Below are positions 1 to 64,000 of a DNA stretch of 64,000 bases, in pieces. How positions within the stretch are numbered: the first letter of the stretch is position 1; each line of letters starts with the position of its first letter. The notes below the pieces were generated by a model. That model saw only the letters and a program-made list of their open reading frames with translations. It made no database searches and was not told where the DNA came from. Origin of the DNA: Candidatus Latescibacterota bacterium (lineage in GTDB: Bacteria; Latescibacterota; UBA2968; GCA-2709665); NCBI GenBank assembly GCA_965219995.1, contig CBDCOX010000002.1, forward strand, positions 416,001-480,000, read 5' to 3'. The position numbers and the translations under genes were made by a program.

Positions 1-1049
1 GCCTCCGGTTCACTGCCATCCGGTCGTTCGAAGAACTCCCTGACGTACCCGACCTCCGCGGAACAAGCCTGCAACTCCCTGGAGCTGAAACCGAGACTGC
101 CTCCTGCCCGCAGCATGTCGCCAACGCCCTGAAAGAGCGCAACGAATCGTCCGGGCGTGAGGACCCGGTAACCCAGCAGGAACGCAAGGATAACCGCGAC
201 GCCAACTCCCACTGCCACGTGAAATCCCGTGGCAGGTATGCTCACAAAGACCTGGCGTTGTCGCTGGCCCAGCAGTCGGTCCCGCAGTACGTGGCGCATC
301 CTCCGCCAGCGCCCGGTCATCGGCTCGTGCAGGCCGAACAAACGCATTTCCTTCTGCTCAGATCGACCCGTCAGGATCCGGTTCACGTACCCGGCACGGC
401 GCTCCTCCGGTGTCTCGCCATAGGTGAACGCCATGAACATACGGTTCTGTCGGATCTCCAGGAGGACAAGCGGCGCCAGCGCTCCCAGCATGGCAACGGA
501 GATCCATATGGAAACCGGCGCGAACATGGAGGCGACCGAGACGGCTGTGACCACGGCCCTGGAGAAATGCAGCGCGCCGGAAAACAGCCGACCGAGCTTG
601 CGTCCCGGATCGCGCGCGCGTTCCAGACGGTCGTACGTCTCGCTGACGTCGAAGAACAGCAGGGGCAGCCTCGACGACCGATCCAGAAGGCGGCGGCCCA
701 GTACGTGGGAAAGATCCTGCTCCAGACGCAGGTAGAAGACATCGCGCAAATGCCACATCACATCGTTGGTAAACAGCTGGAGCAGGCCGAATGCAATCAG
801 CCACGCCAGGATATCGTCAAATCCGGTCGGGCCGCCGTCTGCCGCATCGACGACGGCGTCGACGAGATGCCTGGTCACGTGGATGAGCATGGCCGGCTGT
901 ATACCGAGGAGGACGTGTATGACAATCAGCCAGAGCGCGGCCGTCCTTCCGTGCACCCGGATGTGGCTCCAGGTCCAGCGCAGGTTGGCGAGAATGGCGC
1001 TGGCGCCCTCGCGACGGTTCCAGTATTCGAGATCGGATCTTGGCGGCAT
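1..1049 (-). CDS. ABC transporter fused permease/ATPase, N-terminal transmembrane part (runs off window edge; absent from ORF track)
   Basis: Manual minus-strand translation from ATG at 1049 (MPPRSDLEYW...) stays open to position 1. It has several hydrophobic helices and exporter-type motifs (FFDVSETYDRLERA, EQKEMRLFGL). Confidence 0.75.
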   Translation of the reverse strand, partial: MPPRSDLEYWNRREGASAILANLRWTWSHIRVHGRTAALWLIVIHVLLGIQPAMLIHVTRHLVDAVVDAADGGPTGFDDILAWLIAFGLLQLFTNDVMWHLRDVFYLRLEQDLSHVLGRRLLDRSSRLPLLFFDVSETYDRLERARDPGRKLGRLFSGALHFSRAVVTAVSVASMFAPVSIWISVAMLGALAPLVLLEIRQNRMFMAFTYGETPEERRAGYVNRILTGRSEQKEMRLFGLHEPMTGRWRRMRHVLRDRLLGQRQRQVFVSIPATGFHVAVGVGVAVILAFLLGYRVLTPGRFVALFQGVGDMLRAGGSLGFSSRELQACSAEVGYVREFFERPDGSEPE

Positions 1050-1182
1050 CGGATGCTCCCGACGGCTGGCCGCGGACAAGAGGCTTCGTGATTGTCGAGG
1101 CGATAGGGAAGATAATGCACCGTGCGAACGAAATCAATGGATCTTTTCTACATAAATATATATTTATAAATAATTTATATGC

Positions 1183-1211
1183 TTGACTTTTGCGCCGATT
1201 TTTGGTATATT
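1183..1211 (+). promoter_or_regulatory. sigma70-type promoter with extended -10 and AT-rich upstream tract
   Basis: TTGACT (1183-1188), 17-nt spacer, TGn-TATATT (1206-1211); AT-rich 1141-1180. Confidence 0.6.
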
Positions 1212-1227
1212 GTTTACGTGGGAAATC

Positions 1228-1269
1228 AAAGAGGGAGCAGAAGGCGATCGCCTTCTGCTCCCTCTTTTT
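1228..1269. terminator. Perfect 40-bp palindrome, probable bidirectional intrinsic terminator
   Basis: aaagagggagcagaaggcga|tcgccttctgctccctcttt followed by a T run. Confidence 0.7.
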
Positions 1270-1392
1270 CGGTAATTTCGATCGATCTTTTCAACCTTGC
1301 ACCGCACCGTACCCCAGGTCTGATCAGCCGGGGCACGATGTCAAACCGACGCGATCACTCGGAGGAACCTGCTGCCTGGAACCGCCGCCGAC

Positions 1393-1650
1393 TCACGATC
1401 GTTCACCCAGGAATCGCGTCGCGTAAATGTCCAGCACCTTTCGAATCATGCTCTGATAGGGTACGCCGTTTTTCCGTGCGTTCGACTTGAAGAAATCGAC
1501 GCTTCTCTTGTTGAGGTTCAGGGTCACACGCACTGTTTCCTCTTTCGGGACAAGCTGGTCGGGAGACGGCAGAAAATCCGGAATGATCCTGGCCTGTTCG
1601 ATGGCATCTGCAATTTCAGCAGGCGCTTTTTCATATTTCGCATTGCTCAT
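1393..1650 (-). CDS. CopG/BrnA-like ribbon-helix-helix antitoxin (no adjacent toxin)
   Basis: PDFLPSPDQL...VRVTLNLNKRSVDFFK...GVPYQSMIRKVLD is typical of BrnA/CopG-like antitoxins. Start placed at ATG 1650. Confidence 0.75.
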   Translation of the reverse strand: MSNAKYEKAPAEIADAIEQARIIPDFLPSPDQLVPKEETVRVTLNLNKRSVDFFKSNARKNGVPYQSMIRKVLDIYATRFLGERS

Positions 1651-1736
1651 AGCGCGTCCTTTTTTTGGGTTTTTATCCTGTCGATCCCGTCCATCCATGT
1701 TAATACAGATTTAGGAATAGGTATCGCCGGAGGCTG

Positions 1737-3014
1737 TCAACGGTGATGGTACCCGTGACCCAGTTCCAGCCGGATGCCGAAAACCAGCGCGTTCTCAAGC
1801 GTCCGGTCGGCGCCGGGGTTGATGATGTATTGAATGTCCGGCTGGATTTGCAGCCTGTCGACGATCTGCACGAGGTACGTGAATTCGATTGCCGTTTCGT
1901 GACTCCGCGTGTTGCTGGCGGCACGGAAATCCGCACCGTACCGTGCCATCGCCAGGGAAACCCCGATCCGATCCTCCGGACGGCGCGGGACGAATCCCGT
2001 CAGGAGCGCCCCGGCGCCGACGTAACCGTCAAAGGGATTGAGCGCTCCGTTGGCTGTTCCATATCGGACGAATGCCGATGCGCTTCGCAGCTTGCTTTCG
2101 TTCGCGTAGACGGCGCCTTCAGCGAATCCGTACAAGCCGTAATTGCCTCCCCGACGCACGGGATTCCCCTGCGCGTCGGTTTCTCGAATCGTCTCGAATT
2201 CTGCGCTATAGGAGAATGCGCCGAGACCGAACCGCAGGCCGCGGGGGAAATCGCGGGTGTATTCGAGGGCATGGAGCACGCCCTCGCGGCTGTTCAACTT
2301 GACTGCGGCGGTGGCCGACGGATTGCCGGGGTCGCCGGGCACCGCGTCGAGCAGCGCGTAACGTATAAGGTTGTTTCTGTCAATCTCCCATTGCAGGCGC
2401 GCCGACAGTGACGTCACCGGAAATATCGATGGCCCGCTCTCTCCGGTCTGGGAATACGTGGGGACGATTCCGTGTGAACTGTTCAGGAATAACGCCGCCG
2501 AATCGACCGCGTCGAACTCGCTGTTGAGATCGTAGAGTCCGGTTTTCAGACTCAGCCCGTCGGCAAGACGATGTTCGTACCAGAATTCGTACAGCCGCAA
2601 CGCCTGTTCCGCTTCGATGTTGGTGACACCTTGTGCGTCACCCGAGTACCGGTCCGAAAACGTCGACGCATCATTCCAGAGCAGGTAGGCGAATAAGGTT
2701 CCGAACCGGGATCCGACAAACCGCCCAACGTCGATCGTCACCGTCGCATCGATGTTCTGCAGATAGGCGGAACCCGTCCTGATGCCCCCGGACGCGTTGA
2801 CGAGACCATCCCCGATATAACCGAATTTTGTCGTGACAACACCGGATTCGCTCTCTGTCTCCGCAGAGGCGCGATCCGGCACGCAGGAAACGATCAGCAG
2901 CACAAGGATAGTCAGACGCAGGAATCTGACGGCCAGTCCATCAGTGGCCTTTCCCGGTACGGGATCCGGAGGAGTGCCCAAAGGGCGGTCCGGTTTGCGG
3001 AGTGTCCGGTTCAT
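1737..3014 (-). CDS. Carbohydrate-selective porin, OprB family
   Basis: Signal-like hydrophobic stretch; GDAQGVTNIEA, LYEFWYE, GLYDLNSEFD, QPDIQYIINPG motifs. Start uncertain; the 3197 start overlaps the PIN gene and was rejected. Confidence 0.8.
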   Translation of the reverse strand: MNRTLRKPDRPLGTPPDPVPGKATDGLAVRFLRLTILVLLIVSCVPDRASAETESESGVVTTKFGYIGDGLVNASGGIRTGSAYLQNIDATVTIDVGRFVGSRFGTLFAYLLWNDASTFSDRYSGDAQGVTNIEAEQALRLYEFWYEHRLADGLSLKTGLYDLNSEFDAVDSAALFLNSSHGIVPTYSQTGESGPSIFPVTSLSARLQWEIDRNNLIRYALLDAVPGDPGNPSATAAVKLNSREGVLHALEYTRDFPRGLRFGLGAFSYSAEFETIRETDAQGNPVRRGGNYGLYGFAEGAVYANESKLRSASAFVRYGTANGALNPFDGYVGAGALLTGFVPRRPEDRIGVSLAMARYGADFRAASNTRSHETAIEFTYLVQIVDRLQIQPDIQYIINPGADRTLENALVFGIRLELGHGYHHR

Positions 3015-3019
3015 CGAGT

Positions 3020-3442
3020 TCAGCCGGATTCCAGAATGAGACGGAAACCGCAGTTTCCGGCGGCACGATAAGCCGAAAAGCCGCGGCGGTCCAGGGTGGC
3101 GACGTCGAAGCATTTCATTTGTTCCGCCAGCAGCACGAGAGTGGCGTCCGCGTAATCCATCGGGGTATCCGCGTACTTTTCCATGAGCGTTGCGCACGCG
3201 CGCAGGGCCGAGGGTTGAGCGAAGTCGTACACCCGGATGCGGGCCGACGTGACAAATTCAGAAAGCAATCTGGGACCGGACCGGCTTCCCGCGACGAAAT
3301 GCATCGCTTCGGTGACGACTGCGCCGGTCGTACAGAGTTGTCCCTCAAAACCGTCGAGCGCGTCTCCCACGCCCTGATGGGACGGGTCGGCGGCGTTGAG
3401 ATAGGCGACCAGCGGACCGGTATCCAGCAGCCAGACCGTCAT
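3020..3442 (-). CDS. vapC: PIN-domain toxin (VapC-like)
   Basis: LLDTGPLVA, VVTEA, MDYADA, TLDRRGF acidic PIN motifs. Confidence 0.9.
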   Translation of the reverse strand: MTVWLLDTGPLVAYLNAADPSHQGVGDALDGFEGQLCTTGAVVTEAMHFVAGSRSGPRLLSEFVTSARIRVYDFAQPSALRACATLMEKYADTPMDYADATLVLLAEQMKCFDVATLDRRGFSAYRAAGNCGFRLILESG

Positions 3443-3672
3443 CGACGCCAGTTCCGTTCACGCAATTGATCGCGCCAGGCGTCGGAATCGGGATCTGCCG
3501 GTTCGAGACGTCCCTTCAAATGCCCGGCTCGTTGCCCCAGCGGACGATCGGAAATGGCGTCTGCGAGAAGCCTGCGTACCAGTTCCGAAACCGTCAATCC
3601 CTGCGCCCGGGCGCGTTCCTTTAGTGCATCACGCATGGCGAGATCGGTCCGTACCGTCAGTGTCGTATTCAT
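3439..3672 (-). CDS. Ribbon-helix-helix antitoxin (VapB-like)
   Basis: 77 aa, TLTVRT...SELVRRLL RHH pattern; 4-nt overlap with the PIN gene. Confidence 0.8.
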   Translation of the reverse strand: MNTTLTVRTDLAMRDALKERARAQGLTVSELVRRLLADAISDRPLGQRAGHLKGRLEPADPDSDAWRDQLRERNWRR

Positions 3673-3708
3673 GTATTACAATATACGACAATGTAATACG
3701 ATCTGCAA
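3673..3708 (-). promoter_or_regulatory. vapBC promoter with overlapping inverted-repeat operator
   Basis: TTGCAG (3708-3703), 17 nt, TATATT (3685-3680); inverted repeat GTATTACA-N11-TGTAATAC at 3673-3699. Confidence 0.65.
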
Positions 3709-3800
3709 ATGCAATTCCGGGGATTCGCGTTTTCCATTGCTGTCTGTATATTCGTGAGAACGCTATGCGGGATCCTCTCCCGCATCGTACCAATGATGGT

Positions 3801-4679
3801 TCACACATCCACGCCGGCCCGCCGCAGCAGATCCGGTATCATATCTGTGAACTCAGCCGGTCTCCCATGAACACTGTCGCGGAACCGGACCATGACGTCT
3901 TTCACGAGCGGAGAGACCTCAAGCGGCACCCCAAGCTCTTCGCCGAGCGCAACCCCAAGACGCATATCCTTCACGGCAAGGTCGGCGGTCGATCCCATTC
4001 GATCACCGTCCAGGAACAGGGAGAGCGTGCGTTCGAAAATCCGACTCTGACCCATACTCGCTTTCACCGCGTCCAGAAGCCGGTTCAGGTCGATTCCCGC
4101 CCTTGCGCCCATGGCCACGCCTTCGCACACGCCGACGAAGTTCACAAACATCATCAGGTTGTTGATCAGCTTGACCACGTTCCCGGAGCCGGCGGGTCCT
4201 GCGTGAACGATCCTGTCGCCGATACACGTCAACACCGGCCGCACCCATTGCAGATCCTCCGCTTCACCGCCGACGAACAGCGTGAGCGTCCCCTCACGCG
4301 CGCCAAAGATGCCGCCGCTGACCGGCGCGTCGAGCACGCGAAAACCGCGTTCGGCGCCGAGCGCGGAAATACGGCGCATCACGGCCGGCGCGACGGTGCT
4401 GGTGTCGACAAAGGTCGATCTTGCTGCAAGACCGGCAAACACGCCGTCGTCACCCAACACCACGTCCTCGACGGCCTCGCCATCGGGCAGCGACGACAAC
4501 ACCACCTCGGATCGAACCGCCACTGCCTTCGCGTTCTCCGCCCAGGTCGCCCCCGCCGCCTCCAGGTCGCGGCCGGTCTGACGCCGGGTATCGTGGATGG
4601 TCAGTTCGTGACCGGCGCGGAGAATATTGGCCGCCATCGGCTGCCCCATGTTTCCCAAACCGATGAACCCGACTCTCAT
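3801..4679 (-). CDS. NAD(P)-dependent beta-hydroxyacid dehydrogenase (3-hydroxyisobutyrate dehydrogenase/tartronate semialdehyde reductase family)
   Basis: GFIGLGNMG Rossmann motif, DAPVSGG, catalytic KLINN. Confidence 0.9.
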   Translation of the reverse strand: MRVGFIGLGNMGQPMAANILRAGHELTIHDTRRQTGRDLEAAGATWAENAKAVAVRSEVVLSSLPDGEAVEDVVLGDDGVFAGLAARSTFVDTSTVAPAVMRRISALGAERGFRVLDAPVSGGIFGAREGTLTLFVGGEAEDLQWVRPVLTCIGDRIVHAGPAGSGNVVKLINNLMMFVNFVGVCEGVAMGARAGIDLNRLLDAVKASMGQSRIFERTLSLFLDGDRMGSTADLAVKDMRLGVALGEELGVPLEVSPLVKDVMVRFRDSVHGRPAEFTDMIPDLLRRAGVDV

Positions 4680-4697
4680 ACGAATCCCTTTCGATAA

Positions 4698-5087
4698 TCA
4701 ACGGTGCTCGTCGTGGGTGTCGAATTCGGCCGGCATGGTGATTTCGATCACTTCCCAGTCGTCGGAGTATTCGAGAACTTCGTGCCTGACACCCGGAGGC
4801 TGATACCAGGCGTCACCCGCTTCCACCCGGATCTCTCCGATGTCCTCGAAGTAGAGGCGGGCCCATCCGTTGATCAGGTAGACCATCTGAAATTCCAGGT
4901 CGTGGGAATGATAGCCCAGCGGGCCGGTACAGGGCTCGTGAGCGCGGATGATGTGGGCCAGCACGCGACCCTCCGTTGCATCCCTGATACCCAGATCTCG
5001 ATAGCTGAAATACGAGCGCAATCCCTGCTGCATCCAGCGGGCATCTTTGGCGTGGGCGGCAAACGACTGGACCTTTTTCTCAGACAT
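4698..5087 (-). CDS. Cupin domain protein
   Basis: HSHDLEFQMVY and GDAWYQPPGVRHE cupin motifs. Confidence 0.85.
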   Translation of the reverse strand: MSEKKVQSFAAHAKDARWMQQGLRSYFSYRDLGIRDATEGRVLAHIIRAHEPCTGPLGYHSHDLEFQMVYLINGWARLYFEDIGEIRVEAGDAWYQPPGVRHEVLEYSDDWEVIEITMPAEFDTHDEHR

Positions 5088-5205
5088 CGTGAAATCCCCT
5101 TTCCAATAAAGTGGTATCCATTGACGGTCGGGCGTTTCTGTATTCGGATCTCACGAGCGGCTTACGACCGGGGGATTCTTCCAGGCCGTTCCGGCTGCCC
5201 GCGTC

Positions 5206-6213
5206 TCACGGGTTCCACACCTGATTGAACAGACGCATCCAGTTGCCGCCGAGAAGCTTCGCGATCTCTCCGGCGTTATAGCCCCGGCTGGCGAGCGCTT
5301 CCGCGATGTTCGGAAATTCCGAAGACGTGGCGATTCCTCTTGGTTGAAAGCTCAGTTCGGTGTAGGGAAGCGAGCCGTCCGCAAAACTGGATGGGAATTT
5401 CGTGCCCTGTTGCGATCCGATGTAGTGCCAGAATTCGAGGGGTTGGTCGTGGGTGGAATCCGTGCCGATGGCGACGTGGTCGATGCCGATCCGCTCCACC
5501 ATATCGTCGATGGCGTCGACGAAATCCTCCACCGTGGATTCGAATCCCCGGGGAAGGAAGGGAGCGAAGGAGGTTGCGCCCACCACTCCCCCTTTTTCAG
5601 CCAGCCGTTTCAGCGCGTCCTCTTCCTTGTTTCGTGGATGGTCACAGAAACTCCGCGCGTTGGCATGGGTGATGGCGACCGGCTGCTCCGAAGTTTCGAT
5701 GGCGTCCAGCGTCGTCCGCGGACCCACGTGCGACAGATCGATGAGAATCCCGCGCCGGTTCATCTCCCGCACGGCGTCGACACCGAAATTGCTGAGTCCC
5801 GCGTCGTTTCGTTCCCAGCATCCGCTGCCCAGAAGGTTGGTCTCGTGGTAAGTGAGTTGGATGACCCTCACGCCAAGGGCCAGGAACAGACCGAGGCGGT
5901 CGAGTTCGTTTTCAATCGGAGAGGCGTTCTGAAACCCGAGAATAATCCCGGTCTTGTCCTGCTGCTTGGCGGCGAGGATGTCGGCTGTCGATTTCACCTG
6001 CAGGATGTCGTCTCGTTCCCGGAACCGGCGCATCCAGGCAGCAATATGCGCCATGGTCTGGATGAAGTTCTCCCAGGTGGACACCGTCGCATTGATCGCC
6101 GTGAACTTTCCGTCGCGCAGTTCCTGGAATACAGCATCGCTGTTCCAATTGCATACGCTCAGCCCGTCGATTACAATCGCGCCGTCGTAGATTTCCCTCG
6201 GATGCGTTGCCAT
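5206..6213 (-). CDS. Membrane dipeptidase-like protein (peptidase M19 family)
   Basis: IVIDGL, GVRVIQLTY, EMNRRGILIDLSHVG, THAN, HPRNK, IGTD, LGGNWMR. Confidence 0.85.
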   Translation of the reverse strand: MATHPREIYDGAIVIDGLSVCNWNSDAVFQELRDGKFTAINATVSTWENFIQTMAHIAAWMRRFRERDDILQVKSTADILAAKQQDKTGIILGFQNASPIENELDRLGLFLALGVRVIQLTYHETNLLGSGCWERNDAGLSNFGVDAVREMNRRGILIDLSHVGPRTTLDAIETSEQPVAITHANARSFCDHPRNKEEDALKRLAEKGGVVGATSFAPFLPRGFESTVEDFVDAIDDMVERIGIDHVAIGTDSTHDQPLEFWHYIGSQQGTKFPSSFADGSLPYTELSFQPRGIATSSEFPNIAEALASRGYNAGEIAKLLGGNWMRLFNQVWNP

Positions 6214-6225
6214 TGGATCACCCCC

Positions 6226-7356
6226 TCAATCGAAGCGGTTTCCGATCCTGAACATATCGCCCAGGGGATTCTCCCGGCCCTCCAGGGCGTCGGCGATTAC
6301 GGGACCGATGGCGCCGCCGAATTTGAACCCGTGGCCGCATCCGCATCCGGCAATCAGCACCCGTTCGAATCCCTCCGCCCAGTCGATGACGAACGCCTCG
6401 TCCTTCATATCGGCCATGTTGGTATAGAGGCAGGACCGGCCTCCGACCAGTTGCGCCGCACTGAGACCGGGAATGCGCCGGGCGACGAATTCACGGGCCC
6501 ACGTCAGAAACTCGGGCGTTGGGTCGCGTGAGACGTCGACCTCGGCGTCGTCCAGCTTGCTGTCTTCCGCCACCTTGACGAACCCTTCGTGCAGATACGG
6601 AAACCCGTACCACAGGTTGCCGGGCGAAAGGATCGACCACACCGGAAAACGGGACCGTTCGAACGGCGCGGGGTCGTCGGGTGCGAAGAAGGCCATCTGT
6701 TGCCTCGTGACGCGCACGCGCTTCTTCATCGCGGGAAGCAGTTCGGCCACCCAGGGGCCGGCCGCTACGACCGCATGGTCGAACGCCATCCATTCCGCGC
6801 CGGTTCGGACTCTGGCCCGGCCGCCCGTCTCTTCCACCGCGGTGACGAGTGTATTCTCGAGAACCGTTACGCCCGCTTCACGCGCCAGCGTTGCCAGGTC
6901 CGCCAGCGCCTGTCCGCTTCGCAGGTACCCGGCCCAGGGGTCGAAGAACAGTCTGTCCGCGTCGTTTACGGTGAACTGCGGAAACCGCTCGCGGACCTGG
7001 CCGGCCGTGAGTTCATAGACCTCCGTCGTCATCCGGCTCAGGGTCTCCCAGCCCGCGTGGGCCTCGTGATCCGATTCCAGATCGCGCGCGACGATCAGCT
7101 TGCCGTTTTGAAAGTAGATCGACCGGCTTGTGCGATCGTGCCACTTGCGCCATTGCGCCGCCGCCCGCGTCACAAGTTCCACGTATGTCTCGTTCGGGTA
7201 CATCGTGCGCCGGATGACTTTGGAGACATCCGTGCTCGATGCCTCCGGGTTGGGAATTTCGCCGCGCTCAATCAGCGTGACGTCGTGACCGCGGTGACGC
7301 AACTCGAGTGCGGCGGCCATGCCAAAGATCCCTGCGCCGACAATACAGACATTCAT
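6226..7356 (-). CDS. FAD-dependent oxidoreductase, monomeric sarcosine oxidase/fructosyl-amine oxidase-like
   Basis: GAGIFG dinucleotide motif, ASSTDVSKVIR, CLYT, GHGFKFG. Confidence 0.85.
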   Translation of the reverse strand: MNVCIVGAGIFGMAAALELRHRGHDVTLIERGEIPNPEASSTDVSKVIRRTMYPNETYVELVTRAAAQWRKWHDRTSRSIYFQNGKLIVARDLESDHEAHAGWETLSRMTTEVYELTAGQVRERFPQFTVNDADRLFFDPWAGYLRSGQALADLATLAREAGVTVLENTLVTAVEETGGRARVRTGAEWMAFDHAVVAAGPWVAELLPAMKKRVRVTRQQMAFFAPDDPAPFERSRFPVWSILSPGNLWYGFPYLHEGFVKVAEDSKLDDAEVDVSRDPTPEFLTWAREFVARRIPGLSAAQLVGGRSCLYTNMADMKDEAFVIDWAEGFERVLIAGCGCGHGFKFGGAIGPVIADALEGRENPLGDMFRIGNRFD

Positions 7357-7432
7357 GGGCTTTCTCTCGAATCGGGGTTGGCGGTTTCTGCGACCGGCCG
7401 GGGCCGGGCGAGTTCGGACGATGGACCTGCGG

Positions 7433-8218
7433 TCAGGCCGAGGCGCCGGAATAGTGACGCAGCCCCCACCGCCAGAAAAGACGAGAGGCGATCAGCATTC
7501 CGGCGGAAACGAGAAGCGCGGCGGTCAGTGACTCGGAATCAAGCCGGCCGGTCAGGGCCCGGGCGGGAACCGTGATTGCAAACGCGACGGGAACGATGAA
7601 CGTCAATACGAAGCGGAGCCAGTGGGGATAGATGCCGATCGGCCAGCGCCCGGCCTGGACCATGGCGTCGAAGATGTTGAGGATGTTCTCCACCTTGATG
7701 TACCAGAATGAGATGGTGGAAAGGATCAGGAAAAAGCTGTAGATCGTGGCCGCGCCGGACAGAAGGACCAGGCCGAAGGTGGCGGCGTCGGCTACGCCCA
7801 CGTCCATGCCCTTTTTGTAGAGGGCATACGACAGCACGATTACCCCCAGCACGAAGTCGGTCGCCTTCCAGATGCGAAACTGGCTGATGCTGATCAGAAA
7901 CTGCGCGTCCGCCGGCTTTGTGAGGGTGTAGTCGAGCGTCCCCCGGCGGACGTCTGTCATCAACTGCGACATACTGGGCCGGATGACGATCGAGATCGCC
8001 CCCCCTATAATGACGAATACGCCGATCAGGGCGAGCAGGTCGTAGGATCGCCAGTCGCCCAGGGTTTCCGTGTGCAGAAAGACCACGTAGACCCCGAGAA
8101 GCGCCTGTACGAGGCTCACCGCGGACTGAAAGATCTGGACGTAGAAGTTGACGCGGTAGGCGAGTTCATTCAGAATGCCAATCTTCAGGAACGTCCAGAT
8201 CACGATCATTTTGTGCAC
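7433..8218 (-). CDS. ABC-2 family transporter permease (DUF990-like)
   Basis: About six TM segments; DVRRGTLDYTLTKP, C-terminal GLRHYSGAS. Confidence 0.85.
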   Translation of the reverse strand: MHKMIVIWTFLKIGILNELAYRVNFYVQIFQSAVSLVQALLGVYVVFLHTETLGDWRSYDLLALIGVFVIIGGAISIVIRPSMSQLMTDVRRGTLDYTLTKPADAQFLISISQFRIWKATDFVLGVIVLSYALYKKGMDVGVADAATFGLVLLSGAATIYSFFLILSTISFWYIKVENILNIFDAMVQAGRWPIGIYPHWLRFVLTFIVPVAFAITVPARALTGRLDSESLTAALLVSAGMLIASRLFWRWGLRHYSGASA

Positions 8219-8248
8219 GGTCGGAGCCCCTCGCTGAATCGGCTCTCA

Positions 8249-8410
8249 GAAGCTGTGTAAAAATCCCCGGTGAGTTCCCGAGCGCGAGCGAAAAAGTGTC
8301 AGTCAAGGCGGGCGAATTCACCCATATCTAAAGATACGGGTGGATTTGACCAACGCCGAGTGGCGCTTTTGCAGCCGCGCGAAGACCGATGGGGGTTTTT
8401 ACACGGCTTC
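8249..8410. mobile_element. 162-bp MITE, copy 1
   Basis: Terminal inverted repeats GAAGCTGTGTAAAAA / TTTTTACACGGCTTC flanked by direct TCA (8246-8248, 8411-8413); homologous to 28011-28172. Confidence 0.8.
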
Positions 8411-9205
8411 TCAGGAACCCACTGCGGAATATTTCCTGATGCCGCGGCGCCAGACGAATTTGACAATGACGAATCCCATAACCACCCAAAACGCCTGCAT
8501 CAGGAAACCATGCGTGATCTGCGCCTCGTCGAGCCTTCCCAGGAGTAGCTCGACCGGAAAGGCGACGGACCATTTGAACGGGAGCGCGTCCGCTACCGCC
8601 CGCAACCACGCCGGCAGCAGATCCAGCGGCGCGATTCTGCCCGAGAGAAATAGACCGAGGAAGTAATACATCTGATTGACCGCCTCGTTCCGGGTTGTCC
8701 AGAACGCAACAAGGGAGAGAGCCCACTCGACGAAGAATCTGAGGAGGTACGCAAGCACCAGCGACAACACAAAGAAGAACACGTTAATGCCTTCAAGGTC
8801 GAACGTGGGCTTGAACAGGAGGCAGAGTACGGCCGCGGACGGGACCAGTACGCACAGTGTCAGGGTCTTGTAGCCGATGTTGTCGGCAATGTCGCTGTGG
8901 ATCGGATGAATCGGCTTCAGGAGCATCGCGGACAGCTCACCGTGCTGCACGCGATAGCCCATCTCGTGCATGATCCAGGTAAACGTCCACATGTTGACAG
9001 CCATGAGGACAATATAATACGCGGCAAACCCGCCAGCGTCGTAACCGGCCACGTCGCCACCCCTGGCGATCGCAACCGTGGACCAGACAACGCAATAGAT
9101 CGTCGGTTCGAGGAGCCCGCCGATCATCCAGATCGCCATGGCCACGCGATATTGAAACTGAAGCGCAAGGGTGGTCTTCAGGTATGCCCAGTAGATCGCA
9201 ATCAT
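8411..9205 (-). CDS. ABC-2 family transporter permease (DUF990-like)
   Basis: Multi-TM; GELSAMLLKP, C-terminal GIRKYSAVG. Confidence 0.85.
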   Translation of the reverse strand: MIAIYWAYLKTTLALQFQYRVAMAIWMIGGLLEPTIYCVVWSTVAIARGGDVAGYDAGGFAAYYIVLMAVNMWTFTWIMHEMGYRVQHGELSAMLLKPIHPIHSDIADNIGYKTLTLCVLVPSAAVLCLLFKPTFDLEGINVFFFVLSLVLAYLLRFFVEWALSLVAFWTTRNEAVNQMYYFLGLFLSGRIAPLDLLPAWLRAVADALPFKWSVAFPVELLLGRLDEAQITHGFLMQAFWVVMGFVIVKFVWRRGIRKYSAVGS

Positions 9206-9210
9206 CGGCG

Positions 9211-10215
9211 TCAGACGGCTCCCGCCTGCCCCCCTCGGTCTTCCGGGGTTGCCACGGAGAAGACCTGTTCGATGACCTCCTCGATGGGCGGATCCTCGAC
9301 CGTCAGGTCGAGTACGGGCAGATCACCCAGAATCCTTGCCGTTACCTGTGGGGTGGCCTCTTTGGGTACGCGCAGGGAATAACGCAAGCCGGCGGCTTCA
9401 ACCACTTCTCCGTACGGAGTCAGGTCGGCGTCTTCGGTCTCGAGTTCGACGTCGATGGTCTTGTGCGGGGAGAAACGGGCGACCAGGTCGGAAAGCGCGC
9501 CATCGAAGAGAATCCGACCGTGGTGGATGACTACGACACGCCTGCAGAGGGCTTCGACGTCGGCCATGTAATGGCTGGTGAGCAGCACCGTCGCACCGTG
9601 CGCCCGGTTGTAGTTGTCGACGAAGCTCCGGATGCGGCGCTGCATGGTCACGTCGAGACCGATTGTGGGTTCATCCAGGAAGAGCACCTTCGGGCGATGC
9701 AGGAGGGCGGCCGCGATCTCGCATTTCATCCGTTCTCCCAGCGACAGGTTTCTGACCGGTTTTGGCAGAAGCGACTCCAGCTCGAGCAACTCCGTCAATT
9801 CATCGAGCGTCTCGCTGTAGTCCCTACGGGAGATCCGATAGACCGCTCGATTGCGTTCCAGCGAGTCGATCATCGGGATGTCCCAGATCAGCTGGTTTCG
9901 CTGTCCCATCACGAGCGTAATCTGGCTGAGGAACGCCTTCTCGCGCCGGTGAGGGACATGACCCAGGACGTCGGCCGTGCCGCCGGTGGGGTAGAGCAAC
10001 CCCGAGAGCATTTTGAGGGTGGTGGTCTTTCCCGCCCCGTTCGGACCGAGAAACCCGACGACCTCGCCCGGTTCGACGCTGAAGGAGATCGCCTCAACGG
10101 CCTTGACCACCCTCGTCTTTCGTCTGACGAGGCTTTTCGCCGCGGCGCGCAGTCCGGCCTCGCGTTCGGGCACGACGTAGTGCTTGGACAGGCCCTCTAC
10201 CGTGATGACGTGCAT
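9211..10215 (-). CDS. ABC transporter ATP-binding protein
   Basis: Walker A GPNGAGKTT, signature LSLGE, Walker B LFLDEPT, TSH. Confidence 0.95.
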   Translation of the reverse strand: MHVITVEGLSKHYVVPEREAGLRAAAKSLVRRKTRVVKAVEAISFSVEPGEVVGFLGPNGAGKTTTLKMLSGLLYPTGGTADVLGHVPHRREKAFLSQITLVMGQRNQLIWDIPMIDSLERNRAVYRISRRDYSETLDELTELLELESLLPKPVRNLSLGERMKCEIAAALLHRPKVLFLDEPTIGLDVTMQRRIRSFVDNYNRAHGATVLLTSHYMADVEALCRRVVVIHHGRILFDGALSDLVARFSPHKTIDVELETEDADLTPYGEVVEAAGLRYSLRVPKEATPQVTARILGDLPVLDLTVEDPPIEEVIEQVFSVATPEDRGGQAGAV

Positions 10216-10340
10216 GGGATCGTGGACGTCGGCTCCGGGGTTTCACCACTATGGACAACGGGCCGCCGGTCTGTTGTATTCGGCGGCCCTTGACAGCGAG
10301 AACGGGAGTAACCAGGCGGAACAATCCGCATTACGAACGC

Positions 10341-11573
10341 TCAGGCTTCGATCCGGTCCCTTATCACCCGCCAGTCCGATGCCGTCATGTCGTTGTAATG
10401 CCAGTAAATGAGCGTGATCAGGCCGCCCTGCTCGACCGTCTGCAGCAGGTGTTCGAGTTCGCGGCTGTCCATGCGGACACCGCCGTGATGCAGCCCCATC
10501 CAGGGCCGGATGCGGGTGACGTCGCCCAGGCGTTCCCTCATTTTGAAGATCTCGCTCAGGGCCACCTGCTCGAAGAACTCGGCTGGCAGCGCCGCGTCCA
10601 GATCGGCGAGGCGCGCGGCGCCCGGAACCCACAGTGCGAAGAGTTCGCGAACGCGGTCGAGCGCTTCCGGCTCGGTCATACCGGGATTCCACTCGCAGAA
10701 TGTCTTTCCGTAGCGGTACAGCGTGCCCTTCAGGCCGTCGATGCCGTGCTGCCAGAAATAGAGTTTAGGGCACTGAAAATCGACAATTCCCGCGAGGCGT
10801 CCGAAATTGTAGCCTGTAAGGGGCGCAAATGCGGGCAGTCGGGGTCCGCAGGCTATCTTTCGCGGAGGATCGAGCGATCGGGCGGTGTCTGCGAAAGCCC
10901 TCACGTAGTGCTCGATGCTGTCGGTCTTGAAGCGGAACCAGTCGAAGAGACCGGGGTTGGCGATCAGCGCGTCGAGACCGTCGACCAGACCGCGTTCCCG
11001 ACGGCCGGGTGGCAGGCCTCCAAGATTCCGCAGGCTGTCCTTGAGGCGTGCCTGGGCTTGCCAGACGGTATCGAAATCGTACCCCCATTCGGACGCCCTG
11101 TCGCGGCAGCAGTCACAGTCGCAGCGGAAAAGATTGCCCCGATGGTCGGGCGCGATTTCGTACCCCCACTCGGGCCCGTCCAGGATGAATCCGTCCACCC
11201 CCGGGAAGCTCCGAACCACGTCCCGCGTGCGCGCCGGACCGTACTTCAGTTTCTCAGGAGTGTTGATGCAGCCCGGGGATGACTGAAGCCAATCGTGCAG
11301 GTAAACGCCGAAGTTCCGTTCTTTCGCCTTTTCGACGGCCCGTTGCAGCGTTTCGAACCGCGGGACGTCTTCGTGCGACAACTCCGGGGGGCGCGTTTCG
11401 CATCCCTGGTACAGTTCCGGCGTGGGCGGATACGCGGGAGACGACCCGAATCTCAGGTCGCCGATCACGATGTTGGCGATGCCCGCCCCTTCCAGGCGGT
11501 CCAGGATTCTGTCGGCGCCTTCCTCTTCGAAGGCGTCGATCCGGCCGATAAACATCCATATATCGAGTGACAT
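10341..11573 (-). CDS. Hypothetical protein, possible TIM-barrel/glycoside hydrolase-like fold with cysteine cluster
   Basis: About 410-aa ORF with VDGFILDGPEWG and CDCDCC. Start placed at ATG 11573, downstream of the nadA terminator. Confidence 0.6.
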   Translation of the reverse strand: MSLDIWMFIGRIDAFEEEGADRILDRLEGAGIANIVIGDLRFGSSPAYPPTPELYQGCETRPPELSHEDVPRFETLQRAVEKAKERNFGVYLHDWLQSSPGCINTPEKLKYGPARTRDVVRSFPGVDGFILDGPEWGYEIAPDHRGNLFRCDCDCCRDRASEWGYDFDTVWQAQARLKDSLRNLGGLPPGRRERGLVDGLDALIANPGLFDWFRFKTDSIEHYVRAFADTARSLDPPRKIACGPRLPAFAPLTGYNFGRLAGIVDFQCPKLYFWQHGIDGLKGTLYRYGKTFCEWNPGMTEPEALDRVRELFALWVPGAARLADLDAALPAEFFEQVALSEIFKMRERLGDVTRIRPWMGLHHGGVRMDSRELEHLLQTVEQGGLITLIYWHYNDMTASDWRVIRDRIEA

Positions 11574-11582
11574 GGAAGGTCC

Positions 11583-11617
11583 AAACAAAAGGAGGGCGGG
11601 TATGGAACCCCGCCCCC
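11583..11617 (-). terminator. Intrinsic terminator after nadA
   Basis: Minus strand gggggcggggttccatacccgccctcc followed by ttttgttt. Confidence 0.55.
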
Positions 11618-11639
11618 GTAGCCCGGGCCGGCGGAAAAT

Positions 11640-12689
11640 TCAACCGATTTCCAGCATCCGATCCACCGCGCGTCTGGCGCGAATGCGGATTTCTTCAGGC
11701 ACTTCGATAATCTGCTCGTTGTTTTTCAGGGCGTTCAGCGTGTCTTCGAGGGTGATTTCGTTCATGTGCGGGCAGCGGATACTGCACAGCCGTACCATTT
11801 CCTTGTCGGGGTTTTCGGCCATGATATTGTCGCCCATGCTGCACTCGGTGAGCAAAAGATAACTGGATGCGTCGGTTTCCTGCACGAAATCGCTCATTTT
11901 CGACGTGCTGCTGGAGAAGTCGGAAGCGGAAACGACTTCGGGACTGCATTCCGGATGGGCGAGAACGAGCACGCCGGGAAACTGCTCCCGAACCCGGGTG
12001 ACGTCGTCGACCGTGAATTTCTCGTGCACTTCGCATCGGCCGTGCCAGCCGATCATCTCGTATTCGAGTTCCGCGCGGGGCAGATCGGGTTGTTTCCGCG
12101 AAGGGAAGATGATCCGCTTGCCGGTTTCCTGCGCCACGTTCGCCGCAAGGTATTCGTCGGGAAGAAAAATGACGGTATCGCCGCCGAGCGATTCCACGAC
12201 CCTTGCGGCGTTGCTGGACGTGCAGCAGACGTCGCATTCCGCTTTCACGTCGGCATAGGTGTTGATGTAGGTGACGATGGGGACGCCGGGGTAATCCAGT
12301 CTGAGCGTGCGGACGTCTTCGGCCGTGATACTCGCCGCGAGAGAACAGCCCGCAATCTTCGCGGGCAGGAGCACCGTCTTTTCCGGGTTGAGGATCTTTG
12401 CGGTTTCCGCCATGAATCGCACGCCGCAGAACACGATCGGATCGCAGTCGGTTTCAGCGGCTTTTCGGCTGAGTTCGAGCGAATCGCCCACCACGTCCGG
12501 CACGGTATGGAAGAGCGCCGGTTCCATGTAGTTGTGACCCAGAATGATGGCGCCACGCGCCTCCTTCAGGCGGTTGATCTCGTAGACCAGTTCGGCTTTA
12601 TACAGCAGCTCGATCTCCGGCACAAGACCACTGAGTTTGCGCTCCATCTGTTCGTAGGTATCCTGGAGCGTGTCTGCGAGAATTGCCAT
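11640..12689 (-). CDS. nadA: Quinolinate synthase A
   Basis: ILGHNY, FCGVRFMAETAKILNP, AGCSLA, CEVHE, AHPEC, CPHM (three Fe-S cysteines). Confidence 0.97.
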   Translation of the reverse strand: MAILADTLQDTYEQMERKLSGLVPEIELLYKAELVYEINRLKEARGAIILGHNYMEPALFHTVPDVVGDSLELSRKAAETDCDPIVFCGVRFMAETAKILNPEKTVLLPAKIAGCSLAASITAEDVRTLRLDYPGVPIVTYINTYADVKAECDVCCTSSNAARVVESLGGDTVIFLPDEYLAANVAQETGKRIIFPSRKQPDLPRAELEYEMIGWHGRCEVHEKFTVDDVTRVREQFPGVLVLAHPECSPEVVSASDFSSSTSKMSDFVQETDASSYLLLTECSMGDNIMAENPDKEMVRLCSIRCPHMNEITLEDTLNALKNNEQIIEVPEEIRIRARRAVDRMLEIG

Positions 12690-12725
12690 CGGAAAAGTCT
12701 CCGTGCACTTCGAAATCCGAGTTTA

Positions 12726-12763
12726 TTAGCGCTAAAGATAACCAAAGTGTTTTGTATCGGCAA
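12726..12763 (-). promoter_or_regulatory. Putative nadA promoter with adjacent palindrome
   Basis: TTGCCG (12763-12758), 17 nt, TATCTT (12740-12735); palindrome TTAGCGCTAA at 12726-12735. Confidence 0.45.
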
Positions 12764-12792
12764 GGGCATACCGCCCATGAATTTTCGTTTCG

Positions 12793-13905
12793 TTACGGAT
12801 GCGTTCCAAAGGACGTCTGCCGCCGGGCCCCTGGTCTCGTTCCGGACTCGTCTTTCAGATCCTCCTGCCGGGAACGCTTGAGAAGTTCCGCTTCCGCCGC
12901 GTGTCTCTCCGCTTCTGTCTCGAGCGCCGTTACAGTTACCCCTGGCGCCGGCATCGGCGAAAGGATCCGGCTGGCGCCGGCATTCCACAGCGCCCTGACA
13001 ACCGGTTCGGGTTCCGGTGCAAGCGCGACAATGGTGCCGCCCGCTCCGGCGCCGGCCAGTTTGGCGCCCAGGGCTCCGCCACGCAGCGCTGCCTGAATGA
13101 GGCATTCGTTCTCCGGACCGGAACCGCCGAGGTCCCGTTGGATTTCGTGGTTCTCCGCCATCAGTTCGCCCAGGGTTCGCCAGTCAGCTTCCAGAAGCGC
13201 CCGCTTACCCATCCGCGCCACGTGGGCGATGCGGAGGTAGCTGCGAACGACTTCCCGGTCGCCTTCCAGCCAGCGTTCCCGAATCGGCTGGTGCACCCCG
13301 GCGGAGTTGCGCTTTACGCCCGTGTGGGCCAGGATGAAGGGGCAATCCTCGATGAACGGCGCGAGAGGCTCTACGGTGGCGTAGGGTTCGTCTGCCAGCG
13401 CCCGGTAGAACTGCTTTTCACGGAAGTCCATAAAGTTCAGACCCCCGATCGTACACATATATGCGTCCTGGTAGCCGCACAAAACAAGGTAGTGCAACTC
13501 GATGTGGCGGGCCATTTCCGCGCGGTAGTACACGTGGACCGACCGGCCCATGTAGGCCAGCACCGCGTTGAGGATGGATACAATCAGGGCGGACGAACTT
13601 GAAAGACCGGCACGGAAGGGGACGTCGCACGCCCAGCGCAGGGAGAATCGGGCGTTCTTGAGATTGAGGTAGTCGACGACGGCCATCGCAACGTCGAAAT
13701 ATCCGCCTTCCGGTTTCAGTTCGTCCGAGGGTTGAATCACACGGCGGCAGTCCGCGACCTCGAAGCTCAGAACGTCGGCCGGCTCAATGAGTACGGCGGC
13801 GCGTTCTCTTGTGGAACAGGAGATGACGCTGCCCCCGTACATATCGGTGGGATTGCCAATGATGCCCGCCCTGCCAGGCGCCGTGCTCAGGTAAGCCCCC
13901 GGCAT
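12793..13905 (-). CDS. GHMP-family sugar kinase (glucuronokinase-like)
   Basis: APGRAGIIGNPTDMYGG, PFRAGLSSSSA ATP loop, GYQD, GAKLAGAGAGG. Confidence 0.85.
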   Translation of the reverse strand: MPGAYLSTAPGRAGIIGNPTDMYGGSVISCSTRERAAVLIEPADVLSFEVADCRRVIQPSDELKPEGGYFDVAMAVVDYLNLKNARFSLRWACDVPFRAGLSSSSALIVSILNAVLAYMGRSVHVYYRAEMARHIELHYLVLCGYQDAYMCTIGGLNFMDFREKQFYRALADEPYATVEPLAPFIEDCPFILAHTGVKRNSAGVHQPIRERWLEGDREVVRSYLRIAHVARMGKRALLEADWRTLGELMAENHEIQRDLGGSGPENECLIQAALRGGALGAKLAGAGAGGTIVALAPEPEPVVRALWNAGASRILSPMPAPGVTVTALETEAERHAAEAELLKRSRQEDLKDESGTRPGARRQTSFGTHP

Positions 13906-13907
13906 CG

Positions 13908-14813
13908 TCAGAATTCCCTCAGCTGTTTCTGAATATGCTGGCGGATGATATAACCGTGGCGCTGATCCGAGATTGCGAAGTCGATAAAGGCCTTGTAGTA
14001 GGACACAGGGTCACCGATACCATATCGAAGTTCCTCCTTTTTCAGGCGGACGCACCGCACTTTTCGTCCCATCTTGATCAGGGTGGCGATCGCGTCGGTC
14101 AACTCCAGTTTGCCGCTCGGCCCGGGAAGGGTGTGCCGGATTGCGTCGAAAATCTCAGGATGAAACACATATCGAGCGGCGACCGCAAGGCGACTGGGCG
14201 CGTCGGCCACGGCCGGCTTCTCGACGATGCCCTCGATTTCGAAGTCCGTACTGGCCCGGCTCTCGGGATTGACAATACCGTAGTTGGGCACATCCGAAGG
14301 ATCCACTTCCACAACAGCGATGGTGCAGCGGGAATCGTGGCGGAAGTGGGAACTGATCATCCTTCGGATCAACCCGGCGTGGCTGCCGGACTTCACAATG
14401 GTGTCTCCCAGCGCCACGACGAACGGATCGTCTCCCACGAAGTCCTCGGCACCGCCGATGGCGTCTCCGATTCCGGGCGGCGTATGCCGTCCCTGCGGGA
14501 TAAGCTGGCGGGTGAAGAAAAACCTCACCGCCTCCCGTCCATAGTCCACCGCGTCCAGCAGTTCCCGGTTTTCGCTTTCCGAAAGACGATTCAGCAGTTC
14601 AGGGTCCCGATCGAAGTGATCTTCCACGGACCGTTTGTCTCGCCCGGTAATGAACAGAAACCTTGTCAGGCCCTGGTCAACCATTTCTTCGACGACGTAT
14701 TGGACCACGGGTTTACACGCAACGGGAAGCATCTCCTTCGGTTGCGATTTGGTAGCAGGCAGGAGCCCGGTGCCCATCCCGGCTAACGGGATCACGACCT
14801 TTTCGATTTCCAT
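13908..14813 (-). CDS. UTP--glucose-1-phosphate uridylyltransferase-like protein (GalU/GalF family)
   Basis: VIPLAGMGTGLLPATKSQPKEMLP, EDHFD, LGD, VEKP, ELTDAI. Start at ATG 14813; the longer ORF overlaps trxA. Confidence 0.85.
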   Translation of the reverse strand: MEIEKVVIPLAGMGTGLLPATKSQPKEMLPVACKPVVQYVVEEMVDQGLTRFLFITGRDKRSVEDHFDRDPELLNRLSESENRELLDAVDYGREAVRFFFTRQLIPQGRHTPPGIGDAIGGAEDFVGDDPFVVALGDTIVKSGSHAGLIRRMISSHFRHDSRCTIAVVEVDPSDVPNYGIVNPESRASTDFEIEGIVEKPAVADAPSRLAVAARYVFHPEIFDAIRHTLPGPSGKLELTDAIATLIKMGRKVRCVRLKKEELRYGIGDPVSYYKAFIDFAISDQRHGYIIRQHIQKQLREF

Positions 14814-15063
14814 AAGACGCAACTCCGTGGGATCGTTGAATACAAAAATCAGGGCGCGCCTGCTGCGGCACACCCTGCATTCGATGTGACGATTATGGTT
14901 CGTACCGCGGCCGTCGAGTCCGGTCGTGCCGGCATGCCGACGGGGTCGAGTTCGTCCGGCGTTTGACTGCGGGTCCGATAATGGGTCGGGCTCGCGGCCG
15001 GCAGGAGCCGGGGGTACGCCGCACCCCCACGCCAGGGTCTCATCCGCACGCGTGACCGTTAAT

Positions 15064-15393
15064 TTATAATACGGCCTCGAGTTTTTCGACCAGTTGTTTC
15101 TTGGGTACCGCGCCAACGATCTGGTCGGCCAGTTCGCCGTCTTTGAATATGAGCAGCGTAGGGATGCTGCGGATCCCGTAGTCGGCGGCGATTTTCTGTT
15201 CGGAGTCGACGTCGACTTTGCCGACCTTGACCCTGCCCTCGTACTCGACGGCCAGTTCGTCCACGATGGGCGCGACCATGCGGCAGGGACCGCACCAGAC
15301 GGCCCAGAAATCCACCAGTACCGGAATGGAGGACTGTACTACTTCAGACTGAAAGCTGTCGTCGGTTATGGTTATTGCGTTTGCCAACGCCAC
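15064..15393 (-). CDS. trxA: Thioredoxin
   Basis: DFWAVWCGPC, SIPTL; TTG start. Confidence 0.97.
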   Translation of the reverse strand: MALANAITITDDSFQSEVVQSSIPVLVDFWAVWCGPCRMVAPIVDELAVEYEGRVKVGKVDVDSEQKIAADYGIRSIPTLLIFKDGELADQIVGAVPKKQLVEKLEAVL

Positions 15394-15511
15394 ACCGCCT
15401 TTCGTTAACAGGTTCGAGTAACATGGGAGCGTTCACCGTGAGACCGTCAGGCTCCGTGCCAGTGGCCGGTCGATTCGAACCGTCGACTTTCGGGGTCGTC
15501 ACGGACCGACA

Positions 15512-15540
15512 AATCTACCATGTTTTCAAGGGCGTGTCAA
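15512..15540 (-). promoter_or_regulatory. sigma70-type promoter for trxA
   Basis: TTGACA (15540-15535), 17 nt, TAGATT (15517-15512). Confidence 0.6.
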
Positions 15541-15590
15541 GAATCAGGAAACCGACCCGTGACGCTGAGGACGCACGGGTTCGCTCCGCT

Positions 15591-16619
15591 TCAGCCGGCC
15601 GGCCCGGCACAGATGCGGCAGATGAGTTGAGTAAGCGTGGCGTGAGGCGCGCGAGACCGCAACTTCAGGCGGTTGTCCGCATAAAGGAGCGCCTGGTACG
15701 CGGACCACAGGGTCTGGTCGTCGAACTGCGCGGCCTGATCGAGATAACTGGAAACAAAGAACGGAGGAACCTTCAGCTTCCCCGCCAGTTCGGACCGAGG
15801 CAAACCCTGGTTCCGAAGCCACCGGGCCTTGCGGAGAATCCCGATGTGCCGGGCGAGCATTGCCACAATTGCCACCGGATTGTCTCCGCGTTCCACAAGG
15901 CGGTGCAGAACGGCCAGGGCATCGCCCGCATTGCGTTGCCCCACGGCATCGGTGAGTTCGAAAACCGTTGCACTTCGCGCGGCGCCGCCGACCTGGATCA
16001 CGTCGTCGCGCGTGATGATTTCTCGTCCTTGCGTATAGATGGCCAGCTTCTCGAGTTCGCTGACCAGTTCCCCCGGATTCGGCCCCACGCCCAGGTGAAG
16101 CATGTGCGCAGCGTCGGGATCGATGCGTTTTTTCAGGGCAGCCGCGCGATTGCGAATCCACCTCGGGAGTTCGCTCTCGTAGGGCGGTTTGAATTCCACC
16201 GATACGGCGTTCTTTCGCAATGCGGCGGAGATCTTCTTGCGTCCGTCCAGTTTGTCCGCGGTAAATACAAGGACAGTGGTCTCAACCGGGTTGTCGACAA
16301 GGGGCAGAAACGTTCGCAGGTCGGGATCCCGCAACCGTTCCAGGCGTTTGACTACGACAACCCGACGCGACGCCATCATGGGAAAGGCGGTCGCCCGGCT
16401 GACCGCGTCGGCCGCGTCCATCTCCTCCCCGCGGAAGATGTCCAGGTTGAACGCTTTCGACGCGGGTTCGACGGCGGCGTCGACAAGGGCCCTCAGGCTT
16501 TCTTCCTTGCTGACGTTTTCAGATCCATACAACAGATACAGCGGTGCGAATTCCCCCCGCTGTATCTGCGCGTTCAGCTTATCCTGAGAATTGCCGGCTC
16601 TGGTCTTTTTCTTGGCCAC
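15591..16619 (-). CDS. holA: DNA polymerase III subunit delta
   Basis: PLYLLYGSE, FNLDIF, PMMASRRVVVVK, ELEKLAIY, VFELTDAVG. Confidence 0.92.
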   Translation of the reverse strand: MAKKKTRAGNSQDKLNAQIQRGEFAPLYLLYGSENVSKEESLRALVDAAVEPASKAFNLDIFRGEEMDAADAVSRATAFPMMASRRVVVVKRLERLRDPDLRTFLPLVDNPVETTVLVFTADKLDGRKKISAALRKNAVSVEFKPPYESELPRWIRNRAAALKKRIDPDAAHMLHLGVGPNPGELVSELEKLAIYTQGREIITRDDVIQVGGAARSATVFELTDAVGQRNAGDALAVLHRLVERGDNPVAIVAMLARHIGILRKARWLRNQGLPRSELAGKLKVPPFFVSSYLDQAAQFDDQTLWSAYQALLYADNRLKLRSRAPHATLTQLICRICAGPAG

Positions 16620-16744
16620 GGTCGTGTTGGACGGGAAAAAAGCGAAGAACCATCAGAAATGTGCCGCGCTGTTGCCCGGCGGTGTTACGCGGACAAAGAC
16701 CGGACACTAACCTCAATGTGAAAAAAGAACACCGAAAAATTGGC

Positions 16745-16771
16745 CACAAAATGCACAAAAGGCACAAGAAG
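16745..16771 (+). repeat. Three tandem 9-bp CAC(A/G)-rich units
   Basis: CACAAAATG CACAAAAGG CACAAGAAG in the intergenic region upstream of holA. Confidence 0.5.
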
Positions 16772-16967
16772 CATCCGTGCAAGGCGGCGCGTGTCATAAC
16801 GCGGTGACCCTGCTGTACTTTCTTTACCGGACCGAAATGGTCGACCGGAAGGACATTTTTTCAGTTCACGTCAAGTGACCTGAAGGATCATAGAAATCAG
16901 CAGTTAAATCGCCTTTATTCACGTGCACATATTCGAATTCACGTCCCCGAATAATGACGAATCAAGG

Positions 16968-17159
16968 CTAGCTGTCGAGGTCGCGGAATTCAGCATCCCG
17001 GATCCGTTTCTTGCCGTTGTTCCCGTATGGTTTCTTGCCCGCTGTACGGGCGTGGTCCTTTGTATTGACGCCCCATCGAAACGCGGATCGCAACACGTCC
17101 CGAAGCACACGGTAAACGAGACCCAGCAACAGGACGAAGAGGAAAATGCGCAGCATCAT
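16968..17159 (-). CDS. Small single-pass membrane protein
   Basis: N-terminal hydrophobic helix and C-terminal IRDAEFRDL; starts 12 nt after purM with a GGAG RBS. Confidence 0.65.
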   Translation of the reverse strand: MMLRIFLFVLLLGLVYRVLRDVLRSAFRWGVNTKDHARTAGKKPYGNNGKKRIRDAEFRDLDS

Positions 17160-17171
17160 TGCGTACTCCAG

Positions 17172-18212
17172 CTACAGGATTTGAACACCGGATCCCGGAT
17201 CCTTCACAACTTCCCCGACGACGTAGCCTGTCTCTCCACTCTCCGTCAACGCTTCTATCGCTTTCTGAGCCTGGCCGGAAGGCACGACAAGCAGCATGCC
17301 CAGACCCATGTTGAATACCCGAAACATCTCGTCGGTGGCGATATCGTCGCCCACCCGCTCCAAAAGGCTGAAAACGGGAAGTTCGGGCCACGATCCCCTG
17401 TAAATGCGTGCGCCAAGCCCGTCCGGAAGGGTGCGCGGCAGGTTGTCGACGATCCCTCCGCCGGTGATGTGGGCCATTCCCCGTACGGACACGGTTTCCA
17501 TAAGACGGAAGGCCGTCGACACGTAATTCCGGTGAGGCGCAAGCAGGGTTTCGCCAATGGTCGCGCCGAGTTCGGAACGGTGGGTGTCCACGGACCATCC
17601 CGCGGTGTCCAAAAACAGCTTGCGCGCCAGGGAATACCCGTTGGTGTGAAGGCCGCACGACGGCAGACCGATGAGCTTGTCGCCTGCTTGAGCCCCGGAA
17701 CCGTCCAGGATGTCTTTCCTGCTGACGACGCCGACGATCGTCCCTGCCAGGTCGTATTCGCCCTCCCGGTAAAAATCCGGCATTTCCGCCATTTCGCCGC
17801 CCAGCAGCGCGCATCCGCAGGCCTTGCATCCGTTTGCGATTCCTTCGATGACGGCCTCGGCCACGGAGGAATCGTGTTTTCCCATGGCGAGGTAGTCCAT
17901 GAAGAAGAGCGGGCGCGCGCCCTGTACAAGAATATCGTTGGCGCAGTGCGCCACAAGGTCGGCGCCGACCGTATTGTGGACACCGGTCATGAAAGCGATT
18001 CTGAGCTTCGTGCCCACGCCGTCCGTTCCGGCAACCAGGACCGGGTCCCGGTACGCCTCCCAGTGCGGAGCGAAAAGGCCGCCGAATCCACCGATGTCGG
18101 TGAGAACTTCAGGACCGAATGTCGATCGTACCAGGCCGGCGATGCCCTCTTTCGTCTGACTGGCGCTCTCGATGTCCACGCCGGCGGCGGCGTATGCGCC
18201 CGGTTTCTCCAT
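17172..18212 (-). CDS. purM: Phosphoribosylformylglycinamidine cyclo-ligase
   Basis: YAAAGVDI, GGFGGLF, TDGVGTKL, GLHTNGYSL, HITGGG, FNMG. Confidence 0.97.
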   Translation of the reverse strand: MEKPGAYAAAGVDIESASQTKEGIAGLVRSTFGPEVLTDIGGFGGLFAPHWEAYRDPVLVAGTDGVGTKLRIAFMTGVHNTVGADLVAHCANDILVQGARPLFFMDYLAMGKHDSSVAEAVIEGIANGCKACGCALLGGEMAEMPDFYREGEYDLAGTIVGVVSRKDILDGSGAQAGDKLIGLPSCGLHTNGYSLARKLFLDTAGWSVDTHRSELGATIGETLLAPHRNYVSTAFRLMETVSVRGMAHITGGGIVDNLPRTLPDGLGARIYRGSWPELPVFSLLERVGDDIATDEMFRVFNMGLGMLLVVPSGQAQKAIEALTESGETGYVVGEVVKDPGSGVQIL

Positions 18213-18296
18213 CGTCCGGTTACCGTCCGTCGTTTTCAGATTCTTCAGGGAAGTCTGACAGAATCGAATGCTGGATTTCGATTCGAGTTTGGGATG

Positions 18297-19271
18297 CTAT
18301 GTGGCCACGCGGGGTGTTTGCACTGCGTCGCATGGTTGCGGCGTTGAATGTCCGCGTGCCACCGGGACGACGGGATACCGGTCCGGCGTGCTGCTGTCTG
18401 CTCCGGAGGCCGCGACGATCTGTTCGGCGACCCGCACTGCGCGAACGGCCGCTCCGACGTCGTGCACGCGCAGAATGTGAGCCCCGGCCGCCACGGAAAA
18501 ACCCACCGCGGCCAGCGTGCCTTCCAGCCGTTCACCCGGTGGAAGATCGAGAGCGGCGCCGGTGAACTTCTTGCGTGACGGGCCCACCAACAGGGGACAG
18601 CCGAGACCGTGGAATTCGTCCAGGCGGGCGAGGATTTCAAAGTTATGGGAATTTCGTTTTCCAAATCCCAGACCCGGGTCGATCAGTATCCTGTCGGGAG
18701 CAATTCCCGCATCCAGGGCCGCGGACCGGCGAGCGTCAAGAAAATCGATTACTTCACGCAGCAGGTTGTCGTACATCGGCTTGATCTGCATGGTACGGGG
18801 CGTGCCCTTCATGTGCATAAGCACGACCGCCGCACCCGATCGTGCGACGGTTTCGGCCATCAGGGAGTCGAATCGCATCGCGCTTATGTCGTTGACGATG
18901 CGCGCGCCCAACGCTAACGCTTCGTGCGCGACTTCCGCTTTGGTGGTGTCTACGGAGATGATGAGATCGGTTCCGGACGCGATTGCTTCGATGACGGGCG
19001 CGGTACGCCGGATCTCCTCTTCCGTCGAAACGGGATGGGCTCCCGCGCCGTATGTGCCGGCGGGGCGGGTGGATTCGCCGCCTACGTCGATGATGTCCGC
19101 CCCTTCTTCCGCCATCCTGAGCGCGCGTTCAATGGCCGGTTGCGGCTCGAAATAACGTCCACCGTCGGCGAAAGAGTCGGGTGTGACGTTGAGAACCCCC
19201 ATGATCAGGGTTCGTGAACCCAGATGCGTGATTTTACCCCGGCAATCGAGCCGGTGAGAGGGGGATTTCAT
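18297..19271 (-). CDS. folP: Dihydropteroate synthase
   Basis: MGVLNVTPDSFADGG, GGESTRP, DPGLGFGK, SRKKF, RVHDV. Start approximate. Confidence 0.95.
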   Translation of the reverse strand: MKSPSHRLDCRGKITHLGSRTLIMGVLNVTPDSFADGGRYFEPQPAIERALRMAEEGADIIDVGGESTRPAGTYGAGAHPVSTEEEIRRTAPVIEAIASGTDLIISVDTTKAEVAHEALALGARIVNDISAMRFDSLMAETVARSGAAVVLMHMKGTPRTMQIKPMYDNLLREVIDFLDARRSAALDAGIAPDRILIDPGLGFGKRNSHNFEILARLDEFHGLGCPLLVGPSRKKFTGAALDLPPGERLEGTLAAVGFSVAAGAHILRVHDVGAAVRAVRVAEQIVAASGADSSTPDRYPVVPVARGHSTPQPCDAVQTPRVAT

Positions 19272-19358
19272 GTATCGCATGGAAAAACCGGACATGCGAA
19301 AGGGATGGCAAAATGACACGGCTTTTTACCATCCCCCGGTGAAAATCGAGAACCGCGG

Positions 19359-21503
19359 CTACGAGTCGTTGTCGGATGCTTCCTGAGATTCGGCGGCTCC
19401 TTCATCCGCAGCCGACTCGTCCGATTTTATTTCGGGAGTGGCGTCCTGTGTGGGCCGTCCGTTGTGGGATTCAGACGTTTCCGGCGGCTTTTGCAGCTTC
19501 TCACCGGCAAGAATACGGTCGAGCTGGGAGTCGTCGAGCACTTCGAACTCCAGAAGCGCGTCGGCCAGAACGTGGACCTGGGCGATATTCTCCCGCAGCA
19601 GGGATTCCGCCCGTTCCTCCGCGGTGAGGACGAAGTTGCGGATTTCGTCGTCGATGACCTGTGCGACTTTTTCGCTGAAGTCCCGACGCTGGGCCATTTC
19701 GCGGCCCAGGAAGACCTCGTCCTGTCTGTTCCCGTAGGAAATGGGGCCCAGCTCTTCGCTCATGCCCCAGTCGCAGACCATCCTGCGTGCCAGGTCGGTG
19801 GCCATCTTGTAGTCCTGCTGCCCGCCGCTGGATACTTCTCCAAAGACGATTTTCTCCGCCACCCGCCCACCCAATGCGTAGGTGAGAACGGCGTCGCTGT
19901 AGCTCCTGGAATAGTTGTGGCGTTCGTCGATGGGCAGATACGTCGTCAGGCCGAGGGATTGGCCGCGGGGAATAATGGTGACCTTGTGCACGGGATCGGC
20001 CTCGGGAACGAGCTTGGCCACCAGCGCGTGACCGATCTCGTGGTATGCCGTCCGCTTCTTTTCCGAGTCGGAGATGACAAGGCTGCGCCTTTCCACGCCC
20101 ATGATGACTTTGTCTTTCGCATTCTCGAAGTCTTCCATAACCACGGAGGTTCGGTCGAACCTGGATGCGAGCAAAGCTGCCTCGTTCACCAGATTCTCCA
20201 GGTCGGCCTGCGAGAAGCCGGGCGTGGCGCGCGCGAGCACGGCCAGATCCACGTCCTTGTCCAGCGGCGTATTCCGAATGTGGACTTTCAGCACGCCTTC
20301 CCGGCCCTTGACGTCGGGCCGGTCCACAACGACCTGCCGGTCGAAACGGCCCGGTCGCAGGAGAGCCGGATCGAGTACGTCCGGCCGATTGGTGGCGGCA
20401 ATGAGAATGACGCCTTCCTTGGAGTCGAATCCGTCCATCTCAACCAGCAGCTGGTTAAGCGTCTGTTCCCGCTCGTCGTGGCCTCCGCCGATGCCCGCGC
20501 CGCGGTGCCGCCCCACAGCGTCGATTTCGTCGATGAAAATGATGCAGGGCGCATTGGCCTTGCCCTGTTCGAACAGGTCTCGCACGCGGGAGGCGCCGAC
20601 GCCCACGAACATCTCGACGAAGTCGGAGCCGCTCATACTGTAGAACGGAACCCCTGCTTCGCCGGCCACGGCTTTCGCCATGTACGTCTTGCCGGTACCC
20701 GGCGGCCCGACGAGGAGGACACCCTTCGGGATCCTGCCCCCGAGCCTCTGGAATTTCCGGGGATCCTTGAGGTACTCGATGATTTCCTGAAGCTCCTGTT
20801 TGGCCTCGTCGGATCCGGCAACGTCCTTAAACGTGACTTTCGGGCGGTCTTCCGAAACCAGCTTCGCCCTGCTCTTGCCGAAGCTGAACGCGCCCTTCGG
20901 ACCGCCCTGCATCTGCCGAAAGATGAACAGCCACAGGCCGACGAAGAGCAGCCACGGCAGGAAGTTGAAGAACACCTTCAACCAGTCGAAGGGTTTTTCC
21001 TGGAACCGAAAGTCGATTTCGTACTTTTCCCAGTCGGCGATTGCCTCTTCGCCGATGACGCCCAGGTTGACCACAAAGGTGCGGTATGCCTGTTGCGAGC
21101 CCCGGCTGGTTGCATATTCGGGTTCGCGCAACGTACCATAGAAATCACTGTCGATGATGACGGCGCTTTCGATCTTGCCCTGTTTCATCAGCGTCCTGTA
21201 TTCCTTGTAGCTCAGGACCACGTCGCCCGAGCCGGTACTGCTTCCGAAGAAACGGGTCGCGAACAGGGCGACCAAAACAAAAAAGACCCAGAATGCAAGC
21301 GTCTTTGAGCGCCGACGCCATTCGCTGCCGTCGTTCTCGGGACCGGACCCGGGCTCCCGGTTGGGTCGCGGCCGCGGCCGGTTCCGCGGCGCCTCGGGAG
21401 GGTCCCGGTCCCCGTCGGATTCAGGTTTCAGTTCCGGCACAGGCGGCTTCATTTCCTTCTGTTCCGCGGCCGGAGTCTCTTCCTGGTCTTTGCGTTCTGC
21501 CAT
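19359..21503 (-). CDS. ftsH: ATP-dependent zinc metalloprotease FtsH
   Basis: Two TM segments, [15 protein letters not shown] motif, HEIGH zinc motif. Start at ATG 21503. Confidence 0.97.
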
Positions 21504-21526
21504 AGATACCGCCTCGACGAACTTGC

Positions 21527-22951
21527 TTAAGAGGAAGCGATTACGCGTCCCCAGCCACCTCTGAAGGTGACGTCCAGCACCGTCTTTGTCCGATGGGTGA
21601 CGGCCGTTGGGCGGGCCGTACGCAAGCCGACCACCCAAAGGATGGCCTTCCCGTCCAGCAGCAGCGGAACTTCGTCACGCAACGGCCTGGGAATCTTGAG
21701 GTTGATAAACAGGTCGCTGATCTTTTGCGTTCCATTCAGGCCGAACGGCACGAAACGGTCCGCTCGGCGCCGGTTTCTCAGCGTCAGCCCTCCGGCGAGC
21801 GCATCCCGGTCGAAACAGGCGCGAAACGGATCGCTCGTCAGATCCTGCTCCCGCACCTGGCTGGCTGGACGGATTCTCGTCTCCAGGACGGCGCCGATTT
21901 CCGGGATTTCGGTGACGCCCGGAACCGCCACTTCGGTCTCGAACGCCGGCGTTGGCCGACTCACGATCAGCCATGGACCGGTGCGATGAACGGAGATACC
22001 GGAAGCCACCTGAACCGCGCCGGCTGGCGCCAGACGCAGGGATTGCATGCGTGAAACACTCTGCTCATGCAGTTCCCGCGCACAGCCTCGAAGCCGAAAA
22101 AAGGCCGTTCTGAAAATCCTGCGTTGAAGTGCTATATGATAACCGAAAACGGCGTTTTCATCAAGAATTATTTTTCGCTTGCCCTCGTAGCGAAGAGCCG
22201 CTCGGAACGCCGATTCCGCCTGCTGATCGAGCAGTTGATCTTCCCCCTGGATGATCTCCGCGGACCGTGCCAGGGCCGCCTCGATGGCGGGGTTGTATTC
22301 CGACGCGAGCTTCGGCAGGAGACGATGCCGGATCCGGTTCCTGAGAAAGCGGTGATCGGCGTTGGAATCGTCGTAACGCACATGCAGGTCCCGGTGGTCG
22401 ACATAGGTCTCGATCTGTTGGCGCGAAACCGTCAGGAGGGGGCGGATCCAGATGCCGTCGCGGATCGGTCTGATCGCGCCCAGCCCGGTCGGACCGGCGC
22501 CGCTGAACATGCGCATCAGGACAGTTTCGGCCTGATCGCTGCGTGTATGGCCCAATGCGATCCGCGAAGCGCCTGCGGTCCGCATAACGCGTTCAAGAAA
22601 TGCGAGTCGCGCTTCGCGGGCATCCGATTCAGGGGATCCCCGTCCCGCCAGAGTGGCTCTTTCCGAATAGAACGGGAGATCCATCGAGGCGGCGAGATCC
22701 CTCACGAATCTTTCGTCCACATCGGATGCCGGTCCCCTGAGTTGATGGTTGAGGTGGGCGACGCAGAGCGAGATATCGAGAGATTCGCGAAGCCTGACCA
22801 GCAGATCCAGAAGCGATACGGAGTCCGGGCCGCCCGAAACGCCGACCACAATCCGGTCCCCGACCCGGACCATTTCGTGCCTGTCAATGTAGGAAAACAC
22901 GACCTGGAGCAGGTCCGGCGTATCGGTATCCGGGCTTTTTTTACGTGCCAT
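21527..22951 (-). CDS. tilS: tRNA(Ile)-lysidine synthetase
   Basis: SGGPDS PP-loop, [21 protein letters not shown]; typical position upstream of ftsH. Confidence 0.96.
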
Positions 22952-23205
22952 GGTTGAATCGCGAGGAGGTGCAGGGGCAGACGGTCAGGGGCGCCTTGCC
23001 CAGTGTTCGACGTGACACGGTGCGGCGATTGAAGTCGGATCCTGAAGACGGCAGATTATCGGCATTTTACCTGTTAGACGCCGCGGAAATCGGATCGGTT
23101 TCTGAAAACCGGCGTCGGATGATCCAGGCGACAGTGCAACTGTTGCGTGCCGCAACCGCGTCGTGCAAAATAAAAGCTTTGCGATTTCTCGGTAAGATCA
23201 AGAAC

Positions 23206-23241
23206 AAGAAAAGACACGCTGATTTCAGCGTGTCTTTTCTT
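23206..23241. terminator. Intrinsic terminator downstream of the redoxin operon
   Basis: aagaaaagacacgctga-tt-tcagcgtgtcttttctt inverted repeat. Confidence 0.75.
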
Positions 23242-23260
23242 CCAGATGGCTTCTTTTGGC

Positions 23261-24241
23261 TCAGGGCACGCGTTTTCCGAAGTTCTTCGCGAATTCCAGA
23301 AAGTCCGGAAAGTCGACCAACCCGTTTCCGTTCAGGTCGAAGGTGGCGTTGTCGGTGCTGAAGGCCTGGGCGAATGCGACGAAGTCGCTGAACCCGATTT
23401 CTCCGTCATTGTCGAAGTCGGCCCGGGGATTGACGGGGACAACGATGGCCGTTCCTGAAAGAGCGACGGTGACGCTGCTGTTTTCAGGGTCGTCACTGGA
23501 AATGGTAATGGTGCCGGAGAATGGACCGCCCTCCGAGGGTGTAAAGGTGATGTCGACTGTAGCGCTGTCGCCAGGCGCGACCATGAGTTCCGTCAGGCTG
23601 AACATGACGCCCTCGAGGTCGGATACCATGTTCGAAATGCTGAGGTCGGTCCCGCCGGTATTCTGCACGACCAGCTTCAGGGTTCGCGACTCGCCCGCCG
23701 GAACGTCTTCACCAAAGTCGAGCGATGTATTGGCGAGGCTGATTGCGGGCGGCGTAACGGTCAGCAATTCCCGGATACTCGCCGCCGCGGCGCTGAGACC
23801 GGAAGCGCCGCGCCCAATGTGGCGGACGATTCCCTCACGGTCCGCGACCAGCAACGTGTGGGTCCCGTGCGATCCCCTGATACTGCCCGCCCTCAGCAGG
23901 AGGGGAAACGTGATCGAGGTCGTCGACTGAAAACCTTGAAGTTGGGACTGACTGCCATTGTAGATGTCGAGCCCCAGGACCGCAACGCCGTCATCCTGGA
24001 ACGCCTTCCAGATCTGCTGTTCAATGGACGGACCCGCCGCCCTGCACGTGGGTCAGTTGTGGCCCAGGTAATAGAGGACCAGGACACCGCCCTTGTAGGT
24101 CGCCGAGGCGTAGGTCTTCCCGTCCAGCCCCGTAAGCGAGAACGTCGGTACCGCGTCGCCGACACTCTGGGCTTCCGCGGGTTCCGGCGGGTTGAGTCCG
24201 AAGAACAGCAGAAACACAAGGCACGCCGCGATTCGACTCAT
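23261..24241 (-). CDS. Putative exported selenoprotein: redoxin (UxxC) + Ig-like (ASH/choice-of-anchor-like) + dockerin-like domains, 326 aa
   Basis: ORFs 24053-24241 and 23261-23854 are in frame and joined by 66 open codons after TGA (24053-24055). Read-through gives LYYLGHN-U-PTC at the thioredoxin active-site position. Signal peptide present; C-terminal DFDNDGEIGFSDF...DLNGNGLVDFPDF. Confidence 0.85.
24026..24042 (-). promoter_or_regulatory. Candidate bacterial SECIS hairpin
   Basis: GGGCGG-CGGGT-CCGTCC begins 10 nt after the UGA; the apical loop starts 16 nt after it and has G in position 2. Confidence 0.65.
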
Positions 24242-24274
24242 CGAAGGCCTCCTTCAAGAAAGTGAAAGTTCGCG

Positions 24275-25873
24275 TCAGAAATGGGTTTTAAGTCGCATTT
24301 CCAGTCCACTGAACGGCAACACAAGATAGCATGTCCCCGATGTACACGCGGCGCCGCCTCTCCTGCGTCCGGCGAATACGAAGGCTTCGTATCTATCGAG
24401 GAAGGCGACGTTGAGACTGACCGCCAACCAGGTCCGCGATCCGGTTTCGATCCGGTCCGTCGTGACGTTATCGTCCACTTCGAACGGATCGTTGGTGCGA
24501 TCCAGAATGAGAGCGGCGCCCGCGCCCGAGGGATGCTGGAATGAAAACTGAGCATACACATCCCGGAACGTCTGCTCGTTTCGGGGAAGCCTGGCAGCGC
24601 GTCGGAACTGCAGATCGAAGCTCGTGACAGCCCCGCCGGGTGCGGTGGACTCGATCCCCGCGCCGGCGATCCTGTGCATTCGGATGCCCTTCAATTCGTC
24701 CTTGCCCCAATTCACGAACAGGCTGGTCGATATCGCGCGGCCGTGGTCTTCCCTGTGGTGGTCGATGTCCAGGCCGACGTACCGTTCATTGAAAGTCGTC
24801 GCGAATCCGGGCGCCAGTTCGTTCTTTCCCTTACTGATGTTTGCCGTCAGCGTCCCCATCCCGAAAATCGAATACGTGGCCTCCGCCTGGTAGCCCGTTT
24901 CCGTATCGGCAATCAGTGCATGGGTCGCCCGGTTGAGCAGGACGGCCGAGTGTTCGCGGACCAGGGAAGGGGGATCGTTGAAACTGAAGGCGAAATTCTC
25001 ATAGTCCTTGTATTCCAGGCTGAGACCCAGGTTGGAAATTCCGGCGTTGGCCGAAAGATACAGAGCGCTTCCGTCCACGTGGACGTCATTCAGCCCGGCG
25101 TATTCGGCGTAGACGGTCGCGTACAGATCAGAGAGTCCGGATGCCTCCAACGCCGGCGTGACGTCCAGTTCCAGGAAGCCCGACCAGGTTCGGGTCGAAT
25201 CGAGCCTGGAGGCGTGATGGCTGACCGCCGTAACGCCGGCCTCGATCTGGCTGGCAGGCCGTAGCGATACCTCGCCTCCGACAAGCCAGCTATCGCGCCG
25301 CGGCAGGTCCCGGAGCGGGTTACCCACTCGTACCGCGGGCGGAATATCACTTAATACGGGTCGCCCGATCAGGGCTTTGGCCCCGGCCCGCGGCCCGGTC
25401 CAGGTGGCCATGCTGCCCTCGAGGTCTCGCGAGGGCGAATAGCGTCGCCGGTATTGCCCGCTCTCCAGAATAACGCCCGGCAGATCGAATGCCCTGAGCG
25501 TAATACCCCGCCCCAGGATCGCATAATAGTTGCCCGCAACCAGCTCCACGGGTCCCTGCGTCCAGCGAAGGTGTTTCTGTGAAACATGCACGACCTGGTA
25601 TTCGACCTGCGATAGCGGCGTGCCGGGAGCGGGGTTGCGCCACGCATTGAAGATCTCCGCCCGAAGTCCGGCCTGCATGCCGTGCCGCGTGTAGTCGACG
25701 TCGAACTGCTCATAAAGCGACGAAGCCGCCAGTGAGTCCGAGCCCGGTACGCGTCCCCGCTGGATTTCGGTCAGGCTGGATGCCGTCACCTGAGCACCGC
25801 CCGGTTTCGACGTCACCAGCAGAAGGAGCATTGTCAGGCTATTTGCCAGTGCTCGCATCGGCGTTTGCCTCAT
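24275..25873 (-). CDS. DUF6029-like outer-membrane beta-barrel protein
   Basis: Signal peptide, GNYYAILGRGITLRAF, LEYKDY, NDPPSLVREH, C-terminal RRGGAACTSGTC...F. Start is 25873 or 25858. Confidence 0.7.
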   Translation of the reverse strand: MRQTPMRALANSLTMLLLLVTSKPGGAQVTASSLTEIQRGRVPGSDSLAASSLYEQFDVDYTRHGMQAGLRAEIFNAWRNPAPGTPLSQVEYQVVHVSQKHLRWTQGPVELVAGNYYAILGRGITLRAFDLPGVILESGQYRRRYSPSRDLEGSMATWTGPRAGAKALIGRPVLSDIPPAVRVGNPLRDLPRRDSWLVGGEVSLRPASQIEAGVTAVSHHASRLDSTRTWSGFLELDVTPALEASGLSDLYATVYAEYAGLNDVHVDGSALYLSANAGISNLGLSLEYKDYENFAFSFNDPPSLVREHSAVLLNRATHALIADTETGYQAEATYSIFGMGTLTANISKGKNELAPGFATTFNERYVGLDIDHHREDHGRAISTSLFVNWGKDELKGIRMHRIAGAGIESTAPGGAVTSFDLQFRRAARLPRNEQTFRDVYAQFSFQHPSGAGAALILDRTNDPFEVDDNVTTDRIETGSRTWLAVSLNVAFLDRYEAFVFAGRRRGGAACTSGTCYLVLPFSGLEMRLKTHF

Positions 25874-26378
25874 CGTCGCCGCCGGCATCCGGAAAAAGCG
25901 CCGCAACCGCAGCCAGTAACGCCTCGGCGTTTTTCGAGTTATACCCGACCTGCCGTAGCGCAATCTCCCCGTCGGGTGTGATCAGAAGCGTCGTCGGCAG
26001 GACGTTCACCTGCATTCGCCGCATCACCGCGCTGTCAGAGTCGAGGGCGATGGGGAAGTTAACCCTTCGCGCCCTGAGAAAGGGTTTCACCCGGTTCTGT
26101 CCGCGCGGACCGTCCACGTTGACGCCAAGAACCGTGAGCCCGGATTTTCCGTATTTCTCGTGGATCTTCTGTAGCTTGGGCATTGCCTTGATGCAAGGCT
26201 TGCAGTAGGTCGCCCAGAAATCCAGAAGCACGGGTCCCTTTGCCAGCAGGGTCTTGAGGTTGACCCGTTCGCCCTGCAGATTCCGGAGGTTGAAGTCGGG
26301 GGCCGAGGCGGCGTTCGCGGACGCCGCAGACAGTGTGATCGAGGCGGCAAGAGCCAGCGATTGAAGGGTCGATTTCAT
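25839..26378 (-). CDS. TlpA/ResA-like periplasmic thiol-disulfide oxidoreductase
   Basis: Signal peptide, APDFNL, DFWATYCKPC, LPTT. ATG at 26378 with GGGAG RBS. Confidence 0.92.
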   Translation of the reverse strand: MKSTLQSLALAASITLSAASANAASAPDFNLRNLQGERVNLKTLLAKGPVLLDFWATYCKPCIKAMPKLQKIHEKYGKSGLTVLGVNVDGPRGQNRVKPFLRARRVNFPIALDSDSAVMRRMQVNVLPTTLLITPDGEIALRQVGYNSKNAEALLAAVAALFPDAGGDDEANADASTGK

Positions 26379-26657
26379 CAGTCGAGTCTCTCCCTGATGT
26401 TTCAGCGGCGTTACGAGGAAGTTGCCGTTACACTGAAAAACGCCCGAAGCATCTGACCGGTTCCGGAACCCACGCTGACGCGCGCAATACACGGTGCGCC
26501 GGATTGACGTCGAATTGATTAACAATAACCGAAAGATCACGGCGCATCAAGCGCTATTTTGCTTTGTTTCATAGAGGTCGGGCAGGCGGCTAAACGGCCT
26601 GGCGGCTGAAAAACCGCGGGAGTAACGACGACCTCGATACCGACGATCCGTTTCCGC

Positions 26658-26686
26658 TTGCAGCGCATTTTCGTTCAATCTATATT
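26658..26686 (+). promoter_or_regulatory. sigma70-type promoter for the Gfo/Idh/MocA gene
   Basis: TTGCAG, 17 nt, TATATT. Confidence 0.5.
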
Positions 26687-26849
26687 GTGGCGATCGACCG
26701 CATCCGCGGGCGCCCGCGGATGCGTAACCAATAATGTCCTGAAGGCGTCAGAATCGAATGACGCGTTTGCGTGTGGGCGTCAACACACGACCGGACACCG
26801 GGCCGTCCGTTTTGCGGACGGTCGTTGAATTTCAGGAGAAGGGCTCGCC

Positions 26850-27902
26850 ATGCTAAACATCGGCATAATCGGCATTGGATTTATGGGGATGACGCACTTT
26901 CGCGGCGCCCGGCGGGTGAAGGGGGGAAAGGTGGCGGCCATCTGTACGCGGGACGAGAGAAAACTGAGGGGAGACTGGCGGGGAATTCATGGTAACTTCG
27001 GGGATCCGGGGGGAATCGAGGATCTGGCCGGTATAAGGACATACCGCAAGATCGACGATTTGCTGGCCGATCCCGGGATCGATCTCGTGAACATCTGTCT
27101 GCCCTCCGCCATGCACAAAGACGTCACGATTGCGGCCCTGCGCGCGGGCAAGCATGTGCTCCTGGAAAAGCCGATCGCGCTGAATCCGAAAGACGCGGAC
27201 CGGATGGTCCAGGAGGCGAAAGATGTCCGGCGATCGCTGATGGTAGCCCAGGTGCTCCCGTTTTTTCCGGAATTCGACTATGCCCGGAAGGTCGTCGCCG
27301 GCGGCGAGTATGGAGCCCTTCTGGGCGCGCATTTCAAACGGATTATCTCGCAACCCGACTGGTCTTCGGAATTCGGCGACGTGGCACGCAGCGGCGGACC
27401 GGGCGTTGACCTGCACATCCATGATACCCATTACATTCAGTTGCTGTGCGGTGTGCCAGACCACGTATCTTCCACCGGTCGGCTGGTCGACGATCATTAC
27501 GCCGAATATCTGTGCACCAGCTACCGGTACCTCGACCGCCCCGGCCTGAGCGTTACCTGCGCGTCGGGAGCGATTTCGCAGCCCGGCCGCGCATTTGCCC
27601 ACGGTTTTGAAATCTACCTCGAGAAGGCGACGTTGATTTACGAATTCGCTACGCTGGGCGACAAGCCCGTTCTGTCCATGCCGCTCACGCTTCTGACCGA
27701 AGACAAGAAGGTCCGGAAACCCAGGCTGGGTTCCGGGGACCCGGTGGTGGCGTTTACCAGGGAGATCCAGGCTGCCGTGGACGAAGTGGCGAAAGGGGTT
27801 CCCGCCGAGGCGTTGTCCGGGACCCTGGCGGCGGACGCGCTCCGGCTCTGTTTCAAGGAGGTCCAGTCCGTGCGTCGCGGCCGGGCGGTGCGGGTGAAAT
27901 GA
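26850..27902 (+). CDS. Gfo/Idh/MocA family oxidoreductase
   Basis: GIIGIGFMG, GKHVLLEKP, DLHIHD; AGGAG RBS. Confidence 0.93.
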   Translation: MLNIGIIGIGFMGMTHFRGARRVKGGKVAAICTRDERKLRGDWRGIHGNFGDPGGIEDLAGIRTYRKIDDLLADPGIDLVNICLPSAMHKDVTIAALRAGKHVLLEKPIALNPKDADRMVQEAKDVRRSLMVAQVLPFFPEFDYARKVVAGGEYGALLGAHFKRIISQPDWSSEFGDVARSGGPGVDLHIHDTHYIQLLCGVPDHVSSTGRLVDDHYAEYLCTSYRYLDRPGLSVTCASGAISQPGRAFAHGFEIYLEKATLIYEFATLGDKPVLSMPLTLLTEDKKVRKPRLGSGDPVVAFTREIQAAVDEVAKGVPAEALSGTLAADALRLCFKEVQSVRRGRAVRVK

Positions 27903-27968
27903 AAAATGGGGGAGGATAGCGGGGAAACCATTCGGACTGTGTGCGACCACACGCGCAGAACAGGTGCC

Positions 27969-28010
27969 GAGCGGGCGGTTTGCCGACAAGCCGCCCGCTC
28001 ACTTATTTTA
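27969..28010 (+). terminator. Intrinsic terminator
   Basis: gagcgggcggtttg-ccga-caagccgcccgctc followed by an AT/T-rich tail. Confidence 0.6.
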
Positions 28011-28172
28011 GTAGCTGTTTTAAAATTCCCAGCGGTCTTCGCGCGGCTGCAAAAGCCCCGGTCGGCGTTGGTCAAATCCACCCGTATATACAAATATGGG
28101 CGAATTCTCCCGCCTTGACCGCCGCTTTTTCGCTCGCGCTCGGGAACTCACCGGTAATTTTAGAGCAGCTTC
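28011..28172. mobile_element. 162-bp MITE, copy 2 (inverted relative to copy 1)
   Basis: Ends GTAGCTGTTTTAAAATT / AATTTTAGAGCAGCTTC flanked by direct TTA; the interior is a reverse-complement homolog of 8249-8410. Confidence 0.8.
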
Positions 28173-28233
28173 TTACCTGTTCGCCACGTGTCGCGATGCG
28201 AAATCGACCGGTATGCCGGGAGTCTGGAACGGG

Positions 28234-40287: not shown

Positions 40288-40575
40288 AGGCAGACCGTTC
40301 GCCGTAACGGTTTGACCTTGGAATCAAGCAGGGATTCGGCGGGGGGAACGCGTTGGGACGACCGGTATCGGACCGCGGGAGGTCGCGTCGCCCGGAATTC
40401 ATCTCGCTGCCCGGTGCTTCGATGCGGTGTGGAGTCAGTATCGTCGAAGGCGAATGTGCATCTGAAATCGCTCCTTTTTGTATTGCCTAAATACCTATTT
40501 GTTTCTATATTATCAAATAGTTAGGTCGATTTTTCGTGAGGGTTTTCTTAGCCATCTGAAGGAGGTGGGCGGTTC

Positions 40576-41328
40576 ATGGCCGGTCATTCAAAATGGGCGA
40601 ATATCAAGCACAAGAAGGGACGCGCGGATGCCGCCCGCGGCAAGCTGTTCACCAGGCTGATCAGGGAAATTACGGTAGCCGCAAGGGAGGGCGGCGGCGA
40701 CGAGGCGAATAACCCGCGGCTGAGGGCGGCCATTCTGAACGCAAAGTCTGAAAATATGCCGGCCGCCAACATCGAACGCGCCGTAAAGAAGGGTACCGGC
40801 GACCTTCCGGGCGAATCATACGAGTCGGCGGTTTACGAAGGATACGGCCCCGGAGGCGTCGCCATCTTCATCGAGGTGTTGACGGACAACAGGAACCGCG
40901 CGGTGTCGCAGGTGCGGCATCTTCTCAACAAGTACAACGCCAGCATGGCCGAAAGCGGTTCGGTTGCCTGGGTTTTCGATCAGAAGGGGCTGGTTGTCGT
41001 GTCGCGAGACAGCGTCGACGAAGACACGTTAATGATGGCCGCCCTCGAAGCCGGCGCTGAAGACATCGTTGAAGAAGACGCCGTATACGAGGTTTACACG
41101 CCGTCGCAGGGCTTCGACGCGGTGCAGAAGGCGCTTGCGGCCCGGCAGATTCCCATTGAACGCGCTGAGTTGACGCGGGTGCCGCAGAATACGGTTCCCG
41201 TTGAGGGAACGACAGCGGCCCAGGTGATTCGGCTCCTGGAGACGCTGGAATCCCACGACGATGTACAGCGGGTCTATGCGAATTTCGAAATGGATGAAGA
41301 GCAGCTCGCCGCATTGACTTCCACGTAG
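40576..41328 (+). CDS. yebC: YebC/PmpR family protein
   Basis: MAGHSKWANIKHKK, YEGYGPGG, TDNRNR, DDVQRVY. Confidence 0.97.
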   Translation: MAGHSKWANIKHKKGRADAARGKLFTRLIREITVAAREGGGDEANNPRLRAAILNAKSENMPAANIERAVKKGTGDLPGESYESAVYEGYGPGGVAIFIEVLTDNRNRAVSQVRHLLNKYNASMAESGSVAWVFDQKGLVVVSRDSVDEDTLMMAALEAGAEDIVEEDAVYEVYTPSQGFDAVQKALAARQIPIERAELTRVPQNTVPVEGTTAAQVIRLLETLESHDDVQRVYANFEMDEEQLAALTST

Positions 41329-41439
41329 GAAAACCGTGCCGGCCGGGCGCGCTCGCAGGATTGAGCACGGAAGCCCGGCGCGGCCTCCGGTCTCCCAAAC
41401 CCAAATCGATTACAGACTGCACCTGGAAGGGCGGACCTT

Positions 41440-42072
41440 TTGCGTGTCATAGGTATCGACCCGGGCAGCGTCATTACCGGTTACGGAGTTGTGGAATCCC
41501 GGCGCCGGGAGAGCCGATTGGTCGCGTGCGGGGGCCTGCGTCCCGACGCGAAGTTCTCCTTTTCCGAGCGGCTGCTGGAGATTCACGATGGCGTGCTGCG
41601 GCTGGTTGAAGAATACGCGCCTGACGAGGTTGCGGTCGAACACGCGTTTTATCAGGCCAACGTGAAAACCTTAATGAAGATGTGCGAAGCCCGCGGGGCG
41701 ATCATGGTGGCACTCGCCCGGTCCGACATTCCCGTCTTCGAATACGCGCCTCGGGAGGTAAAGCAGTCCGTCGTGGGTCGCGGGGGCGCATCCAAGGAAC
41801 AGGTTCGGTTCATGATGCGAAATCTGTTCGGCGAGAAACGCGTGACGGGTTCGTACGACGTTACCGACGCGCTGGCAGTTGCCGTATGCCACGTGAACCG
41901 GCTTCGAGTGCCGGGCAATCACGGCAAGCGTGAAGGGACCGCCCCCGAAAAGGGGACGGCGACCGTCGCGGGTCGCGCGCGCGAAGGCCGGATGGAACGC
42001 TTGAATGAGAAACTCTCGCAGCTGGGCGTCCACAGAATCCGGGCAACCGGGGCGAAACGAAGGGGTCGATAG
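41440..42072 (+). CDS. ruvC: Crossover junction endodeoxyribonuclease RuvC
   Basis: GIDPG, VAVE, GGASKEQV, DVTDALAVAVCH; basic C-terminal extension. Confidence 0.95.
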   Translation: MRVIGIDPGSVITGYGVVESRRRESRLVACGGLRPDAKFSFSERLLEIHDGVLRLVEEYAPDEVAVEHAFYQANVKTLMKMCEARGAIMVALARSDIPVFEYAPREVKQSVVGRGGASKEQVRFMMRNLFGEKRVTGSYDVTDALAVAVCHVNRLRVPGNHGKREGTAPEKGTATVAGRAREGRMERLNEKLSQLGVHRIRATGAKRRGR

Positions 42073-42076
42073 CTGA

Positions 42077-42670
42077 ATGTTCGCCTATCTCGAAGGCAAG
42101 CTGGTGGAGAACAGCCCGACGCATCTGGTTATCGACGTTGCAGGCGTAGGTTATTATGTTCACATTCCGCTATCAAGCTATAACGCCAGCCGGGCGCCGG
42201 GCGAAAACCTCAGAATATTGACCCATCTGCACGTCCGCGAGGATGCACTGACGGTCTACGGATTCACGACGGAGGCCGAGCGGGACCTGTTCGAGCTGTT
42301 GATCTCGGTTTCGGGCATCGGGCCCCCGTTGGCCCAGAAGATTCTCTCCGGCGTCCAGATCCGGGTTTTTCGCAGGCTGGTGGCGTCTGAAGACGCCCGC
42401 GGACTCACACAGATCAAGGGGATCGGCCAGAAACTGGCGCAGCGGCTGGTACTGGAATTGAAGGACCGGATCGGCGATGTTCCCGATGACGAAGTCCGGG
42501 AACGGGTCTCGCCCGAGGTTGCGGGAAGGGCCGAGGAAGCCGCAATGGCGCTTGCGGGTCTGGGAGTCCCCCAGATTCAGGCCCGCAGCGTGGTGAACCG
42601 CGTGATTGGCGACCAGGGTAACGAGGCGCCCGTAGAAGAGATCATTCGAGAAGCGCTCCGGCGACTGTAG
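42077..42670 (+). CDS. ruvA: Holliday junction branch migration protein RuvA
   Basis: [35 protein letters not shown]. Confidence 0.96.
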
Positions 42671-42732
42671 CAGTCCACGGCGGCGATCGTGAACACGTAC
42701 GGAACCCGGGCGATAGAGGAAGACAGACCGGT

Positions 42733-43755
42733 ATGGATGGACGGATAAGCGATCCCGATCTGCAGGACCATGACCGGATTGAAGGCGAGGACCAACTGCG
42801 CCCGGGGCGATTCGCCGATATGACCGGGCAGGAGAAGGTCAAGGAAAAACTGCGGATTGCCGTGGATGCGGCAATGCACCGGGGCGACGCCATGGACCAC
42901 GCGCTTCTGTACGGTCCACCGGGGCTGGGAAAGACGACGCTGGCATACGTGGTCGCCAACGAACTCGGTGCCGAAATTGTGCCGACTTCCGGACCTGTGC
43001 TCGAACGCGCCGCGGATCTTGCCGGCCTGCTGACCAACCTGGGCGAAAAAGACGTCCTCTTCATTGACGAGATTCATCGGATGAACCGGGTTGTGGAGGA
43101 AACGCTGTATCCCGCGATGGAGGACTTCGTTCTGGACATTATGCTCGACAGCGGACCCGGGGCGCGTTCCTACAGGGTACCGCTCGACCGGTTTACGCTC
43201 ATCGGCGCCACCACGCGCTACGGCCTGCTGACCGGTCCCATGCGCGACCGGTTCGGGATCGTCGAACGGCTGGACTTTTATACTGAGCCGGAATTGCAGT
43301 CCATCGTCGAGCGTGCTTCACGAATACTGAAAATCGACATTCAGCCCGAGGGGGCTTTCGAGATTGCGCGCCGGTCTCGGGGAACCGCACGGATTGCGAC
43401 CCGGTTGTTGCGGAGATCGCGGGATTACGCGCAGGCGCGCGCACAGGGAACGATTACGCTCGACGTTGCTGGTCGCGCATTGGAACTGGCCGACATTGAC
43501 AACGAAGGGCTGGACGAGATGGACCGCCGGCTTCTTGCCCTGCTGGTCGAAAAGTACAGCGGCGGTCCGGTTGGACTGAACAACCTGGCCGCTGCGCTGG
43601 GCGAAGAGTCGGATACCATTGAGGACGTCTACGAGCCGTACCTGATTCAGGAAGGTTATCTGCTGCGTACCCACAGGGGGCGTCAGGCCACAGCGCTGGC
43701 CTATCGTCACCTTGGACTAACCCCGCCGGAGGGAAGTCAGGGACGCCTGTTATGA
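42733..43755 (+). CDS. ruvB: Holliday junction helicase RuvB
   Basis: [32 protein letters not shown]. Confidence 0.97.
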
Positions 43756-43799
43756 CATGACGGTGCGTCCGCTGTACTGACCCGGCGCCGGGCGGCGCG

Positions 43800-44483
43800 A
43801 TGTACGTATTGGGCATTGAAACCTCGACACCGGTGTGCAGTGTCGGGCTGGTGGACGACGATCGCGTGCTCGCGTCGTTTTCGCAGAACACCGGGCTGCG
43901 GCACGCGGAACGGACGATGGCGATGGCAGATCGGGCTATGGCGGACGCGGGAGTCGAATTCGCGGACCTGGATGGCGTGGCCGTGGGTTCGGGACCGGGT
44001 TCGTTTACGGGCCTGCGTATCGGCATGGCCGGGGCGAAGGGCCTGTGCCTCGCGTTGGACCTGCCGCTTTTGGCCGTGCCGACACTGAAGGGGCTGGCGG
44101 CGCAGGTTGTCATGGAAGGGATGCCTGTCTGTGCAATGCTCGATGCCCGTCGCGGAAACATCTATGCGGGCGTTTACAGTCTCGACGGCGGCTGTCTGGT
44201 GGCGCGGTATCCGGACGCGGCGACGCCTCTCGAAGAGCTGATTCCAAAGCTGCCGGAACCGGTGCTGATTGTCGGCGAGGGCGGCGTGACATACAGGGAC
44301 CGGATCCAGGCATACATGGGCAAGGACGCCCGGTTCGCCCCGGCGTCCACCCATCCCAGCGGCGCATCGGTCGCGCTTTTGGGGGTTGAAAGCCTGAGGG
44401 CCGGAAACGCGGTCGACGCGACGACGGCGGAACCCGAATACCATCGCCTGAGTCAGGCGGAGAGTGCCGGCACTGCGCAATAG
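43800..44483 (+). CDS. tsaB: tRNA threonylcarbamoyladenosine biosynthesis protein TsaB
   Basis: LGIETST, GPGSFTGLRIG, DARR. Confidence 0.95.
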   Translation: MYVLGIETSTPVCSVGLVDDDRVLASFSQNTGLRHAERTMAMADRAMADAGVEFADLDGVAVGSGPGSFTGLRIGMAGAKGLCLALDLPLLAVPTLKGLAAQVVMEGMPVCAMLDARRGNIYAGVYSLDGGCLVARYPDAATPLEELIPKLPEPVLIVGEGGVTYRDRIQAYMGKDARFAPASTHPSGASVALLGVESLRAGNAVDATTAEPEYHRLSQAESAGTAQ

Positions 44484-44520
44484 CGGGGCCGTGCCCGCCG
44501 CTACCGGGAGACCGAATTCG

Positions 44521-45027
44521 ATGCGAGACAAGGCGACCTCCGATTGTACGCTCTGTGAAATGGACGCAGGGCATCTCGACGCTGTATTGGAAATCGAACG
44601 CGAGGGTTTCGCGGACCCGTGGCACAGAAGGGACTTTGAAGACGCGCTGAACCGGGACAACAGGTATTGCCCCGTTTACTTGTGCGGCGAACGGGTCGTC
44701 GTATATGCGGTTGGATTTCTTGTAGCCAATGAATATCATCTGGCCAATCTTGCGGTACATCCCGGTCTTCGGCGCCGCGGACTCGCGCGGCGGTTTCTGG
44801 TGGCCCTGATGGAACGGTTGCCGGTTCGAAATGTGCAGATCGTAACGCTCGAGGTGCGCGTCTCCAATCGGCCCGCCATCGCGCTCTACGGCAAGCTCGG
44901 ATTTCGGACGGTTGCGATTCGTCGCGGATATTACCGATCGACGGGGGAAGATGCGCTTGTGATGTTGAAAATGCTGCATGGACGTTTTTCGGACCACGTG
45001 TACGCCGCTGGATCGGCTTTACATTAA
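44521..45027 (+). CDS. rimI: Ribosomal protein S18-alanine N-acetyltransferase
   Basis: NLAVHP..RRRGLA, LEVRVSN, RRGYY...EDALVM; follows tsaB. Confidence 0.9.
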   Translation: MRDKATSDCTLCEMDAGHLDAVLEIEREGFADPWHRRDFEDALNRDNRYCPVYLCGERVVVYAVGFLVANEYHLANLAVHPGLRRRGLARRFLVALMERLPVRNVQIVTLEVRVSNRPAIALYGKLGFRTVAIRRGYYRSTGEDALVMLKMLHGRFSDHVYAAGSALH

Positions 45028-45048
45028 TCAGTATACAGGCGATCGCGC

Positions 45049-46146
45049 ATGTTCAGCCACGCAGTCACGGGACAGAAACGCCTGACAGAGCGCCTCGAGC
45101 GGATGGCTCGCGGTCCGAATCTGCCGCACGCGCTCCTGTTTACCGGACCCGAGGGTGCGGGCAAGACCGCCGCCGCCCTTGAATTGGCGCGAAGCCTTTA
45201 CTGCAACCAGGGGAGTGCGGGCTGCTGCGAGAATTGCCGGGGATGCAGGAAGACTGCGAGCTTGAACCACCCGGACCTGACTCTGCTGTTTCCGTTTTCA
45301 TCGCGAACGCCGCCCGAAATGGAGCGAGAGACGTTGCGGCAGGTCGCAAGCGATCCGTACGGCTATCCGCTGCCGGCCGACCACGCCACGCTTGCCATCG
45401 AGCGGATACGAACCCTGCAGAAGCAGTTTGCATACGGTGCGTTCGAGGGAGGGTGGCGGGTGGCGGTCATCCTGCACGCGGACCGGATGCGTGCGGAGGC
45501 CGCCAATGCGCTGCTGAAAACGCTGGAAGAACCGCCCTCACGGTCTCTGCTGATTCTGACCTCATCCACGCAGGAGACTCTGCTGCCGACCATCGTCTCC
45601 CGTTGCCAGTGGGTGGCGTTTCCGGCCGTGGCGGTTGACGATACGGCCCGGATGTTGATGGACGGGTCCGGGGTCGATGCCGATACGGCGATGTCCGTGG
45701 CACGTTCCTGCGGCGGAAACCTGAGGCGTGCACGGGACATGATCGAGAATGAAGTCGATGACCTGCAAGACAGGGCGTACCGGTTCGTGGCGGCGCTCCT
45801 GTGGGACGATGAGGCCAGAACCCATGCGGCGCTTGAAAAACTGGCTTCAGACCGGGATGAAGCCCTGCATCTGCTCGGTGGCGCGGAGGTGTGGCTGCGG
45901 GACGTTCTGGTTCTCCTCTATGGCGATTCCGGCAGCGTGACGCACAGTCGAAGGGTTGAAGATATACGACGGCTGTCCCGAGCGTTCGGCCTTGAGGACG
46001 TGCAGCGCACGGCAGCGAAGATCGAGTCGTTGCGCGAGATGAATCGCCGCAACGTCAATTTCTACGTTGGCCTCGTTTCGCTCTGGCGTGAGATCAGGAG
46101 CGTAGGGAATCAGGCTGCGCACGGTCAGAACGCTATATCAGTATGA
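45049..46146 (+). CDS. holB: DNA polymerase III subunit delta prime
   Basis: HALLFTGPEGAGK, Zn cysteines, HPD, ANALLKTLEEP, TIVSRCQ. Confidence 0.93.
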   Translation: MFSHAVTGQKRLTERLERMARGPNLPHALLFTGPEGAGKTAAALELARSLYCNQGSAGCCENCRGCRKTASLNHPDLTLLFPFSSRTPPEMERETLRQVASDPYGYPLPADHATLAIERIRTLQKQFAYGAFEGGWRVAVILHADRMRAEAANALLKTLEEPPSRSLLILTSSTQETLLPTIVSRCQWVAFPAVAVDDTARMLMDGSGVDADTAMSVARSCGGNLRRARDMIENEVDDLQDRAYRFVAALLWDDEARTHAALEKLASDRDEALHLLGGAEVWLRDVLVLLYGDSGSVTHSRRVEDIRRLSRAFGLEDVQRTAAKIESLREMNRRNVNFYVGLVSLWREIRSVGNQAAHGQNAISV

Positions 46147-46310
46147 ACGATGAGGTGCCGGGCGCAATGCGGACGAAGGTCGGATCCTCCAACAGCGATC
46201 TCTCGCGCTTTGACGCTTCCGCCGTCTCGCGTCTGCCGTCTCACGGCGGGTTGGCTTCGACCGGCGGCGCAGTCGCGGACAGCCGGTCAGATACGGGGAA
46301 GGTTGGTTGA

Positions 46311-48215
46311 ATGGGGCGGTTCTACATAACAACCCCGATATACTATGTAAACGACGAGCCGCATCTGGGACACGCGTATACGACCATTATTGCGGACGTG
46401 TTTGCCAGATATCATCGGTTTGCGGGCGACGACGTGCTGTTTCTGACCGGCACGGACGAGCACGGTCAGAAAGTGGCGCAGGCGGCGAAAGCCCGCGGCG
46501 TGGACCCGCAGGATCATTGCGACGAGATGGTCGAACGCTTCCGCAGGCTCTGGTCGTCTTTGAATGTCTCATACGATGACTTCATTCGTACAACCGAATC
46601 CAGGCACCGGCGCGTGGTTCAGCGTATTCTCCAGCGCCTCTACGATGCCGGGGAAATCTACGCCGACGACTACGAGGGCTGGTATTGCGTGCCGGACGAA
46701 AGGTTCTGGACGGAGAAGGATCTGGTCGACGGGAAATGCCCGGAGTGCGGGCGGGAGGTGACGAGGATATCGGAGAAGAATTATTTCTTTCGAATGGGGA
46801 AATACCAGGCGTGGCTGACAGACCGCATCCGGAACGACCCGCGGCTTGTGCTTCCCGCCACACGCAGAAACGAGATGCTCGGCTTTTTGCGCCGGCCGCT
46901 GAACGACCTGTGCATATCCCGCCCGAAGGCCCGGTTGTCCTGGGGCATTCCGTTGCCATTCGACGAATCATACGTGTGTTACGTGTGGTTCGACGCGCTG
47001 ATCAACTACATTACGGCTGCGGGTTATCTTCAGAATACCGAAGCCTTCGCACGGTGGTGGCCGGCTTCCTGCCACCTGATCGGCAAAGATATTCTGACGA
47101 CGCATTGCATTTACTGGCCGACGATGTTGAAGGCGATGGGCGTTGAGACTCCTGAAACGGTGATGGCCCACGGTTGGTGGCTTGTCGACGAGGAGAAGAT
47201 GAGCAAGTCACTGGGCAACGTGATACGTCCCCTGGACCTGGCGGAGAAATACGGCGTGGACGCCTTTCGTTATTTCCTGGTTCGCGAGATGGTGCTCGGC
47301 ACGGACAGCACCTTCAGCGAAACGGGATTCATCCACCGGTACAATTCCGAGTTGGCGAACGATCTGGGAAACCTGCTTAATCGCACGGTGGTCATGGCCT
47401 GCCGGTACCTGGACGGACGGGTCCCCGAATCGGATGTGAACCACCCTGTACTTACCGCGTTGAAGGCGCAGGCGCTCCGCACGCTGGACGGCGTGATGGA
47501 TGCGCTGGGTAACATGAACCCAACGGGAATCCTGGACGCGATCTGGGACCTGGTTCGGCAGGCCAACCGGTTCGCGGAAGCACAGGCGCCCTGGAACCTG
47601 GCCAGGGATCCGGAGAACCGGGATGTGCTGAAGGCGACGATCTACGGCCTTCTCGAAACCATGCGCTATCTGGCAGTGCTGCTCTTTCCGGTGCTGCCCG
47701 GTAAGGCGGAGGAAATTTGGGAGCAGATCGGTGCGGATGGAGATGTGAAAGCACAGACGATACAGAGCCTTCGTCCCTGGGGCGGACTGCGCGCCGGTGC
47801 GCAGGTGCGTGCATGCGGTCCGATTTTTCCCAGGATCGAATCGATAAAACAGGACCTCTCGGAGACAATTGAAATGGCTGAAGGGAAAGAGGATCTGGTA
47901 CCGTTCAAGGAGTTTCAGAAGTTCGAGTTTCGCGTGGCCACGGTGGAGTCCGCCGAACGGGTCCCCGGCGCCGACCGGCTGCTGACGCTGAAGGTCAGTC
48001 TGGGTGAAGAGCGTCGCCAGATCGTCGCCGGAGTCGCGAAACACTACCGTCCCGAATCGCTGGTTGGCCGCCAGATCGTCGTGGTGGCGAATCTGGAGCC
48101 GGCAACCATCCGCGGGGTGGCGTCGGAAGGGATGCTGCTGGCGGCATCGGCAGACGGGCGTGTCGCTCTGCTGCAGCCGGACGCCGATGTTCCCGATGGA
48201 GCGGAGGTCGGTTGA
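46311..48215 (+). CDS. metG: Methionine--tRNA ligase
   Basis: TTPIYYVN, HLGH, GTDEHG, KMSKS, C-terminal tRNA-binding domain. Confidence 0.98.
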   Translation: MGRFYITTPIYYVNDEPHLGHAYTTIIADVFARYHRFAGDDVLFLTGTDEHGQKVAQAAKARGVDPQDHCDEMVERFRRLWSSLNVSYDDFIRTTESRHRRVVQRILQRLYDAGEIYADDYEGWYCVPDERFWTEKDLVDGKCPECGREVTRISEKNYFFRMGKYQAWLTDRIRNDPRLVLPATRRNEMLGFLRRPLNDLCISRPKARLSWGIPLPFDESYVCYVWFDALINYITAAGYLQNTEAFARWWPASCHLIGKDILTTHCIYWPTMLKAMGVETPETVMAHGWWLVDEEKMSKSLGNVIRPLDLAEKYGVDAFRYFLVREMVLGTDSTFSETGFIHRYNSELANDLGNLLNRTVVMACRYLDGRVPESDVNHPVLTALKAQALRTLDGVMDALGNMNPTGILDAIWDLVRQANRFAEAQAPWNLARDPENRDVLKATIYGLLETMRYLAVLLFPVLPGKAEEIWEQIGADGDVKAQTIQSLRPWGGLRAGAQVRACGPIFPRIESIKQDLSETIEMAEGKEDLVPFKEFQKFEFRVATVESAERVPGADRLLTLKVSLGEERRQIVAGVAKHYRPESLVGRQIVVVANLEPATIRGVASEGMLLAASADGRVALLQPDADVPDGAEVG

Positions 48216-48220
48216 GGACA

Positions 48221-48985
48221 ATGCTTGTCGATACCCATGCCCATCTGAGTTTTCCACAGTTTCTAGGGGAGGAAGCGGCGACGATCGGGCGGGCCCGGGC
48301 GGCAGGGGTCGCACGCATCGTGAACGTCGGCACAAACCTGGACGTGAGCCGGCGTGCAGTGGATCTGGCTTGCCGGCACGAAGGAGTCTACGCAACGGCG
48401 GGGTTCCATCCTCACGACGTCGAACTGGCCGACCCGGACGGCTTGACGGCGCTGGGACGGCTTGCAGAGAACGAAAACGTCGTGGCGGTGGGTGAGACGG
48501 GTCTGGATTTCTATCGCGACTATGCGCCCCGGCCTCTCCAGGAGCGGATTTTTCGCTTCCACATCAACCTGGCGCTTCAGTCGGGGCTGCCGCTCGTTAT
48601 CCACAGTCGCGGCGCGGAGGACCGGGTGATGGACATCCTCGAGGCCGAGGGCGGTCAGGCGGCAGGCGGGGCGTTGCACTGCTTCGGCGGATGTGAGGGC
48701 CAGGCCGGGCGGGCCGTGGATCTTGGCTTCCATCTGGGATTCGGCGGAACGTTGACTTACGGACGTTCCACGTCGTTGCCCGTGGCGATGGGCATTCCGC
48801 CCGATCGGGTGCTTCTGGAGACCGATTGCCCGTATCTTGCGCCGGTGCCGTATCGGGGACGGCGGAATGAGCCGGCCTACGTCAGGCAGATCGCAGAATT
48901 CATGGCCGGTTGCGCGGACGAGCCGTTGGAAGACATCGCCGCCCGAACCACTGCAAGTGCCCTTCGGCTATTCGGGTTGACGTGA
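48221..48985 (+). CDS. tatD: TatD family hydrolase
   Basis: DTHAH, GFHPH, GETGLD, IHSR, HCF, ETDCPYL. Confidence 0.95.
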   Translation: MLVDTHAHLSFPQFLGEEAATIGRARAAGVARIVNVGTNLDVSRRAVDLACRHEGVYATAGFHPHDVELADPDGLTALGRLAENENVVAVGETGLDFYRDYAPRPLQERIFRFHINLALQSGLPLVIHSRGAEDRVMDILEAEGGQAAGGALHCFGGCEGQAGRAVDLGFHLGFGGTLTYGRSTSLPVAMGIPPDRVLLETDCPYLAPVPYRGRRNEPAYVRQIAEFMAGCADEPLEDIAARTTASALRLFGLT

Positions 48986-49815
48986 TGGACAAACCCAAAA
49001 AGGGCCTTGCACAGCATTTCCTGACCGACGAGGGGGCTGTCCACAGGATCGTGAAGGCGGCTTGCGCGGGCGCCGACGATCTGGTCGTCGAAATCGGTCC
49101 GGGCCGCGGCGCGCTGACAGGCAGGCTGCTGGCGGAATCGGCCAGGGTGATCGGCATCGAGCGGGACGAGGCGCTGTGCGGTTTCCTGCGGTCCCGATTC
49201 GGTAGCGAATTGCATCTGCGCAACCAGGACGTTCTGACGATTGACTTTCACGAACTGATTCGCGCGGAAGGATTTGAGCGGGCGGTTCTGGTGGGCAACC
49301 TGCCATACAACATCACGGGCGCGGTACTCCATCGGATCCTGGAATCCCGCTGCCGATTCAAAAGAGCCGTCCTGACGGTTCAACGGGAGGTCGCCCGTCG
49401 AATTGTCGCCGCGCCGGGCAACAGGGACTACGGGATCCTCTCGATCGCCGTTCAGTTGGTTTCCCGGCCCAGGAAACTGTTCGACCTGAGTCCCGGCGTG
49501 TTTTTTCCGGCGCCCCGCGTCTTTTCATCCGTGATGCGTCTGAACTTCCAGGGGGAAGCTCCCTACCGGATTCAGGATGAGGAGTTCTTCTTTCGCGTGG
49601 TCCGAACGGCGTTCGCCCAGCGGCGAAAGATGTTGAAAAATACGCTGCGCGGAGTGGTGGACGGCAGGACTGCGGTCCTGGAACGAGCGGGCGCGGCAGC
49701 GGCGATCGACCTCAGGTTGAGACCGGAAGCGATTTCCATACCCCAGTTTGAGCGTATCTGTCGCGCGCTCAGGGCATCTTGCGATACCAGCAGGCCGGAC
49801 TGCGGCAGCCGATAG
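48985..49815 (+). CDS. rsmA: 16S rRNA m6,6A dimethyltransferase
   Basis: KKGLAQHFL, EIGPGRG, NLPYNI, QREVA, FAQRRK. ATG overlaps the tatD stop. Confidence 0.95.
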   Translation: MDKPKKGLAQHFLTDEGAVHRIVKAACAGADDLVVEIGPGRGALTGRLLAESARVIGIERDEALCGFLRSRFGSELHLRNQDVLTIDFHELIRAEGFERAVLVGNLPYNITGAVLHRILESRCRFKRAVLTVQREVARRIVAAPGNRDYGILSIAVQLVSRPRKLFDLSPGVFFPAPRVFSSVMRLNFQGEAPYRIQDEEFFFRVVRTAFAQRRKMLKNTLRGVVDGRTAVLERAGAAAAIDLRLRPEAISIPQFERICRALRASCDTSRPDCGSR

Positions 49816-49914
49816 CGGTTGTGTGGCATTCGCCTTCGCGGATTGCCGATGCCGGCATGATTTCCGCAGGGGCTTCCGCGGAAAAATCGTCCATCCATCC
49901 AAAAGGGATTCGAA

Positions 49915-50844
49915 ATGCCTCCGATGCCGAAGGCGGACAAGATCTGGTTCAACGGAAAGTTCGTGGATTGGGACGACGCAAGAATTCATGTGTTGTCGCA
50001 CGTCGTACACTACGGGTCCAGCGTATTCGAGGGAGTTCGCTGTTACAAAACGCACAGAGGGCCGGCCTGTTTCCGGTTGGCGGATCACGTGAACCGGCTG
50101 TACGATTCGGCCAAGATTTACAGGATGCCGATCCCGTACGAACCTGAGGAACTGTCTCGGGCCATTCTGGAATCCATCCGCACGAACGGCCTTCAGGCCT
50201 GTTACGTGCGTCCCGTGATCTTTCGAGGATACGGAAGTCTGGGCGTGGATCCCTCGTCCTGTCCCGTCGAAGTCGTGATTGCCGTGTGGGAATGGGGCGC
50301 CTATCTGGGGGAGGAAGCGCTGGAAAAGGGCGCCGCGGTTCGGTTCTCCTCGTGGAACCGGCTGGCGCCGAATACGATGCCGTCGCTCGCCAAGGTCGGC
50401 GCCAATTATATGAACTCGCAGTTGATCAAGCTGGAGGCGCTCGCCGACGGTTACGTGGAAGGAATCGCGCTGGACGCGCAGGGTCACGTGAGCGAAGCCA
50501 GCGGAGAAAACATCTTTATGGTGAAGAACGGAGCGATTTATACGCCTTCCACCGGATCGTCGATTCTGCCCGGCATTACCCGTCATTCGGTGATCACGCT
50601 GGCGCGTGACCTGGGCTATGCGGTAACGCAGCGTGCCATTCCGCGAGAGTCACTATATATCGCCGACGAAGTCTTTTTTACCGGTAGCGCGGCCGAAGTG
50701 ACGCCAATCGCGAAGATCGATCACATTCCTATCGGAGCAGGGACCCGCGGGCCCATCACGAAAGCCCTTCAGGACGCTTTCTTCGGCGTCGTGTCCGGGG
50801 AGTCGGAAGACCGGCACGGCTGGTTGACCTTTGTCAATCGTTGA
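49915..50844 (+). CDS. ilvE: Branched-chain amino acid aminotransferase
   Basis: [34 protein letters not shown]. Confidence 0.96.
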
Positions 50845-50902
50845 TCCCCGTACCTCCGGAAAACCAGGGTGCCGCAAAGGCGCCGAAAAGCGAAATACAC
50901 AT

Positions 50903-51721
50903 ATGGGCGAGATAAGCAGCAAAAGGATCGCCGTCATTGGCGCCGGAAATATGGGCGGCGCGTTGATTACCGGACTGGTGCAATCCGGCGCTGTACCTCC
51001 GGAACGGGTGACGGCCGTGGATATCGATGCGACGTTGCTGGCGGCGCATCGGACGGCATTGGGGGTGAATACCAGCCGCGATGCCGCGTCCGGGCCCGCC
51101 GAGCACGACGTGGTCGTGCTCGGCCTGAAACCCCAGATCTGGGCTTCGGTTGTCGCACCCGCGTCACCGTCCCTTACCGAACGGCAGACCGTGCTTTCGA
51201 TTATGGGCGGCGTGCGGACCGGGGCGATCGAGGAAGTCCTGGGCGGGAGGATCCCTGTCGTACGGGCGATGCCGAATATCCTGGCGCAGATTCGCGCGTC
51301 TGTTTCTGCCATTTGCGCGGGCCGGTTCGCGCAGGAAACGCATATCGCGACCGCTGAAGCCATTCTGGAGACGGTCGGTGAGTCCGTACGCTTGAGCGAA
51401 GCACAGATGGATGCCGTAACGGGACTTTCCGGCAGCGGCCCCGCCTTCGTGTATATGATGATCGACGCGCTTGCCGACGGGGGCGTCAGGATGGGGATTC
51501 CGAAGCCCGTCGCGCTCAAGCTGGCCGCGCAGACGGTTTTCGGCGGTGCGAAGATGGTGATCGAGAGCGGGCAGCACCCGGCGGTGCTGAAAGACCAGGT
51601 CACGTCCGCCGGGGGCACGACCATTGCCGGATTGCAGGCCCTGGAGCTGGGCGGATTTCGCGCCGCGTTGATGAAGGCGGTGGAGGCCGCGACCCGGCGT
51701 TCCGAAGAGCTGGGAGCGTAG
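50903..51721 (+). CDS. proC: Pyrroline-5-carboxylate reductase
   Basis: GAGNMG, KPQ, RAMPN, SGSGPA, VTSAGGTT. Confidence 0.96.
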   Translation: MGEISSKRIAVIGAGNMGGALITGLVQSGAVPPERVTAVDIDATLLAAHRTALGVNTSRDAASGPAEHDVVVLGLKPQIWASVVAPASPSLTERQTVLSIMGGVRTGAIEEVLGGRIPVVRAMPNILAQIRASVSAICAGRFAQETHIATAEAILETVGESVRLSEAQMDAVTGLSGSGPAFVYMMIDALADGGVRMGIPKPVALKLAAQTVFGGAKMVIESGQHPAVLKDQVTSAGGTTIAGLQALELGGFRAALMKAVEAATRRSEELGA

Positions 51722-51762
51722 CCGGTCGGTTTCCCGTTGCAGGGACCGGGACGGAGCATCTG

Positions 51763-52368
51763 ATGATCGTGATTGTAGACTGTGGTGCGGGCAATCTGCG
51801 CAGCGTGCAGAAGGGATTTGAGCGGGTCGGTCACGCCGCGTTGATTTCGGATCGCCCGGCAGACGTGAACAGCGCCGACCGCGTGGTCTTGCCCGGGGTG
51901 GGGGCCTTTGGAGACGCGATGGTGAATCTCAAGGCGGGCGGCCTGATCGAGCCGCTTCTGGATTCGATCGGCAGCGGCCGGCCATTCCTGGGCATCTGCG
52001 TCGGTCTCCAGCTTCTTTTTTCCGAAAGCGACGAGATGGGCCGGCATCGCGGGTTCGGCGTTTTCCCGGGGAGTGTACGGCGTTTTCCCGACGGTGTGCG
52101 AGTCCCCCAGATCGGGTGGAATCAGGTTCGCATCCGGAGGCAGACGCCGCTTCTCGAGGGCATTCCCGACGATGCGTTTTTCTATTTCGTACATTCGTAC
52201 TATGTTGACCCGGACCTGGAATCCGATTGTGTGGCGACAACGGATTACGCGTTGGACTACACGTCCGTCGCGGGGCGGGGGGCCGCTTACGGCATCCAGT
52301 TTCACCCCGAGAAGAGCCAGGACCTCGGACTTCTTATCCTGAAGAATTTCGCGGAGCGGGTATGCTAG
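51763..52368 (+). CDS. hisH: Imidazole glycerol phosphate synthase, glutaminase subunit
   Basis: PGVG, GICVG, FVHSY, QFHPEKS. Confidence 0.96.
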
Positions 52369-53150
52369 CAAAGCGCATCATACCCTGTCTGGACGTCAAG
52401 AACGGGCGAAATGTCCGCGGTGTGAAATTTTCCGCGGACAGGGACGCCGGAGACCCCGTTGACCTGGCCCGCAGGTACGACGAGGAGGGGGCTGACGAAC
52501 TCGTATTTTACGACATTACGGCGTCGGCCGAGAAGCGGGAGATCGTGGCCGATCTCGTGCGCCAGGTGTCGGAACAGGTATTTATCCCGTTTACGGTGGG
52601 CGGCGGCGTCCGGACCTTTGATGATATCCGCACAATCATCGAAGGCGGCGCCGAAAAGGCATCCATTAATTCGGCCGCCGTTCGTACACCGGAGTTGATT
52701 ACCCGCGGCGCGGAGCGATTCGGAACGCAGGCAATCGTCGGATCCATCGACGCGGTACGCCGGGGGGGGAGGTCCGAACGTCCGGAATGGGAGGTCGTGA
52801 TCAACGGAGGAAGGACGCCGACGGGCAAGGATGCCCTGGAATGGGCGCGGGAACTGGTCGACAGGGGCGCGGGGGAGCTCGTGTTGAACAGCATTGATGC
52901 CGACGGTACGAAGGAGGGGTACGACATCGATCTGAACCGCGCGGTTGCTGAGCTTGTGGACGTTCCGATCGTGGCTTCCGGCGGATCGGGCGGGCCGGAG
53001 CATATGTATCAGGTGCTTCACCGGGGCAAGGCGAGTGCGGCGCTTGCGGCGTCGATCTTTCACTATCGGCAATATAGCATTCCCCAGGTGAAAGCATACC
53101 TGGCCAGGCGGGGTGTGTGTGTTCGGCCCCGTGTCAGGGTGGAGCTGTAA
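52362..53150 (+). CDS. hisF: Imidazole glycerol phosphate synthase, cyclase subunit
   Basis: [38 protein letters not shown]. Confidence 0.97.
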
Positions 53151-54358
53151 TGGATTCTCACAAGACACGACCGGATGAGGGGCGTCGAACCGGGGATGGA
53201 TCGATGGGCGACTCCGGTCCGGGCGCGGCCTGCCCTGAGCGACAGGAGCTCTTCCGGGGTATCCGGCGTGTCGTGGTGAAGCTGGGGACCCGTCTGGTGA
53301 CGCTGCAGGACCGCGCGTTGAATCTGCAGCTGATAGATCGTCTGGCTGCCGACGTGGCGGAATTGCGCCGAACGGGTATTCAGGTCGCCGTCGTCTCCTC
53401 GGGCGCGGTGGGGGCCGGCATGGGACGGCTGGGCCTGGTCGAGCGGCCGCGACGCCTGGCGGCATTGCAGGCAACGGCGGCGGTTGGACAGGGGCTGCTG
53501 ATGAACGCGTACAAGCTCGCGTTCCGAGCCCATGACGTCCCGGTCGGTCAGGTTCTGCTGACGGCCGATGACCTGGACAACCGGAGACGTTACGTGAACG
53601 CACGGAATACGCTGGATTCGTTGTTTCGATTCGGCGCCGTTCCGATACTCAATGAGAACGACAGCGTGGCGGTTGAGGAACTCCAGCTCTCGGTAGGCGA
53701 CAACGATCGCCTTTCCGCGCTCGTCACGCATCTGGTCGACGCCGACCTTCTCGTCATTCTCACCGACGTGGATGGACTCTTCTCCGAAGATCCCGACCGA
53801 AACTCACACGCGCGCCTCATTGCCCGGGTTGAGGAGGTTCGGTCCGATATGATCGAAAGGGCGGGGAAAGCCGGCAGCCGGGTGAGCCTTGGAGGCATGC
53901 GTTCAAAGCTGGAGGCGGCGCAGAGCGTGACGCGGGGGGGCAGGCTGGCCGTCATCGCAAACGGCCACCGGACCGGACTGGCACAGATCATCGCAGGGTC
54001 GCAGGCGGGCACGTTGTTTCTTTCCGCGCGGAAGAGACAGCCCGGCCGGAAGGCCTGGATTGCCAATTCCCGTCGAAACGGCGCCGTGGTTGTGGACGAC
54101 GGCGCCGTGGAAGCAATCGTGAAACGTGGAAAGAGCCTCTTGCCTTCGGGTGTCGTGGAGGTGGTCGGCGCCTTCGAGGCCGGAGAGTTGATTGCCGTTG
54201 AAGACCGGCGCCGGCTGGAGGTGGCGCGCGGTGTGGTCAAGTACGGTTCGGATGACGTGCAGCGTATCCTGGGCAAATCAACCGGCGAGGTCGGTTCGAT
54301 TCTGGACGTGGAGACGGGAGGTGAGGTCGTTCACCGGGATGACCTGGTGGTGCTTTAA
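53150..54358 (+). CDS. proB: Glutamate 5-kinase
   Basis: VVKLGT, VSSGA, AVGQ, NENDSV, GDND, GGMRSK, C-terminal PUA domain. Start uncertain. Confidence 0.95.
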   Translation: MDSHKTRPDEGRRTGDGSMGDSGPGAACPERQELFRGIRRVVVKLGTRLVTLQDRALNLQLIDRLAADVAELRRTGIQVAVVSSGAVGAGMGRLGLVERPRRLAALQATAAVGQGLLMNAYKLAFRAHDVPVGQVLLTADDLDNRRRYVNARNTLDSLFRFGAVPILNENDSVAVEELQLSVGDNDRLSALVTHLVDADLLVILTDVDGLFSEDPDRNSHARLIARVEEVRSDMIERAGKAGSRVSLGGMRSKLEAAQSVTRGGRLAVIANGHRTGLAQIIAGSQAGTLFLSARKRQPGRKAWIANSRRNGAVVVDDGAVEAIVKRGKSLLPSGVVEVVGAFEAGELIAVEDRRRLEVARGVVKYGSDDVQRILGKSTGEVGSILDVETGGEVVHRDDLVVL

Positions 54359-54397
54359 GTTCATCGACGCAGCGATACTTCACAGGAGTTTGTCGAG

Positions 54398-54745
54398 ATG
54401 AGGTTCTACAGAGGAAAACGTGAATTCCTGTACGCGCCGCGCAGGAGGATGTACCGATTCCTCTGGGCGCTGCCGGCGCTGTGGTTCGTGTACCTGTTCT
54501 TCGCGGGAGAGAGCGGCTACCTGCAGATACGGGAACGGGGCCGGCAGATCGAGGGCATGCGCGGTGAGATTGAAACGGTAAGGGCGGAAAACAGGCGGCT
54601 GGAGGCCGAAGTCGAAGAATTGAAGAACGACCTGGCGATCATAGAGAGGATCGCGCGAGAGCGGTACGGCATGGTAAAGGAAAACGAAACGGTCTATATG
54701 GTGTATCCAGGAGCGCGCGACCCGGCCGCGATCACCCGGAAATGA
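54398..54745 (+). CDS. Septum formation initiator (FtsB/DivIC family)
   Basis: Single TM, coiled coil, IERIARERYGMVKENE. Confidence 0.88.
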   Translation: MRFYRGKREFLYAPRRRMYRFLWALPALWFVYLFFAGESGYLQIRERGRQIEGMRGEIETVRAENRRLEAEVEELKNDLAIIERIARERYGMVKENETVYMVYPGARDPAAITRK

Positions 54746-55524
54746 TATCGAAGACCGAGGGCCTGGTTCTGCGCGGTTACCGGATGAGCGAGAGCAGCAA
54801 GGTGGTGGTCATCTACACCCGTTCCGCCGGGAAGGTACGGGTTGTCGCCAGGGGCGCCCGGCGTCCCAGGAGCAGGTTCGGCGCCAGCGTAGAGCCGTTG
54901 ACCTGGGGAGCCTATGTTTTATATAGCCGCGAAAACAGAGATCTGCAGACGCTGAGCGAAGGCGATATTCTGTATGCCTTTGAGGGCCTCAAGAGAGATT
55001 ACAGGCGCCTTGTCTACGCAAGCGCGGTGTGCGATCTCCTGGATCGCCTGACACCGGATGAAGATCCGAATTCCCTCCTCTGCAGCGTTGCCCTGGACAC
55101 GCTTCGATGGATGGAGACGATTGACGAAGCCGCAGTTGAATTGCCTCTCTGGTATTTTCAGCTGAAGGCGGCTGCGGCGCTGGGTTACCGTCCCCATTTG
55201 AGCGGATGCGTGCAGTGCGGCGCGGGAATATCCGGAGGCCGGGTCTGTTTCGACGCGGGACGGGGCGGCACGGTCTGTCACCGTTGCGAGCGCGGCGGAA
55301 TCGGGGTTAAAATGCCCACGGTTCAATTCCTCGAGCAACTTCAGACAGCGCGTGCGGACCGGGTCGACGAGAAGGGGTTCGGGTCGATCGACATCAGCGA
55401 AGCGCGGCGCGTCTTACGCAGTTTTTTGTGGCGCCACATTGAGAACCGGGGCCAGGTCAAGTCACTGGACTTTCTGAATCGCATGCTGGCTGCGGAGTCG
55501 CCATCGGTCCCCTACGGAAGTTGA
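54742..55524 (+). CDS. recO: DNA repair protein RecO
   Basis: EGLVLR, ESSKVV, ARGARRPRSRF, CxxC...CxxC. Confidence 0.93.
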   Translation: MISKTEGLVLRGYRMSESSKVVVIYTRSAGKVRVVARGARRPRSRFGASVEPLTWGAYVLYSRENRDLQTLSEGDILYAFEGLKRDYRRLVYASAVCDLLDRLTPDEDPNSLLCSVALDTLRWMETIDEAAVELPLWYFQLKAAAALGYRPHLSGCVQCGAGISGGRVCFDAGRGGTVCHRCERGGIGVKMPTVQFLEQLQTARADRVDEKGFGSIDISEARRVLRSFLWRHIENRGQVKSLDFLNRMLAAESPSVPYGS

Positions 55525-55617
55525 AGACCGGACGGCGACAGGGGGAATACGAAGACAACAGTCTGATTTTCCGTCGATCCTGAAGTGGAACGGATTGGCG
55601 GTACGGGAGAACAGGCC

Positions 55618-58287
55618 GTGCTCGAGAAAAAGTACGATCCGGGGTCGGTGGAAGCAACCTGGTACACCTTCTGGGAAGAGAAGGGCTATTTCAGGCCGGA
55701 ATACCAGGCAGACGGAAAGGCCTATGCCATCACAATTCCGCCGCCGAATGTCACGGGAGAGCTGCACATGGGGCACGCGCTGCAGCATGCGATACACGAT
55801 GCGGTGGTGCGTTGGAAGCGGATGCAGGGTTACCGGACGCTCTGCCTGCCCGGCACCGACCACGCCGGAATCGGCACCCAGATGAAGGTGGAACAGCAGC
55901 TTTTCGCCGAGGAAGGAAAAGGGCGCCACGATGTTGGCCGGGAGGAGATGTTAAAACGAATCGTCGCCTGGAAACAGCAATACGGGGGAACCATACTCAA
56001 TCAGCTCCGGGAAATGGGTTGCAGCTACGATTGGGATCGCGAACGGTATACCATGGACTGCAGTTACGCCCGGTCGGTTTTGTCGGCTTTCGTGAGATTC
56101 TATGAACGGGGATGGATATACCGCGGCAGGCGGATGGTAAACTGGTGCCCGAGTTGCGGCACGGTCATATCCGATCTGGAGGTGGAAGAGCGGGAACAAG
56201 AGGGACACCTGTGGCATATTCGTTATCCGGGTCTTGAGGGAGGGCCGGACGTGGTCGTCGCCACGACGCGACCTGAGACGATGCTGGGAGACACGGGCGT
56301 GGCGGTGCATCCGGAAGACCGGCGCTGGCAGCGGGCGATCGGCCAACGCGTCGTTCTGCCGCTCATGGACCGCCCCATTCCCATCGTGGCCGATCGGTAC
56401 GCGGACCCGGAGATGGGCAGCGGTGCGGTAAAGGTGACCCCCGCGCACGACCCCAATGACCACGAAATCGGTCTGCGGCACGGGTTGCCCGAGATCCAGG
56501 TGATCGGATTCAATGGAGAGATGACCGGTGAAGCGGGGGCGTATCGCGGCATGGACCGGTTCGCCTGCCGAAACGCGGTGATTGCCGACCTGAAGGCATC
56601 GGGACTGCTTGACCGCATAGAGGATTACGAACACATGGTGCCGCACCACGATCGATGTGGCACGGCTATCGAGCCGCTGCCGATGGACCAGTGGTTTCTG
56701 GCTATGAGGTCCCTTGCGGATCAGGCGCTGCCCGCTTTGAAGAAGCAGGAAATCAAATACGTACCGGATCGATTCCGGGAGTATTCCATTGAGTGGCTGG
56801 AAAACATCCAGGACTGGTGCATCTCCCGTCAGATCTGGTGGGGACACCGGCTCCCTGTGTGGACCTGCGAGGGGTGCGGAAAAATGCTGGTTCGGGAGGA
56901 CGCGCCCGATTTCTGCGATGTCTGCGGGAGCCGGGATCTCACACAGGATCCGGACGTTCTGGACACCTGGTTCTCGTCGGCCCTGTGGCCCTTCGCCACG
57001 CTGGGGTGGCCCGAGCAGACTGAGGACCTGAAGGCGTTTCATCCAACCGACCTGATGATCACGGGCAGGGATATTCTCTACCTCTGGGTCGCGAGAATGA
57101 TCATGACAGCCGTCGAGTTCGTGGATGAGATTCCCTTCGGGACCGTACTTGTGCATCCGACCGTCCAGACGCGTGACGGGAAACGAATGAGCAAGTCACT
57201 GGGTACCGGAATCGATCCGAGGGAGCTGATCGACCGGTACGGAGCGGATGCCACGCGTCTTTCACTGCTTTACCAGTGCGGCAGTTCGCAGGACATCCGG
57301 TTCGACGCCGACGTCGTCGACAACCATTTGCAGGATTCTCCGATCACGGAGTCCTGCAGGAATTTCTGCAACAAGATCTGGAATGCCGCCCGGTTCGTGC
57401 AGATGAACCTGGAGGAGGGCGACATCCTGCCGGCCTCGCCGCATGTGGACCCGTTCGACTCCGCGGACCGATGGATACTCAGCCAGTACAACCGCACCGT
57501 TTGTGCCGTGACCGGATCGCTCTCGGCCTACCGCTTTGACGAAGCATCCAGGACCCTGTACGAGTTCGTCTGGAATGCGTTTTGCGACTGGTACCTGGAA
57601 ATCGCCAAGGTGCGGTTGAACGCAGCCGACCCGAAAGCGGGAGCGGCCGCGCGCCGCGTGCTCGTCCATGTGCTGGAGGGCTCCCTGCGTCTGCTTCATC
57701 CGATGGCGCCATTTATCTCCGAGGCCCTGTGGCAGCAGCTTCCCCGTTCCGGGGAAGCGCTGATTGTCGCGAAGTGGCCGGAGGCGGACCTCGGTCGATT
57801 CGACGAGACTGCGGAGCGGGAGATGGCGCTATTGCAGGAGGTGGTGGGTGCAGTCAGGAATATTCGCGGTACGATGCGCGTGCCGCCGGGCAGGCGCGCC
57901 GACGTCCATTTGAAGGTGAATTCGGTCGAGGTTGCAAACATCCTGAGCCGGTTCGAGGTCTACCTTGGCGCGCTTGCGAGGGTAGCGGACCTTCGCATCG
58001 GCGCCGATATCGCCCGGCCGCCGGCTTCTGCCAGCGCCGTGTTGAAGGATGTCGAGATCTTTGTGCCGTTGCAGGGGCTGATCGATCTGGACCTGGAGCG
58101 TCAGCGTCTGAAGAAGGAAATCGAAAAGCTGGAGGCGCTGCTGGGCGGGCTGGACCGGAAGCTCAGTAACGCGGGTTTTCTGAACAATGCGCCCTCCGAG
58201 GTGGTCTCGAAGGAAAAGGGACGCCACGCACAGTACAGCAGTGCACTCGGCAGGTTGAACGAGAACCTCGAAGCAGTGACGTCGTGA
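55618..58287 (+). CDS. valS: Valine--tRNA ligase
   Basis: PPPNVTG, HMGH, TTRPET, DWCISRQIWWGH, RMSKS, C-terminal coiled coil; GTG start after GGGAGA. Confidence 0.98.
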   Translation: MLEKKYDPGSVEATWYTFWEEKGYFRPEYQADGKAYAITIPPPNVTGELHMGHALQHAIHDAVVRWKRMQGYRTLCLPGTDHAGIGTQMKVEQQLFAEEGKGRHDVGREEMLKRIVAWKQQYGGTILNQLREMGCSYDWDRERYTMDCSYARSVLSAFVRFYERGWIYRGRRMVNWCPSCGTVISDLEVEEREQEGHLWHIRYPGLEGGPDVVVATTRPETMLGDTGVAVHPEDRRWQRAIGQRVVLPLMDRPIPIVADRYADPEMGSGAVKVTPAHDPNDHEIGLRHGLPEIQVIGFNGEMTGEAGAYRGMDRFACRNAVIADLKASGLLDRIEDYEHMVPHHDRCGTAIEPLPMDQWFLAMRSLADQALPALKKQEIKYVPDRFREYSIEWLENIQDWCISRQIWWGHRLPVWTCEGCGKMLVREDAPDFCDVCGSRDLTQDPDVLDTWFSSALWPFATLGWPEQTEDLKAFHPTDLMITGRDILYLWVARMIMTAVEFVDEIPFGTVLVHPTVQTRDGKRMSKSLGTGIDPRELIDRYGADATRLSLLYQCGSSQDIRFDADVVDNHLQDSPITESCRNFCNKIWNAARFVQMNLEEGDILPASPHVDPFDSADRWILSQYNRTVCAVTGSLSAYRFDEASRTLYEFVWNAFCDWYLEIAKVRLNAADPKAGAAARRVLVHVLEGSLRLLHPMAPFISEALWQQLPRSGEALIVAKWPEADLGRFDETAEREMALLQEVVGAVRNIRGTMRVPPGRRADVHLKVNSVEVANILSRFEVYLGALARVADLRIGADIARPPASASAVLKDVEIFVPLQGLIDLDLERQRLKKEIEKLEALLGGLDRKLSNAGFLNNAPSEVVSKEKGRHAQYSSALGRLNENLEAVTS

Positions 58288-58410
58288 AATGTTCGTATTC
58301 GGGTACGATCGGGCTGGAGGCAGTCGTGTGATGCGAAATTCCCGGCGTCCCGCCGGAAATGCGGGACATCGGCTGAGCCCTCGGCCCGATTCAGATTGGA
58401 AGTCTGCAAC

Positions 58411-60564
58411 ATGATGAAATCCTATGCGCGTCGCATCCTGCTCTATTGTGGGTTCTGTGTGCTGGTATACGCGGGCGTGGCGGGAGGGGTGGTACTGCGA
58501 TTCAAGGACGAGTTGCCGTCATTTGCACAGCTGGAGGAGGTTGAGCCCGCTCGAACCACGAGCATCATATCCACCGACGGCGCGGTGCTGAAGCGGTTCT
58601 GGGTCGAGAATCGGGTACCGATCACGTACGACCGGATTCCCGATACCGCAATATGGGCGCTGATCGCGACGGAGGATCAGCTCTACTGGCGTCATTGGGG
58701 CGTGAGCCTGCCCGATATCTTTCGCGCCGTATTGCGTAACCTGACGCAGGAAGGCAGTCTGAAGGGCCACGGCGCCAGTACGATTACGCAACAGCTCGCC
58801 CGGAACCTGTTTCTGGATCAGAAACAGACATGGACGCGGAAGGTAAAGGAGCAATTGACGGCCGTGCTGCTCGAACGGACGTACACGAAACAGGAGATCA
58901 TCGAGATCTATTTCAACAAGGTCCTGTTCGGAAACGGCGCGTACGGACTTCAGTCCGCTGCGGAGCGGTTCTTCGGCAAAGACGCGTCGGAACTGTCGCT
59001 GGACGAGTCAGCGCTGCTGGTCGGACTGCTCAGGGGACCCTACTTCTATTCACCGATCAACCATCCACAGCGCGCCGTGGATCGCCGCGATCTCGTACTT
59101 CGTCTGATGCGAAACACGGGCAGAATCACTCAGGACCAATACCTGTCCGCCACGCGTCTGCCCATTGTCTTGAAGGATACCGCGGATGAAGAGATCGGCG
59201 AAGCGCCGTATTTCACTGAGTACATTCGCCGGTACCTGGAGAACAACTACGGCTGGAATCTCCTGTACAAGGACGGCGCGTCTGTGCATACGACGGTGGA
59301 CAGTCGAATCCAGTCCATTGCCGAGGAGACCCTGTTAAGCCACCTTGAGACGGTGCAGAAACGGGTGGATGCGAAAAAACGGTGGAGCCGGCCGGATACG
59401 GCGTTCTGGGCTGGTATCGGAACCCGGGAAGACTCGCTGAGGGCCACGGTGGTACAGGGCGCGCTGGTCGCACTGGACCCCCGCACGGGCCATATTCTGG
59501 CGATGGTAGGCGGCCGCGACTTCACCGAGACCAAGTTCAACCGGGCCGTTCAGGCGCTGCGTCAGCCGGGATCGGCATTCAAGCCCATCATCTATGCGTC
59601 GGCAATCGCACAGAAGATCCCGCCCACGCGCCGTTATCCGGATACGGCCGTTACCGTGGAAATGTACGACGGCAGCTTGTGGCGTCCCCAGAACTACGAT
59701 CGGAAGTTCCTGGGCTGGATGACCATGCGGGAAGGTCTCGCCATGTCCAGGAACGTGGTGACAACGAAGATTCTGGAGGAGATCGGGCCGCAGACCGCGG
59801 TGCGCCTGGCGAAGCGGATGGGAATTACCAGCAGGATCCGGGCGGTGAAGTCCCTTGGCATGGGCACGAGTGAAGTGAAATTGATCGACCTCGTATCGGC
59901 ATACGGGACGTTGCCAAACGGCGGCATCCTGGTGGACCCGGTCGCCATTCTGAAGATCGCGGACAAGGACGGCAATGTTGTCGAAAGCCGGGTTCAGGGC
60001 ATAGAGCACGAGGCGCTCAGTGCGGAGGCGGCCGCCGTTGCAACAAGCCTGCTCCGGTCCGTCATGGATATGTACAAGCGGACGCCAAAGGGAACCTGGC
60101 GCGGAACGGGTACAGGCGCCCGTTCATACTACGGGTTTCGGCGGCCGGCGGCCGGAAAGACGGGTACCACACAAAACTTCGCGGACACTTGGTTTGTGGG
60201 CTTTACGCCGCAGATCGTGGCCGGCGTGTGGATCGGCTTCGACGATTACCGGGTTTCTCTCGGAAGCAGGATGTCGGGCGCGGTCGTGGCGCTGCCTGTG
60301 TGGGCGAAATTCATGAATAAAGTACATCGCGCACTCAATTTGCCCGAGGAAGATTTCGCGCTTCCGCCGGGCGTCGCCCAACTTGAGGTATGCGGCGATA
60401 CATATGAGGTGGCGTCCATATACTGCCCGACGCGATTGGAGGAAGTGTTCGTGCCCGGCGCCGAACCGACGTCTCCCTGTCCGGACCATACAGCGGCTGT
60501 CGTCCGGCAGCCCGACCTCCAGAAACAGGATCGGGAGAACGCGAAGCGGGCGTATCAGTTCTAG
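58411..60564 (+). CDS. Class A penicillin-binding protein (PBP1A family)
   Basis: Transglycosylase motifs ATED and GASTITQQL; transpeptidase motifs SAFK, SRN, KTGT. Confidence 0.95.
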   Translation: MMKSYARRILLYCGFCVLVYAGVAGGVVLRFKDELPSFAQLEEVEPARTTSIISTDGAVLKRFWVENRVPITYDRIPDTAIWALIATEDQLYWRHWGVSLPDIFRAVLRNLTQEGSLKGHGASTITQQLARNLFLDQKQTWTRKVKEQLTAVLLERTYTKQEIIEIYFNKVLFGNGAYGLQSAAERFFGKDASELSLDESALLVGLLRGPYFYSPINHPQRAVDRRDLVLRLMRNTGRITQDQYLSATRLPIVLKDTADEEIGEAPYFTEYIRRYLENNYGWNLLYKDGASVHTTVDSRIQSIAEETLLSHLETVQKRVDAKKRWSRPDTAFWAGIGTREDSLRATVVQGALVALDPRTGHILAMVGGRDFTETKFNRAVQALRQPGSAFKPIIYASAIAQKIPPTRRYPDTAVTVEMYDGSLWRPQNYDRKFLGWMTMREGLAMSRNVVTTKILEEIGPQTAVRLAKRMGITSRIRAVKSLGMGTSEVKLIDLVSAYGTLPNGGILVDPVAILKIADKDGNVVESRVQGIEHEALSAEAAAVATSLLRSVMDMYKRTPKGTWRGTGTGARSYYGFRRPAAGKTGTTQNFADTWFVGFTPQIVAGVWIGFDDYRVSLGSRMSGAVVALPVWAKFMNKVHRALNLPEEDFALPPGVAQLEVCGDTYEVASIYCPTRLEEVFVPGAEPTSPCPDHTAAVVRQPDLQKQDRENAKRAYQF

Positions 60565-60608
60565 TTCCCCTGCCCGCGCAGACCGCTCTAACCCGTCACG
60601 GACAATAA

Positions 60609-60643
60609 GAAACACCCGGCGAAAATATCGCCGGGTGTTTTTT
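60609..60643. terminator. Bidirectional terminator between convergent PBP1A and secDF
   Basis: aaacacccggcga-aaata-tcgccgggtgttt followed by further T residues. Confidence 0.85.
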
Positions 60644-60660
60644 GGCGTTCGGGTTGCCGT

Positions 60661-63213
60661 TTATGCTCTCGCGCGGCGGGAGGTCGCGGCTGCAGCCTCC
60701 TTGCGGCGATCCGCCGCATTCTGCCAGACAAGCACGAGAGGACTGGCCACGAACGACGAGGAATAGGTTCCTACGATCACCCCGATCATCAGCGCGAACG
60801 CGAAATCGCGAATGACCTCCCCGCCGAGGAGAAGCAGGCCCAGGACAACGAGCAGTGTTGTGCCTGAGGTCAGAACGGTACGATTGAGGCTTTCGTTGAT
60901 ACTCCGGTTGATGACCTCTGCCGAACTGTCTCGCCGGTAGAGCTTTCGGTTTTCGCGAATGCGGTCGTACACCACGATGGTGTCGTTCAACGAATACCCG
61001 ACGATCGTGAGCAACGCGGCCACGATGGCCAGAGAGATCTCTTTGTCCATCAGGGAAAAAACGCCCAGCGTGATCAGAACGTCGTGGAATAGCGCCACGA
61101 CGGCGGCGATACCGAACTGAATCTGCTTGAAGCGCCACCAGATGTAGAGCACGATCAGAACCAGAGAAACGAGAATCGCATTGACCGCGTTCTGCTTCAG
61201 TTCGCTGCCAATCTTGGGCCCGACCGCCTCCTGGCGCCTCAGCCACTGCGCGGGATCGGGAATGCTGGACGCGAATTCCGCCTTGAGCGTGTTTTTTATG
61301 GCGTCCGCCGTGACCGTACCTTCCGCTTCTTCCTCGACGCGAATCAGAATATCAGAGGCAGGTCCGAAGACCTTTATTTCGCTGTGTCTCAGGTCGCGTT
61401 TTTCACCCTTCACGTCAACGTCTTCAAGGGCATCCCGGAGGTTGGCGACTTGCACCGGAGGGTCGAAGTGCAACTCCAGCAGCGTGCCTCCCGCGAAGTC
61501 GATGCCGAGGTTGTAGCCGCCCCTTGTAATCGTGGAACCCAGACCGACCAGGATGACAAACACCGACAGCACGAACGCGGGCTTGCGCAGACTGAGGAAG
61601 TCGAATGACGGGCGGCGGAATATGGTCAGTCTGCCAATACTGATGGAGCTGAGTTGCCAGCGATTGATCGCAATATTGAAGAGGGTCCGTGTGACGAACA
61701 GCGCGGTGTACATGCTGCAGAGGATACCGACCATGAGAGTCAGCGCGAAGCCCCGGATCGGACCCGTTCCGAACTGGTAAAGCACAACTGCGGTGATTAC
61801 TGTGGTTATATTGGCGTCGACAATGGTGAGCAGCGCCCGGCCGTATCCGTCTTCGACGGCGACGCGAAGGGTCTTGCCGTTGCGCAGTTCCTCGCGAATG
61901 CGCTCGAAAATGAGCACGTTGGCGTCGACGGCCATACCGATCGTGAGAATGATCCCGGCGATCCCGGGCAGGGTGAGCGTTCCGCCGAAGCCGGCCAGGA
62001 TTGCCATCACAAACACGAGATTCAGGAATAATGCAAAATTGGCCACGAGCCCCGAAAGGCCGTAGTAGAAAACCATAAAGACCATGACGATGGCCAGGCC
62101 GATCAGCGCGGCCTTCCGTCCCTGCTCGATGGAATCCCTTCCCAGCGAAGGACCAACCGTCCGGTCTTCCACGATCGGAGCATTGGCCGGCAGGGCCCCC
62201 GCCCGCAGCACGATCGCCAGATCCTTTGCTTCCTCCAGGTCGCCGCTGCCTTCGATAATGGACCGCCCATCCCGGATTTTCGCGCGAATGGTAGGCGCCG
62301 AGTAGATCTGGTCGTCGAGAATGATGGCCATACGTTCTTCGAGGTGAGCTCCTGTCACCCGGGAGAAGAGCTTGATGCCGTCGTTCGTTGTGGTAAAGTT
62401 GATAATGGGCTGGCCCGCATTTTCAAAACTCTGACCCTTGGTAACCTTGGCGTCCTGGACGATTTCGCCGGTCATTTCGATGCGTTTATACAGATAGTAA
62501 AGCCGCCGGTACTTCTGCCCGTCTCCGAGTTCCTCCACTTCATTTCCCCACAGGAACTGGGTATCGCCGGGGATGAGTTCCACGATTTCAGGATCTTCAA
62601 ACAGGATGGCTTTTACGGTCTGAATCCTGTCGGCCGGAACGATCAGGTCTTCGCCGAGTGAGAGCACGTACCGCTTGATTGAGGGTTTTTCGTCCACGGC
62701 GTTCTCTTCAAAGAGGCTGGCCGCGTCCTTTCTCGTGGTGTCTTCCCCGGCGCGTGCGGCAAGGCGCGTTTCGATTTTGTCGAGTAAGCCGAAGCGGTCG
62801 GGTACCGGCGCGAGGATCTTGAATTCGAGGCGCGCCTGCGTCTGTATGAGGTTCTTGGCGCGCTCCACGTCCTGAACGCCGGGAAGCTCGACCACGATAC
62901 GCCACTCGCCCTCTCTATGGATAATGGGTTCGGCCACGCCGAACTGATCGACCCGGTTGGTGATGATTTCCTTGACGCGGTCCACAACGTCCGTCCGTTC
63001 GTCTTCGGAAAGACCGGTGGGGTCCACTTCGAGAACCAGATGGATACCGCCCTGGAGGTCCAGCCCCAGGTTGACGGCCTCCCGTTTGACGGCTTCCAGT
63101 CTATCGGGGTCCGCCGGCGGGTCGAAGTAATACCGGTACGTCGGAAAGAGGTAGTACAGAGCCAGCAGGATGGATCCGAGGATAATCAGGATTCGGACGT
63201 TATCTCTTTTCAT
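60661..63213 (-). CDS. secDF: Fused protein translocase subunit SecDF
   Basis: LGLDLQGG, GVAEP, VGPSLG, DANVLIFERIREE, GIDFAGG, GYSLNDTIVVYDRIRE. Confidence 0.97.
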   Translation of the reverse strand: MKRDNVRILIILGSILLALYYLFPTYRYYFDPPADPDRLEAVKREAVNLGLDLQGGIHLVLEVDPTGLSEDERTDVVDRVKEIITNRVDQFGVAEPIIHREGEWRIVVELPGVQDVERAKNLIQTQARLEFKILAPVPDRFGLLDKIETRLAARAGEDTTRKDAASLFEENAVDEKPSIKRYVLSLGEDLIVPADRIQTVKAILFEDPEIVELIPGDTQFLWGNEVEELGDGQKYRRLYYLYKRIEMTGEIVQDAKVTKGQSFENAGQPIINFTTTNDGIKLFSRVTGAHLEERMAIILDDQIYSAPTIRAKIRDGRSIIEGSGDLEEAKDLAIVLRAGALPANAPIVEDRTVGPSLGRDSIEQGRKAALIGLAIVMVFMVFYYGLSGLVANFALFLNLVFVMAILAGFGGTLTLPGIAGIILTIGMAVDANVLIFERIREELRNGKTLRVAVEDGYGRALLTIVDANITTVITAVVLYQFGTGPIRGFALTLMVGILCSMYTALFVTRTLFNIAINRWQLSSISIGRLTIFRRPSFDFLSLRKPAFVLSVFVILVGLGSTITRGGYNLGIDFAGGTLLELHFDPPVQVANLRDALEDVDVKGEKRDLRHSEIKVFGPASDILIRVEEEAEGTVTADAIKNTLKAEFASSIPDPAQWLRRQEAVGPKIGSELKQNAVNAILVSLVLIVLYIWWRFKQIQFGIAAVVALFHDVLITLGVFSLMDKEISLAIVAALLTIVGYSLNDTIVVYDRIRENRKLYRRDSSAEVINRSINESLNRTVLTSGTTLLVVLGLLLLGGEVIRDFAFALMIGVIVGTYSSSFVASPLVLVWQNAADRRKEAAAATSRRARA

Positions 63214-63299
63214 TTTATGGTCGTGACTCCTGTAAACGCGACGGATCCGGGATTGGAACGGCGCCGGTCGCGTGATGTCGCCTCTGGGGTCGCGTCGAC

Positions 63300-64000
63300 C
63301 TACTTATGTCGATCGACCACGTGTCTTACGGCGAGTTCCAGCGCATTTCGGGCGTCCGACGAGTTCAGTTCGGCCAGGCTCTTCAGGCCGGAGGAGGCAT
63401 ACTGCCGCGCTTCCCGTCGGGCGGCTTCGATACCGTCGTAACGCCTTACGAAGCGAAAGACTTCCTGGAGTTCGGCGTCGGATTCAATGCCGTTGCGCAC
63501 TTTTTCCTGAATCTGTTCGGCGTCGCCGTTGGGGCAATTCGCCAGAGCGCGAATCAGTGGCAACGTCAGTTTTTTCTCACGTACGTCCGTGCCCACCGGC
63601 TTTCCGAGAGACGCTTCGTCCCCGACAAAGTCCAGCAGATCGTCGGTTATCTGGAAGGCGATTCCCACTTCCTTGCCAAACGCGGACATCCTCGAGACCT
63701 GCTCGGGTGTGCCGCCTCCCAATATGGCGCCAACCTCGCAGGCCAGCGCCATCAGCGATGCCGTCTTCTTGTCGATCATGTTGAAATAGCGCGCCGCTTC
63801 AGCGTCGTTTCCGCTCTCCACCTCCAGAATCTCACCTTCGATCATCCGGCTGACTGCGCGTGTGGCGGCTCGCATGACTTCCATGGAATCGAGACCGACC
63901 AGGAGCTGCAATGCCCTGGCCAGCAGGAAGTCTCCCATCAGAACGGCTGCTTTATTGCCCCATCTCAGGTTGAGGACCTCCGCGCCCCTGCGTTTGTCGG
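63300..64000 (-). CDS. Polyprenyl diphosphate synthase (5' part outside window)
   Basis: Frame open to the window edge: DKRRG...GNKAAVLMGD, KTA, FQITDDLLD, GKP. Confidence 0.93.
   Translation of the reverse strand, partial: DKRRGAEVLNLRWGNKAAVLMGDFLLARALQLLVGLDSMEVMRAATRAVSRMIEGEILEVESGNDAEAARYFNMIDKKTASLMALACEVGAILGGGTPEQVSRMSAFGKEVGIAFQITDDLLDFVGDEASLGKPVGTDVREKKLTLPLIRALANCPNGDAEQIQEKVRNGIESDAELQEVFRFVRRYDGIEAARREARQYASSGLKSLAELNSSDARNALELAVRHVVDRHK

What the first reader, a model, noticed from the sequence alone, without database searches (positions are those of the whole stretch)
23206..26378. Candidate trans-outer-membrane thiol/selenol relay: TlpA, DUF6029-like barrel, surface Sec-redoxin
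Seen: three tightly linked, co-oriented genes (overlapping or 33 nt apart) closed by one strong terminator. Each has a signal peptide and one redox pair: CKPC, a C-terminal CTSGTC, and UPTC. From recall, DUF6029 barrels in Bacteroidota sit next to TlpA-like and Omp28-like thioredoxin-fold genes and have no assigned function. Inference: electrons pass from a periplasmic TlpA through the barrel dicysteine to an outer or surface redoxin tethered by its dockerin-like tail. Here a selenoenzyme would take the place of the usual third partner. This is the best candidate in the window for an undescribed system.
Basis: partly seen in the sequence, partly recalled or inferred. Interest (0 to 1): 0.8.

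Follow-up and report, generated by a model that had tools for sequence, protein, structure and literature searches.

The report
Outer-membrane thiol/selenol redox module
Three linked genes encode a periplasmic thiol reductase predicted to sit inside a large outer-membrane barrel, followed by a secreted selenocysteine redox protein; the trio recurs in several bacterial phyla and may carry reducing power to the cell surface, a route I found described in no paper.

Summary
On the minus strand lie a TlpA/ResA-like CxxC protein (25839-26378), a DUF6029 beta-barrel ending in CTSGTC (24275-25873), and a UxxC redoxin with an Ig domain and a dockerin-like tail (23261-24241), closed by a 16-bp terminator.

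The TGA is a real selenocysteine codon. 53 of 62 aligned homologous sites carry TGA and 9 carry Cys codons. A hairpin follows the TGA, and selA, selB and tRNA-Sec are in the genome.

A TlpA gene lies beside the barrel gene in 78 of 78 related loci and in 20 of 20 Bacteroidota loci found independently by Pfam. The barrel's C-x4-C is kept in 104 of 108 near-full-length family representatives.

The third partner is nearly always sorted to the surface. It is either a U/CxxC redoxin with a type IX secretion tail or dockerin-like tail, or an Omp28-type CxxC protein.

The barrel model most resembles 24-stranded ushers. Complex prediction scores 0.87 against a best control of 0.00. It places TlpA inside the lumen, touching the tip of the Cys hairpin.

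Best reading, at about 45%, is a thiol/selenol conduit across the outer membrane, working like the MtrCAB porin-cytochrome complex. No redox step has been shown. My searches found no description in print.

The parts
25839..26378 (-). TlpA/ResA-like periplasmic thiol-disulfide oxidoreductase, 179 aa, with an N-terminal signal-like segment
   Evidence: Pfam AhpC-TSA 88.5 bits, Redoxin 72.7, Thioredoxin_8 51.4. Closest solved sequence is ResA, E 1e-21. NCBIfam ResA subfamily 105.9 bits against a cut-off of 170, and TlpA equivalog 53.8 against 230, so it is a member of the superfamily only.
26193..26204 (-). CKPC active-site motif of TlpA (residues 59-62)
   Evidence: C59, P61 and C62 are invariant in 61 aligned homologues. 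A56, Y58, C59 and K60 lie in the predicted interface with the barrel.
24275..25873 (-). DUF6029 outer-membrane beta-barrel, 532 aa, about 24 strands
   Evidence: PF19494 55.7 bits against a cut-off of 27. AF2 pLDDT 87.4, pTM 0.81. Best structural matches are the FimD translocation domain (Z 19.1, rmsd 4.7, 362 aligned) and PapC (Z 18.3).
24329..24346 (-). CTSGTC (C510-C515), a beta-hairpin in the last long loop of the barrel
   Evidence: At least 90% conserved in A1. Present in 20 of 20 Bacteroidota barrels and 104 of 108 representatives. S512 and G513 are in the predicted contact with TlpA.
23261..24241 (-). Secreted selenoprotein redoxin, 326 aa: Trx fold (about residues 27-161), Ig-like domain (about 165-266), dockerin-like EF-hand tail (about 272-326)
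   Evidence: Pfam AhpC-TSA 49.2 bits, Redoxin 38.5, HYDIN/VesB-like Ig 48.7, EF-hand_1 28.6. NCBIfam choice-of-anchor D 51.7 bits against a cut-off of 45. AF2 pLDDT 90.2. The Trx domain matches ResA at TMt 0.81-0.86, rmsd about 2.1 A.
24053..24055 (-). In-frame TGA read as selenocysteine (U63 of UPTC; C66 at 24044-24046)
   Evidence: The aligned codon is TGA in 53 and TGC/TGT in 9 of 62 homologous hits, with conservation on both sides. Eight further TGA forms occur in Bacteroidota. selA, selB and tRNA-Sec are in the genome.
24026..24042 (-). SECIS-like hairpin starting 11 nt after the UGA (6-bp stem, 5-nt G/U-containing loop)
   Evidence: RNAfold gives -9.3 kcal/mol. In the register shared with relatives, 80.7% of cells pair, against 39-47% when slid, and 0 of 500 shuffles reach this; one pair shows GC, AU and CG. 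It is not more stable than shuffles of the same sequence.
23264..23446 (-). Dockerin-like C-terminal tail (two EF-hand-like loops, two helices)
   Evidence: EF-hand_1 28.6 bits against a cut-off of 25.4. Dockerin_1 14.5 bits is below its 22.9 cut-off. Helices at 284-293 and 311-320. Similar tails occur at 62 places in the own genome, this one included.
23206..23241 (-). Intrinsic-terminator-like hairpin closing the three-gene unit
   Evidence: 16 pairs, 7 of them G-C, 4-nt loop.

Best explanation
This is a conserved three-part redox module of the cell envelope. Shown: (1) a soluble periplasmic TlpA/ResA-like CxxC protein; (2) a roughly 24-stranded DUF6029 outer-membrane barrel whose only cysteines form an invariant C-x4-C hairpin near the C-terminus; (3) a secreted TlpA-like selenoprotein (UxxC) with a surface-sorting tail. 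Predicted: TlpA enters the periplasmic half of the barrel lumen like a plug. Its active-site face meets the conserved loops that fold in from outside, including the tip of the Cys hairpin. Inferred: TlpA is reduced at the inner membrane by a DsbD/CcdA-type protein and carries reducing equivalents to the barrel. Thiol-disulfide and selenosulfide exchange then passes them, through the lumenal Cys pair or directly, to the redoxin at the cell surface. That redoxin reduces extracellular disulfides or oxidants. In logic it resembles the MtrA-MtrB-MtrC porin-cytochrome conduit, but uses Cys/Sec pairs instead of haems. It would be an outer-membrane counterpart of DsbD.
For: Families and motifs. Barrel fold: AF2 pLDDT 87.4; best matches are 24-stranded ushers, FimD Z 19.1 and PapC Z 18.3, whose lumen holds a folded domain. 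Linkage: a TlpA homologue lies within 670 nt of the barrel in 78 of 78 loci (52 upstream on the same strand, 24 divergent, 2 downstream on the opposite strand). It lies directly upstream in 20 of 20 Bacteroidota loci found with the Pfam model. ORFs often overlap. Cys pair: 104 of 108 near-full-length representatives from an unbiased profile search keep it, median 2 Cys per mature protein, and one representative lost both together. Third partner: a U/CxxC redoxin in 53 of 78 loci. In the 20 Bacteroidota loci there are 10 redoxins (8 with TGA), 9 Omp28-type proteins and 1 locus with none seen; CxxC was read in the 5 Omp28-type proteins examined, from 4 of those 9 loci. Surface sorting: of 22 redoxins scanned, 17 carry FlgD_ig and/or Por_Secre_tail (type IX C-terminal domain) and 3 carry Ig plus an EF-hand/dockerin tail. 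Complex prediction of barrel 28-532 with TlpA 24-166: ipSAE 0.87, 0.86 and 0.87; best of 3 controls 0.00; 169-182 contacts; partner pLDDT 86-87. In the tool's calibration 116 of 157 solved complexes and 2 of 215 mismatched pairs reached the mark; these counts hold only roughly here because my own alignments were used. Contacts cover the lumen-facing ends of strands around the whole barrel, loops 116-133 and 300-309, residues 512-513, and TlpA A56, Y58, C59, K60. The genome has a DsbD_TM protein. Sec evidence.
Against: No redox step has been measured or modelled. The S-S distance between TlpA C59 and barrel C510/C515 could not be read, because no coordinates were returned. Binding of the redoxin to the barrel was not tested (the cap is one complex job). 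Predicted interface residues are not more conserved than the rest: barrel 2.58 vs 2.44 bits, permutation p about 0.11; TlpA 2.56 vs 2.80 bits, p about 0.94. An invariant Cys pair in a tight hairpin could be purely structural. The third gene is missing from the cluster in 25 of 78 loci. One redoxin (L087) has no tail. A TlpA lodged in the outer membrane must still reach an inner-membrane reductant, which requires cycling on and off. Surface location rests on sorting domains only. Dockerin_1 is below the Pfam cut-off in the window's own protein.
Confidence: 0.45

Rival explanations
1. Plug-and-barrel transporter with a redox gate. The barrel is a channel for a solute or polymer, for instance a polysaccharide as the Wzi likeness would suggest. 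TlpA is its removable plug or gate-keeper, the Cys hairpin is a redox switch, and the surface redoxin modifies the cargo or senses the outside.
For: The barrel is large and usher-like. TlpA is predicted in the lumen. One paper notes an HHpred likeness between DUF6029 and the Wzi barrel and proposes polysaccharide secretion (PMC9603273, passages read). Wzi appears among the structural matches at Z 13.2.
Against: None of the 100 neighbouring ORFs scanned in 20 Bacteroidota loci carried a polysaccharide-export (OPX/PCP) domain. The window's own neighbours are tilS, ftsH and a Gfo/Idh/MocA gene. All three conserved partners carry redox pairs, which a plain transporter does not need. Wzi aligns to only part of the model (28-409) and ranks below ushers and OprD-type porins.
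Confidence: 0.2
2. Dedicated maturation factors. TlpA, and perhaps the redoxin, only make, break or proof-read the barrel's own disulfide or that of other envelope proteins during assembly. The predicted complex would be a folding intermediate and not a working conduit.
For: Adjacency is universal and translational coupling of TlpA and barrel is frequent. TlpA touches the tip of the Cys hairpin in the model. As I recall, LptD needs Dsb enzymes for its disulfides; this was not checked here.
Against: It does not explain a third redox protein with secretion and surface tails that is conserved across phyla. It does not explain the use of selenocysteine. An interface of 169-182 contacts that wraps TlpA all round looks like a stable seat more than a transient enzyme-substrate contact.
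Confidence: 0.15
3. Envelope antioxidant pair. The UxxC protein is a peroxiredoxin-like peroxide or sulfenic-acid reductase recycled by TlpA in the periplasm. The barrel is merely co-expressed, for example as a porin admitting the oxidant.
For: Both proteins match AhpC/TSA. 'Prx-like thiol:disulfide oxidoreductase (PF00578, UxxC)' is a listed predicted selenoprotein family (PMC13188914, passages read).
Against: The Sec aligns with the first Cys of the TlpA WCxxC motif (L058 row). The fold is closer to ResA (TMt 0.81-0.86) than to Bcp peroxiredoxins (about 0.71). Type IX and dockerin-like tails point outside the periplasm. The barrel's Cys pair and its predicted complex with TlpA would be left unexplained.
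Confidence: 0.12
4. The TGA is a true stop. The third 'gene' would then be a 62-aa leader peptide plus an unrelated downstream ORF, or a pseudogene.
For: The hairpin after the TGA is not more stable than shuffled sequence. No Rfam family was reported there.
Against: 53 TGA and 9 Cys codons stand at the same aligned site, with protein conservation continuing across it. Eight more TGA forms occur in Bacteroidota. The Sec machinery is present. The read-through protein folds as one Trx domain at pLDDT 90.2. An RNA-library contig of a close relative keeps the TGA (X19, record 13).
Confidence: 0.03

Closest known systems
MtrCAB / Pcc porin-cytochrome conduits (PMC7198977 and PMC4282303, abstracts seen in the search listing)
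   Same: The three-part logic is the same: a periplasmic redox protein sheathed inside a large outer-membrane barrel, and a surface redox protein outside, encoded together. MtrB appears among the structural matches at Z 13.1.
   Different: There are no haem-binding CxxCH motifs in any of the three proteins (read). The carriers would be Cys/Sec pairs, which need direct thiol-disulfide exchange and not electron hopping. There is no sequence relationship.
DsbD/CcdA to TlpA/ResA/CcmG reductive pathway of the periplasm
   Same: The first gene is a TlpA/ResA-class CxxC protein. The genome has a DsbD_TM protein. The idea of a membrane-embedded Cys pair passing electrons between Trx-fold proteins on either side is DsbD's mechanism (established knowledge, recalled).
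   Different: DsbD is a helical inner-membrane protein. Here the membrane part is an outer-membrane beta-barrel with a loop Cys pair. My searches turned up no outer-membrane thiol relay in print.
LptD-LptE plug-and-barrel and the usher plug domain
   Same: A folded protein of about 15 kDa is predicted to sit inside a 24-26-stranded barrel.
   Different: The plug here is a soluble Trx-fold enzyme without a lipid anchor (it has no lipobox, read). There is no Pfam Usher hit and no LptD hit at E <= 0.1.
Prx-like thiol:disulfide oxidoreductase selenoproteins (PF00578, UxxC; review PMC13188914, passages read)
   Same: PF00578 match, UxxC motif, Cys-containing homologues.
   Different: The passages I retrieved from the review do not mention surface-sorting tails or linkage to TlpA plus DUF6029. 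Its only mention of the outer membrane concerns an MtrB/PioB-type selenoprotein.
HBP35 of Porphyromonas gingivalis (PMC2907840, abstract seen in the listing)
   Same: A thioredoxin-motif protein with a type IX C-terminal domain that attaches to the cell surface. This is a precedent for Trx-fold proteins outside the outer membrane.
   Different: No barrel or TlpA partner is mentioned in that abstract. It is not a selenoprotein. I did not test whether its gene lies next to a DUF6029 gene.
Wzi-like barrels / DUF6029 as a proposed polysaccharide porin (PMC9603273, passages read)
   Same: The same Pfam family was proposed there, from HHpred similarity.
   Different: That proposal rests on Wzi-like hits near OPX genes. 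The loci examined here have redox partners and no OPX genes.

Membership tests
DUF6029 (PF19494) | Match to the Pfam model above the gathering score | tested here: met
   55.7 bits against a cut-off of 27; the only family at E <= 0.1.
DUF6029 (PF19494) | Outer-membrane beta-barrel fold with a C-terminal aromatic residue | tested here: met
   AF2 pLDDT 87.4, about 24 strands by DSSP. The protein ends in Phe. Of 108 representatives, 74 end in F.
DUF6029 (PF19494) | C-x4-C near the C-terminus (my own hallmark for the family, not Pfam's) | tested here: met
   CTSGTC at 510-515. Found in 104 of 108 representatives and 20 of 20 Bacteroidota barrels.
TlpA/ResA-class thiol-disulfide oxidoreductase | Trx fold with (W/Y)CxxC and a conserved cis-Pro loop; exported | tested here: met
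   Redoxin 72.7 bits and AhpC-TSA 88.5 bits. C59, P61, C62 and P128 are invariant. ResA E 1e-21. The signal segment was read from the sequence only.
ResA (NF002854) / TlpA equivalog (NF047696) | Score above NCBIfam's curated cut-off | tested here: not met
   105.9 against 170, and 53.8 against 230. It is a member of the superfamily, not an equivalog.
Prx-like / redoxin UxxC selenoprotein | In-frame TGA at the redox Cys position, with Cys-containing homologues | tested here: met
   53 TGA and 9 Cys codons among 62 hits; 8 TGA and 2 Cys among Bacteroidota redoxins.
Prx-like / redoxin UxxC selenoprotein | Sec machinery in the same genome | tested here: met
   SelA 473.8 bits, SelB wing 71.4 bits, tRNA-Sec 73.4 bits (gathering score 47), all clustered.
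Bacterial SECIS element | Hairpin shortly after the UGA, with conserved pairing and G/U in the apical loop | tested here: inconclusive
   The hairpin starts at +11, -9.3 kcal/mol. 80.7% of cells pair against 39-47% when slid; 0 of 500 shuffles reach this; one covarying pair; a second covarying pair in the other clade. But z-scores are weak, RNAalifold finds only 2 pairs on A2, and registers differ between clades.
Peroxiredoxin (AhpC/Bcp) | Peroxidatic Cys in the Prx motif; Prx-like structure | tested here: not met
   The Sec aligns with the first Cys of the TlpA WCxxC. ResA-type structures match better (TMt 0.81-0.86) than Bcp (0.71-0.72).
Type I dockerin (PF00404) / GC-type dockerin (NF041540) | Score above the curated cut-off | tested here: not met
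   14.5 against 22.9 and 25.4 against 29. EF-hand_1 passes at 28.6 against 25.4. Hence 'dockerin-like'.
Type IX secretion cargo | C-terminal Por_Secre_tail / CTD | tested here: not met
   The window's redoxin has none. 17 of 22 homologues scanned have FlgD_ig and/or Por_Secre_tail; 6 of them pass the Por_Secre_tail cut-off.
Porin-cytochrome conduit (MtrCAB/Pcc) | Multihaem c-type cytochromes (CxxCH) inside and outside the barrel | tested here: not met
   No CxxCH in any of the three proteins. This is a functional analogy only.
Chaperone-usher usher | Usher Pfam domain with plug, N- and C-terminal domains | tested here: not met
   There is no Usher hit at E <= 0.1. Only the barrel aligns.
Wzi | Wzi sequence family; 18-stranded barrel with a helical plug | tested here: inconclusive
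   No Pfam hit at E <= 0.1. Structural Z 13.2 over model residues 28-409 only.

The most novel reading that the evidence does not exclude
A thiol/selenol-based electron conduit across the bacterial outer membrane, which would be the first outer-membrane counterpart of DsbD and a non-haem analogue of MtrCAB. Periplasmic TlpA plugs into the DUF6029 barrel and reduces its lumenal Cys hairpin. The hairpin then reduces a selenocysteine redoxin displayed on the cell surface. This would give Bacteroidota, Latescibacterota, Gemmatimonadota and relatives a supply of reducing power outside the cell.
Probability: 0.35. Interest if true: 0.95.

Novelty: categorically new. Interest (0 to 1): 0.85.

Why it matters
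The space outside the outer membrane is treated as beyond the reach of the cell's thiol-reducing systems. The known conduits across that membrane use haems.

A conserved module that seats a thioredoxin-fold reductase inside an outer-membrane barrel, next to a surface-sorted Cys or Sec redox protein, would add a second chemistry for exporting reducing power. Possible uses are breaking extracellular disulfides in food proteins, defence against oxidants, or handling of metals and metalloids.

It would also give a first function to DUF6029, which has 1417 representative clusters at E <= 0.001. It would explain why many Bacteroidota type IX cargo proteins are thioredoxin-like. And it would place a widespread selenoprotein family in a defined pathway.

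The Bacteroidota versions sit in lineages with genetic tools, so the idea can be tested directly.

Tried and rejected
- **Short RNA fold.** A thermodynamic fold of 78 nt after the TGA gave z = +1.12, no more stable than shuffles. A 33-nt window across 55 TGA forms gave a median z of -0.71, against 0.10 for 18 Cys forms. That Cys set includes non-orthologous Omp28 types, so the signal is weak.
- **Rfam.** At gathering thresholds Rfam reported only rRNA and tRNA in the window.
- **RNAalifold.** On the 27-sequence alignment it found only 2 pairs, because the hairpin registers differ between clades.
- **Conservation test.** Predicted interface residues were not more conserved than other residues.
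- **BLASTP of redoxin against TlpA.** The alignment was weak and mis-registered (E 0.014). The U-to-Cys correspondence rests instead on the tblastn row for L058 and on Pfam coordinates.
- **Omp28-type partner against PDB sequences.** No match. Its thioredoxin-like fold is recalled, not tested.
- **Barrel as export pore for the redoxin.** Rejected as the main reading, because most homologues carry a type IX C-terminal domain, and type IX cargo, as I recall, uses its own translocon. The own genome has a SprA_N hit.
- **Greedy ORF calling.** It picked spurious opposite-strand ORFs in L133 and L141. This was corrected with tblastn.
- **Expression.** RNA-library contigs (X15, X18, X19, X20, all from one study) come from a relative that is mostly 95-99% alike. 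They cover TlpA, the barrel and the 5' third of the redoxin gene, and bridge both gene junctions. They cannot show a single transcript or exclude DNA carry-over. No cover was seen left of 23894.
- **Habitat.** The share of words held in runs labelled sponge, coral or marine metagenome was not followed up as evidence of habitat.

Full report
**What is there**

On the minus strand of the window lie three co-oriented genes.
- The first (25839-26378, 179 aa) is a TlpA/ResA-class protein with YCKPC. It matches Pfam AhpC-TSA at 88.5 bits and Redoxin at 72.7 bits. Its closest solved sequence is ResA, E 1e-21. It is below NCBIfam's cut-offs for ResA and TlpA proper.
- The second (24275-25873, 532 aa) matches only DUF6029, at 55.7 bits against a cut-off of 27. 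It ends in ...CTSGTC...THF.
- The third (23261-24241) is open for 326 codons only if the TGA at 24053-24055 is read through. It then gives UPTC in an AhpC-TSA/Redoxin domain, an Ig-like 'choice-of-anchor D' domain, and an EF-hand/dockerin-like tail.

The first two ORFs overlap by 35 nt and the last two are 33 nt apart. A 16-pair terminator-like hairpin follows. Downstream are tilS and ftsH. Upstream, in divergent orientation, is a Gfo/Idh/MocA gene.

**Selenocysteine**

The genome holds selA (473.8 bits), selB (71.4 bits) and tRNA-Sec (73.4 bits) in one cluster.

In 78 related loci, tblastn found 62 hits to the redoxin domain. The codon aligned to U63 is TGA in 53 and TGC or TGT in 9. Two of those nine, both in L058, are not orthologues. 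Protein conservation runs across the TGA.

Eight further TGA forms and two Cys forms lie next to DUF6029 genes in Bacteroidota.

A hairpin starts 11 nt after the UGA (-9.3 kcal/mol). In the register shared with relatives, 80.7% of cells pair, against 39-47% when the partner columns are slid. None of 500 shuffles reaches this, and one pair shows GC, AU and CG. In the other clade RNAalifold finds 5 pairs, one of them covarying UA/GC.

Against this, the folds are not more stable than shuffles, RNAalifold finds only 2 pairs on alignment A2, and Rfam reports nothing there. As I recall, the E. coli fdhF element has its apical loop at a similar distance; this was not tested.

I take the Sec reading as near certain. 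The exact SECIS structure remains open.

**The barrel**

AF2 on 44 homologues gives pLDDT 87.4 and pTM 0.81. By my count of the DSSP string there are 24 strands, with short turns on one side and long loops on the other.

The best structural matches are the 24-stranded usher pores: FimD at Z 19.1, rmsd 4.7 A over 362 residues, and PapC at Z 18.3. Then come OprD-type porins, with Wzi at 13.2 and MtrB at 13.1.

By strand parity, the most conserved motifs lie in the long 'outer' loops. These are residues 116-133, residues 293-324 with NDPPSLVREH, and the Cys hairpin at 507-518. That is unusual for outer-membrane proteins and suggests that these loops fold into the lumen.

The Cys pair is a hallmark of the family:
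- It is at least 90% conserved in A1.
- It is present in 20 of 20 Bacteroidota barrels found with the Pfam model.
- It is present in 104 of 108 near-full-length proteins among the best 150 of a profile search over 1.84 billion representatives. That search gave 1417 hits at E <= 0.001.
- Three of the four exceptions lack the C-terminal part altogether. The fourth has lost both cysteines together.
- The median mature protein has just these two cysteines.

The 78 of 78 count in the related loci is biased, because that search used the Cys motif as one of its patterns.

**Linkage**

A TlpA homologue lies within 670 nt of the barrel gene in 78 of 78 loci. The records are titled Latescibacterota, Gemmatimonadota, Eisenbacteria, Rhodothermales, Cytophagia and others. 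In 52 it is upstream on the same strand, in 24 divergent, and in 2 downstream on the opposite strand.

As an independent sample, PF19494 hit 39 of 167 genomes of the phylum of G001. That genome's record is titled Cytophagia, so I take the phylum to be Bacteroidota. The tally includes one unpublished genome, G162, which I did not read; without it the count is 38 of 166. I fetched 20 regions from 18 of these genomes, chosen for contig length. All 20 have a TlpA homologue directly upstream on the same strand.

In the window's own phylum the barrel profile hits 90 of 151 genomes. The own genome has one copy.

**The third partner**

A redoxin homologue lies in 53 of 78 loci: 48 with at least one TGA form and 5 with Cys forms only.

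The other 25 loci mostly run straight from the barrel gene into tilS-sized and ftsH-sized ORFs. In 5 of 5 such genomes examined, a TGA-containing redoxin-Ig-dockerin homologue lies elsewhere in the genome.

In the 20 Bacteroidota loci the third gene is:
- a redoxin in 10 (8 with TGA, 2 with Cys);
- an Omp28-domain protein in 9, where the 5 such proteins I examined, from 4 of these loci, each carry a CxxC;
- not seen in 1.

Pfam was run on 22 redoxins read with TGA=U:
- 17 carry FlgD_ig and/or Por_Secre_tail, the type IX secretion C-terminal domain; 6 of them exceed the Por_Secre_tail cut-off.
- 3, from the window's clade, carry Ig domains plus an EF-hand/dockerin tail.
- 2 have no tail recognised by Pfam.

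The window's tail recurs at 62 places in its own genome, counting itself, so it looks like a general sorting or anchoring tag. The third partner is therefore, as a rule, a redox protein destined for the cell surface or beyond.

Its Trx domain folds like ResA (TMt 0.81-0.86) more than like Bcp peroxiredoxins (about 0.71).

**Complex prediction**

I submitted barrel residues 28-532 (alignment A1) with TlpA residues 24-166 (alignment A4, 61 sequences).
- ipSAE was 0.87, 0.86 and 0.87, and the best of three controls was 0.00.
- There were 169-182 contacts, partner pLDDT was 86-87, and the runs agreed in at least 90% of contacts.
- In the tool's calibration 116 of 157 solved complexes and 2 of 215 mismatched pairs reached the mark. 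These counts hold only roughly here, because my own alignments were used.
- The tool states that the model supports binding and does not show it.

The contact list contains the lumen-facing ends of strands all round the barrel on the side of both termini. It also contains loops 116-133 and 300-309, residues 512-513 between the two cysteines, and the C-terminal residues. On TlpA the list contains A56, Y58, C59, K60, residues 123-126 next to the cis-Pro, and the subfamily motif D89-G-P-R92.

My reading is that TlpA sits inside the periplasmic half of the lumen, encircled by the barrel and touching the in-folded loops, including the tip of the Cys hairpin. I know of no solved complex of this kind that the model could have remembered (recall).

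A check by conservation gave no support: interface residues are not more conserved than the rest.

**Mechanism**

Shown: the three families, the Sec codon, the Cys hallmark, the linkage and the sorting tails.

Predicted: TlpA as a plug in the barrel, close to the Cys hairpin.

Inferred: reducing equivalents pass from an inner-membrane DsbD-type protein (present) to TlpA, then to the barrel's Cys pair or directly onward, then to the surface U/CxxC protein, and finally to extracellular substrates.

This mirrors MtrA-MtrB-MtrC, with thiols in place of haems.

The rivals are a redox-gated transporter, dedicated maturation factors, a periplasmic antioxidant pair, and a true stop codon. They are weighed in their own section.

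**Expression**

Contigs from four RNA libraries of one study come from a relative that is mostly 95-99% alike. They cover TlpA, the barrel and the start of the redoxin gene. They bridge both gene junctions, and one of them keeps the TGA. Contigs cannot prove a single transcript or exclude DNA.

**Literature**
- 'DUF6029' occurs in two held papers, of which one was listed. It proposes a Wzi-like polysaccharide role from HHpred (PMC9603273, passages read).
- 'Omp28' + 'thioredoxin' returned 12 papers, 'selenoprotein' + 'type IX secretion' returned 1, and the TlpA/outer membrane/beta-barrel terms returned 11 papers, of which 10 were listed. None describes this module, judging by titles and abstracts in the listings.
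- A 2026 review lists PF00578 UxxC 'Prx-like thiol:disulfide oxidoreductase' among predicted selenoproteins, without this context (PMC13188914, passages read).
- Supplements were not consulted.

**Verdict**

The module is conserved across several phyla of the FCB group and is not described in the literature I searched. Every redox step is still inference.

Noticed in passing
window 23264-23446 (-); own genome: The dockerin-like EF-hand tail recurs at 62 places in the own genome and at 30-78 places in five related genomes. It looks like a lineage-wide C-terminal sorting or anchoring tag.
   Followed up: partly
L020, L022, L032, L050 (about 8620-9640); L040 7576-10687: Related loci carry two or three tandem redoxin paralogues after the barrel gene. 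TGA and Cys forms occur side by side.
   Followed up: partly
L076 3124-5040 (-); L088 3428-5344 (-): A UxxC redoxin is fused to a beta-lactamase-fold domain ahead of a type IX-like C-terminal domain, 639 aa in all. Pfam was run on L076 only; L088 is inferred from its equal length.
   Followed up: no
L128 2637-4037 (-): One Bacteroidota DUF6029 gene is interrupted by a single in-frame TAA. It may be a pseudogene or a sequencing error.
   Followed up: no
protein P0167: One DUF6029 representative has lost both cysteines of the C-x4-C together (Y....F), as expected for a disulfide pair.
   Followed up: no
L129, L131, L134, L141 (Omp28-type genes beside TlpA and barrel): Omp28-domain proteins carry one CxxC each (CTPC, CGYC, CAPC, CQWC), combined with a PEGA domain or a type IX tail. 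None has a relative among PDB sequences.
   Followed up: partly
window 31893-37918 (+): A complete rRNA operon (16S, two tRNAs in the spacer, 23S, 5S).
   Followed up: no
G000:C2:1802582-1805869: selA, selB and tRNA-Sec lie together in one cluster.
   Followed up: no
window 23894 (RNA contigs X19 and X20): RNA-library contigs of a close relative diverge from the window to the left of 23894, leaving loose ends. The relative's redoxin therefore differs after about residue 116.
   Followed up: no
window 28234-29751 (-): A 505-aa ORF with a Gly/Arg-rich N-terminal region and no Pfam family at E <= 1e-5.
   Followed up: no
L058 3928-4428: The locus titled Cytophagia has a further TGA-containing TlpA-like ORF upstream of the TlpA-barrel pair.
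   Followed up: no

Follow-up and report, generated by a model that had tools for sequence, protein, structure and literature searches.

A gene split in two by annotation in a Latescibacterota bacterium is highly likely to encode an exported UxxC selenoprotein with Ig-like and dockerin-like domains

Introduction

Redoxins with selenocysteine (Sec, U) as the leading residue of UxxC have been present in selenoprotein catalogues as "Prx-like" proteins since the mid-2000s (PMC2398784, PMC13188914). Table 2 of the GOS survey includes "Prx-like 1" (pfam00578, UxxC) and "Prx-like 3" (pfam08534, UxxC), and for Prx-like 1 that survey counted 225 Sec against 2,740 Cys forms (PMC2398784). A later compilation lists, in its Table 1, "Prx-like thiol:disulfide oxidoreductase" selenoproteins (PF00578, UxxC or UxxU) and "Thiol-disulfide isomerase-like protein" selenoproteins (cd02966, TlpA-like, UxxC; PMC13188914). 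Insertion of Sec at an internal UGA is directed in Escherichia coli by an mRNA stem-loop that, as outlined in PMC8659212, starts 11 nt past the UGA and exposes G23 and U24 in its apical loop; a bulged U17 is described as a feature of the E. coli element (PMC8659212).

Among structurally known proteins, the closest relatives of the protein described here are exported thiol-disulfide oxidoreductases of the thioredoxin fold with a central insert, namely ResA, CcmG (DsbE) and TlpA (e.g., 1su9, 3gl3 and 4nmu), together with 2ls5, a putative protein disulfide isomerase from Bacteroides thetaiotaomicron. A further relative is the C-terminal part of DipZ from Mycobacterium tuberculosis (2hyx, 5cyy), in which a TlpA-like redoxin is followed by a β-sandwich in one exported chain; DipZ also has a CcdA-like membrane portion, to which this part is joined.

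The gene in question lies in a 64,000-nt stretch of DNA (the window) from Candidatus Latescibacterota bacterium (GCA_965219995.1, contig CBDCOX010000002.1, positions 416,001-480,000 of the forward strand). All coordinates below are those of the window, and all features lie on its minus strand.

Results

The gene as a whole occupies 23261..24241 (-) and comprises 326 codons plus a terminal TGA (23263..23261), which form one frame if the sole internal TGA is read as U. This TGA is codon 63 (24055..24053, -), in the context VLVLYYLGHN-U-PTCRAAGPS. As called, the minus strand instead carries two ORFs, one of 62 aa (24053..24241) and one of 197 aa (23261..23854). The initial annotation had proposed that the shorter ORF stops exactly where the first cysteine of a redoxin belongs, and a single 326-codon frame with TGA at the start of UxxC was indeed found, with all three redoxin segments that it had pointed out (VAVLGLD, TFPLL and LVADREGIVR) lying in the read-through frame. 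A Shine-Dalgarno sequence, GAAGGAGG (24248..24255, -), can be read 6 nt ahead of the ATG at 24241, and an intrinsic-terminator-like hairpin of 16 pairs, with a T-rich tail next to it (23206..23241, -), follows 20 nt past the terminal TGA.

Directly upstream is a gene for a DUF6029 protein (24275..25963, -; PF19494, 55.4 bits) ending in KTHF. Since its stop lies only 33 nt ahead of the selenoprotein ATG, the two genes are probably cotranscribed. The DUF6029 gene directly precedes the homolog in 18 of 20 loci, among them three at 53-54% identity. A second redoxin of the gene cluster, at 25839..26540 (-), is TlpA-like (PF00578, 87.6 bits; PF08534, 71.7 bits) and Cys-only (C-K-P-C); its start codon is uncertain.

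When the read-through protein was analyzed for domains and folds, the four-part architecture proposed in the initial annotation, a 326-aa protein with signal peptide, Sec-containing redoxin, Ig-like and dockerin-like domains, was recovered. Residues 1-24 (24170..24241, -) have, by eye, the appearance of a type-I signal peptide (MSR, a hydrophobic core and AEA, then QS). The pattern AxA followed by Q or A is retained in the aligned homologs, again as read by eye, and AlphaFold2 (mean pLDDT 81.4) places an N-terminal helix at residues 2-16. A lipoprotein signal based on "IAAC" (residues 4-7) was considered and rejected, because the Cys comes ahead of the hydrophobic core, which is in turn followed by the AxA site.

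Residues 27-161 (23759..24163, -) form a predicted thioredoxin-fold redoxin resembling TlpA, ResA and AhpC/TSA, as judged from Pfam, Foldseek and a PDB profile search. The PF00578 match (49.2 bits; cut-off 26) covers residues 27-116 and thus spans the TGA; PF08534 scores 38.5 bits, and PF00578 matches all 21 aligned homologs. Foldseek retrieved ResA, DsbE and TlpA-like chains at TMt 0.78-0.81 (0.74-0.81 across the wider set that includes 2ls5), with a thioredoxin fold containing a central insert, and the profile search matched 2ls5, 3kcm and ResA. Opposite the active site, where 3kcm has its cis-Pro (VPETF), the profile has Asp and the window protein His127; distant members have Asp or Glu. 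The putative Sec codon (24053..24055, -), assigned from the aligned codons of homologs, is the first position of U-P-T-C, and Cys66 (24044..24046, -) would be the resolving Cys of UxxC. In the alignment of 21 proteins, columns U63 and C66 are both invariant when U is read as C.

C-terminal to the redoxin, residues 165-266 (23444..23749, -) correspond to an Ig-like β-sandwich of the PapD/ASH/HYDIN kind, also known as "choice-of-anchor D". Profiles support this assignment (PF22544, 48.7 bits; PF07610, 41.5 bits; NF012200, 51.7 bits with a cut-off of 45), as do the AlphaFold2 model, which is all-β with a pLDDT of ~90 or higher, and Foldseek matches to the PapD-like domains of HYDIN and CEP192. 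Residues 272-322 (23276..23428, -) resemble the EF-hand pair of dockerins. The Ca-binding loops DFDNDGEIGFSDF and DLNGNGLVDFPDF are each followed by a helix in the model (284-293 and 311-320), EF-hand_1 scores 28.6 bits (cut-off 25.4), and the PDB profile search matches the solved dockerin 2y3n_B at E 1e-7. The curated dockerin cut-offs are not reached (Dockerin_1, PF00404, 14.5 against 22.9 bits; dockerin_GC, NF041540, 25.7 against 29), and Dockerin_1 matches 6 of the 21 homologs at E <= 0.01.

Because the initial annotation had left open whether homologs carry Cys or a conserved TGA, the aligned codon was compared across homologous copies obtained by six-frame genome searches. It is TGA in 61 of 63 distinct copies (39 genomes), down to ~35% identity and at exactly this codon, and TGT (Cys) in the other two (L041 and L045); no copy has Trp or any further residue there. 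Because the genomes are related to one another, these counts overstate independence. Within the genus, 14 of 14 other genomes hold an ortholog with exactly one internal TGA. A phylum-wide search of 168 genomes gave a match at E <= 1e-10 in 109; among the 150 matches listed, 142 contain exactly one TGA, six no stop and one a TAA, while one has both a TGA and a TAG; where the TGA lies was verified in the 63 aligned copies only. In P0032, a Cys homolog from the protein database, NCPVC occupies the place of the UGA. Among 13 genus orthologs, dN/dS amounts to 0.12 over codons 26-62 and to 0.19 over codons 64-160; thus, purifying selection acts on either side of the UGA.

These data also bear on whether the TGA results from a sequencing or assembly error, or marks a pseudogene. 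Both explanations are extremely unlikely: besides recurring in all 14 other genomes of the genus, the TGA is found in a DNA contig from run X5, which is catalogued separately under a different study code, with no difference over 23934..24195, and dN/dS stays far below 1 upstream as well as downstream of it. Separately, two contigs from RNA libraries (X19 and X20), originating from relatives of ~90% identity, bridge the TGA site; DNA was possibly present in these libraries, the alignment rows listed stop short of the TGA, and the contigs were not counted as proof of expression.

The machinery for Sec synthesis and insertion, which the initial annotation had suggested looking for, is completely encoded in the genome: selA (558.9 bits), selB (366.8 bits), selD (359.9 bits) and the gene for tRNA-Sec (selC; 73.4 bits) all score above their curated cut-offs, and the tRNA-Sec gene adjoins selB. 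The selD gene itself contains an in-frame TGA (Sec). Of 1854 ORFs with at least 400 codons, 1023 end in TGA, which is the commonest stop in the genome, and the selenoprotein gene ends in TGA too; the genetic code is therefore standard. It is accordingly very improbable that UGA-63 is translated as a standard amino acid, be it Trp, Cys via a near-cognate tRNA or the product of a variant code, without involvement of Sec. The complete Sec machinery, including a Sec-containing SelD, argues against it, as do the position of the codon, which is that of the nucleophilic Cys of CxxC and is taken by Cys but never by Trp in homologs, and the conserved loop of the SelB type that follows the UGA.

This loop belongs to a SECIS-like hairpin at 24026..24042 (-). 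The arms and loop put forward in the initial annotation, GGGCGG (24042..24037), CGGGT (24036..24032) and CCGTCC (24031..24026), are present, and the 5′ arm begins 10 nt past the A of the UGA. As a description of the element, this 6-bp register is valid for the genus only; across the family as a whole, the loop is GGUC at +22..25 (counted from the U of UGA), closed by a stem of 18-21 with 26-29, which corresponds in the window to 24038..24035 paired with 24030..24027 and a GGUC tetraloop (containing G23 and U24) at 24034..24031. The window hairpin thus has 4 bp in the family register and 6 bp in the alternative one. RNAalifold returned the GGUC loop with stem 18-21/26-29 as the consensus, and the pair 19-28 is never broken (GU in 17, AU in 11 and GC in 9 of 37 sequences). 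As a family element, the 6-bp register was rejected, since its covariation score was reached by 70 of 500 shuffles (37 distinct sequences); the score of an 8-pair extension of the GGUC-loop register was reached by 1 of 500 shuffles of the same set.

All 61 Sec forms have positions 23-24 in a loop closed by 4 bp or more, compared with 23% of 12,566 background in-frame positions. When GU at 23-24 is demanded in addition, 54 of the 61 Sec forms qualify, compared with 149 of the 12,566 background positions; GU is missing in the other seven. For the Gly encoded in the loop, 55 of 62 matches use GGT (which accounts for 15.3% of the Gly codons of the genome), and synonymous diversity has its minimum for the gene at codons 62-81 (0.117 vs 0.298 gene-wide). 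Loop and stem encode a conserved A/T-G-P-S/R stretch, so that constraint on the protein adds to the conservation of the RNA. In selD of this organism, a GGUC loop at +21..24 is closed by a stem of 7 bp. In the Cys form L041, the hairpin is lost (2 bp), and nothing resembling a SECIS follows the terminal TGA of the window gene (stem of 2 bp at best; GAAG at +22..25).

Taken as a single sequence, the 40-nt segment starting at the UGA is not more stable than shuffled versions (z = +0.44; 126 of 200 fold at least as well), and its minimum-energy fold is a structure other than the hairpin; the hairpin alone is therefore not beyond chance. When both strands of the 5.44-Mb genome were searched for a TGA followed after 18 nt by a GGTC tetraloop (stem of 4 bp or more), with an open frame of at least 25 codons upstream and at least 40 downstream, only two sites were found, the selenoprotein gene being one of them. 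The combination of TGA, spacing, GGTC hairpin and open frame is more than chance. When the spacing was relaxed to 14-22 nt, TGA plus GGTC hairpin gave 35 matches in the genome, mostly out-of-frame noise in GC-rich DNA, among which only selD, the gene at 24241..23261 and a GPx-like candidate look real. Rfam is not known to hold a general bacterial SECIS model, and the fact that scanning 23200..24300 against it (E <= 1) gave no match consequently says little.

With the E. coli fdhF-type element, the hairpin shares the apical-loop G23/U24 (in 54 of 61 Sec forms) and nearly the distance of its 5′ arm from the UGA (10 nt here, ~11 there). It differs in the absence of a bulged U17 (the window gene has C17), which may be specific for E. 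coli, and in that the stem register varies among subgroups of the family.

Public annotation treats UGA-63 as a true stop, so that translation would yield an exported peptide of 62 residues and, from a start of its own, an Ig/dockerin protein of ~197-264 residues. It is true that the protein databases hold C-terminal pieces only: when they were searched with the read-through protein, matches of at least 65% identity extended over no more than 74% of the query, and those with names were fragments of 195-241 aa called "choice-of-anchor D" or "DUF1573"; besides such halves, the search gave a single full-length Cys form (P0032). The frequent use of TGA as a stop in this genome and the insignificance of the hairpin in the single sequence would also fit termination. 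However, a redoxin domain extends across the TGA, codons 64-129, from the TGA to the TTG of the 197-aa ORF, are open and lie in the region under purifying selection (0.19, codons 64-160), Cys replaces the TGA in two otherwise collinear homologs, and 61 copies retain the stop at precisely this position. Termination at codon 63 is hence very unlikely. The locus 24241..23261 (-) is instead highly likely to be one gene, divided by gene finders, whose product is an exported selenoprotein of 326 residues.

Discussion

According to its domain and its motif, the protein belongs among the Prx-like or the thiol-disulfide-isomerase-like UxxC selenoproteins, whose prototypes were compared by description. 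With Prx-like selenoproteins as they appear in the catalogues, it has in common the PF00578/PF08534 redoxin, Sec as the first residue of UxxC and a bacterial SECIS just downstream; like them, it is predicted rather than characterized and is split by gene callers. With the thiol-disulfide isomerase-like (cd02966) entries it shares the TlpA-like fold and UxxC. In contrast to the Prx-like proteins as catalogued, it additionally has a putative signal peptide as well as Ig-like and dockerin-like domains, and whereas Prx-like 1 of the GOS survey mostly contains Cys, this lineage mostly contains Sec (61:2 among the copies checked; 142 among the 150 matches listed). The initial annotation had not recognized the architecture as a characterized one. 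This holds for the tail, as no description of a selenoprotein with Ig-like and dockerin domains at its C terminus was found in the main texts of Creative Commons papers in PMC and of bioRxiv preprints (Figure S1 of PMC2398784, on fusion selenoproteins, may show a similar one), but not for the kind of protein, which is already catalogued. In the same literature, PMC8318568 names the taxon solely in a list of bins. The protein is thus a new member of a catalogued class with an unusual, possibly tethering tail, and not a new principle.

The proposed route to the mature protein is as follows. SelB and Sec-tRNA(Sec) would decode UGA-63 as Sec, SelB being recruited by the short hairpin whose apical loop offers G23/U24, with GGUC as in selD; at the terminal TGA, which has no such hairpin, translation would end. 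Incorporation of selenium at residue 63 is almost certain in our view. The putative type-I signal peptide would then direct passage across the inner membrane, and an extracytoplasmic location is very probable. There, the TlpA/ResA-like domain would act as a thiol-disulfide oxidoreductase with Sec63 as the nucleophile and Cys66 as the resolving residue, and electrons would probably be delivered by a membrane protein of the DsbD/CcdA type, for which the genome contains a candidate gene (DsbD_TM, 71.9 bits).

Like ResA, CcmG and TlpA, the window protein has a thioredoxin fold with an insert and its motif at the start of helix 1, it is (by prediction) exported, and a DsbD/CcdA-type electron donor is encoded in the genome. 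Unlike them, it has Sec in place of the first Cys, His127 in place of the cis-Pro and extra C-terminal domains; 2ls5, the best match, likewise lacks that Pro. The C-terminal part of DipZ (Foldseek ranks 2, 5 and 10; profile E 2e-6) is similar in that a TlpA-like redoxin precedes a β-sandwich on the same exported chain; it is, however, Cys-based and devoid of a dockerin-like module, and because the superposition has an rmsd of ~19 Å, the domains match but their arrangement does not.

The redoxin is somewhat more likely than not to be a disulfide reductase or isomerase rather than a peroxidase. Were the same selenoprotein to reduce peroxides instead, it would be a thiol or selenol peroxidase of the AhpC/TSA or GPx type guarding the envelope, which we regard as possible though rather unlikely. 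In favor of this, AhpC/TSA (PF00578) is the Pfam family that matches best, P0032, the only Cys homolog of full length in the protein database, is named "peroxiredoxin" by its source, the canonical cis-Pro of TlpA and ResA is missing, and the peroxiredoxin Bcp1 of Sulfolobus appears at Foldseek rank 24. Sec is also typical of peroxidases, as is discussed for GPX in PMC13188914, but the motif PxxxTxxC/U given there for Prx is missing: in L-G-H-N-U-P-T-C, U occupies the place of the Prx Thr, and Leu is found four residues before U. A conserved catalytic Arg, which peroxiredoxins have at the position aligned with the cis-Pro, is likewise missing, His or Asp/Glu being found there. Moreover, UxxC is a motif of the thioredoxin type, and the nearest structures by both sequence and fold are ResA, DsbE and chains resembling protein disulfide isomerase, which argues for the oxidoreductase.

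As to the C-terminal half of this presumed oxidoreductase, the Ig-like domain may serve as a spacer, and the dockerin-like double EF-hand could tether the enzyme to a partner in the envelope or at the surface. That this partner is cohesin-like is a tentative suggestion; two cohesin domains in the genome (C2:3130598-3130963 and 2367381-2367701) score above the cut-off, and a cohesin domain is part of a 1654-aa protein. A broader scenario is speculative and, taken as a whole, improbable: the enzyme, rather than being just periplasmic, would be displayed on the outside of the cell on a cohesin-bearing surface scaffold, as one among ~60 dockerin-tagged proteins of a bacterium that is probably sponge-associated, and Sec would be ancestral in the family, with the Cys forms being secondary.

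The annotation error at this locus, now corrected, recurs across the public databases; as these hold the C-terminal pieces, the redox-active half of the protein has been invisible to function surveys of the lineage. With its recovery, the catalogued exported UxxC redoxins gain a well-supported subfamily in which Sec predominates, and the family, with three SECIS stem registers around one fixed G23/U24 loop, is useful for training finders of bacterial SECIS elements and selenoproteins. If Sec were ancestral, the family would represent the reverse of the usual Cys-to-Sec picture. If the broader scenario were true, a selenium-based redox catalyst would be situated at the cell surface, and, should the tail tether it to a surface scaffold, the protein would exemplify how a symbiont uses selenium chemistry at its cell surface.

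Identification of a conserved in-frame UGA codon

The 62-aa ORF (24053..24241, minus strand) and the 197-aa ORF (23261..23854, minus strand) are parts of a single frame of 326 codons (24241..23261, minus strand), in which the only internal TGA is codon 63 (24055..24053, minus strand; context ...GGVLVLYYLGHN-U-PTCRAAGPS...) and the terminal codon is a second TGA. A redoxin match (residues 27-116) spans the internal TGA, which bears out the initial annotation in treating the two ORFs as one gene. A Shine-Dalgarno sequence (GAAGGAGG) is located 6 nt upstream of the ATG, and a terminator-like hairpin of 16 pairs 20 nt past the final stop. Among 13 genus orthologs, dN/dS was 0.12 upstream of the UGA (codons 26-62) and 0.19 downstream of it (codons 64-160), which indicates purifying selection in this frame on either side of the UGA. 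An assembly error as the source of the TGA was excluded because a DNA contig from sequencing run X5 (its study code differing from that of the best-matching runs) spans 23934..24195 with zero differences.

Whether homologs have Cys or a conserved TGA at this position had been named as a check. A six-frame search of the genomes of 40 relatives yielded an ortholog with exactly one internal TGA in all 14 other genus genomes (75-87% identity), and remoter one-TGA copies (30-45% identity) across the family and order. The 64 raw matches correspond to 63 distinct copies from 39 genomes (L060 duplicates the place in L042); the codon aligned to residue 63 is TGA in 61 and TGT (Cys) in two, and no residue other than Sec or Cys was encoded there among the copies fetched. 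With the redoxin domain alone as the query (E <= 1e-10), a match was obtained in 109 of 168 genomes of the phylum, and in 34 of the 52 with a completeness of 90% or more and a contamination of 5% or less. Among the 150 matches listed, beyond which there were 22 more, 142 had one TGA, six had no stop, one had a TAA, and one had both a TGA and a TAG; where the TGA lies was verified in the 63 fetched copies only.

Four genus genomes (G004, G011, G009, and G002) carry a second Sec copy in tandem (L028-L031), directly downstream and 64-68% identical, with the motif U-D/N-L-C and its own GGUC hairpin, whereas the genome of the window (G000) has a single copy. The orthologs of two other genus genomes (L039 in G006 and L040 in G014) have the Ig-like domain doubled and comprise 432 residues, compared with 326-333.

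The putative recoding element

The hairpin proposed initially (GGGCGG/CGGGT/CCGTCC) is present at 24042..24026 (minus strand). Taken alone, it does not stand out; the 40-nt stretch following the UGA was no more stable than shuffles (z = +0.44; 126 of 200 shuffles at least as stable), and its minimum-energy fold differs from this hairpin. When the 54 nt from the UGA were aligned for 37 distinct sequences, RNAalifold returned a consensus stem of 4 bp (columns 18-21 with 26-29, counted from the U of UGA) closed by a GGUC tetraloop (+22..25). Pair 19-28 is unbroken in the 37 sequences (GU 17, AU 11, and GC 9), and pair 18-29 is GC in 28, CG in three, GU in one, and unpaired in five. With an 8-pair extension, the covariation score of this register was reached by 1 of 500 shuffles and lay above all slid versions. 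That of the hairpin proposed initially was reached by 70 of 500, with the +3 slide scoring higher; this hairpin is thus usable in the genus but does not hold family-wide.

A third subgroup (..GGGGCGGGUCCCGCC..) has yet another pairing register, as read by eye from the printed sequences. Across registers, positions 23-24 lie at the apex of the hairpin, and GU is found there in 54 of the 61 Sec forms. In all 61, a loop of 3-7 nt around these positions is closed by a stem of 4 bp or more with no interruption, which holds for only 23% of 12,566 other in-frame positions in the same genes; GU is combined with such a stem in 54 of 61 versus 149 of 12,566, counts that overstate the independent support because the element lies within conserved A/T-G-P-S/R codons and the genomes are kin. 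The Gly codon of the loop is GGT in 55 of 62 matches (GGT makes up 15.3% of Gly codons in G000), and synonymous diversity has its gene-wide minimum at codons 62-81. In E. coli, according to a section of PMC8659212, the stem-loop starts 11 nt past the UGA, with G23/U24 in the apical loop and a bulged U17; the first of these two features is shared by the family hairpin, whereas the bulged U17 is absent from the window gene.

The Sec insertion machinery of G000

The presence of selA, selB, selC, and selD had been named as a check on the Sec-redoxin reading. G000 (5.44 Mb, two contigs, 98.6% complete according to its record) contains all four: selA (558.9 bits), selB (366.8 bits), the tRNA-Sec gene adjoining selB (73.4 bits), and selD (359.9 bits). 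The genetic code is otherwise standard, with TGA as the stop codon of 1023 of the 1854 ORFs that have 400 codons or more. The splitting of the gene by UGA is real, and its interpretation as a Sec-redoxin is supported. UGA-63 would most likely be read by SelB with Sec-tRNA, guided by the GGUC-loop hairpin, and translation would terminate at the second TGA, where no comparable hairpin was found.

Other in-frame TGA codons of G000 lie outside the window. selD (G000:C2:2652952, plus strand) carries one and is itself a selenoprotein gene (..ARTCG-U-AAKV..), with a 7-bp stem and, at +21..24, the same GGUC tetraloop as the family element. A GPx-like candidate (G000:C2:5234593, minus strand; ..LVVNLASQ-U-GHTHQY..; open frame of 54 + 121 codons around the TGA) has a 7-bp stem with a GGUC loop starting 21 nt past the TGA. 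Two more long-stem matches are at C2:3402328 (7 bp) and C2:3133980 (..SGCG-U-FIV.., 6 bp).

Possible replacement of Sec by Cys

In a tree of the 63 redoxin domains, with the Cys-only neighbour (CKPC redoxin) as the outgroup, the two Cys forms require two separate changes, each being placed among Sec forms; one of them is grouped with two Sec paralogs from the same genome (starred clade, 96/90). This separate placement suggests that Sec was replaced by Cys, in a tree with a very long outgroup branch (3.85), a midpoint root only, and unsettled bootstrap. One Cys form has lost the hairpin. The other, paralog L045 (..FFGFR-C-PVC..; G020:C1:5121614-5121994), keeps a 5-bp stem at the SECIS position, with a GGCC loop, and resembles a remnant left from a Sec-containing ancestor.

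Domain architecture and predicted function

The four-part architecture proposed initially was recovered, by different means for its parts. Profiles identified AhpC/TSA (49.2 bits, residues 27-116) and Redoxin (38.5 bits) in the N-terminal half, and a HYDIN/VesB-type Ig-like domain (residues 165-263), also matched by NCBIfam 'choice-of-anchor D' (51.7 bits; cut-off 45). The C-terminal tail has EF-hand matches (residues 274-322) and scores under the cut-offs of both Dockerin_1 and dockerin_GC; in a profile search of the PDB, it matched dockerin 2y3n_B (E 1e-7), and the redoxin part matched 2ls5, 3kcm, and ResA. The AF2 model (21 homologs; mean pLDDT 81.4) is confident for the beta-sandwich and a two-helix Ca-loop module and weaker around the active site. 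Foldseek superposed the redoxin domain on TlpA-like chains that include ResA and DsbE (TMt 0.78-0.81); for the middle domain, it found matches in the PapD-like domains of HYDIN/CEP192. Judged by eye, the N-terminus (MSR, a hydrophobic core, AEA, then QS), kept in homologs, looks like a type-I signal peptide.

The predicted protein would be exported via the Sec pathway and, with Sec63 as the nucleophile and Cys66 as the resolving residue, would probably reduce or shuffle envelope disulfides. In place of the cis-Pro of TlpA/ResA, it has His127, and remote members have Asp or Glu. The main functional rival is a peroxidase role for the redoxin domain; the one full-length Cys form in public protein records is named 'peroxiredoxin', the Prx motif PxxxTxxC is not present in the window protein, and we regard this role as rather unlikely. 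For disulfide reduction or shuffling, electrons probably come from a DsbD/CcdA-type protein (a DsbD_TM gene is present in G000) and possibly also from the CKPC redoxin.

This TlpA-like redoxin (25839..26540, minus strand) is followed by a DUF6029 protein (24275..25963, minus strand; 55.4 bits), which ends 33 nt upstream of the Sec-redoxin gene; tilS and ftsH lie downstream. In 18 of 20 loci, three of them at just 53-54% identity, a DUF6029 gene lies immediately upstream of the homolog. The C-terminal Phe of the protein (...KTHF) prompts the guess that it is an outer-membrane barrel.

The dockerin-like module of this protein occurs at 62 places in G000 (E <= 1e-5). In a separate tblastn (E <= 1e-3), 44 of 90 matches finish at most 11 residues before a stop codon and are thus C-terminal modules. 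Two cohesin domains score above the Pfam cut-off (G000:C2:3130598-3130963 and 2367381-2367701), one of them close to the end of a protein of 1654 aa whose N-terminus resembles a signal peptide and whose C-terminal part matches FlgD_ig and, below threshold, Por_Secre_tail. Together, the approximately 60 dockerin-like proteins and at least two cohesin domains look like a cohesin-dockerin display system. The Ig-like domain may be a spacer between the enzyme and its dockerin-like tether; that the enzyme is displayed on a surface scaffold is speculative.

Relation to known selenoproteins

Among records P0005-P0042 of the public protein databases, the orthologs are C-terminal fragments of 195-241 aa that begin past the TGA. 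Those with a name are called 'choice-of-anchor D' or 'DUF1573', and some are labelled as Gemmatimonadota MAGs, others as Latescibacteria MAGs. Contigs at least 99% identical to this stretch were found in X5, labelled sponge metagenome (3 of 21 X5 contigs compared); other matching runs are labelled sponge, coral, or marine metagenome, which are labels and not habitat evidence.

UxxC redoxin selenoproteins were catalogued long since. The GOS survey, in the sections concerned, lists 'Prx-like 1' (pfam00578, UxxC; 225 Sec versus 2,740 Cys sequences) and 'Prx-like 3', and mentions fusion forms (PMC2398784). The window gene has the Pfam match and UxxC motif of 'Prx-like 1'. No paper joining a selenoprotein with a dockerin was found in the main texts of PMC Creative Commons articles and bioRxiv. 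The gene encodes a predicted selenoprotein of an already catalogued type, and what is unusual is its tail and the dominance of Sec over Cys.
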